From NCBI GenBank assembly GCA_977017575.1, contig CDRNVI010000034.1:124001-188000 (forward strand): a stretch of DNA of 64,000 nucleotides, in the 5' to 3' direction. The notes under the pieces are model-generated. The model was not told the origin of the DNA. It worked only from the letters and a program-made list of their open reading frames with translations, and made no database searches. Numbering within the stretch: position 1 is the first letter of the stretch; every line of letters starts with the position of its first letter. The translations under genes were made by a program, and so were the position numbers. Shown here piece by piece: positions 1 through 64,000 of the stretch. The stretch is from Paramoeba atlantica. Lineage: Eukaryota > Protista > Discosea.

Positions 1-123
1 AATCAAGGGCTTGATCATGACTGCAACGGAAAACGGAATCGCCTACACCGTTTGCTTCGTTCATTCATTACAAAGCGAAGAAAAGGGGATCGGTACGGTC
101 TTATTTTAGAACGACTTATGCGT

Positions 124-580
124 TACTGCCCCCTATTTAGTGTTGAGTGAAATTCGGCAAAATTCAACACTAAATAGGGGATACAGCTTTATGAACGCTG
201 TGGGGCATTTGTATAAAGGCCTGTAGGGGGACAGCTTGTAAAGGGGGATACAGCTATGAAGGCTAGGTCTGACAAGCAAAGTATAAAGGAGAAACAAACA
301 AGCGAACAATGAATACAACCCCGCTCATTAAAAATGGGACCAACGTTTATAGAGCTACGAGTCTTGCTTTTTGTTGATTGCAAGTATCACCCTGTATGAA
401 GAAAGTAAATTAAGGTAGAAATCGGTCAGCAATCACAAATAACAACAAAGATAAGAAAAAAACGCCTTTGGAAAAAAAAGAATTAAGCGCCGCTTCGCGG
501 CGCCTATATGCACCGAACCCAAAATTCAACACTAAATAGGGGGGGGTTGAGCACTCAATAGTAAATAGGGGGGGGCAGTA
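124..580. mobile_element. TA-flanked MITE (Tc1/mariner-type non-autonomous element)
   Basis: TIRs TACTGCCCCCTATTTA / TAAATAGGGGGGGGCAGTA; internal repeats of CAACACTAAATAGGG; GCGCCGC-TTC-GCGGCGC hairpin at 487-503. Confidence 0.75.
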
Positions 581-721
581 AGAGTAAGTTCAGGGATTTG
601 TCTATTACAGTCCAGAAGCTTACTTCGATGGTTGTATTAGAAAATCTTTATCTAAATAGGATAAAAATATCTTCTTAATAGGATTAGCTGTTAATAGGCC
701 TTTATAATCACCAAAGAGCTC

Positions 722-1483
722 CTAGTGAAGCAGGTGTATTTTAGTGCGACTACAGAACTCTTGGTCAGTGAAACAGTGGCGCAATGCAGGACTGTGTGTT
801 GAGAGATCTATCATTCCGCTAAGATCTCTATTTCCATCCAAAGTCAACCAAATCACCGTTCCGGGAAGCCTTTGAAAATCGACTTCGCCTTCGAAGAAAT
901 TGTTCCTAAGATAAATGCGTCTCAAATTGCTTTTGATATCCCCGAACTGAGGGGTTCCAGAGAGTTCATTGTGGGAAACATCGAGAAACCTCAAAGACGC
1001 GGGTAATAAACCGAAATTCAATTCTCCCGTAAAACAGTTATCGTCGACTGAAATAACCTGCATGAAAACTGGAAGATTCTTTATTGATCCAGTAAATTTA
1101 TTACTCGAAAGCCGCAGTGTCTCGAGCTTTGGGGGAAACAGTTCAAACTCTACTAATCCACAAAGCTCATGACGACTAAGGTCCAATATAAGGACGGACT
1201 TTGGAAGATGTTCCCAGAAAAAGGTCCCTTGCAGATTGCATCCCTTCCAATCAATTGCCCCTACTTCTCCCTCTTCATTGCACCACACACCGTGCCACTC
1301 GCACGCAGGGGTGTTCGTGTTCCAAGTGGGGTTCAAATTCTTTATTCCTCGAACAAAGAGGTCCAATTTATATTCCTGAGGTAATTCACTGCCTTGTATC
1401 TTCCCTAGGCGAGTACTCGGAACATCGGCTGTGCATATACCCGAGCATTGTGTATGCAACGTCCAAAATATGACACTAATCAT
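722..1483 (-). CDS. Short leucine-rich repeat protein (LRRNT-like cap plus ~22-aa LRRs)
   Basis: PSTRLGKIQGSELPQEYKL, TPACEWHGVWC cap, LPxxLxxLxLxxNxFxG repeats; probable start MISVIFW (ORF track opens at 1579). Confidence 0.9.
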   Translation of the reverse strand: MISVIFWTLHTQCSGICTADVPSTRLGKIQGSELPQEYKLDLFVRGIKNLNPTWNTNTPACEWHGVWCNEEGEVGAIDWKGCNLQGTFFWEHLPKSVLILDLSRHELCGLVEFELFPPKLETLRLSSNKFTGSIKNLPVFMQVISVDDNCFTGELNFGLLPASLRFLDVSHNELSGTPQFGDIKSNLRRIYLRNNFFEGEVDFQRLPGTVIWLTLDGNRDLSGMIDLSTHSPALRHCFTDQEFCSRTKIHLLH

Positions 1484-1643
1484 ATTAAAATTTAGAAAAA
1501 GAAACCTGACTAAAGTCTTGATCCAAATGCGTTTCGAGATATATTTCTTAGAAATGGGGGAACTAATTCTGGGGGACAATCAAATTTGTGAAACTCAGTC
1601 AACGTTGTCAAATTATAAAAAATGCTGTATTCCCCCGTTAAGA

Positions 1644-2064
1644 AGAAGAAGAAGGTTCGGATGGCTCTGCAGCGCCAACTGTTAGGGTAGAGTCCCAGGT
1701 CACCGACCTTCATTGTCTTGCTACCCCATTCCCAGGCGGCACTCGACGCCTTGCGGCCCGAGCACGGCTACCCAACCGTAGCTACCAGGACGGGTGTCCG
1801 CTCCGTTGCATCGTGTAGGTTGTGTCTCAGGCCTCCTTTGCGCAAGCAGCTCGCAATTTAGAGGCTGCGCTGGAGCCTGGTTCAGCTCGACGGTTCCGGG
1901 TCGGTCCTCCAGGGGAGCGGTGCTGGGTGTGGGCATTGAAGGCACTCCTGATCGCTTTCCCTTTGTAGTGAGGCCGCCAGGTTGCGAGTTTTGCCGATAG
2001 CGGGGATCGAACCAACAACCTGCAGGTTGTAAGGCCCACCGTCTGCCAACTATGCCCGAACCAC
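1644..2064 (-). mobile_element. tRNA-derived SINE
   Basis: Head with A-box-like GGGCATAGTTGG, CTTACAA anticodon-loop-like segment and B box GGTTCGATCC; (CTT)n tail; 14-bp direct repeat TTCCCCCGTTAAGA at 1630-1643 and 2065-2078. Confidence 0.85.
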
Positions 2065-2317
2065 TTCCCCCGTTAAGAGCACTTCGTCTTTTCGTAAAAA
2101 GCGCGCTTAACGGGAGGGGTCTGAATCACTAGAGATACGAAGGCTATGCAGCAGAAAAACGTCGATGGCGACACTTCCGGGAAAGTCTGGAAATTTTGTT
2201 TCTTGCTTTAGAAACATCCCAGAACAGTTGCAAAACTTTAATAACAGAAAAGAAGGATTTTGTTTAAAAAGCGGCACTTTCCTCAATATTTTTCTTTATC
2301 CCCCTATTTACTATTAT

Positions 2318-2485
2318 TACCGTGTCCCCTTATTTAGTGTTTAAATTTTAGCTTCGCAGATATACAGTAACTCTGTTGTAGGTGCCGCGAGGCGGCGTCG
2401 AAAAATTGTACGCCTCTATTTTATCTCCCCTACTTAGTGATAATTTTTGCTCAATTCCACTAGACACTAAATAGGGGAGACGGTA
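2318..2485. mobile_element. Small TA-flanked MITE
   Basis: TIRs TACCGTGTCCCCTTATTTAGTGT / ACACTAAATAGGGGAGACGGTA; internal GTGCCGC-GAG-GCGGCGT hairpin. Confidence 0.7.
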
Positions 2486-2565
2486 ATATTTCCGCGGACT
2501 GTACACTTTTAATTGACGAGACATGTGCTGGGTAGCATTAGCTCTTGATAACCCTAAAATGAGAC

Positions 2566-3357
2566 TTATTCCGGCACTCTCTTCCACCCGCGGTCGAATT
2601 CAGAATACTCAAAACAGTTGGATAGTTTAGTTTTCCATGCATTAGGTTCCAATCTTATAATTTCAAGACTTTGGGGAGGATTCCTCAAATCCGCAACGCC
2701 CGAAAATTTATTTTGACCCATCTCCAAAAACCAAAGTCCTTCGTGTAGAAAAGAGAAATCAACCTCACCACTCAGCTCATTACGGCTAATATCAATTTGC
2801 ACAAGAGAGCGTGGCAGAGCGCTCAAATTCACTGTCCCCGTAAATCGATTTGAACCAAGCAGCAAGGAAACCATTCCGTGGGGTAAGTGGGTCAAAACCA
2901 GAGGACCCATAAATGAATTCCGTCGCACCTCCAATTCCTTTAGCGTTGCCGGTAGCGCGTCAAGTTCAAGTCTTCCCGACACATAATTGCTGTAGCCGTC
3001 GAACACAGCAAGGCCGAGAGGCAGCAATGAGGTGTCAAGAGTTCCAGTGATCGCATTAGTCGAGAAACGCATCTGCACTGTGTTTACAGGCAAATATTCC
3101 CACTTCAAAAAACCCTGCAATAAACATGGATTAGAACTGCGATTGGAATACAAGGTATCCCAATGAATACTTAGAGTTTTTAGGTCTCGTTCACAGCTCA
3201 CGCCTTCCCATTGACATCCAGGTGTGGACGACGTCCATGATTCGTGTGGATTCTCGATACCGGAGATCAAACGTGTAAGTTGAATTTCTAATGGTAACAC
3301 TGAACGGCAGATTTTACCTCTATGAACGAGATCTGTCATAAAAGATATTTTGTGCAT
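2566..3357 (-). CDS. Short LRR protein
   Basis: HRGKICRSVLPLEIQL, TPGCQWEGVSC cap, about 6 LRRs. Confidence 0.9.
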   Translation of the reverse strand: MHKISFMTDLVHRGKICRSVLPLEIQLTRLISGIENPHESWTSSTPGCQWEGVSCERDLKTLSIHWDTLYSNRSSNPCLLQGFLKWEYLPVNTVQMRFSTNAITGTLDTSLLPLGLAVFDGYSNYVSGRLELDALPATLKELEVRRNSFMGPLVLTHLPHGMVSLLLGSNRFTGTVNLSALPRSLVQIDISRNELSGEVDFSFLHEGLWFLEMGQNKFSGVADLRNPPQSLEIIRLEPNAWKTKLSNCFEYSEFDRGWKRVPE

Positions 3358-3773
3358 AAAGATGCGTAATTTAGAATAATATTAGATAGCAATTAAACGC
3401 CTGTGTAGTTTACTGTGTCTTCCTGGCAGAGTAACTGGGTATAAAGATTTCTTCTTTAGAGGGTTGAAACATCCCCATCCGCACCCAGTGCATCTTCAAC
3501 GACAAAGACTTAACGAAAATTGGAAGATCCAGAAGGAACACGTTCGGGGAGACACTCCGGGAGAGGGATGATTTTTTTTCAGCCAATTTGTATGAGAGCT
3601 TCACAATGCGCGTTTTTTGCTGAATGCGTCGGTCTGAAACTCTATACCGAAAGCGTTTCTATCCTATACTATAAGACCGAGGCTAAAATTACGCAAAAAT
3701 TGCTAATTTTAGACCCCCCCAGCATCTGATTTGCACCCCTGTATATTTTAGAGAAGAATTCCCATTTTGTCAC

Positions 3774-3922
3774 TTTTTCGCCTTTCAATCTTACACACTT
3801 CTTAAGGCGTGAGTCAAAATTTAAGACCTATTGTAAACTTAAGACTTGCTGTCGAAACTTACTGTTCTCACATTTTGAGAAAAACAAGACTACTTTTTGC
3901 GTACACATCGGATGAATGAAGG
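3774..3922. repeat. Dispersed repeat shared with 17588-17711
   Basis: Shared CGCCTTTCAATCTTA..ACACTTCTTAA.GGCGTGAGTCAAAA ... GCGTACA.ATCGGATGA.TGAAGGC. Confidence 0.75.
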
Positions 3923-4783
3923 CCACAGACAGGTAATCCAACAATTCTGATTACAAATGAGCGTAATACTCACACTTCTTTAGATATCCACGTAAAGGAG
4001 AAAAGGGGACAAACTGAGCTAACTATATATGAAAAGCGCGAATATGAAAAGCGCGAAATCTGTCTATCGACTCTCTCGGTAAAAAGAATCCGAGAAAAAT
4101 ACGGAATATCGCGAAGCAGAGTATATGAAATCCGTAGCCACGGTATCAGCTACTTTCAGAAACTCATTGATCGTTCCATGGGGAACAACCACAGGAATCG
4201 TGCTTTCAACGTCCGAGGAGGCGACTACAATGATCCCGAAGCAGTCCACTACAATAAGTCTGAGGCAATGGAACGGGTACACGGCTCGTGCGTTCAAGCC
4301 TCCTCGTTATGGTGCCCCCTCACCAGAAATAGAGTCATCGACATGATCCGACAAAATACGGGATTGACTTCAATAAGTGTTTTGGAAGATACCTGTGCGA
4401 AGTTCAGACGGTACTATGGTTGGGTTTGGCGGCGGTGGGGCAGAACACAGTGCTTAGCTCCCGCTGATGTGAACTTCCGAATTTCTCGTTGGACTGAAAA
4501 GCTCTACGTTCAAAACACTGTTCGTTGCTACCGTTTCGCTCTTTTCGGGGATGAAACCGCCATGTTCGTCAATGGAGAGGTGCAAGGGTACACACTTGCT
4601 CCGATAGGGTGCCCGCAACCTAAAGTAGTGGACACAAATCCAAAGGAAACTGTAATGGCATTTCTTGCCGGCGTCTATGATTTCGGGGCCGACGAAGTTT
4701 ACCCGCTCCACCTTACATTTTTTGAACAGCATCATGATTCACATGCTTCCGCTGATAAGTTTCTCTGCGGAGATGAAGATTAA
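3920..4783 (+). pseudogene. IS630/Tc1-mariner-like transposase, truncated at both ends
   Basis: Frame is open 86 codons upstream of ATG 4178. HTH-like SVKRIREKYGISRSRVYEIR, second HTH-like LTRNRVIDMIRQNTGLTS, first catalytic motif LFGDETAMF; stops before the second D and the E. Confidence 0.6.
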
Positions 4784-5439
4784 ATACGCCACAGTGCCAT
4801 AACAGCAACCAATGACGAATGAATACAGACTCCATTTGGTAAACAAACTCTGTGACTTGCTTTTTTTAGTTCCTGCCGAGAACACGCTCACACGTAAAAA
4901 TATCGCAAAAAAGTGGCGACCATGCGTTCCCGGTACTCTATCTTATCGTCCTGCCCTCACTGAAGAGACTCAAGATGAGCAAATAATTGACACCCAAGAT
5001 TGTTTAGGGCAACTAATGCTTCATGCAGACAATGACCGAAGGGACATAAACGCAGAGGGGTGGGGTCAGTCCGTAGCGTAAGCTGATACTTTCGAATTGT
5101 AAATTTGGGAAGGACTGTCATTTTATCTTGTGCTAAGTTTACGCCTTTTTTTTCCGTGAGCTCTTAACGCTTGTCTTGTTTTTCCCCGTCGTGAATGTAA
5201 TTTCTTTCTTTCCATCCTTAGTTTATTTGTGTGAAACCTTATATGAGTAGGAAACCAAAGCCTTTTGGGCTCAATTTTTATGTTAGAACACCTATGATTT
5301 AACTGAATGGAACCGTTATAGCTACATGGAATATAAGCTGAATGTGAGCATGCATGATTTGTTTCTTGTTGTTAATTGTTTATTCCTAATTATAGTGTAC
5401 ATCAATAATGTACAGTGGTTTCAAGATGTCTCTTCCCAT

Positions 5440-5560
5440 CATATGAGCACTAGGGGGTCCCTATGAAAAAAAGGTACCAAAGCGCTTCACTAGGCGAACG
5501 AGATCTCTCGTTTGCAACAAAAATGAGCAAAAACGGACAAAAAAACTCAAAATTGGGGGA
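5440..5560. repeat. Dispersed repeat related to the left arm of the Tc1 element at 29988 (also ~59120-59400)
   Basis: Shared GGGGGTCCCTATGAAAAAAAGG..CAAAGC..TTC.CTAGG..A.CGAGATCTC..AAATGAGCAAAAAC; inverted at 30040-30130. Confidence 0.6.
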
Positions 5561-5902
5561 AGTTCAATTGAAACCACTGTATATCCTCCATGTGCCCCTT
5601 CACCCCTATGAACAAGTGCCCCTTCACCCCTCCTTGACGCCCTCCTCTCCTGCCCTCTTCCTCTACCATCCTCGCCCGCCCTCCTGGCCATGTATTTTAC
5701 AGTTTAATTTTTTTTGTCGTGTTATGAGTAAACACGGCGCGGCGAAGCGGCGCCAATTTTTTTTCATACCTTTTCATCACCCCCCCCCCTCCCCCCTTTT
5801 TTTATTATTATGGACAAAAGCCGAAAAAGTGTCGATAATAAAGTGGGGTTCACAGTATGTTATCGTGTAGGGGAGACAAACTCAACCGTTACCTTGCTCA
5901 GT

Positions 5903-6709
5903 TTATTTTTTTCCGAGGCGAACATTCGTTTTTTCCACTTGGACGTCCAGTATGTCAATATCCGGGCCAATCTCACCACAGAGGTCTTCGTTGCTGTGTA
6001 TCCAGAACTGTCGCATTCCTTTAGGAAGGCTGTCAAACCTTGCTACGCCAGAGAAGCCATTCTTAGAGACATCGAATACTTGAAGATATGGTGGCAAATT
6101 CTGTAACTGAAGAGTTCCGGTAAATTTATTCCCAGATAAGTCTAATTTTAACATGTAACGCGGAAGGTAAGAAAAGTCTACCCCACCGGAAAGAATGTTC
6201 CGAGACACAAAGAGCTCTTTCAGATTGTCCGGCAGATGGGTCAGATCCACACCTTCTTCAAACTGATTGTGCTGCAGGCGCAGGAAAGCGAGAGTCTTCG
6301 GTAAATGCCGTAGATCTAACCCACCATTCAAAAGGTTGTTTTCTGCATTGAAGTGCATAAGATGGAATGGCAAGCTAGCAAGATCCAAAGTTCCGGTAAG
6401 CCGATTCCCCATCACATTGCAATACTGCACCGTGTGGGGTAGACTGTTCCAGTGCAACTCTCCACCAAGGCACGTCCCACTACTAGGCCAGTAAATCCGA
6501 ACAACTTCTCCGTGTTCATTACAATAAATGTCTTTCCAAGTGCACGCCGATACGCGCTTACCACGCCCGAAGAAAGGTCTTTTAGTCGTACGCCACGAGG
6601 CATGCTTTACGGTTATGTTTGAAATAAAATGCTCAAGCATATCTTCTTGGGACAGCAACATTGAGGACACCTTCCCACGACGATCAGAGCCATCATCCAT
6701 ACCGTGCAA
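5903..6709 (-). CDS. Short LRR protein
   Basis: DRRGKVSSMLLSQEDML, ACTWKDIYC cap, about 7 LRRs. Confidence 0.9.
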   Translation of the reverse strand: MHGMDDGSDRRGKVSSMLLSQEDMLEHFISNITVKHASWRTTKRPFFGRGKRVSACTWKDIYCNEHGEVVRIYWPSSGTCLGGELHWNSLPHTVQYCNVMGNRLTGTLDLASLPFHLMHFNAENNLLNGGLDLRHLPKTLAFLRLQHNQFEEGVDLTHLPDNLKELFVSRNILSGGVDFSYLPRYMLKLDLSGNKFTGTLQLQNLPPYLQVFDVSKNGFSGVARFDSLPKGMRQFWIHSNEDLCGEIGPDIDILDVQVEKTNVRLGKK

Positions 6710-6989
6710 GCTTTTCTATTCGCTTTTAAAAAAGGTAATTTTAGCCCTATGTCACATTCTATGCCCCCAAAAACAGAAAACTTTGGCAAAACACTTTTCT
6801 ATGGGACATAAGAGGACTGAAACTAGAGATTTACGATCCCGGCCGATCCCACCGGTCCTGGTTGAATTTACGTGGAAGAAAAGACTTGGTGAAAACGCGA
6901 GTTCTAGAAATTCGGCGAAAGAAATAGCGACTATTGTTTTACGGAAACTCATTCAATTGGTAAAAATCAAAAACAATGTTCATATGAAG

Positions 6990-7151
6990 GTAGGAGAAAC
7001 TAAAGGCCCCCTAAGTCTCCTGATCTCAACCCCATCGAAAATATTTGGGGACAAATTGAATCACACAAAAATACTAAACGTCCCAAAAATAGGGGGGAAT
7101 TTGCGTGATGCAATACATTCAGGGATTGAATTGTTGAAAATATTTTGTTGA
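6990..7151 (+). pseudogene. Tc1-like transposase C-terminal remnant
   Basis: 7007-7060 reads PPKSPDLNPIENIWG, the Tc1/IS630 motif around the catalytic E. Confidence 0.7.
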
Positions 7152-7275
7152 AGGACTTTCCCCCCCTCTAAAAGCCCGTACTGTTCTGTTTAACAAGTAA
7201 ATTACTACTTAACAAGCAAGGTTGATTCGAGCAAAGTTGTACATACGATCATTGTCGTTTTAGTATCGTTCTCCA

Positions 7276-7389
7276 TTTTTTTTAGGCTCTTCGTTAAACG
7301 CGGCAGTAGTTCTCAAGACGAAGCGCGCAGCAGTGGTGTCATCTAAGTTGAAAACAACCACTACTTTCAACGAAGAGCCTAAAAAAGAA
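7276..7389 (-). mobile_element. Solo terminal hairpin of the asymmetric-hairpin element family
   Basis: TAGGCTCTTCGTTAAACGCGG ... CGAAGAGCCTAAAAAAGAA palindrome with the family loop. Confidence 0.8.
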
Positions 7390-7629
7390 TAAAAAGTGGT
7401 AGAAAAAAGGTCAAAGTAGTAAAAAATACAGTATCTTAAGAAGCTACTCAAGCGCCGATCCCGCCCGATCCCACCTGATAAGTGACAGTGTCCTCCAGGT
7501 TTCAGCCCTCTAAATCTCCCAAATGCAACAAAAATGAGTAAAAGCGAATAAAAAAGCTTTGCTAAATTTAAAATTTTCTAAGTAGAAGATTAGTACATCG
7601 AATAAAGTGCGCAGTGCGTAATATTTGTT

Positions 7630-8541
7630 TTACGGTTTCTGTGGACCTCTGAAATCAAATCTAGGTAATTTATACCGTGTAGAAGGATTTTTTCGCCTCT
7701 CTCCGTCTTTGATCATTACTATATTCGTTCCTGAAGTGTCAATTCTTGTAATCGGTGAAGTTTTCCTTAGTGATTCCGGTAGTTCGAGATACGTAACTTC
7801 TCCAATAAGATTTAAGTTGTTGCTCACCCATAAATATTCTAAGCACTGCGGAAGCATGTCAAAAGACACCAAACCTGAAAAGCAGTTATGGTCCAAAAAC
7901 AGGCGTTCTAGTAACTGAGGCAAGTGCGTTAAATTTAAGGGACCATTTAACTCATTGTCAGATAACTTAAGATAAACCATGTTCAATGGCAAATCCGTGA
8001 GACTTATGCCTCCAGAAAAAGTATTTTCAGCAATGGATAAGCGTTCCAATTCTTTGGGCAAACAGCTGAGGTTTATGTCTCCTACAAATTGATTATCATC
8101 AAGAATCACCTTTCGCGAATTCACGGGGAGATCCTGCAACTCAACTTTTCCCCTTAGACAGTTAGAATCCGTATCTAGCTGTATCAGAAGGGGTGGTAAC
8201 GTGAGAAGTGGTAGCCCACCTGTAAGTCTATTGAGTCTCACGTTTAGGAACTTTAAAGAACGAGGGAGCATTTCCCAATTAAGAGCCCCTGAAAAACTTT
8301 GTGAAGGCATGTGTATGCCAGTGACACGTTTTTCCAGATCGCAGTGTACCCCTTTCCACTGACACACGGGCGTGAGTGTATTCCAATCGGGCGGTACAAC
8401 ATCGAGTTCTTTGATGAGCTGCATCAGCTCATATTCCGGTGGTAGATTAGCTCCCCGAACCTTGCTCGGTAGTCTGCGCATCGCAGTGGCGTTGGTGTCG
8501 TCGGCAGCGCGGAACACAAAGGCTTCTATGATGTGCATCAT
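7630..8541 (-). CDS. Short LRR protein
   Basis: SKVRGANLPPEYEL, TPVCQWKGVHC cap, about 8 LRRs. Confidence 0.92.
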   Translation of the reverse strand: MMHIIEAFVFRAADDTNATAMRRLPSKVRGANLPPEYELMQLIKELDVVPPDWNTLTPVCQWKGVHCDLEKRVTGIHMPSQSFSGALNWEMLPRSLKFLNVRLNRLTGGLPLLTLPPLLIQLDTDSNCLRGKVELQDLPVNSRKVILDDNQFVGDINLSCLPKELERLSIAENTFSGGISLTDLPLNMVYLKLSDNELNGPLNLTHLPQLLERLFLDHNCFSGLVSFDMLPQCLEYLWVSNNLNLIGEVTYLELPESLRKTSPITRIDTSGTNIVMIKDGERRKNPSTRYKLPRFDFRGPQKP

Positions 8542-8800
8542 AAGTTCACACGGATTATTTAAATATTTTGACAGGAGACGAAAAAGAAAAAAAACACTGC
8601 TTTGTAGTGCTTATGCTAATTCAACGTACTAAATGCCGTAAATCCTACACTGCGGTGTATTTACGCTCCACCACAACCATGAAGAAAACACTATAGAAAA
8701 CTACGATTGCAAGAAATGTTTGTTTCTTTTCTCTGAGTCTCTATAACCCATTGATACGTGTTGCCCCCCCTCTCCTCCTCTCCCCGAAAAAACAAGAACC

Positions 8801-10141
8801 CTACCCCCTCTTCGTCGGTACCTCTTCCGACAAACCACCACTCTCCTCCCCACCCCCTCCTTGCGGTACCGCAAACACCCTATAGGGTTTATAAAAATCC
8901 CGAAACGGGAACGGGGTAGCAAAGGCACCCACTCTTTTCCCGTTATTGTTATTATCGCTGTGTTGTGCGCTCTCCGGGTTCCCGCTGTCCCCTCCCCCCG
9001 TGCCCCCTGGCTCCCGGAGCACCACCTCCGTGACGTGCATCATGACGCGGGGGTGGCACAACAGGGGGACACGGAACACACTGTGGAGCATCCGGTCCAG
9101 GTGGGGGGGTAGGACCCCCTTGTAGGGGTGGGTGCGTATCTCCACACACAGCACCTCCCGGGGAAACGTGAAGGAGAGGGAGGGGGAGGTGGGAGAGGAG
9201 AAGTAATCATCCCCGAAGTGAGGAGAGTAAGGGGACGCCGGAGAGGTCGTGTTTCCTTCTGTGTTAGGAGAACAAGAGGACTCCGAAGAGATCTTGTCTC
9301 TTTTTGTATTAGGAGAACAAGAGGACTCCGGAGAGGTCTTGTTTCCTTCTGTATTAGGAGAATAAGAGGACTCCAGAGAGGCCTCGTTTTGATGAGGAGA
9401 AGAAGAGGACTCCGGAGAGGTATTAATTTTATTATTACTGTTGTTGTAGTAATAATTTTCATTGTGATAAAGATAATCATTGTGATTGTAATGTACATTC
9501 TGGTTGTCATTGTTGTTTTTGTGTTGTATGTAGGTGAGAGGTGTTCCCTCGCCCATGCTATGGGCTCGCACAAGGGAGAGCCCTGCGGGGCTGAATACTT
9601 GTTGCCACGAGCGAAGAGTGTCGTGGAAACGGGGAAGGTATGGAAGAAGGGCATGGAGGGTAAGTCGGGGTGGGGGTGAGGAAATAGGTGAGAAATGTTG
9701 AAAGTTTGCATCGGAAACCAAACGGGGGAAGGCAGACGGGTCGCTGCTTTTCAGATCCATACTGGAGGATGGGGTCACGGTGCAGGAAATGACGCCACTG
9801 AGCGAGTAAGGGATTTCGTAATCCACGTGGGCCTGCAGAGCGGTACCTTGTGTGGGAGACCGACGTGAGAGCTCTTGTTCGATAAAGTGTACCATTGAGG
9901 GACGTAACGGAGGGTAGACGCTATGATGACGGTTACATAGAATGGGTTTTACGAAAGCCCAGTGAGGGGGATCCCAGGAAAGGGTACGATAACACTGTGA
10001 GCAGCTCAGAAAAGGAATTAAAGTGGAAGGAGGTAGAACTGTGTGGGCGACACGGAGACGTTTCATTTGTTCTACACAAAGCTGTGTTTTTGTCTCGGAT
10101 TGCTTTTTGAGAACATCTTGAAGGGCACGTGGAGGTTTCAT
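8801..10141 (-). CDS. Hypothetical protein with Asn-rich tract and 15-aa Ser/Pro repeats
   Basis: 446-aa ORF on the cluster strand; coding 45-bp tandem repeat (SPESSCSPNTEGNKT-like); no recognisable domain. Confidence 0.7.
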   Translation of the reverse strand: MKPPRALQDVLKKQSETKTQLCVEQMKRLRVAHTVLPPSTLIPFLSCSQCYRTLSWDPPHWAFVKPILCNRHHSVYPPLRPSMVHFIEQELSRRSPTQGTALQAHVDYEIPYSLSGVISCTVTPSSSMDLKSSDPSAFPRLVSDANFQHFSPISSPPPRLTLHALLPYLPRFHDTLRSWQQVFSPAGLSLVRAHSMGEGTPLTYIQHKNNNDNQNVHYNHNDYLYHNENYYYNNSNNKINTSPESSSSPHQNEASLESSYSPNTEGNKTSPESSCSPNTKRDKISSESSCSPNTEGNTTSPASPYSPHFGDDYFSSPTSPSLSFTFPREVLCVEIRTHPYKGVLPPHLDRMLHSVFRVPLLCHPRVMMHVTEVVLREPGGTGGGDSGNPESAQHSDNNNNGKRVGAFATPFPFRDFYKPYRVFAVPQGGGGEESGGLSEEVPTKRG

Positions 10142-10250
10142 TCGTGAGTTTGTAAGTATAGTTTAAGATATAAATATTTATTGCAGGGTTCGCAGAAACT
10201 ATAAAACTATCAATATACAATGAAGTACTATATACACTGCCGACCAATAT

Positions 10251-11222
10251 TACTGTGCCCCCCACTTATAGTGCCGCGGGGTACCCCCCCACTTATAGTG
10301 CCGTTTCGAAAAAAAAATTTCCGAGAAAAAATGACCAATTTTTTTTGACCAAAAAGTAGAGCAAATACGGTGTAAATTTCTAATATATTCGTGTATGGAA
10401 ATAGTTGAAACTTTATTATTAGTTCCCTTCATCAGTTGGACACTATGAAGATTTAGATGGCAGCGGATGACACTGGATGGCAATTTCGTAATGGTTTACC
10501 AAAACTAAAATTTGTGGAACGGTTTGCGCACATTTGAAAAAAAGTAAGGATGTAATCGAGACAATCATTTTCTGCAACTTCCGTGCTTACATCGCCTTCA
10601 ACAAATACTAGAAGCAGAGTCACGAACTTTGCCACCCTCGTGCTGGTGAGGACATTTCTCTTCGGTCACGCGCCATGCTTCCAAAATCTTTAAAAATTTT
10701 TGGTATGTCATCATCATGCTTCCAGTTTAGGAACTGTCCGAAGTATTGAAAGCAACGGTGCCTCTTTTTTTCAATCACGCATCAATCGCGGCCTCAAAGG
10801 AAGAAAGCGCCAGAGAAGCTTTAACAAAGAGCGAAAGGCAATTTTAAGAAAAGTGCACCTTAAATAGCTCCAAAAAATTAATGGTAAGCGTGCAGTGACG
10901 AAGGTATTCGTCTTTTTCGTGCGGAATACAGCTCGCCATTTCGAAATTTATTCACGAATTAATATTTCACAAATCTATATTTTTGGGTATCTTTATATCA
11001 CTTTTTTTTACGACCACTATACCCCATACCCATCAGTGGAGTAGAAACATTTACAGCGCTTAGGCACTCAAAACCACATGATAGAAAGAATTGCGCCGCG
11101 AAGCGGCGCGCTTTTTTTTGGGGGGAGGAAAATTTTCACCCTCGACCTGAAACATACTACCCCCCCCACTTATAGTGCCGTTTGGTCGAAAACCGCGGCA
11201 CTATAAGTGGGGGGGCACAGTA
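10251..11222. mobile_element. TA-flanked TIR element, possibly a decayed pogo-like transposon
   Basis: 29-bp TIR TACTGTGCCCCCCACTTATAGTGCCGCGG; subterminal CCCCCCACTTATAGTGCCG repeats; weak minus-strand PTDEG near 10425-10440; GCGCCGC-GAA-GCGGCGC at 11093-11109. Confidence 0.75.
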
Positions 11223-12173
11223 TTGAGTTTTAATTATTAGCGAAGCTCTGCAACTTTTAATTAAAAAATCAATAATTTTTGTGCCAATATTTTCGTAGAA
11301 ATTTGTACATATCGACAAACAATAGAAGTTGTTAGTAGAGGGGCGGAAAACCCAAAAATTAGGTCAAAAGCGTTTTTTTGCTCCCAAAAAGATTCAAGAA
11401 TTTTTACAGGGAAGAAAGTTGCTTATCACAAAAAAAAATTATTATCCTTCGGAAGTACAAGTGTCCCTAGGTATAATCCGGACGGTGGTTTGCATCTCTC
11501 TAATCTTGTCAAATGCGTTGCGAAGGGCAGGTTATTAAGTGGTCATTAAATGATGGGATGCGGGTGTGATCTCGCATGATCTCAGACCGGGTGTTGACAT
11601 AAAGCCAATCTCGATCCTCCTGCGTCAAATCCTCTCATAAAATTTGAATTTTTGTGTAAAATCTATAGCACTCTTCTCTAAAACGTGGTTGCCAAGATCA
11701 GACCTCATGAGAAATTCAAAAATTGACCAAAAAGATAAAAAAAATGTTTCTCGCCAAAAATTGACAACTTTTAATTAAAAAAACAATAATTTTTGTGCCA
11801 TGAATTTTAGCGATAATAATTTTTGGCTTGGGTGCAATTACTATAAGCGTTTTTCAAAAACTATAAAAAACTATTTTTCTCCGTATCTCAAGGCGCTTTT
11901 AAGCCCTTCGACGCGCCTTATTTTCATGCAAATGCGTTTTAATCCCCTTTTTCTTCATTTTAAAACCGAAACAGATGCCCGAAACGAAACTGACGAGGAG
12001 AATTTTCTGTAAAGACTATTTTAATGAAGTACCGCGCACGGGAGGACAGAAACCATTGGTTGAATGCAACCTGTGTGAGGAGGGAAGTAAGAAGCGGGTT
12101 TTGGTTCCAAGAAGACTATCGACAGATTATCATTCCGCAGAGAAGCACTTAGTGAAACACAACAAAAAATATG

Positions 12174-12926
12174 GGGTACGAGGACACTTCCGTGGGTACT
12201 CATCGAAACGCCCACGTGTCAAAACGAAAATCATCGAAACGAAAGAAACTCATCGAAGGTGATTTTAATTACGTTTAGCATAGACAAACAAATTCACAAT
12301 CCTGCGGAAGTGGCAGACATAGGTTCTCAGTGTGCGACCCGCGCGCTGGAGCGCGCGGGTCGGCAAAAAATATAATTATGTCCCAGGGCTACGCTCACAG
12401 TTGGGCCTCGCTCGCAAACGGGAGCTTTTGCCTCCAGAAGTGGGCTTCGCTCACAGTTGGGCCTTGCCTCCAGACACGTAAACTAGGTGTCGCAGTATAG
12501 GAAAACAACTTTACAATCCTGCGGAAGTGGCAGACATAGGTTCTCAGTGCGCGACCCGCGCGCTGGAGCGCGCAGGTCGCCAAAAGATATAATTATGTCC
12601 CAGGGCTACGCTCACAGTTGGGCCTTGCTCGCAAACGGGAGCTTTTGCTTCCAGAAGTGGGCTACGCTCTCAGTTGGGCCTTGCTCGCAGACGGGGGCCT
12701 TGCTCGCATACTTGGGCTTCGCTCATAGTCGAGCCTTTCCTCCAGACACGTAAACTAGGTGTCGCTGCCTTCTTATTTTCAGGATCTCGACTTTCTCTTC
12801 CCAAAGTAATTAAAATCACCTTCGATGAGAAGATTGACGTTTCGATGAGTCACACTGTGACACGTAGGCACTTCAATGAGAAATCATCGAAGTGTTGCAA
12901 AAACTCACGGAAGTGCCCGAGGGGCC
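12174..12926. mobile_element. TIR element with 8-bp TSD and internal tandem array
   Basis: TSD AAAATATG at 12166-12173 and 12927-12934; ~100-bp imperfect inverted ends with CATCGAA repeats; internal ~217-bp direct repeat (12296 and 12513). Confidence 0.8.
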
Positions 12927-13840
12927 AAAATATGATACCTGGTGTGCTGAACAAAACGAAAAGCGTCGACGTGCAAATCCGACGTTAAACATCTCGTCAC
13001 AAGCGTCCGAACCTCAGGACCATAAGGATATTGCGGTGGTTGTACAACTACCGCTCTACCCTCGATTATTGAAAAAAAGTGAGCAAAAACAGTGAAAATA
13101 TAAGAGGAACACAGTAATATTCCGGTGAAACGGTTATTAAGGATAAAAGTAATTAAGGCAGAACGGATTTAAAAATTAATTGCGGTGGTTGTAAAACTAC
13201 CGCTCTACACTCGATTATTGAAAAAAAAGTGAACAAAAACAGTGAAAATATAAAGGGGAACACAGTAATATAATAGAAGAAAAAAATATAAAAGGGGGCT
13301 CCGGTGGACCAAAACTGAAAAAAAACTTGAAAAAAATGGGGGGTCCATGGGGGGGTCCAGGGGGGGGGTCCAAGGGGGGGGGTCCAGGGGGGGGTCATGG
13401 TCGAGCAAATTTTTTCGAAAAAATTAGTTTTCGAAAGAAAACCGCAGAAAGGGTAGCCGGGGTCTTGGCGCGCATTTTCCACCCCCCTACCCGGGGGTGA
13501 CCCCCCCGCGTATCCGCAGGACGGGTCCGCCAAGTTCGGATTTTTTCGGAAAAAAAATTTTGAGAAAAAATTCAACTTGGCGAAAAAAATGACAAAAACA
13601 ATATTTTTCCAAAATCGTTTCCCCTATTGTATTTTGATAGTTTGGGACCTACACTAGCTTTCTCCGCAGTTGTTTTCGCAAGGTATCACTTCTTCGAACC
13701 GTGGTGCGCCCCTCAAAATGACCCATTTTTGACTAAAAAAGGTGAAAAAGTATTTTTCGGACCTAAAGGGGCATTGTTGTGTCGAAAGAATGGTATGGTT
13801 GGAATTGCATTCTCTACCCAATACGTTCGGTAGGCTTCCA

Positions 13841-14018
13841 TGGAATACGGGTTTTAGCTTTTCTGGTTTTAGTATCCCGGGTTTTTGATAACCGGCTCTG
13901 GGGCTTCGTGTTCTTGGGTTCTTTGTATTAAGATCACTACGCTCCCAATATTTTAGGCGCATAGAATATTATATTATTTTTGGGATAGTTTCTCTTCTCA
14001 TAAAAAAAAAAAAAAAAA
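13841..14018 (+). mobile_element. 5'-truncated poly(A)-tailed retroposed fragment
   Basis: A17 tail at 14002-14018; TSD CTTCCA at 13835-13840 and 14019-14024; absent from the other copies of the host element. Confidence 0.8.
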
Positions 14019-14159
14019 CTTCCACTCATGCCTGCGAGTGATTTCCCACGCGCAAATGTCGGATTTCGTGCTCTGAGAGCAAAAATATGCGAAAATGACC
14101 CCATTTTTACCCGAAATTCGGCTATTTTTGGCTACAATCTTTCCGTTTTCCAGGCTAAA

Positions 14160-14612
14160 TTTAGTATAATATGAAGCTGGAACGGATAACAGCTCGGGAG
14201 AGCGTCGCCCGACATTTAGCCCCCAAATCCTTGCCCCCTCCAAACAACCGATTAATATCCGCTGAGGATATCAGACCACCTCGTGCTCCAATTTCGAATA
14301 CGAGGAGGTACGTGTTCGGGTGCACTATTCGTCGTTCGTGTAATAGAGCGTTGTACTTGAGTTCTCTTACCAGGGGACAGTGAGCTCAACGATGTATTCT
14401 GTACCGTCAGTCAGTGCAACGAATCCGTCTGGACGTTGATGATTCGGATTGTTGTGTAGCCAATGTGGTGGATTTCGGTGACCTAGTAGGTCAAAATGCT
14501 GATATTTTGTATGCGGGGATTCTTGGATGTGTTTGGCGAGTTCAGTTAGCGCGGTGTCGTGTCTGAGGGTATAACGCCCCTGATCAAGAGATGTTTTACA
14601 GCCTGAAATTAT
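14160..14612 (-). pseudogene. RLE endonuclease fragment of a HERO/NeSL-like retrotransposon
   Basis: SGCKTSLDQGRYTLRHD, RPDG..IVELTVPW, LLVFEIGARG; homologous to but diverged from the C-terminus of ORF 49433-53929. Confidence 0.85.
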
Positions 14613-15180
14613 TAGGCTCTTCGTTAAACGCATTGGTAGTTTTCAACGCGAAGCGCGCAGCATGAGTGACTTCTAAGTTGAAAACAACCACCGCGTTTAA
14701 CGAAGAGCCTAAAAAAGAAAATTATTGCCTTAATTAATGTTGCCTTAATTAAAGTGGCGCTGATAAAAGCCGAAAACAGTTCTTATTTAAATATTCTTGT
14801 TTGTAGCATAAATATCACATTTCTGCTAAAAGTGTTCAATTTCTGATCATTTTTCATGTATTTCGAAATTTTCTGGACGAGCTTTACGGTCTTCAACCAG
14901 TTCAACGTGCGAGAGAAAAGCTAAAACGATTATTGAAAGGAGAAGTCTGAGACGGAATCATGAAGTTAATTTTTCCCAATTTTTCACCCAAAATGACAAA
15001 AAATTAATTATTGCCTTAATTAAAGCTGCCTTAAATTTAATTACCCTTAATTGAAGTTTCTACGGTAATAAAAGAAAAAAAAATATAAAAGGGGGCTCCG
15101 GTGGTCCAAACTTGGAAAAAAAATTGAAAAAAATGGAGGGTTTAGGGGGGGGGTCCATAGGGGGGGTCTAGGTGGGGGAT

Positions 15181-15537
15181 CTAGGGGGGGGCATACCGCA
15201 CAAATTTCTTTTTGAAAAAATTATTTTTCAAAATCTTCTTGGCGCGCATTTTCCACCCCCCTACCCTAACATAGGCAATACAAGTATGCATGACCCTCTC
15301 CTCGTCCATGCTTTCGCACCTAATTTGATCCACTACAGAGGTTGGAAGTCCTTCATCTTCTTGTGGAGTCAAGCACAGTGGGCAGTACTGTGCACCAAGA
15401 GGCACAACTACTTGCTTACAGGTTACGCAAGGTTCTGTGTCGCTCGCACAAACAAGACAACGCTTTGGTGCAACAAGTGAGACGTTGCGCAAAACCTTAC
15501 ATCTCGGGCACATTTCCTTAGTGGCAGGCTCGGGCAT
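15181..15537 (-). other. Double zinc-ribbon-like coding fragment carried inside a hairpin element
   Basis: CPRC, CLVC, CVTC, CPLC pairs; runs on into element body sequence; expression unknown. Confidence 0.5.
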
Positions 15538-17809
15538 CGTGCTAAAAAGTGCGTTTAAAGACTTCTTAAATAGTACTGCTTTAAGAAATATAAATATTGA
15601 TTGAAGTATGATTGAGGAAATTTGTAAAACAACTGATTTAAATCCATGAACAAAAGCATAAATTTAAATAGTGGCAGACGGTGGCAGATGGTGGCAGACA
15701 AAACCATACACTTCTGCAGTACATCCATGGATGTTTTTTTTAAATCGCTTCTTTTTTGAAATTTTTAAAATCGCTTCATCGATTGTATTTTGATAGTTTG
15801 GGACCTACACTACCTTTCTACGCCATTGCTTTCGACAGATATCCCTTCTTTAAGTCGTGGTATGCCCGCGTAAATGACCCTTTTTTGACTAAAAAAGGTG
15901 AAAAAATATTTTTCGGACCTAAAGGGGTCTTTTTGTATCGAAAGAATGGTGTGGTTGGAGTCGCATTCTCTACCCAATACGTTTGTCAGGCTTTCATTCA
16001 TGCATACGAGTGATTTCCCACGTGCGAAAGTCGAATTTAGTGCTCTGAGAGCAAAAATACCGAAAAATGACCCCATTTTTACCCGAAAATCGGCTAGTTT
16101 TGATAATAATCTTTCCGTTTTCTTCAGCTTTCCACGCCAAATTTTCTTTTTTAGGTTCTTCGTTAAACGCGGTGGTAGTTTTCAACGCGAAGTGCGCAGC
16201 ACTAGTGACTTCTAAGTTGAAAACAACCACCGCGTTTAACGAAGAGCCTAAATATTAGTTTGGAAAGCAGAGTTCGGAATTTCAACCGCAGCTCTCGAAC
16301 ATCCGTTGTTTCTTAACAGAAGTGTACGAGGTATGTGTCCCACTCCACCTCGAAGGGAAAAATTAAACGAACTGACCATTGAGTATGCAAAGCAAACTAG
16401 AGTAAAGATGTGCGTTGACCATAGTTTAAAAATTTCGGATGTGAGTTTATGTTTAGACACAGCCACTTTTCACCATATTACGACCTGCGCCGTTACAATG
16501 ATCAACAATGGTGTTTCTATGTATTGGACCGTCAGACACATGCCCGCAAGTGATGCATCCGCCTTTCAACTTCTATTAAAAGAGGTTGTAGAGGAGCTTT
16601 ACGCCGATCGAATTTTTGTGGCGCACGAGGCTTCAGACGCAGGAGCTGGAATCAAAAAGGGTTTGATAATAACCGCTGAAGAGAGTGGAATAGCTTACAC
16701 TGTTTGCATGGTCCAATCGCTTGAACTTTGCTTGGGGCACATAATGCGGATGGAAAATACTGATGAGATTTTAGGCCTCGGAAAAAATTACGAAAAGTGG
16801 CGGGAACCTTGTCCGACACGTTGGTGGTCGACCTTTGACTCGGTCGAACATGCTCTGGGTGATTCTGATTGGGAAGCGTTTACGACAAAAGCTCGAATGT
16901 TTTCGTGGCTTGAGTCGCCTCTCATTTATCCCATTGTTGGCAGATTCATGGAAAGAAACGAATGTACGCTCCCCAAGGCAATGCGAATTTGGATGCAGCT
17001 GATAAATGACGTATCTCAGCCACATGGGATGGTCTTAGCAGATCGCCTTGTGCGAATTTTGCGACACGAACATCTTTTTGCTGCATCACTATCTCCATGC
17101 ATTGACTGGAACGGACGGTCTTGCATTGTAGGACTCGGCCAGTGTGCTCGCAATTGGCGATAAAGTTGTCAAAACCCCCCAATAAAGAAGCGTCCGAGCC
17201 GGGAGTGCGTCAAGATTTGAATCTGTGGTTTAGTGGACGTGTGCAGGAGTTTTTTAACATGAACGAAGGTTTCTCTATTGAAAAAGAAAGTGAAATGTTT
17301 AAGTTTTGGTCGGACTTATCATTTAAAGGCAAATTTTACATTTGTCTAGGGCGGCACAGAAACTGACTTCGTTTGTTGCTTCTGAGGCAAGTTGTGAGAG
17401 ATTGCTAGTTCCGTGGGATTTATAAAACCCGCGTCATGAAAAGTGAACTCCACTTTTTTTCGTACAAATGTCCGTTTGAGCTGATTTTTGTGGCATTTTG
17501 CACATCTCACCATAGGAACTTTGCGCGCTTATTAGCGGGCCGCAACAGAGAACACCGACTATTTATAATTTACATTTACAATTTTTTCACTTTTCCGCCT
17601 TTCAATCTTATACACTTCTTAAAGGCGTGAGTCAAAACTTAAAACCGTATTGTCGATCACATTTCGAGATAAACAAGACCACGCTTTGCGTACATATCGG
17701 ATGAGTGAAGGCTTATCCGAAGGAATCTGTTCGTCCACTGCCCCTTATACCATAGACCAGACGACCCTTAGTCCATAGACCAGACGCAAGTATAATTTAA
17801 AATATACAA

Positions 17810-19450
17810 TGTATTGTATGAAATAGATTTTCGCAATTTCCAATTGGATTCGTGTAGTGCAGGATGACGTACATCAATGAAGCACATTATATCTCTATGC
17901 ACATACACCTAGAAACATGCACATTCGCATGTACCTAGAAAGAAATACGAGTCTCATTTCCGAAAACACCGAATGCAGTAAAGTCTAACGGGAAGAATTT
18001 CATTCCGCGTGTTGCTGCGAGACTATCTTAGACCTTGTGCTTCGTGGCCTCTTCCCGGAAAAGGGTATTTCCAGGCGCTTTATTCTCCATCTCTACGTAA
18101 GAAGGAGCTAGTGGGTTGATTACATCCACCGTAACAAGCTGATGTCACATTTGGAATAATAGATCCGGGCCTTTTCCTTCTTCAAAGTGAAGCTCCATAA
18201 CGTCGGGGTTAAAACCATACTGTCGCAAAATTTTTGCAAAGCATGATTTTACTAGGGCGTGTCTCGATGCTCCCGTCTTGCCACTCACTCGATTGCTATC
18301 GAGAGCGTGTACTGGAAAGTGGTCATTGGGATGCAGTTCCCCGCATACACATAATAGGCTCTTCGTTAAACGCGGTGGTTGTTTTCAACTTCGAAGTCCC
18401 TCATGCTGCGCGCTTCGCGTTGAAAACTACCACCGCGTTTAACGAAGAGCCTAAAAAAGAAAATTCGGCCTGGAAAGCTGAAGAAAACACAAGGATTCTA
18501 GCGAAAATTAGCCGATTTTCGGGCAAAAATGGGGTGATTTTTGCGTATTTTTGCTCTCAGAGCACTAAATCCGATATTTGCGTGTGAGAAATCACTCGTA
18601 GGCGTGAATGAAAGCCTACTGAACGTATTGGGTAGAGAATGCGACTCCAACCACATCATTCTTTTGACATAAAAAGACCCCTTTAGGTCCGAAAATTACT
18701 TTTCCGCACTTTTTGGTCAAAAATAGGCCATTTTGGGAGGCGTGCAACGGCTAGAAGAAGGGGTATCTGGCGAAAACGACAGTGTAGAAGGCTAATGTAG
18801 GTCCCAAACTATCAAAATACAATAGGGAAAAAAATGTTGAAAAAATATTTTTTTTACGATTTTTTTCGCCCAGTTGAATTTTTTTTCAATTTTTTTTCGA
18901 AAAAATCCGAACTTGGCGGACCCGTCCTGCGGATACGCGGGGGCGTCACCCCCGGGTAGGGGGGTGGGAAATGCGCGCCAAGACCCCGGCTACCCTTTCT
19001 GCGTTTTTTTTTCGAAAACTGATTTTTTCGAAAAAATTTGCTCGACCATGACCCCCCCCCCTGGACCCCCCTAGACCCCCCCCCCTGGACCCCCCCTAGA
19101 CCCCCCATTTTTTTCAATTTTTTTTTTCAGTTTTGGTCCACCCGGGCCCCCTATTTGATTTTTTTCTTCTATTATATTACTGTGTTCCTCTTTATATTTT
19201 CATTGTTCAATAATCGAGGGTAGAGCGGTAGTTATACAACCACCGCAATGTGTATGCATACAATTGTGACATTGTATGCTTGGGGATGACTTTGGGCTTA
19301 GCAGATAACGCACGCGGAGGGCAGCCTGTCACTCTGAGTCGCGTAGGTAAAATTCGGGGCGATTGGGGACCGCTTACATCCAATACTTCGAATATTTGTT
19401 GGAGAGCTGTGCGAAGAGTGCCTTGTGCTTGTGGCTTAGGGATGTTTGAG
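17810..19450 (-). pseudogene. CRE-clade retrotransposon C-terminal fragment interrupted by a hairpin element (18355-19248)
   Basis: Minus strand reads CVCG..HALD..SRHALVKSCFAKIL..GPDLL..VDVINP..ATKHK..GMKFFPL; joins in frame across the insertion (MSQLYAYT|LCVCG); internal stops. Confidence 0.7.
18355..19248 (+). mobile_element. Asymmetric-hairpin element, cargo-free copy (894 bp)
   Basis: ~100-bp terminal palindrome at left; GCGGTAGTTATACAACCACCGC hairpin plus AA at right; A|T site with no TSD. Confidence 0.88.
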
Positions 19451-19489
19451 ATTCGAATTAATTTGAAAACTGTACTCTTCCGTCTAATT

Positions 19490-19748
19490 GAGACGCAAAG
19501 TGAGGAAATATTTTTCCAAAATCGACTCCTAAACCGTATTTTGAGTTGGGACCTCAGTTACCATTCTACTACCATTCTACATTTTTTCGATCAAGCGTGC
19601 CTCATACCCTACCTGGTGAGGTACCAAAAGAGGTCCAAATTTGGGGGATCGTTAAACGCGGTGGTAGTTTTCAGCGCGAAGCGAACGTCATGAGTGAGTT
19701 CTACGTTGAAAACAACCACCACGTTTAACGAAGATCCTAAAAAAGAAA
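19490..19748 (-). mobile_element. Internally deleted asymmetric-hairpin element
   Basis: Degenerate body (matches ~13600-13660) fused to the terminal palindrome. Confidence 0.65.
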
Positions 19749-19804
19749 TTGAGCCACCTTGTATAAATACTTAATCAACTGATTACAATTTTTGTATTCG
19801 AAGT

Positions 19805-20563
19805 CTATATATTAGATTCGTCTAGAAACTTCGGAAAATCAGTTCTCTTTATCCTCCCTTCAAGCTCTGCATTATCAGACAGTGTTAATTCCTTTAATTT
19901 AGAAGGTAGACAATCTAAGTGTAACAAACCTTCAAAGCTATTTTTATGGAGCGCCAAGGTTGTTAGGGTGGATGGGAGGCAACACAGATTGGGGGTCCCG
20001 GTAAAAGCATTGCATCCTAGTGCAAGAATCCGAAGTGTGGGAGGCAGGTGGCTTAACTCAATGTTCCCCGAGAGTCTATTGTCCGATAGATACAGCTGTA
20101 TCAAGCTTTTGGGTAGACGTGTAAGGTCTATTGACCCGGTGAAAAGGTTGTTGGCAAAATGACCCGTCATAGTTGCAGGCGGCAACTCATCAAGATGCAA
20201 CTCCCCGGTTAGCTGATTGAGAAAAATGATTATCTCAAGAACGGAGTCAGGGAGATGCTTCATGCTGAAGAACCCGTTCAGAGACTTATGACCCCAAAAA
20301 AGCTTTGATACTTTATTTCGCTGATCACATACCACCTGCTTCCACTCACATGCAGGTGTGTTGGTATTCCAAGAGGGATGGGTATTTCCTATATCCTTGA
20401 TAAATTTTGCAAGCTCGTATTCTTGCGGGACGTTGGCACCACGAATCCGACCAGCACGTGCTATAGACGTCGAAGGAATATCCTCATCTATGCACAAAAT
20501 ATGTGAAAAGAACGCGTAAGTCATAATAAAATCTAAAGCATGAAACAACGAAAGATTAGACAA
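19805..20563 (-). CDS. Short LRR protein
   Basis: RAGRIRGANVPQEYEL, TPACEWKQVVC cap, about 6 LRRs. Confidence 0.92.
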   Translation of the reverse strand: MSNLSLFHALDFIMTYAFFSHILCIDEDIPSTSIARAGRIRGANVPQEYELAKFIKDIGNTHPSWNTNTPACEWKQVVCDQRNKVSKLFWGHKSLNGFFSMKHLPDSVLEIIIFLNQLTGELHLDELPPATMTGHFANNLFTGSIDLTRLPKSLIQLYLSDNRLSGNIELSHLPPTLRILALGCNAFTGTPNLCCLPSTLTTLALHKNSFEGLLHLDCLPSKLKELTLSDNAELEGRIKRTDFPKFLDESNI

Positions 20564-20607
20564 TAGGAATCAGTGATCAAATACAAAGGGAATATTACAA
20601 AAGTGTT

Positions 20608-20780
20608 TTAGATCCCCCCTTAAGCGCACCCAGTCAGACCTCCGTTTAAGCGCACATACAACAAACATGTATAGTTGAGCTGCAGACTCCAAGCGTTTTT
20701 TATGTTGTGATTCAGACGCCTCCGTTTAAGCGCACTTTTCACGAGAAACGAGGTGCACTTAAACGGAGGGGGGGACAGTA
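20608..20780. repeat. MITE-like element with CTCCGTTTAAGCGCAC subrepeats
   Basis: Motif repeated at ~20640 and ~20720 and inverted at ~20755-20770; right end GGGGGGGACAGTA. Confidence 0.5.
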
Positions 20781-20837
20781 CTAGAAAAGAAGGTCAGTGT
20801 AGAACATCTCTTCGTCCTGTTTTTGTCCTTACTGTGT

Positions 20838-20945
20838 TACAGGGTGGAAAATCGTATGTCGACAAAGTCGTGTTAATTTCTGGGATTAGCATGACTTTTG
20901 TTGACGCAACGTACTTTTGTTGACACATAACTTTCCCTCCCCGTA
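20838..20945. mobile_element. Mini-MITE TACAGGG...CCCCGTA (second copy at 43870-44001)
   Basis: Shared TGT.GACAAA..TG.GTT.ATTTCTGGGATTA.CA.GACTTTTGTTGAC core and TA-flanked ends. Confidence 0.7.
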
Positions 20946-21438
20946 CTCCGTTCTTGAATGTTTCTTCACTTGTTTTTCAGTAATCCAAGGCAGGGTGGCT
21001 GTTATGACGTTACGTTAGAACCTCCGCAATGTCGCTTAATGGACACTATGCAATCTTAGTTAGCGTCAGTTCGTGTCAGTCAGAACGCGATCGGAACTAT
21101 GCGTACGTTTTCGTGGCATGCCGGAGCAAGTTCGCGCGTATCAAGACTGGCAAGGTCAGGGTGCCCAGTTGACATCGGATGATAGGACTTAGCGATACCA
21201 GCCTCCCGAGCTAGGCCCAGCGATAGGAAATGGGGGGCCGCGGGTAGAAGTTCGCAAAATTTCGGGGAAAATACACCTATTTCTGTTGCATAGCGAGGCG
21301 GAAAGGTAAAAAAGTAGAGGAAAAATATTTATCTCTGCAAAATATGGATAACTTTACAGAAAATTGCAAGTTTCAAAAACAGTTTCTTTGTCAACACTGA
21401 AAAAAAGGATTAAAGGGCGGGAAACGTATTCTTAGGTG

Positions 21439-21870
21439 CTACGTAGCTCTACGGGGGCTCTCAAATGCGATGTTACCACTCCCTGTATGATAAAGGAAAA
21501 AATATAAAAGTAAGCTCCGATGGTCCAAAAAACTACATTTTTTTTTCAAAAATCCATTCCAAAAATTTCTGTCAGTGCCAGTCAGAGCCAACTGAAATAG
21601 AAGTAAGGAAAGATCGATACCACCTGAAAGCACGTTCCTGGAAAGCCTTAGTTCTCTCATACTTGCTGGAAGAGGAGAAAAGTCGACACTCCCCTCAAGC
21701 ATGTTGCCTTTTAAATATAGATCACGCATTCCATGAGATAGAAGGTTTAATTCTAACCCACCGGTAAATCTGTTGCTCAATAGAAACAGATCTCCAATCT
21801 TCTGCGGCAACGTAGTGAGTAAAACCCATCCTGAAAAGCATTTTACTTCTATTTGAAACCGATCCTGATA
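21439..21870 (-). pseudogene. Degenerate LRR gene lacking the N-terminal cap
   Basis: LLSNRFTGGLEL, LYLKGNMLEGSVDF, LRLSRNVLSGGIDL, then decays. Confidence 0.75.
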
Positions 21871-21960
21871 GCCTCTTTCACGTCCATTCGCCATACGTAG
21901 TGGGCAAAAACAAAGGCCACCTCCTAAACCACATTATCGACCCTATTACCCGGTACTGTC

Positions 21961-24839
21961 TTAGCCTTCGACCAAGACACCCAGCGATTCCTGCCACGAC
22001 CTACTCCTCAACATCGCCTTAAGATAGCGCGACAAGAAAAAACCACAATGAGAGAGCGTGTAGTACGGCGTCACACGTGGGAACAAAACCAGAGAATCAC
22101 GAGGGCCTGATTTTTTTACTTTCTTCTTTTCCTCCTCCTCCTCCCCTTCCCAGTGTGAACCCGAGGGTGGTTTCCAAGGTGCACCGTAGCGCTGGTGCGT
22201 ACGAAGAGGTCCGAACGAGCTCCCGGAGCGAAGTCGAAATATCAAGACCCGCTGGAGTCGAAGCGCGACCTCCCACTTCCCCCGGTGAAGCGCCAAACAG
22301 GCACACTCCTCCAAGAGCAGCGGGGAGAAATAGGTGGGAACAATTTCAAAGTGAAATTCTTTTACGGAAGAAGTAGGACCCATAGGCCCTGTACTGAAAG
22401 TAAAATGTTGCGAAAGCAACAGGAGCGCATTCTCCCAGTCTCCCCTTTGTAAGGTTCGTGTAAGGAACATATCGGGAAGATAGTGAAGAATCGTAGGGAG
22501 AAAAGAATTTGAATTTTCTTGTAAAAGAAAATCCAAGTTCTTTTTGTTTTGGCCCTCGTGAGGGTTTGGTCGGTTCGAAGTCATGTTTGAAGAGAAACGT
22601 TGATGCTTCTCTTTTTTGTGGAACTCGTGAGAGGTTGTCGTGTTGGGCTTACCGCGTAAAGAGGGATAGGTGCGTGCGTAGATTTGAAAAGCACGGTGCC
22701 ATAGCAGAGGCTGGGGGAGAGGAGTAACGCGATCCATAGCACAGCGTGAAGATGCAGGGAAAGGGATTTTTTGTTTTCGACTAGAATGTATCCGTAGTTG
22801 CGCCAGAGCGTGAGAGTGGCACTCCAATGGCCACGCGCGCAAAGATGGAGAAAAGTGAGAGCTACGTAGGATTTTGTGCAATGGAACGTCGCTTTACACA
22901 GATTTCTGTGAGATTCTTCCCGATTCTTTGTTCTGAAAAATAGGTTTCTACGCCCCCGATGCAAAGAAGATTCAGAAGAAGTACTTTTCTTTTCGCTCAT
23001 ATTTGGGTGATTGACCTGTCGTGCGTTGGGTACACCATGGGAAAGATGAAGCAAATATTTTGTTGCAACGCTCAAAAGTGAGCCGGAAGAATCTTCGGTT
23101 TGATCTCTCACATCTGGCTTTTCGAGTGGTGTATTGCTTTCGTCATCCGGATCGGTGAGATATTCACCATCTGTGATTTGAACTTCAAGATTCAAAGAAT
23201 CAGTAGAAGAAGTGTGTTTCGTGTTTGAATCTTTTTTATTTTCTTTCCTATAAGCCATGAAGATAATCATACAGAGAGCGGGAACCAGATAACGGCTGCC
23301 TTTTCTTGTGCACGTAGCTAAAAGATGATTTAAAGAGAGTCTAACCTTCTTCTCATCCGGAACTTGTAACAGTAAGTGAATAAAACTGTGGAGCAAAGTG
23401 CTGGACGCCTTCGTCCTCAAAAAAATAGATTGCAGACGCCAAATCAAACCAAGGCTTGTTCTCGTTTCTGATTTCACTCCTTGGGAGACCTTTGTAGCGT
23501 TCTCCAGAGAGGATTGCCAAGAAACTGAATGAATTCGCGACAAAGCATTGAGAACTGTGATCCACATATTGTGTGACTTTACTAAAAGATTGCTATGTTG
23601 CGTTGTGCAGAATTTTCCCCTATCGTTGCCTGCCGAAGCTACGCGTACTATAGAAAAATAAAACAACAACAACTCAGAGAAGCGAACGGACCAGGCATGA
23701 CACATGTCTCCACATGAAAGAGGATGCTGATTGAGGGTAATAAAAGAGGCATTCGAGAAAACCCAGTCACACAGGAAGGATAGCAGCATGATCTCTCTGG
23801 AGCTGTTCGCAGTGCCTTTCAACGCCAATGTTGAAGAGTGCTGAAAAAAAGTTATAGCAGTGGGAAAACTTGGGAAATGTACCATCATCCACTGTAGAGC
23901 AGCTTCCCAAACACTCTTCGAAGGTGATGTTAGTGTTGTAGTGCTATGGTTAAAAATACCCTTGTTCGTCTTTACTTTATGATTTGAGTTCAATTGCGCG
24001 TCCCCTTGTCTTGAATCAAAAAGAGTGCTCCATACATTATGCAAAAAAGACCTTCGAAAACATGCCACTTCACATACTAGAAGACGGTGGCAGTTTTGTG
24101 CAATTTTGCTAATGGATCCTGAGTACCTTAAGTTAACGCCTTTCGAATTGTATCTCCTCAGACCGAAGAGAGCTTCGGAATCTGCATGTTGCAGGCAAAG
24201 CACTAAGGCCTCAAAATTGTTGAAATTACACAGTTGTCCTTGACGGGTACGGCGTAGAAGAATCTCAAAACATGTTTTCCACATGGGAGCATGTTCTGAT
24301 GAAGAACGTAAGACGCGACCCTCCGCGTCTTCTCCTTCTCGCTCAAATATCCTCAAATATTCGCCATTAAGAAAATCAGTTTTATCGCTTTTGATTTTGT
24401 TAATTGTTTTCTCAGGAAACGAGATGCCGAATTCGTTGTAAAATCTTGGAGAGACCATTTTCTCCAACCTTTCATGTACGAGCATGTACTTTTCGTATGT
24501 GTTCGGAATCCGTTCATGTAAAATCCATACGCTTCGGGTTCCTGTGCTGCGTGTTGCAAGGCGTATTCTTTGACTGCATTCCCGCCCAGCAATTGTTGAA
24601 TAAATTCTTCCAACTCCATATTTTGCAAATGAGTTGGAAAGGTTCCAATCATTTGTTTTAATATCGTGCTCAATTAATCTTTTCAAGATAACGTTGCTAA
24701 TGTCTGACAATGAAGAACAAGGGGCTCTGTCGCGAAGAGGCTCTTCGGTTGCGCGAAGGGCATTGTTGATGTCGTCAAGCAGAAGCTGAAAATACCCAGT
24801 ATACTTGTCGATGTTTTGAAAGACCCGAAACAGAGCCAT
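21961..24839 (-). CDS. Large helical-repeat protein with WxxAL-like motifs, apparently frameshifted near 22720
   Basis: Overlapping ORFs 22581-24839 and 21961-22881 both carry W..A(L) motifs (VWEAAL, HWSATL, LWHRAF, DWENAL, KWEVAL). Confidence 0.6.
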
Positions 24840-25127
24840 TCATGTATCATCTTATGTTACACTCCATTCTGTAGCTTTCTTTGAACCTCTCCACATTTTT
24901 CAAAGAGCCTTTTCAAAAAAATTAAGAAAAACATTTTGTTTCGCATTAAAAGTTATTTACACACAGACCTCTTTCATCGACATATTTGCCGTAATCTCAG
25001 CTCCATGCCCTTTTTCACCCATAAACCATGTACCATCTCTGTACTATATATCATTTCCACCCACCCCATCTCATCGCTCTTCTCGCCCCTTCATTCATCC
25101 CTCTCCCCTTTTTCCTCTCTTTTTACC

Positions 25128-26885
25128 TCACACGCTCTTCCCCCACCCCACCTCACCCTCTTTTTCCCCGACCCCCTGTCTTTCCTCTCTGTCCTTCCCC
25201 CTCCCCTCCCAGAGCTCTCTCAGCCGCTCCCGTGTCTCCCGGAGGTACGCCACCCCCTCCGGTACCCCACTGACGAAACACCCTGGGGTGGTTCGTCGGT
25301 TCCACCGGAACAAGTCCCGGGAGGCCTGGGAGGCGCTTTCCCTACGCCGGCCCTGTTCCTCCTCGGTAACGAGTCCCGTTGGGAGAGGGGAACCAAAGGT
25401 CCAGAGCCACTCCCCGGGGGTAAAGCATGGGAAAGAAGAATAAGAAGACAAAGAAGAAGAAGAAGATAAAGAAGAAGAAACAGACGAGTCTGTTCCGCTA
25501 ATCCTTTGTAATGGTGGATTACCCATAACAAAGGGAGCAGAAGAAGCAGAAACCGACGAATCGGTTCCACTCCTCTCTCGCAGTGATGGATTACCCCTAA
25601 CAGAGGGAGCAGGAGAAGTCGAAACCGACGAATCGGTTCCGCTACTCCTTTGCACGGCTGGGTTACCCACACTGGGGGGTGGAGACTCCCGGGTCGTACA
25701 CGGGAGCATGGCCCCCCGGTACGCGCTGCGGTACTCCACCCGTAGGGGCGTCCCGGGGGGGATGGCCCGGGTAGCGAGGAGACGGAGGTAGCGGCGGGTG
25801 TGGGGAGGGGGTTTGATTTTATTATGGATGTCCCGGTGAGGGGAGTGGTGGATTCGAGTGTCCCGGTTAGGGATGTCTATGGGGGTGTCTGTTTTAGGGG
25901 CTATGTCCCTTTGTTTGTCATATTTGTGGATGTTCGTTTGTTTATCCTTTTTATGGGTATTCCCTTTGAGTTGGACGTACACCAGTTGGACGTTTTGTGT
26001 TTTTTCACCTCCTGGGGGGAGGAGAGGTTGAAAAGGGGAGTGGAAGGGGGTTAAGGGGTTGCGGGGTAACCGAGGGGTAGTCGAGAGGAAGGGGCATAGA
26101 GCCACGTGGGAGGGTTGGAGGCTGGAGGGCAAGGTAAAAGTCGTGGGGGGAGAAGAACCGAGGTTAGGTTGGGGTAAATGAAAGACAAATTGACGTGCGT
26201 AGGCGTGGGCGTGGAGAAGAAGAGAGGAGTTCCACTTCAACGGAAGAGAAGCGGAAGCACATCCGCGCAGAAAAGATGGAGATGTGAACCATACAGGTTG
26301 ATGCATAGCAAAACACTCTGACCATAGCATATTCATGATGTCGTTGTTCCGGCAAGCTAGATAAAGATAGCGATCTTGGTCCACCTTTTCGAGCAAAATG
26401 GTTTCCAACGCCTGTCGTGCTTCTGTTTCGCCTAAAATGCGACCAACTGGCCCAAAGTACTCCTTTTGCGAGAGCTTTGCGTCAAATAGTGGTAGACCCT
26501 TACTTTGAATTGGAGTAAAAGCATTTTTCCTGGAAACTGATGGTACAACTAATAGGGTACTCCATGTAGAACGCCACATCGACTTGCTATACATAATGAA
26601 TGCGGTCAACAATAGTACCTCACGGCTGTATGCGATTTCGGTGTTTTGTACAAGAGGCAGACTGACGGAATTTAGCATACTTTTAACTTTGTCGGGGATA
26701 ACTGGAGAGCGAAGCACGTAAGGCACTGTAACAACGAAAGGACACAAAGAATCTGTAGAAGATTGATTAAGACGTACCTGCCTCTTATGGAATGGAATAT
26801 TAAGCAACGCCTCACCTCTACAAAATGACCGTCTGGCTGTGAATCGCGTTCCTCTAATTTTGATACTTTGTAGTCCAAGAGACAT
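25128..26885 (-). CDS. SET-domain protein (LSMT/SETD6-like) with low-complexity C-terminus
   Basis: N-SET-like GTRFTARRSFCRGEALLNIP; C-SET-like LRLLATRAIPPGTPLRVEY; NHS motif degenerate; three ~22-aa repeats; probable start MSLGLQ (ORF track opens at 27170). Confidence 0.65.
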   Translation of the reverse strand: MSLGLQSIKIRGTRFTARRSFCRGEALLNIPFHKRQVRLNQSSTDSLCPFVVTVPYVLRSPVIPDKVKSMLNSVSLPLVQNTEIAYSREVLLLTAFIMYSKSMWRSTWSTLLVVPSVSRKNAFTPIQSKGLPLFDAKLSQKEYFGPVGRILGETEARQALETILLEKVDQDRYLYLACRNNDIMNMLWSECFAMHQPVWFTSPSFLRGCASASLPLKWNSSLLLHAHAYARQFVFHLPQPNLGSSPPTTFTLPSSLQPSHVALCPFLSTTPRLPRNPLTPFHSPFQPLLPPGGEKTQNVQLVYVQLKGNTHKKDKQTNIHKYDKQRDIAPKTDTPIDIPNRDTRIHHSPHRDIHNKIKPPPHTRRYLRLLATRAIPPGTPLRVEYRSAYRGAMLPCTTRESPPPSVGNPAVQRSSGTDSSVSTSPAPSVRGNPSLRERSGTDSSVSASSAPFVMGNPPLQRISGTDSSVSSSLSSSSSLSSYSSFPCFTPGEWLWTFGSPLPTGLVTEEEQGRRRESASQASRDLFRWNRRTTPGCFVSGVPEGVAYLRETRERLRELWEGRGKDREERQGVGEKEGEVGWGKSV

Positions 26886-27269
26886 ATAAAAAAGATGGTC
26901 CGAAGTACCACGCTTTGGATAAGGTTTAGGAAAGCTAATTGTCACATGTAACGACTGACCTACATTATTGAGAATGAATCGCTTATGTACAAGCTTGTAT
27001 TTCCGGAAGATTAGAATACAAAAACTCCCCCCTCCTTTAATATGCACAAAATTGTGCATAGAGCAGGTTCGTAAAGTGAAGCCCACGGGGGCAAATTTGC
27101 TTTTTTTTGTGATTTTGAGGTACGCGCTCGTATACAAGTAAATAAGAAGGTTGAAACCTATGAAAGACAAAACCTGGAAAAACCCGCATGTTCCTCATTG
27201 ACGTGGCGAAGAAAAGTACTTTGTCAAAATTAGTGAAGAACACACTTGGTCTCCATCGTGCGCTGCAAA

Positions 27270-27610
27270 ATATTTTTTGCGCTACAAAAAATGAAAATTT
27301 TGAAAAAAATATTTTTCGAAATAACCCACCAGAAGGGGTAGCCGAGGTCTTGGCGCACATTTTTCACCCCCGTACTCGGGGATGACCCCCCCTGGTATCA
27401 ACAGCACGGGGCCATCAAGTTCGGTTTCTTCTGAGTAAAAAATTGAAAACAAAGTCAACTTGGCGAAGAACATGGCTTAAAAAATAGTTTTTCAAAATTG
27501 CTTAACCTATTGTATTTTGAGAGTTTGGGAACTGTACTAGCTTTCGACGCCGTTGTTTTCATAAGATAACTTTCTTGAAGCCGTGACACGTCTCCCGAAA
27601 TGACGCCCCA
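27270..27610 (-). repeat. Degenerate body fragment of the asymmetric-hairpin element (others at ~29820-29970, 31340-31500, 57940-58040)
   Basis: AGAAGGGGTAGCCG.GGTCTTG.CGCA.TTTTC and ATTGTATTTTGA.AGTTTGGGA motifs. Confidence 0.7.
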
Positions 27611-27714
27611 AAAATATAGGTGTCGTGGCAAAACCTGGCAAAACCCGGCAAAGCTTAACAGGTTTCAACCCTCTAACTATCTCTTTATATAATAATAATA
27701 AAAAAGAAATTTAT

Positions 27715-29297
27715 CATTGTAAGTTCAGTATGATGAGAAATTCAAAACAAATTGGAAACAAATTTGAGAAATGGAAGAGTACATGTGTTTCTTTTCCATT
27801 ATATACTCAATACATGATGTAGTGGAACTTAGCGTAAGCGAATCCGACAGTGACTAATAGATCCTGTGCATCTACAATGTAGATAAAAAGAAACAGAAGT
27901 ATAAATACAGGGGCTACTAAAGGCGAGGTGAGTCTCCAATTTGTAAAAATGAAAACAAGCAACTGTGTATATTTTTAAGCCCAAAACTAGCAATTGTATG
28001 TAAAACAGGTCGCAAACATGAAACAATAAAAAATTGTCCAATTTTGAAAATACAGTTCCCCCTATTCAGTATATAGCAGGGCCCGCGGAAACTTTTTAAA
28101 AGCTAAAAAAAGTTTTTCAGATCATCGAAAGCGCTTTAAAAACGCTTTTCGAGCTCTTTTTAGCTTTCGAGAGCACCTTTACCCTGCGGACACACCTACA
28201 GGCGAAAACTTCGTCAGGAGGGGGGTCTAAAATTCGTAAAAATTGTCCAATTTCGGAAATACAGCTCCTCCTATTCAGTGTTTACACTGTTTAGTAGACT
28301 GTAGTACAAGTTTTAGACTCCCCAAGTCCGACTTCAAAACCCTTCTCTACGTATTTCTGTGTAAATCATGGTTTGACGGTCAGGCCGTTAAACAGAAGTT
28401 TGTTTCGTGTCCGCATATCACGTAATCGGAGCCAATTGTGTTTGGTGTTTGTTGGGAGGCTACCGAGGCCACTATCTTTACGTAAAAGAAAACTTTTTTA
28501 ACACTTTTTACATTCCAGAGTTTTCCAACACAACGTTGGGTGGAGGAGGAAACGGAATTATACTTGTAAATTGATTACGTGACAAATTGATCGAATCGAT
28601 GCTAGAAGAAATCCCTTGGACGTCGGCAATCCCTTCAAATTGGTTATCATGCAACCATAATGTTGATAGCTGAGGTGGAAGAGAGTCAAATTGCAAAGTT
28701 CCGGAAAACCAGTTTTCTCGGAAAGAGAAAAAATGAGCACTGGACGGAAGCGTGGTGAGGTCTAACGTACCCGAAAGATGATTGGCTGCCAATATCAGCG
28801 TTCTTAAGGTTTGCGGCAAGGTACTTGTCAGCACGTTTCCCACTAACTTGTTAAAAGAAAAGGACAGATATACGAGGCAAGGTGGAAGCTGATCAATTCC
28901 ATGAGCAGTACAAATCTTATTATGAGAAAGCATTATCTTGGATAGAGTACGAGGGACATATTGCAAATTAATAGAGCCAGAAAGGTTTTCTTTTTCCCAT
29001 GAAAGGTGTCGAACTGTTTCATTGACACATTCGATGCCTTTCCAAGAACAGGCATCTGTTTCAACAGTCCATGAGGCGTCGCATCCTGACAAGTTGGCAA
29101 TCATTCGCGCAAGGTGAAAAGCGGGCGGAAGTACTGCACCGCGTACCCTTCCTGCTCGGGTAGAGAGCGCTGGACTTTCATCCCTCTGAAAGGATAGCTG
29201 CATGCGATAAAAAACAACTGATTTAGTAAAACTAGGTTCTTTAAAACTAGGTTTTATTGAAAGAATTGTGTTCTACTAAAACGGTGTCAACATGATG
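27715..29297. repeat. Segmental duplication, copy 1 (copy 2 at 37254-38822)
   Basis: Near-identical ~1.57 kb including an LRR gene; small local AAAACTAGGTT duplication in copy 1. Confidence 0.97.
28508..29203 (-). CDS. Short LRR protein (duplicate of 38047-38748)
   Basis: STRAGRVRGAVLPPAFHL, ACSWKGIEC cap, LRRs. Confidence 0.92.
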   Translation of the reverse strand: MQLSFQRDESPALSTRAGRVRGAVLPPAFHLARMIANLSGCDASWTVETDACSWKGIECVNETVRHLSWEKENLSGSINLQYVPRTLSKIMLSHNKICTAHGIDQLPPCLVYLSFSFNKLVGNVLTSTLPQTLRTLILAANHLSGTLDLTTLPSSAHFFSFRENWFSGTLQFDSLPPQLSTLWLHDNQFEGIADVQGISSSIDSINLSRNQFTSIIPFPPPPNVVLENSGM

Positions 29298-29987
29298 AAA
29301 TTTACGGCGTATACCGTGTCCCGTACATACCGGGACCGTACATACCCCTTGACTGCACGACGAATAATCGTCGATGTCCCGACAAGAACGGTTTTATGCA
29401 AAGTGAAGGGGTGGGCATTGTCGTGAAATAACACTAAAAAGTTGAAAAATCCATAAAAAACACTAACAAAACCCGATAACTGGAGGCATTAATGGCGGAC
29501 TCCTATGAGGTTAGCTACCAAGTAAGGGCCGTATGACTAATAACATCCCTTTATGAGAGATAAATATAATGTAAATCGTATTACTCCACTGCACGAGTAA
29601 CCCTCGATGTCCCTACTGTGTTAGTTAAAACCTACATAACGAACTAGAACCTGTATAACGAACTAACTGATTTCCGATAGGGGAAAATAGGGCATCTTTG
29701 GAATGGAGTTGGAAAGACTGTACTATCCCATCTTCACAAGAGAAATTTAAACGGAAGCAAGATAATGACGAAAAAAATCTTTCAACCTCGAAACGTTTTA
29801 GCATACCACCTTTGGTATGCTGCGCAGAAGGGGTAGCCGGGTCTTGACCCGCATTTTCCACTCTTACCAGGGGGAGACCCCCCCTGGTATCTGCAGGACG
29901 GGTCCGCCACGGTCGGATTTTTTCAGAAAACACTTTCATTCCACCTATTGTATTTTGATAGCCTGGGACTCTACTACAGTAGTGTAG

Positions 29988-31323
29988 TACAGGGGTGAAC
30001 AGAAATCTTGCCCCCCTCTCGAAAATATGATTTTTTTTATCTGTTTTTGCTCATCTTTGCAGCATTGGAGAGATCTCGCTTTCCTAGCGAAAGGCTTTGC
30101 CGCCTTTTTTTCGTAGGGACCCCCTGGTGCTCATACGGCGACCCGAAAATCGACCAAAAACAAGATTTTGGAAAACTCAGATTTTGAAAATTACATGGGA
30201 AAATGCGTTTAAAGTGAACCAATATTCGCAAGTTTACAATTTTTCAAAAAAGAAAATCCTTTTTTTCTCATACTCTAAACTTTTCTTAACTTGTACATGC
30301 TTACTTCTTACAAATGAACGCATGCACGGAATTGCTTCGAATTTACTAAAACTTTAAACAATGGATAACCCCGTTACACTTCAAACTTCCGGTGCATACC
30401 TCTGCTTATGCTTGTATTCGGTATCCTTCTTTTCCAGCCTCCGACCTGGAACAACACTGTCCCGCTTCAGATGCTTTTTGGCCATGGAGTTAGCGCACTC
30501 CATAGTGCTCGTGTGCACACCTTCAGTTGTAATCCACTGTCTTTTGTAGCTAACACTTTCGCTTTTTTTACCAGAAATGAGAAAAGTGCGAATATTGGTT
30601 CAGTTTCACCGAAAATGCAGAAAATGCCGACCAGTAAGAACTAATACGTGATTTAAACTTTATAGATTAGTACCCAGAATGTCCGCCGTCATTTTCTAAT
30701 ACTATTCGGAGTCTTTTGGGAACTGAGTTAATTGTATTCATTACTTTTTGCTTTTCTGGAGATCTTTTTATGGCATTGAACGCCTTTTTTATGGCCTCTA
30801 TGAGTGTTTCGTGGTTGTGTGCCTTAAATTTGTTCAACACAATGTTGTTCATTTGACGCCAAACGTTTTCTACGGGGTTAAGGTAGGGGGAATTTGGGGG
30901 CTAGTCCAACATTTGAATATTCTCGTTGGTCAATTTAGATTTTACCATATTACTATCCCCCCCTATCGTAGCGTTGCCTGGTTTCGGGAAAAAGTAACGC
31001 TAATGAGGGGGGGGGTACCGAGGCAACGCTAGGATAGGGGGGATAGTATGTGTATTGGCGGTGTCCATTTGTACCACTACATCGTGTACATGACCCGTAA
31101 GGTACTCTAAGAAACCGTTTGATTTATAAAAAGATTGAAGAATCACTTCCCCAGTGACCTTATGTGCATTCTCGTATGTGCACCCGTCGTTGGGCTCAAA
31201 AACGTGTAAAAATAGCCCATGATCAATACTTGTACCTATCCAAGCCATTACCCCCTTCCCCCCATACCACCTCCGATTTCTTCGGCGTGGTTTTCTTGGG
31301 CTAGATTTCTGTTCACCCCTGTA
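29988..31323 (-). mobile_element. Deleted Tc1-family transposon with DDE-domain remnant
   Basis: 21-bp TIR TACAGGGGTGAACAGAAATCT; GKGVMAW, QMDTANTH, D*PPNSPYLNPVENVW, SVPKRL..DGGHSGY. Confidence 0.88.
30951..31048. mobile_element. 98-bp mini-MITE nested in the Tc1 remnant
   Basis: TIR TACTATCCCCCC..TAGCGTTGCCT; TA TSD; removal restores the frame HNMVK. Confidence 0.85.
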
Positions 31324-31499
31324 CAACCTACCTATGTGGTAGTGTAGCCTTCTGCAACATTATTGTCAGAAGATACATCTTTTTGGGAGCCGTGGCATGC
31401 CTCCCAAAATGACCCAATTTTGACCAAAATATGCGAAAAATCAATTTTTCCCCAAAGGGGTCTTTCTGTGTTGGAAAATCGAGTTGGCCATTATTTTGG

Positions 31500-31712
31500 C
31501 TCAAAACCCAGTTGGCTACCCTCTGAAAGTGTGACCAGCTGGCCATCCCACGAAAAAATGGCCAGCTGGCCACCTCCTGAAAAAGTGGCCATCTGGCTAT
31601 CACCTGAAAAAGTCGCCAGCAGACCACCTCGTGAAAAAATGGCCAGCTAGCAACTCTCTGAAAAAGTGGCCAGCTGGCTACCTCGTGGGAAAGTGGCGAG
31701 CTGGCCACTTTT
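31500..31712. repeat. 27-bp minisatellite, about 8 units
   Basis: AAAAGTGGCCAGCTGGCCACCTC-type units with a TGGCCAGCTGGCCA palindromic core. Confidence 0.85.
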
Positions 31713-31920
31713 TTAAGATGTTGCGATTGATCTTACTGGACAAAAACAACCTAAATTAAGCAATTGGTTTCTCGAAAAAAACAACACCTTTTGCTTCACA
31801 CTTCTTGTTTACACATTTTATCAAAAACATTTAATTTTTGTTTGCACAAACAACGTTTAGTGAAGCCAGTTTCTTTGACTGTAATTTTTCTTTGACTGTA
31901 CATTCTTGAATCAATTGTTT

Positions 31921-32493
31921 CTATGTTTTGATAATTTTAGTCTCTTTCGTGAATAGTGCTAATGATTTTGGAAGTTGTGCCATCTGTACGACTCCATAGA
32001 GAGAGGTATTGAAGCCCAGATGTAGAAAGCGCAAGTTCGGAGGAAGATTAGAAAGATCAACTTCACCTGTAAAAACGTTTCCCTGAAGATCAATAACTAA
32101 CATAGAAGTCGGGAGCACCGTAAAATCTAAACCACCGCTCATTTTATTTCCTGGAGCGTTCAGAAACGTCATCCCCCGAGGAAGCAATTTAAAGTCCAAT
32201 GGGCCATGTAAACTATTGTAGAACACGTGAAGAACCAGCAGCGTACACGGTGCAGAAGCCCACTGTAACTTTCCTGATAGGTTTTCAGAACCCCAGCATA
32301 TATCTGTCACTTTCTCCTTGTCATTGCATGTTACGCCATGCCAGTGGCAAGCAGGTACATCGGATTTCCATGTAGAGTGAGGAGGCTCTATGTCCTTGAC
32401 AAATCTCTCAAGCTCGTACTCTTGTGGAAGACCTGCGTGACGTACTTTTGAGGTCCGAGCTTCGGAGCGATCATCTTGTAGTGCGCCGTGCAT
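31921..32493 (-). CDS. Short LRR protein
   Basis: TSKVRHAGLPQEYEL, VPACHWHGVTC cap, 4-5 LRRs. Confidence 0.9.
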   Translation of the reverse strand: MHGALQDDRSEARTSKVRHAGLPQEYELERFVKDIEPPHSTWKSDVPACHWHGVTCNDKEKVTDICWGSENLSGKLQWASAPCTLLVLHVFYNSLHGPLDFKLLPRGMTFLNAPGNKMSGGLDFTVLPTSMLVIDLQGNVFTGEVDLSNLPPNLRFLHLGFNTSLYGVVQMAQLPKSLALFTKETKIIKT

Positions 32494-32763
32494 AGCTATT
32501 CAAGCAATATCTTGAAAGACCACAAAAAAAGAAAATTCGATGTTCGAAACGTTATAGCAGAAAATGACAGGTATCTATTGTCGCCTTACATTTTATAATT
32601 TTCTTTTTACGACAAGACAAAAAATTGCTCAAGAAATCTGAGAGCATTATCTGGTTAGAGCGTTCTCAAAACGGGTTTGCGCCAAGTGATCTACAGCTCG
32701 TTCGAGAGCACGGAGGTTCGAGCTTTTAGGAACACTGGTTCGAAAATTTACGTCAGAATTCCA

Positions 32764-34302
32764 TCAGTATCTGCAGCCAATGTCGCTGAAAACAACGTCA
32801 TTGGGATGGTTTTCGTACACGAGAGCCATGGCAGGAAATGAGGCAGTGGTACTATCAAATGAAAGAGCATTAAAATTGTCAGTCTCCAAGGGTTGGCCAT
32901 TACCTACTGCTGCAGCATTGAACTTCTCTCGTGGCCCACTGCAGTTGGAACCCGTGAAAACTTGGTTCGTCCTCCACCCCTCATTTCGTTCAGACTCATA
33001 CGATTGATAGATGTTTTGCATCGGTAATGAGTAATTCTCACCTGAACGAGAATACAATGTCAACGCTTTTCCGGATGCACAGCTCGTTATAATTTGACCT
33101 TCCCCTATACAGCAAAGTCGTTTGTTGGCAATCTGATTGCCGCTGATAACGTGGGTGCCATGAAGAGGCACTTGTGTGCTCCATAACCGTTGTTTCGTAG
33201 CCCAGCAATATTCGGAAAGAATCCCATTGCATTCTTGAACGTAGAAGGAATGAGAGTTTGTTGCGGACCGACATGCACTACGCACTTTACAAGACGAAGA
33301 GGAAAACAAAAGTCCACTGTTGTAAGAGCGTCGCAAAAAGGAGTGCGTTGAGCTACCGATATCCCAGTGATCTACATTCGAAGTGTTGCGAACATCAAAA
33401 CTGTACAGTTTGAGATCGTCATGAAGAATGAAAATGTGGTTGCGATCGGCATAGAAGCAATTCCGAGAGTTTTCTGTAGGGTTCATGGACGTATCTAAAA
33501 ATTCGTTTCGAGTGGATACCGCGTCAATCCCAAACTGTGGGGCACAGTGACTTGACCATACGGCCTTTGGAGTTCCTTTCGGAGATGTATGTATGGGAGG
33601 ATTGGAGAAGTTTAAGAGCGGTGCCTGGGCCTTTTCAGTGTGGGGTAGTACATATTTTGGACTCTCAGTCGCTTGACATCGTATATCCCATAAAACAATG
33701 GAGCCTCCGCACGATACAGCAGTAACACAATGCGGTGATACCCATGTAAAATCGACGAACGCTTCCATAGAAGTTGATGCTTCACGAGAGTCTGCTGTCG
33801 TCACATTTTCCGAGTCAACGTCCACGACGCACAATCGATATGAATTATGAAGCGCAACTTTTCCCCAGGCGTTCGGAAGATTACACCAAAGTGCATTGCT
33901 TATGGATTCACCATTATTCAACCGATTATTTCTTTTATGTATAAAAATTTCTACGCTGCTCACACACTCTTTTCTTTTCCAAATATGATATCGTGTATCG
34001 CAAAAATGCGTAGAGAGCAAAATAAGGCCATCTGGATCCCAACGAACAACAGACGAAAAATCCGAAGAGCTGTCTGAGCCATCCAAAGCAGCGACTGTTT
34101 GTGGTTCTATTTTTGAAGCCAATTTTGGTGTATTCAATCTAACACCGTAAGACGCGAAACTGAATTGACGCAGTTTAAAACGCTCCATAGTTCGCAGAGT
34201 AAAAAGAAATGGGTCCTTTGATGCCCAAATCGGTGCATATATTTGCATTGCAAGGACAGTTTTCCCATTGTTAGCTGAACATGAATATTTAGCTTCTCTC
34301 AT
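32764..34302 (-). CDS. Probable WD40/beta-propeller protein
   Basis: 512-aa ORF; FTWVSPHCVTAVSCGGSIVLWDIR and LKLYSFDVR WD-like motifs. Confidence 0.6.
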   Translation of the reverse strand: MREAKYSCSANNGKTVLAMQIYAPIWASKDPFLFTLRTMERFKLRQFSFASYGVRLNTPKLASKIEPQTVAALDGSDSSSDFSSVVRWDPDGLILLSTHFCDTRYHIWKRKECVSSVEIFIHKRNNRLNNGESISNALWCNLPNAWGKVALHNSYRLCVVDVDSENVTTADSREASTSMEAFVDFTWVSPHCVTAVSCGGSIVLWDIRCQATESPKYVLPHTEKAQAPLLNFSNPPIHTSPKGTPKAVWSSHCAPQFGIDAVSTRNEFLDTSMNPTENSRNCFYADRNHIFILHDDLKLYSFDVRNTSNVDHWDIGSSTHSFLRRSYNSGLLFSSSSCKVRSACRSATNSHSFYVQECNGILSEYCWATKQRLWSTQVPLHGTHVISGNQIANKRLCCIGEGQIITSCASGKALTLYSRSGENYSLPMQNIYQSYESERNEGWRTNQVFTGSNCSGPREKFNAAAVGNGQPLETDNFNALSFDSTTASFPAMALVYENHPNDVVFSDIGCRY

Positions 34303-34740
34303 TATCCAATGCTTTCGTCTTCATGAATGAGACAAACTCCGCGAAAAACGTTTTGAAATTGGAATATGCCTTTCCCTTTCAAACTTAAAAGGTTATTAAA
34401 CTTCGCATGATGAATACTGGAAAACACACCAGCGCTGAAGCAGAGAAATCGCAGATTGTTTTAAGCTAATTTTGCTTTTGATGGCTTTGATGCGAACTGC
34501 CCTTGAATAATTCATGGCACGATGACAAGCTAGAGGTAAAAAAGGTTGCTATAGATAGAGTAAATAAAATTGCGAAAATACTAAAATAATTTTAACCACT
34601 GCGCAGCACCGTTTTGCGTTTTAGTCTTGGGCGATAAATATTTTCTTGCCTTCCGGAAGCTATGAAATGAAGGAAAATCTTTTTGTAATTTACCGTATCT
34701 AGTTTAGCATACACCAAGGTGATGTAGACCAACTATTTTA

Positions 34741-35160
34741 ACATAAATCAGTAGACTAAAATTGCTAATTGTATCAAACCGCATCAAACTGGGGCGTGCA
34801 TCATAATCATCATTCAGAGATAGCACAGTAACGTACGTATGCATTTTATCATACACCAACATGCATGACGCAAAACAAAATTTTAACCAGTACATCTGGA
34901 GTAAATATTTACATGAATCAGTAGACTAAAATTGCTAATTGTATCAAACCGCATCAAACTGGGGCGTGCATCATAATTGTCATTCAGAGATAGCACAGTA
35001 ACGTACGTATTCATTTTATCATACACCAACATGCATGACCCAAAACAAAATTTTAGCCAGCACATCTGGAATAAATATTTACATGAATCAGTAGACTAAA
35101 ATTGCTAATTGTATCAAACCGCATCAAACTGGGGCGTGCAGTATAATCATCATTCAGAGA
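34741..35160. repeat. 170-bp tandem repeat, about 2.5 copies
   Basis: ATCAGTAGACT recurs at 34747, 34917 and 35087. Confidence 0.92.
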
Positions 35161-36119
35161 GGCAATATACAGGGGCTTGTTACATATGTACAAACCTTAT
35201 GTAGCAATAAACAGGGGTGAAAATCCGATGCTGGGGGGGTCTAAAATTTGCAATTTTTGCATAATTTTGGAAAATAATAGCGCATTTGAGAGCTCTAGCA
35301 GAGATCCATGTTTTGGCGTTATTATCATGCTAAAAGAAAGCAAATTTGAAAAGGGCATTTTTTTTAAAGGTGTTTTACCCCCCTAAAATTTTGCTGCGTT
35401 TTCAATTTTCGCAGTTTTTTCCGTGCTTTTTTTCTTTTCTGCTCACTATTATGCCGCAAAAGCGATCTCGCCCTAAGCAAAACAGGCTTATTTATGGAGT
35501 TTTTTATCAAATTTATGGAGTTTTTTCCAACAGGGACAGAAATGAGAAAGTTACGATTACTTCACATGTTTTTAAAGCAGCTATGAAAAAAAGGGGAGGT
35601 TTCTTAAGTTACTTGAATCGTCATAGCGATACTAGAGTTGCTATAAAAAAAAGTGGCAAAATAAATTTGACACCGCTCCGCGGCGCCTGGTCGGATTTGT
35701 CCATAATAAAGGGGGGGATACCCCCTGTCCATAGTAAAGGGGGGGCACAGTACATATTTTCCGTTAAATCCATATTTTCCGTTACATTACAGTAAAAGTC
35801 ATAATTCTATGAATCACTAAAAATGAGAATTGGGCTGTCAACGTGCAACTAGGAAAAATGAGAATGCGGCCCTAAATGAGCATGTCCACGTGGAACTCCA
35901 GTTGAACACCGAAAGTGAGAATTGATAAAAAGAAGAGATAAAAAAAGAGAAGACGAAAAACTTCTATACTGCTTCTGTACTTCCTCTTTGTAACTGCTTG
36001 TCAAATGCCTTTCCGACCACGGAGCTCAACATATTCAGCTGCGCCAAAAGTAGAAGAGTAGTTGACGAGTAGTGTGTCTAAAAAATGTTCGAAAAATACG
36101 ACACGTGCCGATATACCAT

Positions 36120-37256
36120 TTATGTTAAGGTTAGCAGGCGTATTTCCCGCTTTGCGGTTTGACACCCTTTTTTGACCCAAGCATTGTGGAGTACCCATGG
36201 AACACAGACGATTCCGTACCGAGGAATTACACCTGGGGCAAGGGGTTTGGGAAGGTATGATACTGGAACACGAGGGTAGTACACCCCGTTTTGGTCCCAC
36301 GTGTTGAAACCATGCTGTTGACTTAGTTGTAGCATCGTTTTCGACACGATACATTCCGTGCTCTCGTTGGCGTTGACGATTGATGCAGAAATTCTTTTCA
36401 TGTCAGGTACCTTATCTAACGAAAATCCCTTTTCTTGAGTGACCGCGGCCGTATTGCACAGTACATCTTTGTTGATCGCATGAGTTACGCTACATTTAGG
36501 AGATATCGGTACCAACTGTGTAGACTGAGAATCAGTCAAGTCCCTTGAAGAAACCTTTGTTTTTACTTGATCTCGTTGATGGGATAACAATCCACTCGTT
36601 AAAATTGTCTCCGGCCGTAAATACGAGATAGCATGCTCCAGCAAGGGCCCCTCCTCCGATTCTCTCTCCCTTACTTCCTCCTCAGAGAGAGCCGTAAATG
36701 GTTTCACGTCGGAGGCAGATCTCGTCACGGGCCGCGTGGACGAGTGCAGCGCAGGCGGCATCGGGTGCATCCCCAGCGTAGCCTCCAACGCCGAGAGCAA
36801 ACTCACAGAAGGACGCCGCCCGGCGGTGATCCCAAACAGCTGATCTTGGGCCCAAGTACGCATCCGGTTTCGTAGTTGTTCGCGTTGCCCTGGGGTCAGT
36901 GTCGAGTGTTTTCTACTACCCCCCTTCTCTTCCACAGTCGCGAGTGCACGCTGGAGCTTCGCAAAGGAGCGGTACCCACGGCACATGGCAGCGCGCATGG
37001 TGAAGTAGCGCAGCTTTTGAACGTTTCGGTGGAACAATAGACTTTCGGTGTGGCGACAAAGATCATCGTGTAGCGCGTGCTGTTGATCTTTGGCGAGCCA
37101 CTGCCACCTGTCTCGGGTTCCATATTTCTTCTCCAACAATTCCATGCCTCCGACCGGATGCGGGTATCCCACTCGTCGAATTTCCCAGCAGGGGTAGCGG
37201 TACGGGGTGTCCGCCACCGCACGAAATGTTGCGCGTAGAATACGCCCGTTTAGCAT
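36120..37256 (-). CDS. Hypothetical protein, possibly mitochondrial
   Basis: 378-aa ORF; Arg-rich amphipathic N-terminus MLNGRILRATFRAV; no domain recognised. Confidence 0.75.
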   Translation of the reverse strand: MLNGRILRATFRAVADTPYRYPCWEIRRVGYPHPVGGMELLEKKYGTRDRWQWLAKDQQHALHDDLCRHTESLLFHRNVQKLRYFTMRAAMCRGYRSFAKLQRALATVEEKGGSRKHSTLTPGQREQLRNRMRTWAQDQLFGITAGRRPSVSLLSALEATLGMHPMPPALHSSTRPVTRSASDVKPFTALSEEEVRERESEEGPLLEHAISYLRPETILTSGLLSHQRDQVKTKVSSRDLTDSQSTQLVPISPKCSVTHAINKDVLCNTAAVTQEKGFSLDKVPDMKRISASIVNANESTECIVSKTMLQLSQQHGFNTWDQNGVYYPRVPVSYLPKPLAPGVIPRYGIVCVPWVLHNAWVKKGCQTAKREIRLLTLT

Positions 37257-38822
37257 TGTAAGTTCAGTATGATGAGAAATTCAAAACAAATTGGAAACAA
37301 ATTTGAGAAATGGAAGAGTACATGTGTTTCTTTTCCATTATATACTCAATACATGATGTAGTGGAACTTAGCGTAAGCGAATTCGACAATGAGTAATAGA
37401 TCCTGTGCATCTACAATGTAGATAAAAAGAAACAGAAGTATAAATACAGGGGCTACTAAAGGCGAGGTGAGTCTCCAATTTGTAAAAATGAAAACAAGCA
37501 ACTGTGCATATTTTTAAGCCCAAAACTAGCAATTGTATGTAAAACAGGTCGCAAACATGAAACAATAAAAAATTGTCCAATTTTAAAAATACAGTTCCCC
37601 CTATTCAGTATATAGCAGGGCCCGCGGAAACTTTTTAAAAGCTAAAAAAAGTTTTTCAGATCATCGAAAGCGCTTTAAAAACGCTTTTCGAGCTCTTTTT
37701 AGCTTTCGAGAGCACCTTTACCCTGCGGACACACCTACAGGCGAAAACTTCGTCAGGAGGGGGGTCTAAAATTCGTAAAAATTGTCCAATTTCGGAAATA
37801 CAGCTCCTCCTATTCAGTGTTTACACTGTTTAGTAGACTGTAGTACAAGTTTTAGACTCCCCAAGTCCGACTTCAAAACCCTTCTCTACGTATTTCTGTG
37901 TAAATCATGGTTTGACGGTCAGGCCGTTAAACAGAAGTTTGTTTCGTGTCCGCATATCACGTAATCGGAGCCAATTGTGTTTGGTGTTTGTTGGGAGGCT
38001 ACCGAGGCCACTATCTTTACGTAAAAGAAAACTTTTTTAACACTTTTTACATTCCAGAGTTTTCCAACACAACGTTGGGTGGAGGAGGAAACGGAATTAT
38101 ACTTGTAAATTGATTACGTGACAAATTGATCGAATCGATGCTAGAAGAAATCCCTTGGACGTCGGCAATCCCTTCAAATTGGTTATCATGCAACCATAAT
38201 GTTGATAGCTGAGGTGGAAGAGAGTCAAATTGCAAAGTTCCGGAAAACCAGTTTTCTCGGAAAGAGAAAAAATGAGCACTGGACGGAAGCGTGGTGAGGT
38301 GTAACGTACCCGAAAGATGATTGGCTGCCAATATCAGCGTTCTTAAGGTTTGCGGCAAGGTACTTGTCAGCACGTTTCCCACTAACTTGTTAAAAGAAAA
38401 GGACAGATATACGAGGCAAGGTGGAAGCTGATCAATTCCATGAGCAGTACAAATCTTATTATGAGAAAGCATTATCTTGGATAGAGTACGAGGGACATAT
38501 TGCAAATTAATAGAGCCAGAAAGGTTTTCTTTTTCCCATGAAAGGTGTCGAACTGTTTCATTGACACATTTGATGCCTTTCCAAGAACAGGCATCTGTTT
38601 CAACAGTCCATGAGGCGTCGCATCCTGATAGGTTGGCAATCATTCGTGCAAGGTGAAAAGCGGGCGGAAGTACTGCACCGCGTACCCTTCCTGCTCGGGT
38701 AGAGAGCGCTGGACTTTCATCCCTCTGAAAGGATAGCTGCATGCGCAAAAGAACAATTGATTTCGTAGAACTAGGTTTTATTGAAAGAATTGTGTTCTAC
38801 TAAAACGGTGTCAACACGATGA
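37254..38822. repeat. Segmental duplication, copy 2
   Basis: Matches 27715-29297 (offset about 9539). Confidence 0.97.
38047..38748 (-). CDS. Short LRR protein (duplicate of 28508-29203)
   Basis: Two substitutions versus copy 1 (IEC/IKC, TLD/TLH). Confidence 0.92.
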   Translation of the reverse strand: MRMQLSFQRDESPALSTRAGRVRGAVLPPAFHLARMIANLSGCDASWTVETDACSWKGIKCVNETVRHLSWEKENLSGSINLQYVPRTLSKIMLSHNKICTAHGIDQLPPCLVYLSFSFNKLVGNVLTSTLPQTLRTLILAANHLSGTLHLTTLPSSAHFFSFRENWFSGTLQFDSLPPQLSTLWLHDNQFEGIADVQGISSSIDSINLSRNQFTSIIPFPPPPNVVLENSGM

Positions 38823-38951
38823 TCCAAAAATCATCTTTCATCATAGAACAAACGAAAACATCTCACAGGGGGTGCTACTTGTACAAGAACAAGAGAAGAC
38901 GCGATACAATGAAACGCATGATTTCCTCGCTCCCTTCCTTCGTCGGATGTT

Positions 38952-39878
38952 TCACGCTTCTCCTGTCCCGGACAGCGACAACCCCCCCGGGGGGTGCTGC
39001 ACGCCCCATTCCACGTACTCGCGATGCCGGGTGCCTCGGAACCCATCCAAGGCGTTGTCCGAGACATCCACCTGGGCGGTACGCGGGAGTGAGGTGAAAT
39101 CCACGACCCCCACAAAGGCATTGCGCTGCAAGTGAAGCACCGAGAGGGTCGCGGGGAGTGCCGTGAGGTCGAGTGGCCCCCGCAGCGCGTTGTCCTGTAA
39201 GCGAAGGGAGAGGAACTGCGGGGGGAGACGGGTGAGGGAGATCTCACCGGAGAGGGCGTTGTCATAGGCCCATAAGATCGCGAGCCGAGGGGGGAGATGG
39301 GTAAGATCGATTTCTCCGGTAAATTTGTTCTCCCCAAGGTGGAGTACTTTTAAGGAGAGGGGAAGAGAGGTGAGGGTAAGTTTCCCGGAAAGGGTATTGC
39401 GAGTGACGGAAAATTCATATAGAGTTGGGGGAAGAGAGTTCCACTCAATCTCTCCATCAAAATTGCAGTAGGACGCGTAGAAAGTAAGCAGTCTTTGAGG
39501 AAGTTCAGGAGTATGAATTCGGCCCGAAAAATGTCGTGGACTCGCGGGCTGTCCACCAATTCGAAGCGTACGTACGGTCATTGGAAGGGCATCCCAGTTG
39601 AGCTCACCGAGGGGATCGGAATATGGTGTCCAGTTAATTCCCAAAACATTGGCCTCATCATCGCAGACAACTCCGCCCCACTCACACACGGGCGTGCTAT
39701 CATTCCAACTCCAATGAGGGGAGGATAGAAGCCGAACAAAACGTTGCATCTCAATTTGAGGACCTACGTGCGTACGGTGAATCTTTCCCAGACGATGCCG
39801 TTTGGCTGGGTTTGGCTCATCAAGCGCAAAAAAGACGAACATGTGGAAGGAAATCAATAAAATAAAAAGCAAAACCAA
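38952..39878 (-). CDS. Short LRR protein with hydrophobic N-terminus
   Basis: VLLFILLISFHMFVFFA, HRLGKIH, TPVCEWGGVVC cap, about 8 LRRs. Confidence 0.92.
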   Translation of the reverse strand: MVLLFILLISFHMFVFFALDEPNPAKRHRLGKIHRTHVGPQIEMQRFVRLLSSPHWSWNDSTPVCEWGGVVCDDEANVLGINWTPYSDPLGELNWDALPMTVRTLRIGGQPASPRHFSGRIHTPELPQRLLTFYASYCNFDGEIEWNSLPPTLYEFSVTRNTLSGKLTLTSLPLSLKVLHLGENKFTGEIDLTHLPPRLAILWAYDNALSGEISLTRLPPQFLSLRLQDNALRGPLDLTALPATLSVLHLQRNAFVGVVDFTSLPRTAQVDVSDNALDGFRGTRHREYVEWGVQHPPGGLSLSGTGEA

Positions 39879-40348
39879 AAATGTAGATCACAATGCTTAA
39901 TACACGCGCCTTTTACTTCCTTTCCATGAGTGTTAATTTACCTGTACGCTCTCCTACTTACGGTTACAAGTTACAATTTTCAGATTATAAGCTATACTCC
40001 GAACTTACTTGTTTGCAAATTATAAATAAACTATGGGAGTGAGAGGGATAGGTATCTTTTAAAAAAATTTAGCAAAGTTTAAAATTAGGGGTACCTATCC
40101 ACTACGTTGATTTGTCAGCAAAGTGGTTGCCACTTGGGCAGTCGCTCAGCATCATTGCTCTCATCATCAAGTGAATCTAAAGTCCGGCTCCCGTAGTGTT
40201 TTCGTAAGCCCCAGATTACGTACAAAGTAGTACGATGTGCGTTCCCTGAAAGTCTTGAAATTATTCAATCTAAAAGCGGTAAAGACCAAAAAAAGATAGA
40301 TGTGCACATAAACAACCCCGTTCTGCATTGTATTACGAAAGATGACTA

Positions 40349-41017
40349 CTAAGAAACAATTGCTACTCCACGAATAAGCTGAGGAATTTCTTTTTGTCTC
40401 GTCCACACTTTGTTTCCGAACAAATCGATAACAGAGATATCGGGGGAAAGAACAGGAAAACTTACTTCTCCGGCAAATTGATTACGTGCAAGATGAAGGG
40501 TTCGAAGTGACTCAGGTAGAGAAACGAACGAAAGTCCACCGCTTAGATTATTGCAGGAGATGCTAAGAACTCGCAAGCGCTGGGGCAGTTGCGCCAGGTC
40601 AAGACCACCTTCAAAGCGGTTACAGCCTGCGTAAAATTCCTCGAGATTACCGGGCAAATCGTTTGTACATATTGACCCTGAAAAGCGGAAAGTCTCAAAA
40701 TTGTATTTTCGGATGTCCAACAAAAGGAGGGTTGGTGGTAGATGCTTCCATTCCAGCTCACCACCCGATGTGCTTCCCCTCCATACAATTTTGTTCACTG
40801 TTCGTTTATCACTTTCACAATAGACTCCTGCCCAATGAATGACTTCGTTGTCAGATCGCCAGCTTTCATGTGGATTTTTTACTTTCTGTATAAATCTTGA
40901 CAATTCGTATTCAACAGGAAACGCGCTACTGCGAACTTTACCCAGGCGAACACTAGGATCTGAATCGCAACAATTGATAGAGGCTAGGGTTAGACGTGAG
41001 AAATGCTTATCGTGCAT
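40349..41017 (-). CDS. Short LRR protein
   Basis: DPSVRLGKVRSSAFPVEYEL, HWAGVYC cap, LRRs. Confidence 0.9.
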   Translation of the reverse strand: MHDKHFSRLTLASINCCDSDPSVRLGKVRSSAFPVEYELSRFIQKVKNPHESWRSDNEVIHWAGVYCESDKRTVNKIVWRGSTSGGELEWKHLPPTLLLLDIRKYNFETFRFSGSICTNDLPGNLEEFYAGCNRFEGGLDLAQLPQRLRVLSISCNNLSGGLSFVSLPESLRTLHLARNQFAGEVSFPVLSPDISVIDLFGNKVWTRQKEIPQLIRGVAIVS

Positions 41018-41471
41018 AGTATGGTGATAAATCTTCTTAGTAAAACAAAACTATCTACTTGCCAATCTTCTTTCCCATGCACAACTTGAACACACCAGAT
41101 TTTCGGCTTTGCATGCCCCCAGTGTGCTAATTTACAGTTTTTAAATCTGATACGATTGCACAATTGTGCTAAACCGGAGATCACTTTGCTAAATAGTGCT
41201 ACTTCATGTCATTAGTTAAATTAGACACTGTACTCCATGTCATGCGTAATTGCTCGTTTCGCATTTCGACAACGATAATAAAGTTATCACGAAATCTACA
41301 GGCCGTCTCTGTACATCCAACTAATCTTTATACATCTCTTCTCTACATTCGTTTTATACACTCTACACGATTTCTGGAGTTGGGCTTTCGTCTACCGAAA
41401 AAACCACAATCCTAAAAATCCCTTCTCACCGGGGTAAAAACTAAAACCAACCCCTTCGGTCTATCCTCCCC

Positions 41472-42701
41472 TCACCCCCCTCCCGCCCCCGCTTCCCCCG
41501 ACTCGGAGCACCGCAGCCTCGCCTCTGTCCGTATCGGACGAAAGCTTTGCCGGGTCTCCTCCACCGCCGGGGACCCTTTCTGTCCGGCAAACACAAACGC
41601 CTGGCGCTGGTAGAGCGTCCCCGTGACCCCAACACTCGCCAGTGCGGTCTCCAGAAAGGAGCCCAGGCGGATGAGGTTGAACCCGTACCCCGGGACCGCG
41701 CTCCCACTCACCGCGAGGGCCACGGCGGTGCCCCGGGGGAGGGCCTGGAGGGTGGACCCCAGGGCGTGGCCGTACCACCAGTGCCACAGCAGGTTTCGCC
41801 CCGTGGGGTAGAACCCGCTGTGGAGCACAGCCCACCCCCTGCCCGCCTGTGCGGGGACAGCAGCGCAGCAGCCGGGCGTGCGGACCGCTGGGGTCGGCTG
41901 CGGCGTGCGCTCCTCTGTGATCAGAGGGGTACCCGCGGGGGGGTCTTGCCCCGGGCTGTGCGTGGGGGGAACGTCGTGGGGAAGGGGCTGTAGGGCCACC
42001 AGGAGGATTCCGGGGCCTGCCGCACAGTCCCGTTCCAGTATGTGGGTGGTGGGGTACGGGGGGGAGGGGTCGTCTTGGGTTGCGGGTAGGTTGTCCTGGG
42101 TTGTGGGAACCTCGGGGGCGTGCTCGATAAAACCGGTGGAGGGGGTGATTTGAATACGACCGTAGCAACCCGCAGCTCCGGCGCATGAGACAAGGGAAAC
42201 GGTGAGTTCTGGCGGAGGGAGGGAAACGTCGCTTGGACGTGGATCACGGAGAATGGACAGGAGATTGGGGCAACACTGTTGAAAAAAGCTTGGAAAGCAT
42301 TGGTACATTTTTGTGAGATAGCAGCTCTCCCTTTTATTGCATGTGTTCCAACAAACAAGGTCAATTTGTCTCCAATAAGAGATTGCGGCGCGAACAAAGG
42401 CGAAAAACCCAAAGCATAGGCAATTGGACGCAATACCTAGGATACCCAGCACCATGAGAGCACGGACAGCGCTCCCCAAGGAAAATCGTAGAAGACAGAA
42501 GCACAAGGTAAGGCTCATCAGCAGAGTGCATAGTATGAGACGATCAATCCAGCGTGTAGTCAAGGCACGCATGTCCATTGCCCAAGTATTCTGTTCGGAC
42601 CTATGAAATGCATCACGAATGTAGGCTTCAAGACTTTCCACGGTGCCGGAAAGTGTTTCAAATTCTAGAGCTCCTGGAAGGGTGATACCATACCGACTCA
42701 T
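41472..42701 (-). CDS. Membrane protein with C-terminal ILEI/PANDER-like (GG-type lectin) domain
   Basis: Two hydrophobic helices at about aa 52-100; LQALPRGTAVALAV and RQAFVFAGQKG resemble ILEI motifs. Confidence 0.55.
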   Translation of the reverse strand: MSRYGITLPGALEFETLSGTVESLEAYIRDAFHRSEQNTWAMDMRALTTRWIDRLILCTLLMSLTLCFCLLRFSLGSAVRALMVLGILGIASNCLCFGFFAFVRAAISYWRQIDLVCWNTCNKRESCYLTKMYQCFPSFFQQCCPNLLSILRDPRPSDVSLPPPELTVSLVSCAGAAGCYGRIQITPSTGFIEHAPEVPTTQDNLPATQDDPSPPYPTTHILERDCAAGPGILLVALQPLPHDVPPTHSPGQDPPAGTPLITEERTPQPTPAVRTPGCCAAVPAQAGRGWAVLHSGFYPTGRNLLWHWWYGHALGSTLQALPRGTAVALAVSGSAVPGYGFNLIRLGSFLETALASVGVTGTLYQRQAFVFAGQKGSPAVEETRQSFRPIRTEARLRCSESGEAGAGGG

Positions 42702-43284
42702 GACTAGGGTGTAGAAAATACGGGAGTTTGTACTCCTATTTTAGATGGGAAATCTAAATCTTTGAAATGTAAGACACCTCTCACACATGTAGGGGTCACA
42801 AAAAACGTGGGGGAGCCTAAATTTAGAACCTGGGAGTTTTTGACCTTTGTAAAAAAGGTCTTGAGAGTGTCGTGCGAGCTTTTTGACTGATTCTTTTCGC
42901 GTAATGCGTGATTCTGAAGAGAACTGCGAAAAACTCGTCAAAATGCGTTGTTTTTAGTTTCAGAATAGTTGGAAATGGATATTTTTTGAGAAATACAATG
43001 TTAAGTGATACGATGTTACTTGATGACCTTTCGGCTAAAAATACTCTTTTCATCAGTAAGCCGCCTGTAGATTTTCGGTGTCAGAGGGAGGAAATCTCAT
43101 GTCCTTAAAGTTCAAGCTTAGTCCACGAGTGCACAGTTTAAAAACACGAGTGCAAAAGAAGTGAAAAGAAAACGACTTTTCAGAGTCGAAAACATGGCTT
43201 TCCTGATATTTTATCCGCTTTGAGGCATTTCTGCTAAGATTCTCTACAGTTTTACATAGGAAAAGGAATACTCAGTAGTAGAAG

Positions 43285-43578
43285 GGACCCATGCGTGGCG
43301 TTGTTAGTGGGAAGCAATTTGCGAAGCCATAGGGGGTGGTATGGCGAGGACCCGCGTGCGCGGGCCTGAGCCACACGCGGCATTGTTAGTAGGATGCAAT
43401 TTGCGAAGCCCGAGGGGGTGGTATGGCGAGGACCCGCGTGCGCGGGCCTGAGCCACACGCGGCATTGTTAGTAGGATGCAATTTGCGAAGCCCGAGGGGG
43501 TGGTATGGCGAGGGCCTGCGCGAGCGGGCCTGAGCCATACGCGGCGTTGTTAGTGGGAAACAATCTGCGAAGCCCGAA
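43285..43578. repeat. 82-bp GC-rich tandem repeat, about 3.5 copies; inverted relative at ~44740-44860
   Basis: GTGGTATGG at 43336, 43418 and 43500. Confidence 0.9.
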
Positions 43579-44149
43579 GTACGCGCACTAAAACATCTGC
43601 TTTTTGCCTGATGAAAGCAAATTTTTGGAAAACAAAAGTGTGGGCGGAGGGAAAGGCGGAAAACAAAAGCGTGTGCGGAGGGAAAAGTAACCTGAGCGTG
43701 AAGAAAAATCTGAAAAAAAGCGTCAAAAAGCGGAAGAATATTAGGAAAAATGTTTTTTGAAGCTGTGTGAGCATCTCGCCTCCCTCAAAAGATGAAAAGC
43801 CAAGGAGCCGAAACCTGTGCATAGTATTATGGAAGAAATTCCATAGGTACTCGGAATTAGTATGTAAGATACAGGGGCGAAATTAATTTGTGTCAACAAA
43901 AGTTGTGTTGATTTCTGGGATTAACACGACTTTTGTTGACACAACTTTTGCTGCCTCGACGTTTGTTGACATAACTTGTTGTTGACATAACCCCCCCTGT
44001 AATGTCGTCATCATAAAAGTACGAATTTGCCCGAATTAGCGCTTCGTTTGCCGCATGTGCTTCGATTGATGAAATGTGTTGAGCAGGGTTCGTCGGTGGC
44101 TTTGCTCCTAAACATAATGTATTGTGATTTTTTCTAAGAAGTACTGCTC

Positions 44150-44243
44150 CACAGCCTAAATTTAATTACGCCCAAACTTAATTAAGCTCAAAATCGGCCT
44201 TTGGGATTAATTAAGTTTGGGCGTAACTAATTTTAGACCGGTA
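44150..44243. repeat. ~95-bp inverted repeat / mini-MITE
   Basis: TTACGCCCAAACTTAATTAA ... TTAATTAAGTTTGGGCGTAA. Confidence 0.75.
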
Positions 44244-44570
44244 ACATTACTTCTTAACCTTATTAAAAAAAATTAACTATACACCCCTTAAAGGATAGCA
44301 GTCCCCCCCTTAATTTTCGTACAGGTGGAGTTGAGAGCTCATCTTTTTTTTAAGAATGTGCAGAACAAAAAAGTAGAGCGTTGCCCGCTATTTTTAGCTC
44401 AGTTTAGTTCACATAAAACCAAACGCCGGGCTGAGGTCAAAAAAAATATTACATGGATTTTTGACAATTTTTTCGTGAAAGAAAATCTAAAGTGCATCGA
44501 AACCGTCAATTTAGTAGCCTGTGTGATCCCCTATATTCTCTATTACCAGACGCATACGCTTTAAATAATT

Positions 44571-45104
44571 TGGGTTGGGGGTACGTTCGTTGAGTACTCA
44601 ACGAACGGAAATTTACGGTGGAAGTCAAGGACTTTTGTGGAACACCCAAGATTTTTTTTTGATTTTCATTTTCCGTGCGTTCAGTATCCTACACTTCGCT
44701 ATATACGTTGACAACGCCTGCATAGCGAAAACTACGAAATTCAGTGAGCTTCGCAAATTGCTTCCCACTAACGACGCACAGGGGAATCCTACGCGGGGTA
44801 CGGCTCAGGCCCGCTCACGCGGGCCCTCGCCGTTTCGCGGCCGCGCGCACCCCCGCTCACGCGGGGGCCCCCGCGCGGCCAAAATGGGTACTAAAATTTG
44901 TTATCAAGGTAGTTGGGCTTCGCCAATTGCTTCCCACGAATGGGTACTAAAATTTGTTATCAAGGTAGTTGGTCAAGATTATCAAGTAGTTATCAGTTGG
45001 GCCTTTCTTCCTCCTCCCTCTAAGGTCCTGCAGTTTTTTTACGGTCACAGGGTAACGAAAATCCGACAGTTCGTTGAGTACTCAACGAACGTACCCCCAA
45101 GCCA
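44571..45104. mobile_element. TG..CA-ended TIR element with 6-bp TSD
   Basis: TSD ATAATT at 44565-44570 and 45105-45110; TIR TGG.TTGGGGGTACGTTCGTTGAGTACTCAACGAAC. Confidence 0.8.
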
Positions 45105-45605
45105 ATAATTCTTACACATGTTTTCTACAGAATCTATATTTTCGTAATTTTTCACTTATTTTCACACAGTTTTTTTGTCAATTTTAAAATTTTTTGCCAC
45201 TTTGCTGATGGAAAGTAACGTATTGCTCTCCACAATTTTTTTTACACGAATATCATAAGCAATAGGTCCATAGTGAAGGTTCCGAGGCCGAGAGAAATGT
45301 ATTGTCATGGGTTAAAAAGATGAATATCCGGCATAAACTTATTTTTTAGGAAAAAATATGGTGTTTCGTCGACATGACGATTTTTGACCAGTATTTTTAA
45401 TCTCATTTTTTTCTCTTGAGCTTTTTTTACGCTGATTCCTTCGGCAAACATACGACAAATTTCGAGATCTATCGAATGCCGAAGGAATTAGGTCAAAAGC
45501 TCGCACGACGAAAAAATGAAGGGGGGGGATTGTTATCCTTTAAGAGGTGTATCTCCGAGCAGAGCGAGTACCGCGAGTACGGTACGCGCGTACGAGTCCC
45601 CACTC

Positions 45606-46282
45606 GCACATTGATAATGCATAGTTACTGCACATTGATAATGCATAACGTGCCGCACATTGATAATGCATAACGTGCCGCACATTGATAATGCATATAG
45701 CACGTTGATGATGCATATAGCACATTGATGATGCATATAGCACATTGATAGTGCATACTAAGCGGCACATTGATATTGCATAGTTACTGCACATTGATAA
45801 TGCATATAGCACATTGATAATGCATATAGCACATTGATAATGCATACAGCGCATTGATAATGCATTATTTGGAAATTAAAGGTGTTTTCAAGAAATAGTG
45901 AACACTCGTCTCTGCTCCCGGTGAGGCCCCGGAGTTGCGAGAGGCCCCCATACCCCACAACTACCACCTTCCCCCCCCCTATTTAGCGGGGGTCGCGCGA
46001 GCGAAGTCGAAAGGCTGTGTGATATTAGTGTAACGCGCATAAGTACATGCCCGTGTATATAAAGGACGCACATTTATGGACAAGAATCGGATGTCTTTGT
46101 CACTCTTATCAATGTGCTATATGCATTATTAATGTGCTATACGCATTATCAATGTGCTATATGCATTATCAATGTGCTATATGCATTATCAATGTGCTAT
46201 ACGCATTATCAATGTGCTATATGCATTATCAATGTGCTATATGCATTATCAATGTGCCGCTTAGTATGCATTATCAATGTGC
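45606..46282. repeat. Foldback structure: two oppositely oriented 20-bp arrays around a ~240-bp core
   Basis: GCACATTGATAATGCATATA units at 45606-45865 and the reverse complement at 46106-46282. Confidence 0.9.
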
Positions 46283-46493
46283 GGGCGCCGTCTCGTTCCT
46301 TAGCTTATCTACCTTTAAGGTCCATGTACGCCTGTCTTTTCCCATGTACAATAATTCAGACACGCCCGAGTGAATTTCTTGGGCACACCTCTCGGACAAA
46401 GATGGTTTCTTGCTTTCGTCGTTTGTCCTTCACAATGATGCTGTAGTTAATGGGGTTGGGAACCCTTTTGGAGCCTACACGTGCATCCGATAA

Positions 46494-47366
46494 TTTAGGC
46501 TCTTCGTTAAACGCGGTGGTTGTTTTCAACATAGAAGTCACTCATGCTGCGCGCTTCGCGTTGAAAACTACCAACGCGTTTAACGAAGAGCCTAAAAAAG
46601 AAAATTTGGCCGGGAAAGCTGAAGAAAACGGAAAGATCATTGCCAAAAATAGCCGATTTTCGGGTAAAAATCGGGTGATTTCTGCGTATTTTTGCTCTCA
46701 GAGCACTAAATCCGACATTTTCGTGTGGGAAATCACTCGCAAGCATAAATGGAAGCCTACCGAACGTATTGGGTAGAGAATGTGACTCGAACCATACCAT
46801 TCTTTCGACACAAAAAGACCCCTTGGGGTCCGAAAAATACTTTTTCACCTTTTTCGGTCAAAAATGGGTCATTTTGGGGGGCACACCACGGCTCGAAGAA
46901 GAGATATCTGGCGAAAACAACTGTGGAGAAAGCTAGTATACCTCTCAAAATACAATAGGGGAAACGATTTTGGAAAAATATCTTTTTTGCAATTTTTTTC
47001 GCCAAGTTGAAATTTTTTTCAAAGAAAAATTTCCGAAAAAGTCCGAACTTGGCGGACCCGTCCTGCGGATGCGCGGGGGGGGGGGGGGTCGCCCCCGGGT
47101 AGGGGGGTGGAAAATACGCGCCAAGACCCCGGCTACCCCTTCTGCAGTTTTTTTTCGAAAAATAATTTTTTCAAAAAAAAATCGTGCGATATGCCCCCCC
47201 CTAGACCCCCCATTTTTTTCAATTCTTTTTTCAGTTTTGGACCACCGGAGCCCCCTTTTATATTTTTTTCTTCTATTATATTACTGTGTTCCTCTTTACA
47301 TTTTCAATGTTTTTGTTCACTTTTTCAATAATCCAGGGTAGAGCGGTAGTTATACAACCACCGCAA
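46494..47366 (+). mobile_element. Asymmetric-hairpin element, cargo-free copy (873 bp)
   Basis: A|TTTAGGCTC ... CAACCACCGCAA|T; colinear with 18355-19248. Confidence 0.88.
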
Positions 47367-47990
47367 TAAGTTCTAACATGGACAATTTACAAAAGGCCTA
47401 TTTTTAATGCCGTGGTAGCCTTTTATCAAGACATACGTTTCGGGATTGTAGCTTACGAGCAGAGGGAACGCAAAATTCTGAAATGCCTTTTTTCGTGATT
47501 TGTTTGGTATGAGAGCCAACGGATTGCTGATGCTTGTAATGATAGTGACTAGGCGCTTCAGTTCGACTTCTCACTCCGATGGATGCAGCCAACACTATGC
47601 GCATTGAGCGAAGCTCCCCGAAGTCAAGATAGTTCTGCGAGTCAAAGTAACTGTAAGTTCTCAATCAATTCATGTTTAAATAAAAAAACACTTGTCAACT
47701 AACATGAAGGCATGCTTGTGCGACGCTATACACGTGTATATTATTTTTGCGTCAATCGGATTATTACGTTTGTCGCCCGAAGCAAGGAGGAAACTTATCA
47801 CACTATACAAACATCAACAGAAAGCTTCAATCGGTTTACCCAAGCATACAAGAGCACATCGATTATCAGACCCTTCACCTATGGTGGAAAAAGCGCAAAG
47901 GACACGATAATGATTCTTTGACTCCGCAGAAAACTTCGAATCAACGTCCAAGCATGCTTGCTTATTACGAGGCTTTGATCCGAAGACACT

Positions 47991-48308
47991 TACTATCCCC
48001 CCCTATTTAATAGGGCTACGTGCGACCCCCCCTATTAAATTAATAGGGCCACTTGTCTGGAAGGCCAAAACAGATTTCAGGTAAAGTTAAAAAGTTTGTC
48101 GAATCCGCCGCGAAGGGGCGGATTTTCGTGTCTACCCCAGCAACAAAAAGTGTATCAAAAAGGAGGAGGACCTTGTTTAACGACGATAAAAAAAGGCGCC
48201 GCGAGGCGGCGCCGACTTCTTTTCTTTCACATTATTTTCCATGTACCCCCCCTTTAAAAGGGCATTTTGCCCAAAATCGGAGTCCTATTAAATAGGGGGG
48301 GGATAGTA
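47991..48308. mobile_element. TA-flanked MITE (same TIR family as 30951-31048)
   Basis: TIR TACTATCCCCCC..TATTTAATAGG; GGCGCCGC-GAG-GCGGCGCC at 48195-48213. Confidence 0.85.
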
Positions 48309-49164
48309 AATGAATTAATTTTCTTTGGATCATAATCCGCGAATCAGCAATCCACGCCTCAGACGATATTGATTATATGACAAAACTTATCAACAAGCTT
48401 CCACGGCGAAAAGGGCCCAGAAGTGCGCATTTTTGTCATAAAATATTTTTTCCGCTGTTTTTTACAAAGGACGAAAAGTGACCATTTTTCGAGCGAAATA
48501 GAGTGCTTTATACGTATTCGCCGCACCATGATACATGCGTAGCGATAAATTTAGTAGATTATCATCAGTTTTTCCTATTCTTCTAAGCGGGGCGGTAATA
48601 ATCGTGTACGTCGACTCCGGGCCGATGGTTCACAGTGGGTTAATGTGGTCGTGAAGACCAATCGCTATCATAAGGCCGAGGAAATCTTTGTAAGCTCTCT
48701 CGCTGATCGTCGTGCAGTGACCACTAATCCCGAAGTGCTGGACTTGGCAGTAGGCCCTAGGACCGTTGATGGACCGTTGATGGATGGCGAGGAAGTGCTG
48801 CGTTAGGTCGACCAGAATAATCCAACTTTTGGTACAAATACCCGATTCTCCCCATATTTCGTATTCTCCCCATATTTCGGACGTTTTTTGGGGTCTTACC
48901 ATTAGAGGTAGGGGGCACATCTGATCGAAAAAACGTGTGGTCTGGTAAGCTAAAAAAATAAATAAGAAAAGAGATCAACGAAAGATCAAAAACTTTTTCC
49001 TGAGTCCTTTTGGGCATGATTGTTCAAACAAATTTTACTTGTTTTCAACCTACATTTATAGTGCCGGTGAGCCAGAAAAAAATACACAAAAAAAACATTG
49101 TTTCGAAAGATATTGACAGTGAATTGCCATGTTTGTATAGCCACCGCTCTGTACATGAGTCATT

Positions 49165-49332
49165 TTAGTCAGTAACAACAATTTGGGTGTTACGTAAAGA
49201 AGTAAACCGTGGAAGTTCTGATCTTTTCACCGTCCCGCGCAGTTCACTATTGCGTGTCAAATGAAGATCTTTCAATGATGCTGGAAGGTGAGTCAAGTCA
49301 ACGACACCAGAAAACATATTGAACTTTAGACC
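49165..49332 (-). pseudogene. 3' fragment of the LRR gene interrupted by the retrotransposon
   Basis: GLKFNMFSGVVDLTHLPASLKDLHLTRNSELRG...IVVTD*; continues LKSL from 54026 in frame. Confidence 0.92.
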
Positions 49333-49432
49333 ATCATATTATCATACAGTTAATCTGCAGAGATTTGGTAAAGTGAATATCGGAAAATAATTCCGTTATC
49401 CGCGCACACAACGCGTTTAATTCACTTTTAGT

Positions 49433-52400
49433 TCAAGCAACGTTTGAATTTGGGTCATAGATCCAGTTTACGTCATCGCGGTGCTGAAAAAGTTGAAAAC
49501 TTCCTCGCAGTGCGCTCTGGGTCATACTTTGTCGGCATGCTTCGATGAGGCTATCGTTTCCAAGAAAAAGAGAGTTCAGAGCTCGAGCTGAGCTGTGGAG
49601 CTTCCCTCTTGCGCCTACTTCGAACACCAGAAGAAAGGTGGCTGGGTGCTCAAGCCTCCTGGAATGATAAATATTTGTATACTTGTTCATTTTCCGTTCA
49701 TGTGCGTAAGCAAAGTTCTCCTCCCAGGGGCAAGTGAGCTCTATGATATATTCTTCCCCGTTTGCCAGTTTCACCCAGCCGTCCGGTCGGAGCTCAGTGT
49801 CCAAGTTTGTGAGCCACGACGGAGTGGAGCGGAACTGAGGAAGATCAAAGTGCGCGAGTCTTGTTGCAGGAGAATTGGCCACACAGTATGCTAGGGTTTG
49901 GAGGACTAGATCATGCCGCAGGGTGTATCGGCCCTGTTCGAGTGATTTTGCACACCCGGAGAGGATATGGCGTGTGGTCTGCGTTTCGGTTCTGCATATC
50001 GGGCACTTGTCGCTGGTGTGGGTTGAAACGCCCCATTTGCGGAGTGATGCCCTCGTAGGAAGGGGGGTCTGAGTAATAACTGATGCCGTAAATCTTGAGA
50101 GGCTCTCGCTTTTCAGATTACATAGTGCAGCGGCAAAATCCCTCGCTAGATCCGCCTCAGTGGCCATCCTGAACCATTGCCCAGCTACGGTCGTACGTCG
50201 TTGAACAGCTTGGGAAAGGTGACGCTCATATTCAGTTGCAAGTACTCTTCGGACATTACCGCCGTGGAGGCTTTGAATGTCAATTGAGGGTCGAATGTGC
50301 CCGGATTGTCTCTTCGCTTGTTCTCGACGAATACGTTCGCGCAATGAATACTTGACAGCAGGATCCTTTGATTTCTCCATTTGCTGAGTAGTTTGTGCTG
50401 TGCATAAGAGCCACAGTTTCGACAAGCTCATGAGGTTCCACCCGTGCTCGGAGTAGAGAAGTTCACTCGTGGCTGTTTTGGCGAGGTTGAGCCATTTACG
50501 GATCGCTTGTGTAGCGTACCTCTGAAGACGAAGCACGTGGTTGAACGAGAGGCAGGTATTCACAACAAGGGAATAACGAAGACGCGAGATGACACCCTGG
50601 TTGTATATCCAGAGTCGTGCGGGCAGGGCATGGGCACTATTCGTAATATTTTGTAGCCACATGCGCAGACGAGCTCGCAGTTTCTGGAAGAGAATCTTGC
50701 TTTGTTGTGCACCTGGAGCAAGCGTCATCCCTAAGAAGGTGCTTCCTTTGTCGCATATCTGGGGAATCGGAGCTCCATTGATCGTGAGCTGAGGACGCCG
50801 AGTCATATAACCCGAGTCTTGCGTCATGTGCTGAATTCGGCACTTTTTAACGTTGAGGTTCATCCCAATGTCGGAAAGGCCTTTTACAAGGACATTGGTG
50901 GCATTTTGCATTTCCCTGGGGGTATTCGTAATGATGGTAAGGTCGTCGGCGAAGGCTTTGAGAAAGGTCTCTTTGTCATCCCATGTGATCCCATATTGTG
51001 GGCAGCTTGATCGAACGAAACGCAGAACCAACTCCATTGCAAGATTGAATAGTATGGGGGAGAGAGTATCGCCCTGCAATACACCTCGATCTATCGGGAT
51101 GGGTTTTGTAAGACCTTCAGCGCACTTGATTTGAATGGATGCTTTCTCGTAGAGTTGTTCTATGTATTGAACGATAATTGGAGATACGCGCGCCCATTTT
51201 AGAGCCTGTAACAGCACAGTATGGGGTACGGACCCGAAAGCATTTTTGATGTCGAACTGTGCTAGACAGTATTGTCGTTTGTGGCGTCTTTGGTATTCGA
51301 GGAGTTCACATAAAACTTGAGTGTGCTCTACAGTACCATTCATGTGGGGGAGAAAACCTTTTTGTATCGACGTGTCTATGGCGTGAGAATCGAGGGCGTG
51401 GTGGAGGATGCGATGACTTATGATTGAGTGAAAAAGTTTCCCGAGACAGCTGGTAAGACTAATTGGGCGCCAGTTTTCCATGAGTTTAGTGTCGCCTCCT
51501 TTGTGGATCAGTCGGGTGACGGCCGTTTTCCATGTCGGCGGGCATACGCCGAATTTGAGTATGTCGTTGAATACCTGCGCGACGACCGAGTAGATGGAAG
51601 GGCAACGCTTTAACAAGATGTTGGTTATGGTATCTGACCCCGGAGCGGCCCCCGAACGTTTTGATGATATGGCTGCGGCAATGGTGGGTCCATCTATCTC
51701 GACCCATTCCATGTGTCCACGTGGTCTAGGTTCGGTAAACTCATCTGGTGGGATGCTGAATGTCCCGTCCGGTTTGGTCAAGGATGTCTCGAAGAAGCGT
51801 TCGACCTCCTGGATGGGCACTGTGGGATATAATGAGTCTTTCCCGTCGCGATCTGCATCGTGGTGGTCTAAGCACTCCCCTGCAGCTGTCCACGGGTTGC
51901 GTTGAAATCGAGTTTGAGCCCACCGTCGTTCGATTTCCATTTTTTGTGGGCGTGCTTCTTCCTCGTATAGTTTTAGCGCTTTGTGTGCTTCTTTTATCCT
52001 CCCTCTTTGGGCATTTCGCTCTGGGCTGTGCATAAAGGTCAGTGACCGTTTTAGTTGACGAACGTGTAGATTTAATGACTTGAGAGTACGGTCGATGGCA
52101 AGGGGGCGTGAGCTACGTTTGGACCTGCCTGTTCGGGTTCGAAGTAGAAACCCGCGTGTGGGGTTAATCTCTTTCGCAGTTTCGTAGACGGATACAGCCA
52201 AGATGGCAGAAATGACTTCAGCTTGGAACAGCGCGTCTTCTTTACTTCGCGCAGGGTGCATGAATGCATTGCAACGTCCTTCAATTCTTGAGATGGTGAG
52301 ATCCCATTGGCTAGTGTCAAAGTGCACCAGGGCACGTCCACCTTGAATGGTGCGGAATGTTTCAAGCATGCTCTCGAGCTCCGAGCGTGGACAGGGTGGT

Positions 52401-53929
52401 GTGGCATGCGATGCGTTTGTTCGTGGGGTTCGTTGGAGTATAGTGTGGGCACCGTTGTGGTATGAGCGGTCTGAGATCGGATCTGGGCGTCGTTCAGTAG
52501 ACATTGCGGCGTTTGCAGGATGCGGGGGAGAATCTGCGACGGGGGTTGTTGGAAAGCGGTCGGCGAGGGGCTCAGGTTGTGAGGATGGTTGAACTTCCTG
52601 GGGGGCAGGCAGTGCGGTCGGTTGGGTCGGTCTATCGAGTATAAGGAGGTTTCGTACAGTCCAGGATATTGCAGAGCAGGCGATTTCTCCAGCTCTCACG
52701 AGCGCGCCTTTTTGGCTGCAGGCGTGTTGGCATTGCGATTTATCTTTGCACTTATGCTTGCAGGGACGACGTGGTCTTGTGTCTCGTGATACGTCATTTT
52801 CGTTACTGGGGGACGGTTCGTTGGGGGCGGTGCCGGGAGGCTGGGTGTTGGGAAGTGGAATTTCTCCCATGGTCCCTTCCGTGGTCTCCGTTCGCGTGGT
52901 TGGCGTCTCTGCTGTGGGAATTTCGGTTACATCCGTGGAAGCCGATGTCCACGGAATTAGATTTCGCAATGACCATGAGTGGTTTCTATTCGCCGTTGGA
53001 CTGATGCGGACTCCCTCCTTGCAACATTTGTGCTTACATAGAGTCTTATTGCCACACTGATGCTTGCATGGGCGGTAGTTGTCCCGGTTGGCCGTCTCTG
53101 TTGCGTTAGGATCGCTGTTGCTCCCTTGTGGCGGTGGTTGTGTGTGGGGCATAAGTCGTGTTGGTCTTGCGAGACTCCTTTCCGAGCTGTTAGTTTCTAT
53201 TGCATGTACGTGTATGCGATTTTCCGTGTTCGTGCATGTGATAGTCGTCATATCGGGGTGGGCATCGATCGAGTGGGCAGGGGTAAAGTTCGTATGTGTA
53301 ACCGGTTGATCCATTGGAGGCTGTGCGGAATGCAAGTCGTGGTGTACCATCAGTTCGTCTTTGGATACGAGCACACCGATTTTGCAACAACTGTGTAGAC
53401 ATTTTGTTTTGTCGCGACAGGTGTGCTTGCAAGGTCTTCGCGTCTCCGTATTCGTATGGTGACGGATGGAGTTCGTTGTTGTGACAAGTGGTGCCTCCCT
53501 TTCCGTACTATTCGGTCCCACGGCGGTAGCTTCTGCGGGCGGATTAACCACGGCGGTGACGTCCAGCTGGCGTTGAGGTGGTTTCTTCTCTTTATATTCC
53601 AGGTATTCGCATGCACCATGGTCCATAACATTCTGTACTGTGCATTTACCGACGACTAGCCCGTCACTTCTTTTGTTCTCTGTTTTTAGAGTCTTGTTTA
53701 GGGAATCTTCGGCAGTGTGTACACTCGAGAAGAACTTCTTATCGGTAAGAAAGACAGCCGCGGCGTGTGCATCCGGAAAATATGACCACTGAACGCTTGA
53801 AGCGAGTCGAAGTTTCACTGGTACCGCGCGACTCTGGATGAAGTGGAAATTCTGTTGCTTCGCGCTGACAGGTCCTCGAGGAAGGCCGTCGTGCGCGTCG
53901 GGAGCAGATGTGATAACATTGGAGGACAT
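49433..53929 (-). CDS. Retrotransposon ORF: 3 Cys/His motifs, reverse transcriptase, CCHC knuckle, restriction-like endonuclease (1498 aa)
   Basis: APGSD, WRPISL, IDTSIQKGF, DIKNAFGSVPH, GVLQGDTLSP, FADD; CPIC..HILSGC; RHD, RPDG, ELTCPWEEN, EVGARG; no stops. Confidence 0.97.
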   Translation of the reverse strand: MSSNVITSAPDAHDGLPRGPVSAKQQNFHFIQSRAVPVKLRLASSVQWSYFPDAHAAAVFLTDKKFFSSVHTAEDSLNKTLKTENKRSDGLVVGKCTVQNVMDHGACEYLEYKEKKPPQRQLDVTAVVNPPAEATAVGPNSTEREAPLVTTTNSIRHHTNTETRRPCKHTCRDKTKCLHSCCKIGVLVSKDELMVHHDLHSAQPPMDQPVTHTNFTPAHSIDAHPDMTTITCTNTENRIHVHAIETNSSERSLARPTRLMPHTQPPPQGSNSDPNATETANRDNYRPCKHQCGNKTLCKHKCCKEGVRISPTANRNHSWSLRNLIPWTSASTDVTEIPTAETPTTRTETTEGTMGEIPLPNTQPPGTAPNEPSPSNENDVSRDTRPRRPCKHKCKDKSQCQHACSQKGALVRAGEIACSAISWTVRNLLILDRPTQPTALPAPQEVQPSSQPEPLADRFPTTPVADSPPHPANAAMSTERRPDPISDRSYHNGAHTILQRTPRTNASHATPPCPRSELESMLETFRTIQGGRALVHFDTSQWDLTISRIEGRCNAFMHPARSKEDALFQAEVISAILAVSVYETAKEINPTRGFLLRTRTGRSKRSSRPLAIDRTLKSLNLHVRQLKRSLTFMHSPERNAQRGRIKEAHKALKLYEEEARPQKMEIERRWAQTRFQRNPWTAAGECLDHHDADRDGKDSLYPTVPIQEVERFFETSLTKPDGTFSIPPDEFTEPRPRGHMEWVEIDGPTIAAAISSKRSGAAPGSDTITNILLKRCPSIYSVVAQVFNDILKFGVCPPTWKTAVTRLIHKGGDTKLMENWRPISLTSCLGKLFHSIISHRILHHALDSHAIDTSIQKGFLPHMNGTVEHTQVLCELLEYQRRHKRQYCLAQFDIKNAFGSVPHTVLLQALKWARVSPIIVQYIEQLYEKASIQIKCAEGLTKPIPIDRGVLQGDTLSPILFNLAMELVLRFVRSSCPQYGITWDDKETFLKAFADDLTIITNTPREMQNATNVLVKGLSDIGMNLNVKKCRIQHMTQDSGYMTRRPQLTINGAPIPQICDKGSTFLGMTLAPGAQQSKILFQKLRARLRMWLQNITNSAHALPARLWIYNQGVISRLRYSLVVNTCLSFNHVLRLQRYATQAIRKWLNLAKTATSELLYSEHGWNLMSLSKLWLLCTAQTTQQMEKSKDPAVKYSLRERIRREQAKRQSGHIRPSIDIQSLHGGNVRRVLATEYERHLSQAVQRRTTVAGQWFRMATEADLARDFAAALCNLKSESLSRFTASVITQTPLPTRASLRKWGVSTHTSDKCPICRTETQTTRHILSGCAKSLEQGRYTLRHDLVLQTLAYCVANSPATRLAHFDLPQFRSTPSWLTNLDTELRPDGWVKLANGEEYIIELTCPWEENFAYAHERKMNKYTNIYHSRRLEHPATFLLVFEVGARGKLHSSARALNSLFLGNDSLIEACRQSMTQSALRGSFQLFQHRDDVNWIYDPNSNVA

Positions 53930-53968
53930 GCTCCGAGAGATAAGTTTAGTACAAAATTGAAAATAATT

Positions 53969-54023
53969 CAACAAGGTACAGAAACAACAAGGTACAGGAA
54001 CTGTATCTTTATAATGATTTCTC
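53969..54023 (-). other. Spliced-leader copy (53985-54023) plus tandem relic SL (53969-53984)
   Basis: AAAGATACAGTTCCTGTACCTTGTTG then TTTCTGTACCTTGTTG; 16/19 match to the kinetoplastid SL core CAGTTTCTGTACTTTATTG. Confidence 0.85.
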
Positions 54024-54025
54024 TA

Positions 54026-54763
54026 TAATGATTTCAAAGAATTTGGCAGCGAAGTCAAGTCGGGTGTTCCAGTAAATGAATTACCGTCAAGATAAAGATC
54101 TACTAGTCCTGCGGGAAGTGTACTGAGAGACACTTCACCATTAAACTTGTTGTGGGATATACCCAATCTTCGCATTTTTGGAGGGAGTGAAGTCAAGTCC
54201 ACGGACCCGGAAAATTTATTACTGTTCAAAAGGAATATTTCCAGATTTGATGGTAAATAGTTCCATGGAACTTCACCTGTAAGACCTTTTACTTGGTAAG
54301 ACATATCAAGAATTTGAAGAGTATGAGGCAAATAAACGAGATGCAGCGCACCTTCGATTTTACCAAGGCCCAAGAAAGCGTTTTCAGCTTTGGGAAAAAG
54401 TTCCACTTCATTAATGAATCTTCCCATGTACTTAAAAACGGAGGGATTCGGATCCCATTCGAATGGTTTCTTCCAGTTTAGCTCAGATACTTCGCCTCTT
54501 TCATTGCACTTCACGTAAGCCCACTCACAGGCTGGGGTACTACTCTTCCATGACGGATGCGGATTCGTAATATCTTGCACAAGATCCGCAAGTTCTAGTT
54601 CTTGTGGGCGATTCGCAGAACTTACCTTAGCGACACGAGGCTTTCGCGTGACTTCTGGAACATCCATGAGATAGAATAAATAAAAGAAGGGGTAATCTAA
54701 TATTAGTATATTATATAGGGGTGTTGTATTATCTAAAAGAAGTGCTGTGTAGAAAGTATACAT
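54026..54763 (-). pseudogene. 5' fragment of the interrupted LRR gene
   Basis: RVAKVSSANRPQELEL, TPACEWAYVKC cap, LRRs ending LPNSLKSL at the junction. Confidence 0.92.
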
Positions 54764-55201
54764 ACAGTGATGTTGAGCGGCATTTCTCGCTTTACAGATC
54801 GTGAATGTTCTTTGATCTCGAAGATATTTTGTGTACAACCGTTTTTCGATCCCAGCGTTCCATATCCGCTGTCCTTTTCACTCCAGTGAATGACTTACAC
54901 AAAGTGTAACAAACACAGAAAATAGGGTTATACATTTAGATGTGTTGACGCCTGGGCTCAATGATGCGAATTACGTCCCGCTTGCAGTCAAGCAGTCAAG
55001 AGGATTTTGCAAGCTTACTTCGATCTTGTTTCTTAAAAATTAGAATTGAGAATATTATAAAATTTGAAAGATTCGATCAAAATAAAAGTTAGCCCCCGAA
55101 CCCCGTAGCGCACGAAGATTCAATGATTCCTACATTTTGGGAAAAATAGGCGGTTAAATCTTTTTGGAAGCGAAACATCCCCTGGCCATAATATTATCAA
55201 A

Positions 55202-55819
55202 TTAATAATTCAGTTCGCGACGGAGGAAATTTTTCGGGCTTTGCAGCCAGGCAAGTGAAGTGACTTGCTTCTCTCCCCACATGCGAAATAAGATGGCGAG
55301 AAACACAAAGGGGAAGGCTATTGTGTGAAACACACAGTCAAGAAGCAGCGTAAAAACGGCGAGCCCTACCCAACGTGGGTGCTGCAGAGCTATTCGCCCA
55401 AAGATAAAACACAACACCGCGGCCCCGGCCAGGAAATACGTCGGACTAAATCGCCACCGGGCCCAGTGCCAATACCGTGGCATCTCATCCAGATTTCGGG
55501 CGATCCACTCAGGGAGAAGGCGGTAGTAAAAGTGTTGAGTGTCGGAGAGTAAGTTGCGATAACGTTTGTCATTGCTGGGGGCCTGGCTGATAAACACGTA
55601 AGCGTTGTCGACTTCTCTCATACGATTCGCGTCTCCAACACCATCCGCAGCCAGTGTGGGGTTGTACTTATTCATTAAGTCATTGTAGCGATCGCGCAGT
55701 TCCGCGGTGGAAGCCCCACGACGTAGATTCAATACGTCCCATGGGTTGTACTGCGGACCCGTGGAGAGAAGAAAAAATTTCGAAGAACGAACTTTTGTGC
55801 AGAGTGTTCTAAGAAGCAT
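55202..55819 (-). CDS. J-like (DnaJ-fold, HPD-less) membrane protein, probably mitochondrial
   Basis: NPWDVLNLRRGASTAELRDRYNDLMNKYNPT..MREVDNAY; HPD replaced by NPT; C-terminal hydrophobic helices; presequence-like N-terminus. Confidence 0.75.
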   Translation of the reverse strand: MLLRTLCTKVRSSKFFLLSTGPQYNPWDVLNLRRGASTAELRDRYNDLMNKYNPTLAADGVGDANRMREVDNAYVFISQAPSNDKRYRNLLSDTQHFYYRLLPEWIARNLDEMPRYWHWARWRFSPTYFLAGAAVLCFIFGRIALQHPRWVGLAVFTLLLDCVFHTIAFPFVFLAILFRMWGEKQVTSLAWLQSPKNFLRRELNY

Positions 55820-56120
55820 AAGTAGTTTTTCAGTAAAATAAATCTAGACTCAATAATAAAAAGTGATTTTCGTGCTTAAGACATTGCGCTGTAATAATAA
55901 ATTATGCCGCATGTAGGCAGGTAGAAAAACTGTATTCTGATTTACGAGATACATACCAATCAAACTTCGTTTCAAGCAAAAGCACGCACATCACATACAA
56001 AACAAGTAATACAGAAAATAATTATTTACGAAAAATTATGAAAAAGGAAGACATTGTTTACTAAACGTTGACTTATTAACTGACTCAAAAAAGATAAAAA
56101 ACGCGCCAAGCTTCCTACAT

Positions 56121-57746
56121 TTAATCCGAATCCGAATCCAATTTCGTGGACGCCTTATTTTGCATTGGTGTCGGAGCCTGTCCGCCTCGTCCACGAGGAG
56201 CACCCCCACGGAATCCCCCACGGTCTCCCCCGCGAAACCCTCCCCGATCTCCTCCCCGAAACCCTCCCCGATCTCCCCCGCGAAACCCTCCCCGGTCTCC
56301 TCCTCGAAACCCTCCCCGGTCCCCTCCACGAAACCCGCCGCGGTCTCCCCCACGAAATCCACCGCGGTCACCTCCACGAAACCCACCCCGGTCTCCCCCA
56401 CCTCGGAATCCCCCACGGTCTCCCCCACGGAACCCCCCACCCCGGTCCCCTCCACGAAACCCTCCCCGGTCTCCCCCACCCCGTCCCGCAGGGGAGCCAT
56501 ACCCCCCAGGGGAGCCTGCACTGCTGTTCCGGCCATACCCCCCGGTGGAGGAACCCCCATGCTCATTTCGATCGTTCCGCGATCGGTGAAACGGCGAAGG
56601 CGTCTCCCCCTCTCCCTGACCCCGAGCAACCTTCCCCGAGGCGCCGCCGTGGTCCTCCTCGGTCTCACGAATCCGTTTCTTGATCATCATTTGTTGTTGT
56701 TGTTGTTGTTTCTTGGTTTCTTCATCACTCTCCCCCGAGGATTCACTGTCCTCCTCGGTACCCCGTGCCACAGCCTCGGTGGCGGTACGTGGGGGTGGGC
56801 GCGCCCCGGAGTGCGCTCCCTGATGTTTACGCATAAACGGGTCGTACCCCTCCCCACTCTCATCCGTGCTCCCGCTACTCTCCGAGTCACTCGGGAGTGC
56901 GGGCATAGGGGAGCGGCCAGCTCCTTTAGTAGCGTGTTGTTGCTGGCTTACCTTTGACACGGATGGGGAAGCCGAAGTGGTAGAAGACACGCCTTGGGCG
57001 TTCTTGTGGCTCTTCTTGTTGTTCGTATCCCCGACAGGTCGGGGAAGGGAGTCGGAGAGGTCACTGTCACTTTCACTACCACTGGGGGAGGGTAGCGTGG
57101 GGAGGGGGGTGGTTCGTTTTGTCGTTTGTGGGTGTACCGTCCCTTTTTTCTTTTCAGTTTTCTCCCCCTCACTGGAGGAGAGATCACTGGAGAGATCATG
57201 GTCCAGTTTCGGCAGCGGGGTGGGCTTGGAGGGAGTTGGTTTTTGAGCCGGGCTTCGCGTGAGACGTGGCTTCACCGGGGGGAGGTCACTCTCGGAGCTG
57301 TCGTCGGAGTCCGGGGAGGGGGGGAGACGTGCGGGGGGTTTCTTGTGGGAGGGTTTGGCTGCGGAGGACCCGGGGGAGGGGTGCGGGGGCTTTGCCGCGA
57401 CGGGGAGTGTGGGCTTACGAGATACCGGAGGCAAGTCCGCGTCGGAAAGATCGCTGGAGTCTTCCGGAGCGGCGGGGGCTCGCGGTGGGATTGGTTTTGT
57501 GCGAGGCTGGGGCTTGTCACGGGAGTGGGCTTTGGGCTCCGCGCGCGGACTGGGTTTGGGTAGAGAAGCCGCCGGGAGTCGCGGGGAGGGTTGGATCTTC
57601 TTGGAACTCGTCTTCGGAAACAACTGAGAGGAAAGCGTCACAATGTTCGGTGAAGTTTTTTCTACCGCCCGAACCACCTCGTGGAGCTGCGCATTCACAC
57701 TGTACTTGTAGAAATAAGCCTCCAGAAATTCGTTACGGTCAGGCAT
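56121..57746 (-). CDS. Low-complexity Ser/Pro-rich protein with C-terminal RGG box (nucleolar/RNA-binding candidate)
   Basis: About 12 GGFRGGDR repeats; SDSE acidic-serine patches; short helical N-terminal domain. Confidence 0.8.
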
Positions 57747-59496
57747 TACGTTAAGAAAATGTGCGTTTTTAGAAATGATTCTATAAATATGACTCCAAAA
57801 AATGATCTTTAGTGCATCTTACGCACGAAAATAGCATGGCTAAAATGGGAACTGCTTAAGGCAAGAGGTCTTATACCTTTAGATAGACTGATCAATGAAT
57901 ACTGCGTCTTGATAAAAGCGTATATTGCCATGGTTGCATAAATACTGCTCGACCCTCGATTATTGAAAAAAAATATACACATGTAAACAAAAACAGTGAA
58001 AACGGTGAAAGGGAACCGGTCTTGCGCCAAAATTTAAATTTTTCGAAAAAGAGTCATAATTATTCTAAAGAGTCATTTTGAAGCAAATACATCAGTTTGT
58101 CTGATACTTTTCCACCTTTTTGGCGACTTTGGACATAAATTGTCGGCAGTGCGCTTATTTTTCTTGTACCGACAACTGGTCATACACAGTTTTGGCAGCG
58201 ATAAGCGAAAGGGACATTATGCAATGGCTATTGGACCACAAGCTTGTATACCAACGTGTAGAGTGTGCTAAAAGCCTTGAGCCGAGTAAAGTAGAACATT
58301 CAATTAGTGATGAGAAAAGAAGAAAAAAAGTAAGACTTCTTGGTATTTTTTTTGGCGCAAAACCGGTTCCCTTTGACCGTGAAAACATAAAGAGGAATAC
58401 AGCAATATACTGTGACCCCCCTTTATACTTCGTTTTTTCGTGTGATCCCCCCGAGGGGTCCGAGTTTTTTTAAATTTTCGTAAATTTTACAACACAAATT
58501 ATGAAGAAGGTTCTAAATATTCATATTAGCTTCCGAACACATTTTTGGCGATATTTTCCCACATATTTTTGTGATGTGCCCATGATAGCACGTGGTAGAA
58601 TCACAGTGACTTGATAGCGAAAGTTGCGACGAAGTTATCTTAGATCCAATGACTACATATCCTTGAGAATGGAAAGGTGATGGAGACAAAATTAAACACT
58701 CAAAAGTGGGGTCCAGGAAGAGAAGAAAAGATAATTCTTCTGTTCTCAGCAGCGAAAAGTCGCCACACGAGACGTTTCAAAGCTCAAAAAAAAATTGAAA
58801 AGTGCGCACCCAGGACACGAAACTGTTTCTTCTCCGTCTTCTTGTTTCAAACAGAGCGAAAAGGTTTACTCCATGCTTCACGAGACATGCTCTCATGGAA
58901 TCAAACGGGCAAACTCTAAACACATATTAATTGACTCGGACGAGAAGGATTTTTCACACTTCGACGAAGAAAAGACAAGAGTCGAGTGGAAAAAACTTCA
59001 ACGCTGGAGTCGTATGATACCGGATACCTCGTGTTCACGAGTTTTAAGGCTCTACAATGACTACCATTCGTCGGAAGATATTTTCAGTCGAAAAATATCG
59101 AGTTTAGAGTCTAAAGAGACTGGAGTTTCGATAGGAGAACGAGACCTATCAAACGCGATTAAAATGAGCGAAAATGCGAAACATATGATTTCTTAAAAAA
59201 GAAAAAATGTAAAAAAAGTGGAGAGTTCCAGAAAAATGGTATCCAAAAACCATGTCTTTTGGACCCAGGGGGCCTCCATGAAAAAAAGGCTGCAAAGCTC
59301 TTCGCTAGGACAACAAGATCTCTCAAATATTACAGAGATGAGTAAAAACCGGATAAAGAAAGTAAACTTTCAGCGGAGGGGGGCAAGATTTCTGTATCAG
59401 AGAAAAAAGTTCGGGTCAAAATGGGTGAAAATGTACCAGAATAGGGTAATTTCTTGTTTCGTTTCTCCATTTCATGCCAAAGAAGCGTTAAACCTA

Positions 59497-59940
59497 CGTT
59501 ACGGGCTTTAAAGCAGTATTCTCCCCCATGGCTATGGGTCTATATGAGGAGTGGTGTCCGGCCGGGGCGTCCGGTTTAGTAAATAGTTTCAGGGCCGCCC
59601 CTGTTAGTAGCTCCCTCATAGAGGGGGGGAGGGAGTTAGTCACTATGCCCTGGATTATCCACGTAACACAATCCCGGGGTCCCTCCTCCAAGAGGACTGG
59701 GATCAGAAGCTCCTTGGTCCATCCCGTGGGACCAGGGGCACGGAGAGGTGCCAGGCTTTGGGCCTTCCTGGCCACGTCCGCTGGGGAAGGTAGAGGGCCG
59801 TGACGGTCTTTATTGTATTGGAATAGCCCCGCAGTGTAGGGACCTCCCGTGGGGTGGAGTCGCTTCGCCTGTTCTAGAGCGGCCTGGGGGTTGGCAGGGG
59901 GGTTAAGAGGTGCCTCGAGGGTTTTAGCAGCTCTCGAGAA
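59497..59940 (-). pseudogene. CRE/SLACS-clade reverse transcriptase N-terminal fragment
   Basis: FSRAAKTLE..KRLHP..APGPTGWTKELL..KP..YRPIAMGE. Confidence 0.78.
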
Positions 59941-60377
59941 GCATTAATGTTAGTTTGAACGTCTTAAAGAGTCTTTATATACGCAATTCTGCTGCGAAAG
60001 CCAATGGAAAAAGAAAAATAGCAAAAACAAATCTGGTAGTAAATTTTCATTCTTTGGTACATTCTCGCCCAACATTATACAAAAGTTCTTTGCAGTATTC
60101 ATGTGTAATACATACAATGTAGTATTCATGTGTATACTAAGTGTGATTCCACTACATCAAAACAACTACACTACACAGGAGGAGAGTATAAAATAACTAT
60201 ATTGCACGAGAAAGTACTACTACACAGAAAACCATAAAATACAAATGTGTTTATGTACCTTATATACATAACCTTACGTATCTTTCTTTATGTATTACAT
60301 GAAGATAAAAATGCATAAATTTTACCACAATTTTATCCATAATTATTTCGACCCGTCTTCTATATTTTATGATAATT

Positions 60378-61013
60378 TTAATCGGCCTGTATGGTGCTAA
60401 CTGTGATCGAAGTTCTCTCAAACTCATAGTTTTGCAACGATGCCGGCAAAACATTCGGCATTATAGTCCCGTATAAACCATTGTTCCACTGCAAATGAAG
60501 TACAGAAAGCCAAGGTGGAAGGGAATGAAATTCAACAAGTCCACTGAAATTATTGTGGTTTAGACGCAAGTCTTCTAAAGACTCAGGGAGTTGAACCAAG
60601 TTTACATTCCCGTAAAAGAGGTTGTTACCTAAGTCAAACTTGATGAGCCTTGGAGGCAACTTGTCAAAAGGTACCGTTCCCTCAAAGAAATTTTCAAGTT
60701 CGCCACAGTAAAATACGATGTCCGCAAGATTTAGTTCGAGTAAGGTTTGGGGAAGATCCTGGAAAGCGACTGTGCCTTTTAAACCCTCGCCAGGCCAACT
60801 AATTGAAGTGATCTCTCCGTGCTCTTCGCATTTTACACCTTTCCATGTAGAGACAGGCTTATCAACCTTCCACGAAATGTCTGGATTTTGTATTCCTTGG
60901 ATAACCTTTTCCATTACCAACTCTTGTGGAAGAGTGAACCGGCGGGCCTTCCCCAGAATGGTAGACTTGACCTCTGCATCTGCACCTTTTACAAAGTTTA
61001 AACACCCGTTCAT
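60378..61013 (-). CDS. Short LRR protein (tandem pair, copy A)
   Basis: ILGKARRFTLPQELVM, STWKGVKC cap, LRRs. Confidence 0.92.
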   Translation of the reverse strand: MNGCLNFVKGADAEVKSTILGKARRFTLPQELVMEKVIQGIQNPDISWKVDKPVSTWKGVKCEEHGEITSISWPGEGLKGTVAFQDLPQTLLELNLADIVFYCGELENFFEGTVPFDKLPPRLIKFDLGNNLFYGNVNLVQLPESLEDLRLNHNNFSGLVEFHSLPPWLSVLHLQWNNGLYGTIMPNVLPASLQNYEFERTSITVSTIQAD

Positions 61014-61377
61014 GAATACTGATCAAGATATTGATATGCTAAGTAGGCTATGGAAAACAGAAATGCTGCATATTTGTGAGCTTTATTTCTAAAGCATGAG
61101 GCAATACAATGTAGCTAAAAATGTCAAATACAGAGGGCAAGCTAAATTTGATTCACCTTAAACATACATCATATACACATGGGTATGATTTAACATAATT
61201 TTATGGTTCATGCAGTAAACTGCAGATATTAAGGCAGAAAACGATAGGGAGTTTCCCCGTTAGTGCGCCTAAAACGCACTTTATTCTTTGGCTTGATCGG
61301 CTGACTAAAACGTAAAAAAACAAATTTAAAAATATATGAATTGGCATGCTTCCCCTAGTTTCTTACGGGAATTCACC

Positions 61378-62007
61378 CTACGCAACAATAATCGCAGTTT
61401 TTCTAAAATGATATATTTGCAATGATACAGGCAAAATGCTTTTCTTGACAGTCCCGTATAAGCCTTTGTTCCATTCCAAATGAAGCACAGAAAGCAAGGG
61501 TGGAAGGGAATGAAATTCAACAAGTCCACTGAAATTATTGTGGTTTAGACGCAAGTCTTCTAAAGACTCAGGGAGTTGAACCAAGTTTACATTCCCGTAA
61601 AAGAGGTTGCTACCTAGGTCAAACTTGATAAGCTTTGGCGGCAACTTGTCAAAAGGTACCGTTCCCTCAAAGAAATTTTCAAGTTCTCCACAGGAAAACA
61701 CGGTTTCACCAAGATTTAGTTCGAGTAAGGTTTGGGGAAGGTCCTGGAAAGCGATTGTGCCTTTTAACCATTCGCCAGGCCAACTAATTGAAATGATCTC
61801 TCCATGTTCTTCGCATTTTACACCTTTCCATGTAGAGACAGGCTTATCAACCTTCCACGAAATGTCTGGATTTTGTATTCCTTGGATAACCTTTTCCATT
61901 ACCAACTCTTGTGGAAGGGTGAAACGACGGGCTTTCCCCAGAATGGTAGACTTGACTTCTGCGTCTGCACCTTTTACAAAGTTTAAACACCCGTTCATGA
62001 ATTGCAT
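61378..62007 (-). CDS. Short LRR protein (tandem pair, copy B)
   Basis: Paralog of 60378-61013. Confidence 0.92.
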   Translation of the reverse strand: MQFMNGCLNFVKGADAEVKSTILGKARRFTLPQELVMEKVIQGIQNPDISWKVDKPVSTWKGVKCEEHGEIISISWPGEWLKGTIAFQDLPQTLLELNLGETVFSCGELENFFEGTVPFDKLPPKLIKFDLGSNLFYGNVNLVQLPESLEDLRLNHNNFSGLVEFHSLPPLLSVLHLEWNKGLYGTVKKSILPVSLQIYHFRKTAIIVA

Positions 62008-62613
62008 TACACGAACGAATAGTTGAAAAAAATGAACCGAAGTTCAGTAGATTCTGCTTAGAAATGTATACCGCGAAAACTATCGCTTGGAAAGCTTTCA
62101 ATAAAAATGTATACCCATCAATGTAGATCAAGAGATCCTACAAAAAAATAGTATTTCCCAGTTTTTGTTGATGCCCTGGACTTAGCTCCGAGTAAATTAA
62201 GCATCATGAGCACAACTAAACATTTTTCGCTTCCATGTGTAAGTAAAATTATGTTTCGTATATACACTGTATATTATAATGTGTACCTGGTTGGGCATAA
62301 TGCATGTATCGGCTCTCCACGTGAATAAGAAGTACATAGTGTATATAATGAAGTGAATAAGAAGCAATTCCCTATGAACACACCAAAAAGAAAAAAAAAC
62401 TAAATGGAAGATATTATTTTTTAGGAATAGTAGGAATTGCAAGACTTACTTTGTATCTTATCTCCCTCGCCCTACGTGGCTGAGTTTTAAACAAAATATC
62501 ATTGCAAGCGTAATGTATATCCGCGCTCCCCTTTAAATAAGGTCAGAACGATGGTAGTGATTATAAGTCGTTGAATAAATGATAATTTCATAAAACGACT
62601 GATATGTGCTTGG

Positions 62614-63453
62614 CTAGAAAGATGATACCTCATGGCATATAGTGCATTTCATTAAGAGCGTTTGTTTGTCTTGGTACACTCCAGTAATCTTCGTTTCGGT
62701 CGGATCAAAGTGGTTCTCCTCGAAACTAAGCGTGTAACCAGAAGGAACTGGGCATAACACCTGTAGTAGCCCCCAAAAATGATTTTCTCTAGCTTCCAAA
62801 AATAAATTGGGTGATACAGGCAGACTAGTGATCAAGACATGTCCAGTGCATCTATTCCTGGCTAAAGAAAGATGTAAAATTCCTGATGGAAGAAAATTAA
62901 AATCTGGTGTCCCATTGAATTTATTCGCTGTAAGTGTGAGTCGACGAAGGACCTCGGGTAGAGATACAAGAGATAAATGCCCTTCCAAATAATTTCCATA
63001 AACGTCAATTTCGCAGATGCTTGAAGGAAGTTCGTCCAAAGGAAGTATACCCAAATGTCGATTTCGCCGAACTATAACGGTTAGAATCCCTAGAGGAAGT
63101 TGCTGAAAATCGAGAGTACCCCCAATAAACACATTTTGTGTTATTTCTATGGTCTTTATGGTTCGAGGCGCAGAGCCCCAAACTAGACTGCCTTTGAAAC
63201 CACGGCGAGACCATCCAATACGTGTGACCTCTCCATCCCAGTCACATGACACGCCATACCACGAACAGATAGGATTCGTTTCGTTCCAAGAGGAATGCGG
63301 GTTTTCAATTCTAGAAAAGAATTGACGCAAGAGAAATTCATTTGGAAGCAGCGATACCCCAGTTTTTCCTCGGAGTGCAGGCGCCCGGGTGCCTGAGGTA
63401 TGAGGTTCATCACGACTACAAAGGAATTGAATCGGTAGACACAACCCGGACAT
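62614..63453 (-). CDS. Short LRR protein
   Basis: ALRGKTGVSLLPNEFLL, NPICSWYGVSC cap, about 7 LRRs. Confidence 0.9.
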   Translation of the reverse strand: MSGLCLPIQFLCSRDEPHTSGTRAPALRGKTGVSLLPNEFLLRQFFSRIENPHSSWNETNPICSWYGVSCDWDGEVTRIGWSRRGFKGSLVWGSAPRTIKTIEITQNVFIGGTLDFQQLPLGILTVIVRRNRHLGILPLDELPSSICEIDVYGNYLEGHLSLVSLPEVLRRLTLTANKFNGTPDFNFLPSGILHLSLARNRCTGHVLITSLPVSPNLFLEARENHFWGLLQVLCPVPSGYTLSFEENHFDPTETKITGVYQDKQTLLMKCTICHEVSSF

Positions 63454-63745
63454 AATAAAATAGAATTTACTACTCCAACCAAAAATAAAACAAGACTGAA
63501 ATTAAATTTAGACTTGAATATTAAAACTATAAATGAATTTAGACCCCACTTTTTCTACTCGTAGCACTCTTGATAGTCAAATTTGTGCAATGCGGGGTCA
63601 ACGAGATTGCACCTTCAGTGACTCATGCATACATCGCATGAGGTACACTTGGCATTCGTGCATTTCGTCAGGTAAGTAGAACACGCACAATATAGCCTCC
63701 TGGGCGAACTCCTTTTCCAACTCTGGACATTTCTTTCATTATGCG

Positions 63746-64000
63746 TTATTCACCCCCCAACTGTCTACCTTTTCCCCAATGTGTTGACCTGCGAGTGCCC
63801 AACCACCCCGCTGAATGAGACGTAGGGTTTGCTGAACTCACCCCGGTGGATCCTTGAAACCGACGTGGGCCATGTTGCCTTGTCCCCGGGAACAGCTTTT
63901 CCACCCATCGGGGGGTGCGTAGCGGATTGAACCGCGTGAGCTGCGGAACCACATCCCGTAAAAAGAAGAATACGTGTCCCGTGACAATCCCCACCACGTC
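63746..64000 (-). CDS. DER1: Derlin (Der1-like) C-terminal part, truncated by the window edge
   Basis: GIVTGHVFFFLRDVVP..LRTPRWVEKLF ... HWGKGRQLG. Confidence 0.75.
   Translation of the reverse strand, partial: DVVGIVTGHVFFFLRDVVPQLTRFNPLRTPRWVEKLFPGTRQHGPRRFQGSTGVSSANPTSHSAGWLGTRRSTHWGKGRQLGGE

What the first reader, a model, noticed from the sequence alone, without database searches (positions are those of the whole stretch)
53969..54025. Retrotransposon capped by a spliced leader plus a stacked relic SL: a record of repeated trans-splice and retrotranspose cycles
Seen: the element 5' end (minus strand) is ...ATAAAGATACAG-TTCCTGTACCTTGTTG-TTTCTGTACCTTGTTG-AATTATTTTC, 39 nt before the ATG. 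The second copy starts exactly after the SL-internal AG, neither copy is followed by the GT donor of an SL RNA gene, and both share two departures (C, G) from the trypanosomatid core. Established: kinetoplastid mRNAs receive a 39-nt SL; tandem relic SLs starting after an internal AG mark mRNA recycling in dinoflagellates; R2 and L1Tc/ingi use HDV-like ribozymes to define their 5' ends. Inference: this element is co-transcribed in the polycistron, gets its 5' end and cap by SL trans-splicing, and copies the SL into DNA. The SL's own AG then serves as the next splice acceptor, so each new copy carries its own processing site. It also reveals the host's probable SL sequence.
Basis: partly seen in the sequence, partly recalled or inferred. 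Interest (0 to 1): 0.92.

Follow-up and report, generated by a model that had tools for sequence, protein, structure and literature searches.

The report
Spliced-leader relics heading a retrotransposon
A young, intact retrotransposon in a kinetoplastid genome starts with a DNA copy of the cell's own spliced leader plus a second 16-base leader remnant. This shows it was copied from trans-spliced RNA and probably received a leader twice, as part of a genome-wide habit of writing leader-tagged RNAs back into DNA.

Summary
On the minus strand, 54012-53985 is host SL nt 11-38 (one T>C), 53984-53969 is a perfect second copy of SL nt 23-38, then a 39-nt UTR and the ATG.

The host SL is now known from tandem SL RNA/5S arrays, where the exon ends ...GATACAG TTTCTGTACCTTGTTG | GTATGAGAAGC. 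The 16-mer is the exact exon 3' end and starts right after the internal CAG.

The element (49333-54026) is an R2/CRE-type LINE with a restriction-like endonuclease. It sits in sense inside an LRR gene, and a paralog supplies the empty site. It has no SL-gene flanks, no duplication of the target site and no poly(A).

About 20 related copies in different flanks also start with the SL, so an SLACS-style SL-gene insertion is rejected.

Stacking recurs genome-wide, and the upstream unit always runs to the exon end, which is a splicing signature. The 16-nt relic occurs at 14-16 loci. A 10-nt relic that follows CUG, not AG, is commoner (about 44 loci).

Only this copy carries the clean stack (two others carry degenerate variants), so the relic AG is not the routine processing site. 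LINE copies never keep more than 28 SL nt, which is the SLACS/CZAR nt 11|12 position.

Other windows of this genome were flagged earlier for the same phenomenon. No RNA evidence was obtainable.

The parts
49333..54026 (-). The whole insertion: a non-LTR retrotransposon with a restriction-like endonuclease (R2/CRE-type), about 4.7 kb
   Evidence: The boundaries come from an uninterrupted paralogous LRR gene (L022/L021), where the two flanks are contiguous. Other copies are about 99% identical over the 5' 1.5 kb.
49433..53929 (-). Intact ORF of 1498 aa. It has three Cys-rich RPCKHxCxDKxxCxHxCC repeats at the N-terminus, a reverse transcriptase at 808-1068, zf-RVT, and a C-terminal CCHC plus RPD...E...K endonuclease-like motif
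   Evidence: Pfam RVT_1 scores 1.9e-32. The best solved relatives are R2 proteins (1.7e-32), and the C-terminus aligns weakly to the R2 endonuclease region.
53930..53968 (-). 39-nt 5' UTR (AATTATTTTCAATTTTGTACTAAAC...)
   Evidence: Its first 12 nt are absent in sister copies L005/L006, where the SL joins TTTTGTAC directly.
53969..53984 (-). Relic SL, a perfect copy of host SL nt 23-38 (TTTCTGTACCTTGTTG) that starts right after the SL-internal CAG
   Evidence: Compared with the SL RNA gene exon in L085. The same relic occurs at 14 exact loci plus a few one-mismatch variants, with a control count of 0.
53985..54012 (-). Upstream SL unit, host SL nt 11-38 with one T>C at nt 24 (TTCCTG). It is complete to the exon's last G
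   Evidence: 28 nt is the modal and maximal SL length in LINE copies.
54013..54026 (-). 14-nt filler at the 5' junction, ATAGAG plus AAATCATT. The AAATCATT repeats the 8 nt of flank just upstream. The filler supplies the TAG that truncates the LRR ORF
   Evidence: The empty-site comparison is. Similar short duplications of the junction occur in L005 and L017.
49333..49366 (-). 3' terminal motif (AAATCTCTGC...GTATGATAATATGAT). There is no poly(A). A similar terminus is found on a non-autonomous element of about 560 nt
54027..54838 (-). Upstream part of the interrupted host LRR gene
   Evidence: Weak Pfam LRRNT_2/LRR_1 hits. It reads in frame up to the insertion.
49165..49331 (-). Downstream continuation of the same LRR gene
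   Evidence: It is 87-88% identical to the uninterrupted paralogs directly after the insertion point.

Best explanation
The feature is the 5' end of a young, coding-intact, R2/CRE-type LINE with a restriction-like endonuclease. It lies in sense orientation inside an LRR gene of a minus-strand polycistron in a kinetoplastid.

Shown:
- Its first 28 nt are the last 28 nt of the host's spliced leader.
- They are joined to a further 16 nt of leader and then to the element's UTR.
- Each joint lies exactly at the leader exon's 3' end.
- That joint is made by trans-splicing and is not present in the SL RNA gene.

Inferred: the element, or its immediate ancestor, was transcribed with the polycistron, received a leader, and was reverse transcribed into DNA with the leader attached. 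A leader-bearing DNA copy was then transcribed again. A new leader was spliced onto the CAG inside the old one, which left nt 23-38 as a relic. That RNA was copied into the LRR gene.

The new leader was kept only from nt 11 onward, which is the fixed limit of all LINE copies. The reason for this limit is unknown.

Re-splicing at the relic AG is an occasional side route, not the family's normal way of making its 5' end.
For: - The host SL comes from 2.56-kb tandem SL RNA/5S arrays, with the exon followed by GTATGAGAAGC. About 40 such genes exist, against at least 700 SL 23-mers in the genome.
- At least 20 LINE copies in several subfamilies (75-100% identity) sit in unrelated flanks. All start with SL nt 11-38 or a shorter part of it, joined at the last G to the UTR. 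A further copy in an ENA-deposited assembly (possibly the same or a near-identical genome) shows the same.
- The empty-site paralog shows a simple insertion in an LRR gene with no SL-gene flank.
- Host retrogenes and a retroposed SL RNA carry nearly full SLs next to poly(A), so SL-tagged RNAs are reverse transcribed in this genome.
- The 16-nt relic after CAG recurs at 14-16 loci before at least 10 different genes, and a 22-nt relic after AAAG occurs at 2 loci.
- In censuses that left the upstream unit's end free, that unit always ran to the exon end (27 of 27 and 10 of 10 direct joints). Random slippage does not predict this.
- No SL RNA gene with an internal duplication exists.
Against: - No RNA data were available. 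The one possible RNA run has no contig on the element.
- Only this copy, of about 20 sampled, has the clean stack (two others carry degenerate variants), and no master copy with an ordinary AG before the UTR was found. How unstacked copies renew a perfect SL is therefore unexplained.
- The commonest relic (10 nt, about 44 loci, at least 14 genes) starts after CUG. Relics of 4-9, 15 and 17 nt also occur. Some exon-end-specific process other than AG splicing must therefore exist, and it could also have made the 16-nt class.
- In the window the mutated unit is the upstream one, which should be the younger. The family diverges by about 1%, so this is weak evidence.
- The sequence upstream of the relic CAG has no clear polypyrimidine tract.
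Confidence: 0.6

Rival explanations
1. An exon-end-specific event without re-splicing. During reverse transcription the enzyme reaches the 5' end of a shortened template, one that ends inside the old leader. It then jumps end-to-end onto the 3' end of a free SL exon, which is the first-step splicing intermediate. This yields a full SL followed by a relic of arbitrary length.
For: - Relics start at many positions that are not preceded by AG: 10, 9, 7, 5, 4, 15 and 17 nt.
- Template switching at SL sequences is directly visible where 3'-truncated SL fragments lie upstream of a full SL (L029, L095/L097, L099, L109).
- Extra spacer bases sit at some joints.
Against: - Free SL exon is a rare, spliceosome-bound species.
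- The model gives no reason for the strong modes at 10 and 16 nt.
- There is no precedent in kinetoplastids.
Confidence: 0.18
2. A simple 16-nt tandem duplication of the inherited leader relic. It would arise by slippage of the reverse transcriptase or a DNA polymerase, with no second leader addition.
For: - The window's structure (nt 11-22, then nt 23-38 twice) is formally a tandem repeat.
- Small duplications and deletions are common at these 5' ends, for example the 14-nt filler, the 12-nt difference in L005/L006 and the 7-nt units.
Against: - In the censuses every stacked unit is in phase with the exon end. No duplication in any other phase was found.
- The microhomology for the 16-nt unit is a single G.
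Confidence: 0.1
3. An SLACS/CZAR/NeSL-style origin, in which the leader sequence is target DNA from an insertion into an SL RNA gene.
For: - The element is a LINE with a restriction-like endonuclease, like the CRE clade.
- The 28-nt limit of the leader part equals the position of the SLACS/CZAR insertion site, nt 11|12.
Against: - There is no SL promoter upstream and no intron (GTATGAG) downstream.
- The leader lies 5' of the element and ends exactly at the exon end.
- All flanks differ and are often LRR genes, and an empty site exists in a paralog.
- No LINE copy lies in an SL gene.
Confidence: 0.04

Closest known systems
Relict DinoSL retrogenes of dinoflagellates ('recycling of processed cDNAs', Slamovits and Keeling 2008; reviewed in PMC6050394)
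   Same: The leader is written into DNA at the 5' end of retrocopies. Tandem leader remnants mark repeated rounds. One relic class begins right after the leader's internal AG. Retrocopies form tandem arrays.
   Different: The host here is a kinetoplastid with a 38-nt leader. The tag also heads autonomous LINEs and their short partner, not only host genes. The commonest relic does not follow an AG. No report of this for Euglenozoa was found in the searched library.
CRE clade of trypanosomatid LINEs (SLACS, CZAR, CRE1/2)
   Same: A single large ORF carries a reverse transcriptase, a C-terminal restriction-like endonuclease and Cys-rich motifs. The host group is the same, and there is an intimate link to the spliced leader. 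The leader part begins at the position equal to their nt 11|12 insertion site.
   Different: These copies are not in SL RNA genes. They have no poly(A) and no target-site duplication. The leader lies at the element's own 5' end and ends at the exon end. Insertions favour one phase of LRR repeats.
R2 elements
   Same: They are the best solved relatives, with the same domain order. Both depend on co-transcription with the host unit and need a way to define the RNA 5' end.
   Different: R2 uses a self-cleaving ribozyme and the 28S rDNA target. Here the 5' end carries a spliced leader and no known RNA family matches.
L1Tc/ingi with the Pr77 promoter/ribozyme
   Same: They are kinetoplastid LINEs that must create a 5' end inside polycistrons.
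   Different: They use an AP-type endonuclease, a poly(A) tail and the Pr77 hallmark. None of these is seen here.

Membership tests
Non-LTR retrotransposon with restriction-like endonuclease (R2 supergroup) | LINE-type reverse transcriptase domain | tested here: met
   Pfam RVT_1 scores 1.9e-32 at residues 808-1068. R2 proteins are the best PDB matches at 1.7e-32.
Non-LTR retrotransposon with restriction-like endonuclease (R2 supergroup) | C-terminal CCHC motif plus a PD-(D/E)xK-type endonuclease, and no AP endonuclease | tested here: inconclusive
   CPIC...H...C, RHD, RPD...IELT...K and GARGK are visible in the translation. They align to the R2 endonuclease region, but that stretch alone is not significant. 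No Exo_endo_phos hit was found.
CRE clade (SLACS/CZAR/CRE1/CRE2) | Insertion at a fixed site (nt 11|12) inside SL RNA genes | tested here: not met
   The window copy lies in an LRR gene, and a paralog supplies the empty site. None of the LINE copies has SL nt 1-10 or the SL promoter upstream.
CRE clade (SLACS/CZAR/CRE1/CRE2) | Poly(A) tail and target-site duplication | tested here: not met
   The 3' ends read ...GTATGATAAT(ATGAT) with no A run, and no duplication flanks the window copy.
CRE clade (SLACS/CZAR/CRE1/CRE2) | Reverse transcriptase groups with CRE elements in a tree | not tested
   No named CRE reference sequence was available from the tools. The hits were unnamed or R2-like.
Leader-tagged retrocopies with relict leaders (dinoflagellate type) | Leader sequence encoded in DNA directly 5' of the UTR, joined at the exon end | tested here: met
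Leader-tagged retrocopies with relict leaders (dinoflagellate type) | Relict leader truncated exactly after the leader's internal AG | tested here: met
   It is met at this locus and at 14-16 others. Genome-wide, however, the commoner 10-nt relic follows CUG.
Leader-tagged retrocopies with relict leaders (dinoflagellate type) | Transcripts that carry a fresh leader spliced onto the relict one | not testable with these tools
   Only contigs were served. The single possible RNA run does not cover the element.

The most novel reading that the evidence does not exclude
This kinetoplastid runs a dinoflagellate-like cycle from mRNA to DNA on a large scale, with at least 660 leader copies outside SL RNA genes. 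Its restriction-endonuclease LINEs would be descendants of SL-gene-specific CRE elements that now use the leader itself as their 5' module.

On this reading, the strict 28-nt limit is a working remnant of the ancestral nt 11|12 cleavage or second-strand priming step. A leader relic, with its branch-like CUUUAAC, its CAG and its UUUCU tract, would act as a portable mini acceptor that lets retrocopies be re-leadered wherever they land. This would include a non-AG site after CUG.
Probability: 0.25. Interest if true: 0.9.

Novelty: new variant of a known kind. Interest (0 to 1): 0.72.

Why it matters
Leader relics give a built-in, datable tag for every RNA-to-DNA event. In dinoflagellates that tag transformed the study of gene duplication, and nothing comparable was found in the searched literature for Euglenozoa.

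Here the tag also sits on autonomous LINEs. That shows how a promoter-less element can obtain a capped, translatable 5' end in a genome where all genes are co-transcribed.

Three observations give concrete handles on LINE integration and on 3' splice-site choice in trans-splicing:
- the fixed 28-nt limit at the SLACS/CZAR position;
- the bias for one phase of LRR repeats;
- the non-AG relic class.

Tried and rejected
- Rfam on the window found no family, so no ribozyme or SL model matched.
- Sequencing runs gave no usable RNA. Only contigs were served, the one possible RNA run covers two neighbouring genes but not the element, and organism names were coded.
- A search for a master copy with the UTR preceded by something other than the SL found none.
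- A search for LINE copies with more than 28 nt of SL, or sitting in SL genes, found none.
- A 7.3-kb SL repeat unit on contig C74 carries a different insertion in the spacer, not in the exon.
- The window's 3' flank resembles the reverse complement of SL nt 1-11. Four other LINE 3' junctions and about 30 junctions of the short partner do not reproduce this, so I treat it as chance.
- SL RNA gene variants that could explain the stacks without recycling were not found. I looked for an internal 10- or 16-nt duplication, a TTTCAG variant, and a TTCCTG variant followed by the intron.
- The hairpin at SL nt 18-30 is predicted but is no better than shuffles, with z = -1.0.
- Literature searches for the SL sequence, and for leader relics or retrogenes in kinetoplastids, found nothing relevant.
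- The Bodo saltans papers mention SLACS/CZAR-like elements but not leader relics.
- The organism was not identified.

Full report
**Observation**

- 54012-54001 is ATAAAGATACAG.
- 54000-53985 is TTCCTGTACCTTGTTG.
- 53984-53969 is TTTCTGTACCTTGTTG.
- A 39-nt UTR follows, and the ATG is at 53929.

The 13-mer core occurs only at these two places in the window, against 0.09 expected by chance. A contig from public run X2 bridges 53968-54115 without a difference. That run may be the source of the assembly.

**What the element is**

ORF 49433-53929 (minus strand, 1498 aa) is intact.
- It has a reverse transcriptase domain (Pfam RVT_1, 1.9e-32) and zf-RVT.
- It has three N-terminal Cys-rich repeats.
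- Its C-terminus carries CCHC, RHD, RPD...E...K and GARGK motifs.
- Its best solved relatives are R2 proteins (1.7e-32). The C-terminus aligns, weakly, to the R2 endonuclease region.
- Feature-based look-alikes are also R2-type.
- No AP endonuclease domain is present.

I therefore read it as a LINE of the R2/CRE supergroup, with a restriction-like endonuclease.

Two uninterrupted paralogous LRR genes (L022 and L021) have the two flanks contiguous. This sets the insertion at 49333-54026.
- There is no target-site duplication and no poly(A).
- The 3' end reads ...GTATGATAATATGAT.
- A 14-nt filler sits at the 5' junction. It is ATAGAG plus a repeat of the last 8 flank bases, and it creates the stop codon that truncates the LRR ORF.
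- The element lies in the same direction as the LRR gene and as nearly all long ORFs of the window. It would therefore be co-transcribed.
- Sister copies are about 99% identical, so the family is young.

**The host's spliced leader**

Two contigs carry tandem arrays with a 2.56-kb period. Each unit holds a 5S rRNA gene and the sequence (T)AACTTTAACGATAAAGATACAGTTTCTGTACCTTGTTG followed by GTATGAGAAGC. That is the kinetoplastid-type donor.

About 40 such genes are in the assembly.

**Not an SL-gene insertion**

At least 20 further LINE copies exist in several subfamilies (75-100% identity). They lie in unrelated flanks and all begin with the SL joined at its last G to the UTR. A further copy in an ENA-deposited assembly, which may be the same or a near-identical genome, does the same.
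- None has the SL promoter upstream or the intron downstream.
- The SL part varies in length (24, 25, 26 or 28 nt), as 5' truncation would produce.
- A joint exactly at the exon end is what trans-splicing makes. The SL RNA gene continues with GTATGAG at that point.

This is the main evidence that leadered RNA was reverse transcribed.

Other leadered RNAs were also reverse transcribed in this genome.
- Hundreds of host retrogenes carry nearly full SLs directly after the poly(A) tail of the upstream copy. They include 2.28-kb tandem arrays.
- One retroposed SL RNA, with its intron and an A run, starts at nt 3 (L075).
- A non-autonomous element of about 560 nt starts with the SL and shares the LINE's 3' terminal motif. 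A 24-nt probe spanning its SL-to-body joint gives 158 hits.
- In all, the SL 23-mer occurs at least 700 times. That count looks capped, so the true number may be higher.

**The stacked relic**

The junction of an SL 3' end followed by the 16-mer occurs at 14 loci exactly, plus a few near-exact variants. The control count is 0. These loci lie before at least 10 different genes or elements.

A census that left the relic length free gave the following:

| Relic | Starts after | Loci |
|---|---|---|
| 10 nt (TACCTTGTTG) | CUG | about 44, at least 14 genes in a sample of 20 |
| 16 nt | CAG | 14 to 16 |
| 22 nt | AAAG | 2 |
| 17 nt | | 4 |
| 15, 9, 7, 5 and 4 nt | | a scatter |

Some joints also carry a few spacer bases.

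Two further censuses left the end of the upstream unit free. In every direct joint the upstream unit ran to the exon's last G: 27 of 27 for the 10-nt relic and 10 of 10 for the 16-nt relic. No duplication in any other phase was found.

Slippage guided by microhomology would be expected to land at the internal TTG as well, and it never does. No SL RNA gene carries such a duplication or a TTTCAG variant.

So stacks come from a process that adds a complete SL exon. For the 16- and 22-nt classes, an AG acceptor inside the old leader explains this, as in dinoflagellates. The 10-nt class needs either a non-AG acceptor or another exon-end-specific step. Template switching at SL sequences certainly happens, because 3'-truncated SL fragments sit upstream of full SLs in L029, L095/L097, L099 and L109.

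I therefore rate re-leadering at the CAG as the most likely origin of the window's stack, at about 0.6. It is not proven.

Only the window copy, of about 20 copies sampled in this LINE group, has the clean 16-nt stack. L010 and L023 carry degenerate variants. If the relic AG were the routine acceptor, stacks would grow with every cycle.

No master copy with an ordinary acceptor before the UTR was found. How the many unstacked copies keep a perfect SL while their UTRs diverge is therefore open. Sister copies L005 and L006 join the SL 12 nt further in.

LINE copies never retain more than 28 SL nt, in about a dozen independent junctions at exactly 28. Retrogenes retain 36-38 nt. The short partner element mostly retains 28 nt and rarely 31-36.

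Counted from the 3' end, that limit is the nt 11|12 position where SLACS and CZAR insert into SL genes (PMC5814959). I cannot explain this. Three candidate explanations are:
- a second-strand priming or cleavage step inherited from CRE-like ancestors;
- a protein footprint on the leader;
- an inherited relic with an unknown way of making the RNA 5' end.

**Target choice**

Of 45 unique LINE and partner-element junctions, 10 have a D-L-x-x-L-P-x-x-L motif within the 60 nt upstream, always in sense orientation. Random 60-mers from the same loci show the motif in 0.9% of cases, and no junction shows it in antisense. The window copy fits the same pattern.

**Comparison and novelty**

The phenomenon works like dinoflagellate mRNA recycling, but in a kinetoplastid and on autonomous LINEs. 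The protein resembles the CRE clade and R2, but the element fails the CRE defining features that I could test: it has no SL-gene site, no poly(A) and no target-site duplication.

I found no report of leader relics in Euglenozoa in the searched library.

Earlier notes of this scan had already flagged the same phenomenon on other pieces of this genome. One follow-up judged AG recycling unsupported. My censuses give it partial support and add the exon-end rule and the 10-nt class.

**What is missing**

RNA evidence is missing.

Noticed in passing
L085 (G000:C107:1500-7200); also contig C97: True SL RNA genes lie in 2.56-kb tandem repeats, each with a 5S rRNA gene on the opposite strand. About 40 SL RNA genes are in the assembly.
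   Followed up: yes
L031-L060, e.g. L046:1486-2050: A non-autonomous element of about 560 nt starts with the SL (mostly 28 nt) joined to GTACATTTTGCTAGCC... It has strong hairpins and variable 76-nt repeats. It ends in ...TCTCTGCGCCAAAGAGCGCATGATAAACAA, which resembles the LINE 3' end. A 24-nt junction probe gives 158 hits.
   Followed up: partly
L093 (G000:C22:137200-142100); L094-L112: At least 231 loci have the SL (31 nt or more) followed by AATTATT. Most are host-type retrogenes, for example a family with a GSWDQF motif and one starting MGGHPPQ. Each follows the poly(A) tail of the upstream copy, and some form 2.28-kb tandem arrays.
   Followed up: partly
L110 (G000:C41:280750-281140): The SL RNA gene promoter region and the full SL exon are followed not by the intron but by a retrogene's UTR and ORF. 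The SL promoter could therefore transcribe this gene directly.
   Followed up: no
Upstream flanks of L007, L009, L011, L013, L017, L031, L038, L044, L052, L053 and window 54027-54060: LINE and partner-element insertions cluster in one phase of LRR repeats, just after L-P-x-x-L-x-x-L, and always in sense orientation. This holds for 10 of 45 junctions against 0.9% of control positions.
   Followed up: partly
L124-L143; about 44 loci genome-wide: The commonest stacked relic is 10 nt (TACCTTGTTG) and begins after CUG, not AG. It lies in front of many unrelated genes. One gene lineage has a 16-nt form (L117), a 10-nt form (L131) and a form with AATTATTTCCCC (L098) at the same place.
   Followed up: partly
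L075 (G000:C6, around 27086): A retroposed SL RNA pseudogene. The exon runs from nt 3 and continues into about 65 nt of intron, then an A run, in a non-array flank.
   Followed up: no
L029/L115, L095/L097, L099, L109: 3'-truncated SL fragments (for example nt 2-12, 8-16 or 8-25) lie directly upstream of a full SL. Some joints show microhomology. This is a signature of template switching by a reverse transcriptase at RNA 5' ends.
   Followed up: no
L065-L068, L070: The arrangement is UTR, then SL (36 nt), then the same 30-nt UTR, then the ATG. The 5' UTR is repeated on both sides of a leader relic, which is unexplained.
   Followed up: no
window 53998 (minus strand); G000:C14:320319, C23:4865, C51:186349, C60:165889; L071: The same T>C variant of the leader (TTCCTG) recurs in several unrelated retrocopies. 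No SL RNA gene in the assembly carries it.
   Followed up: partly
window about 53558-53570: Relative to sister copies (L002-L006) and to run X2, the window copy lacks about 337 nt in the N-terminal Cys-rich repeat region. The number of repeats therefore varies between copies.
   Followed up: no
L053:1481, L052:2281: The 3' end of one element abuts the leader relic (from about nt 13) of the next element. This suggests an occasional insertion next to, or into, a genomic leader copy.
   Followed up: no
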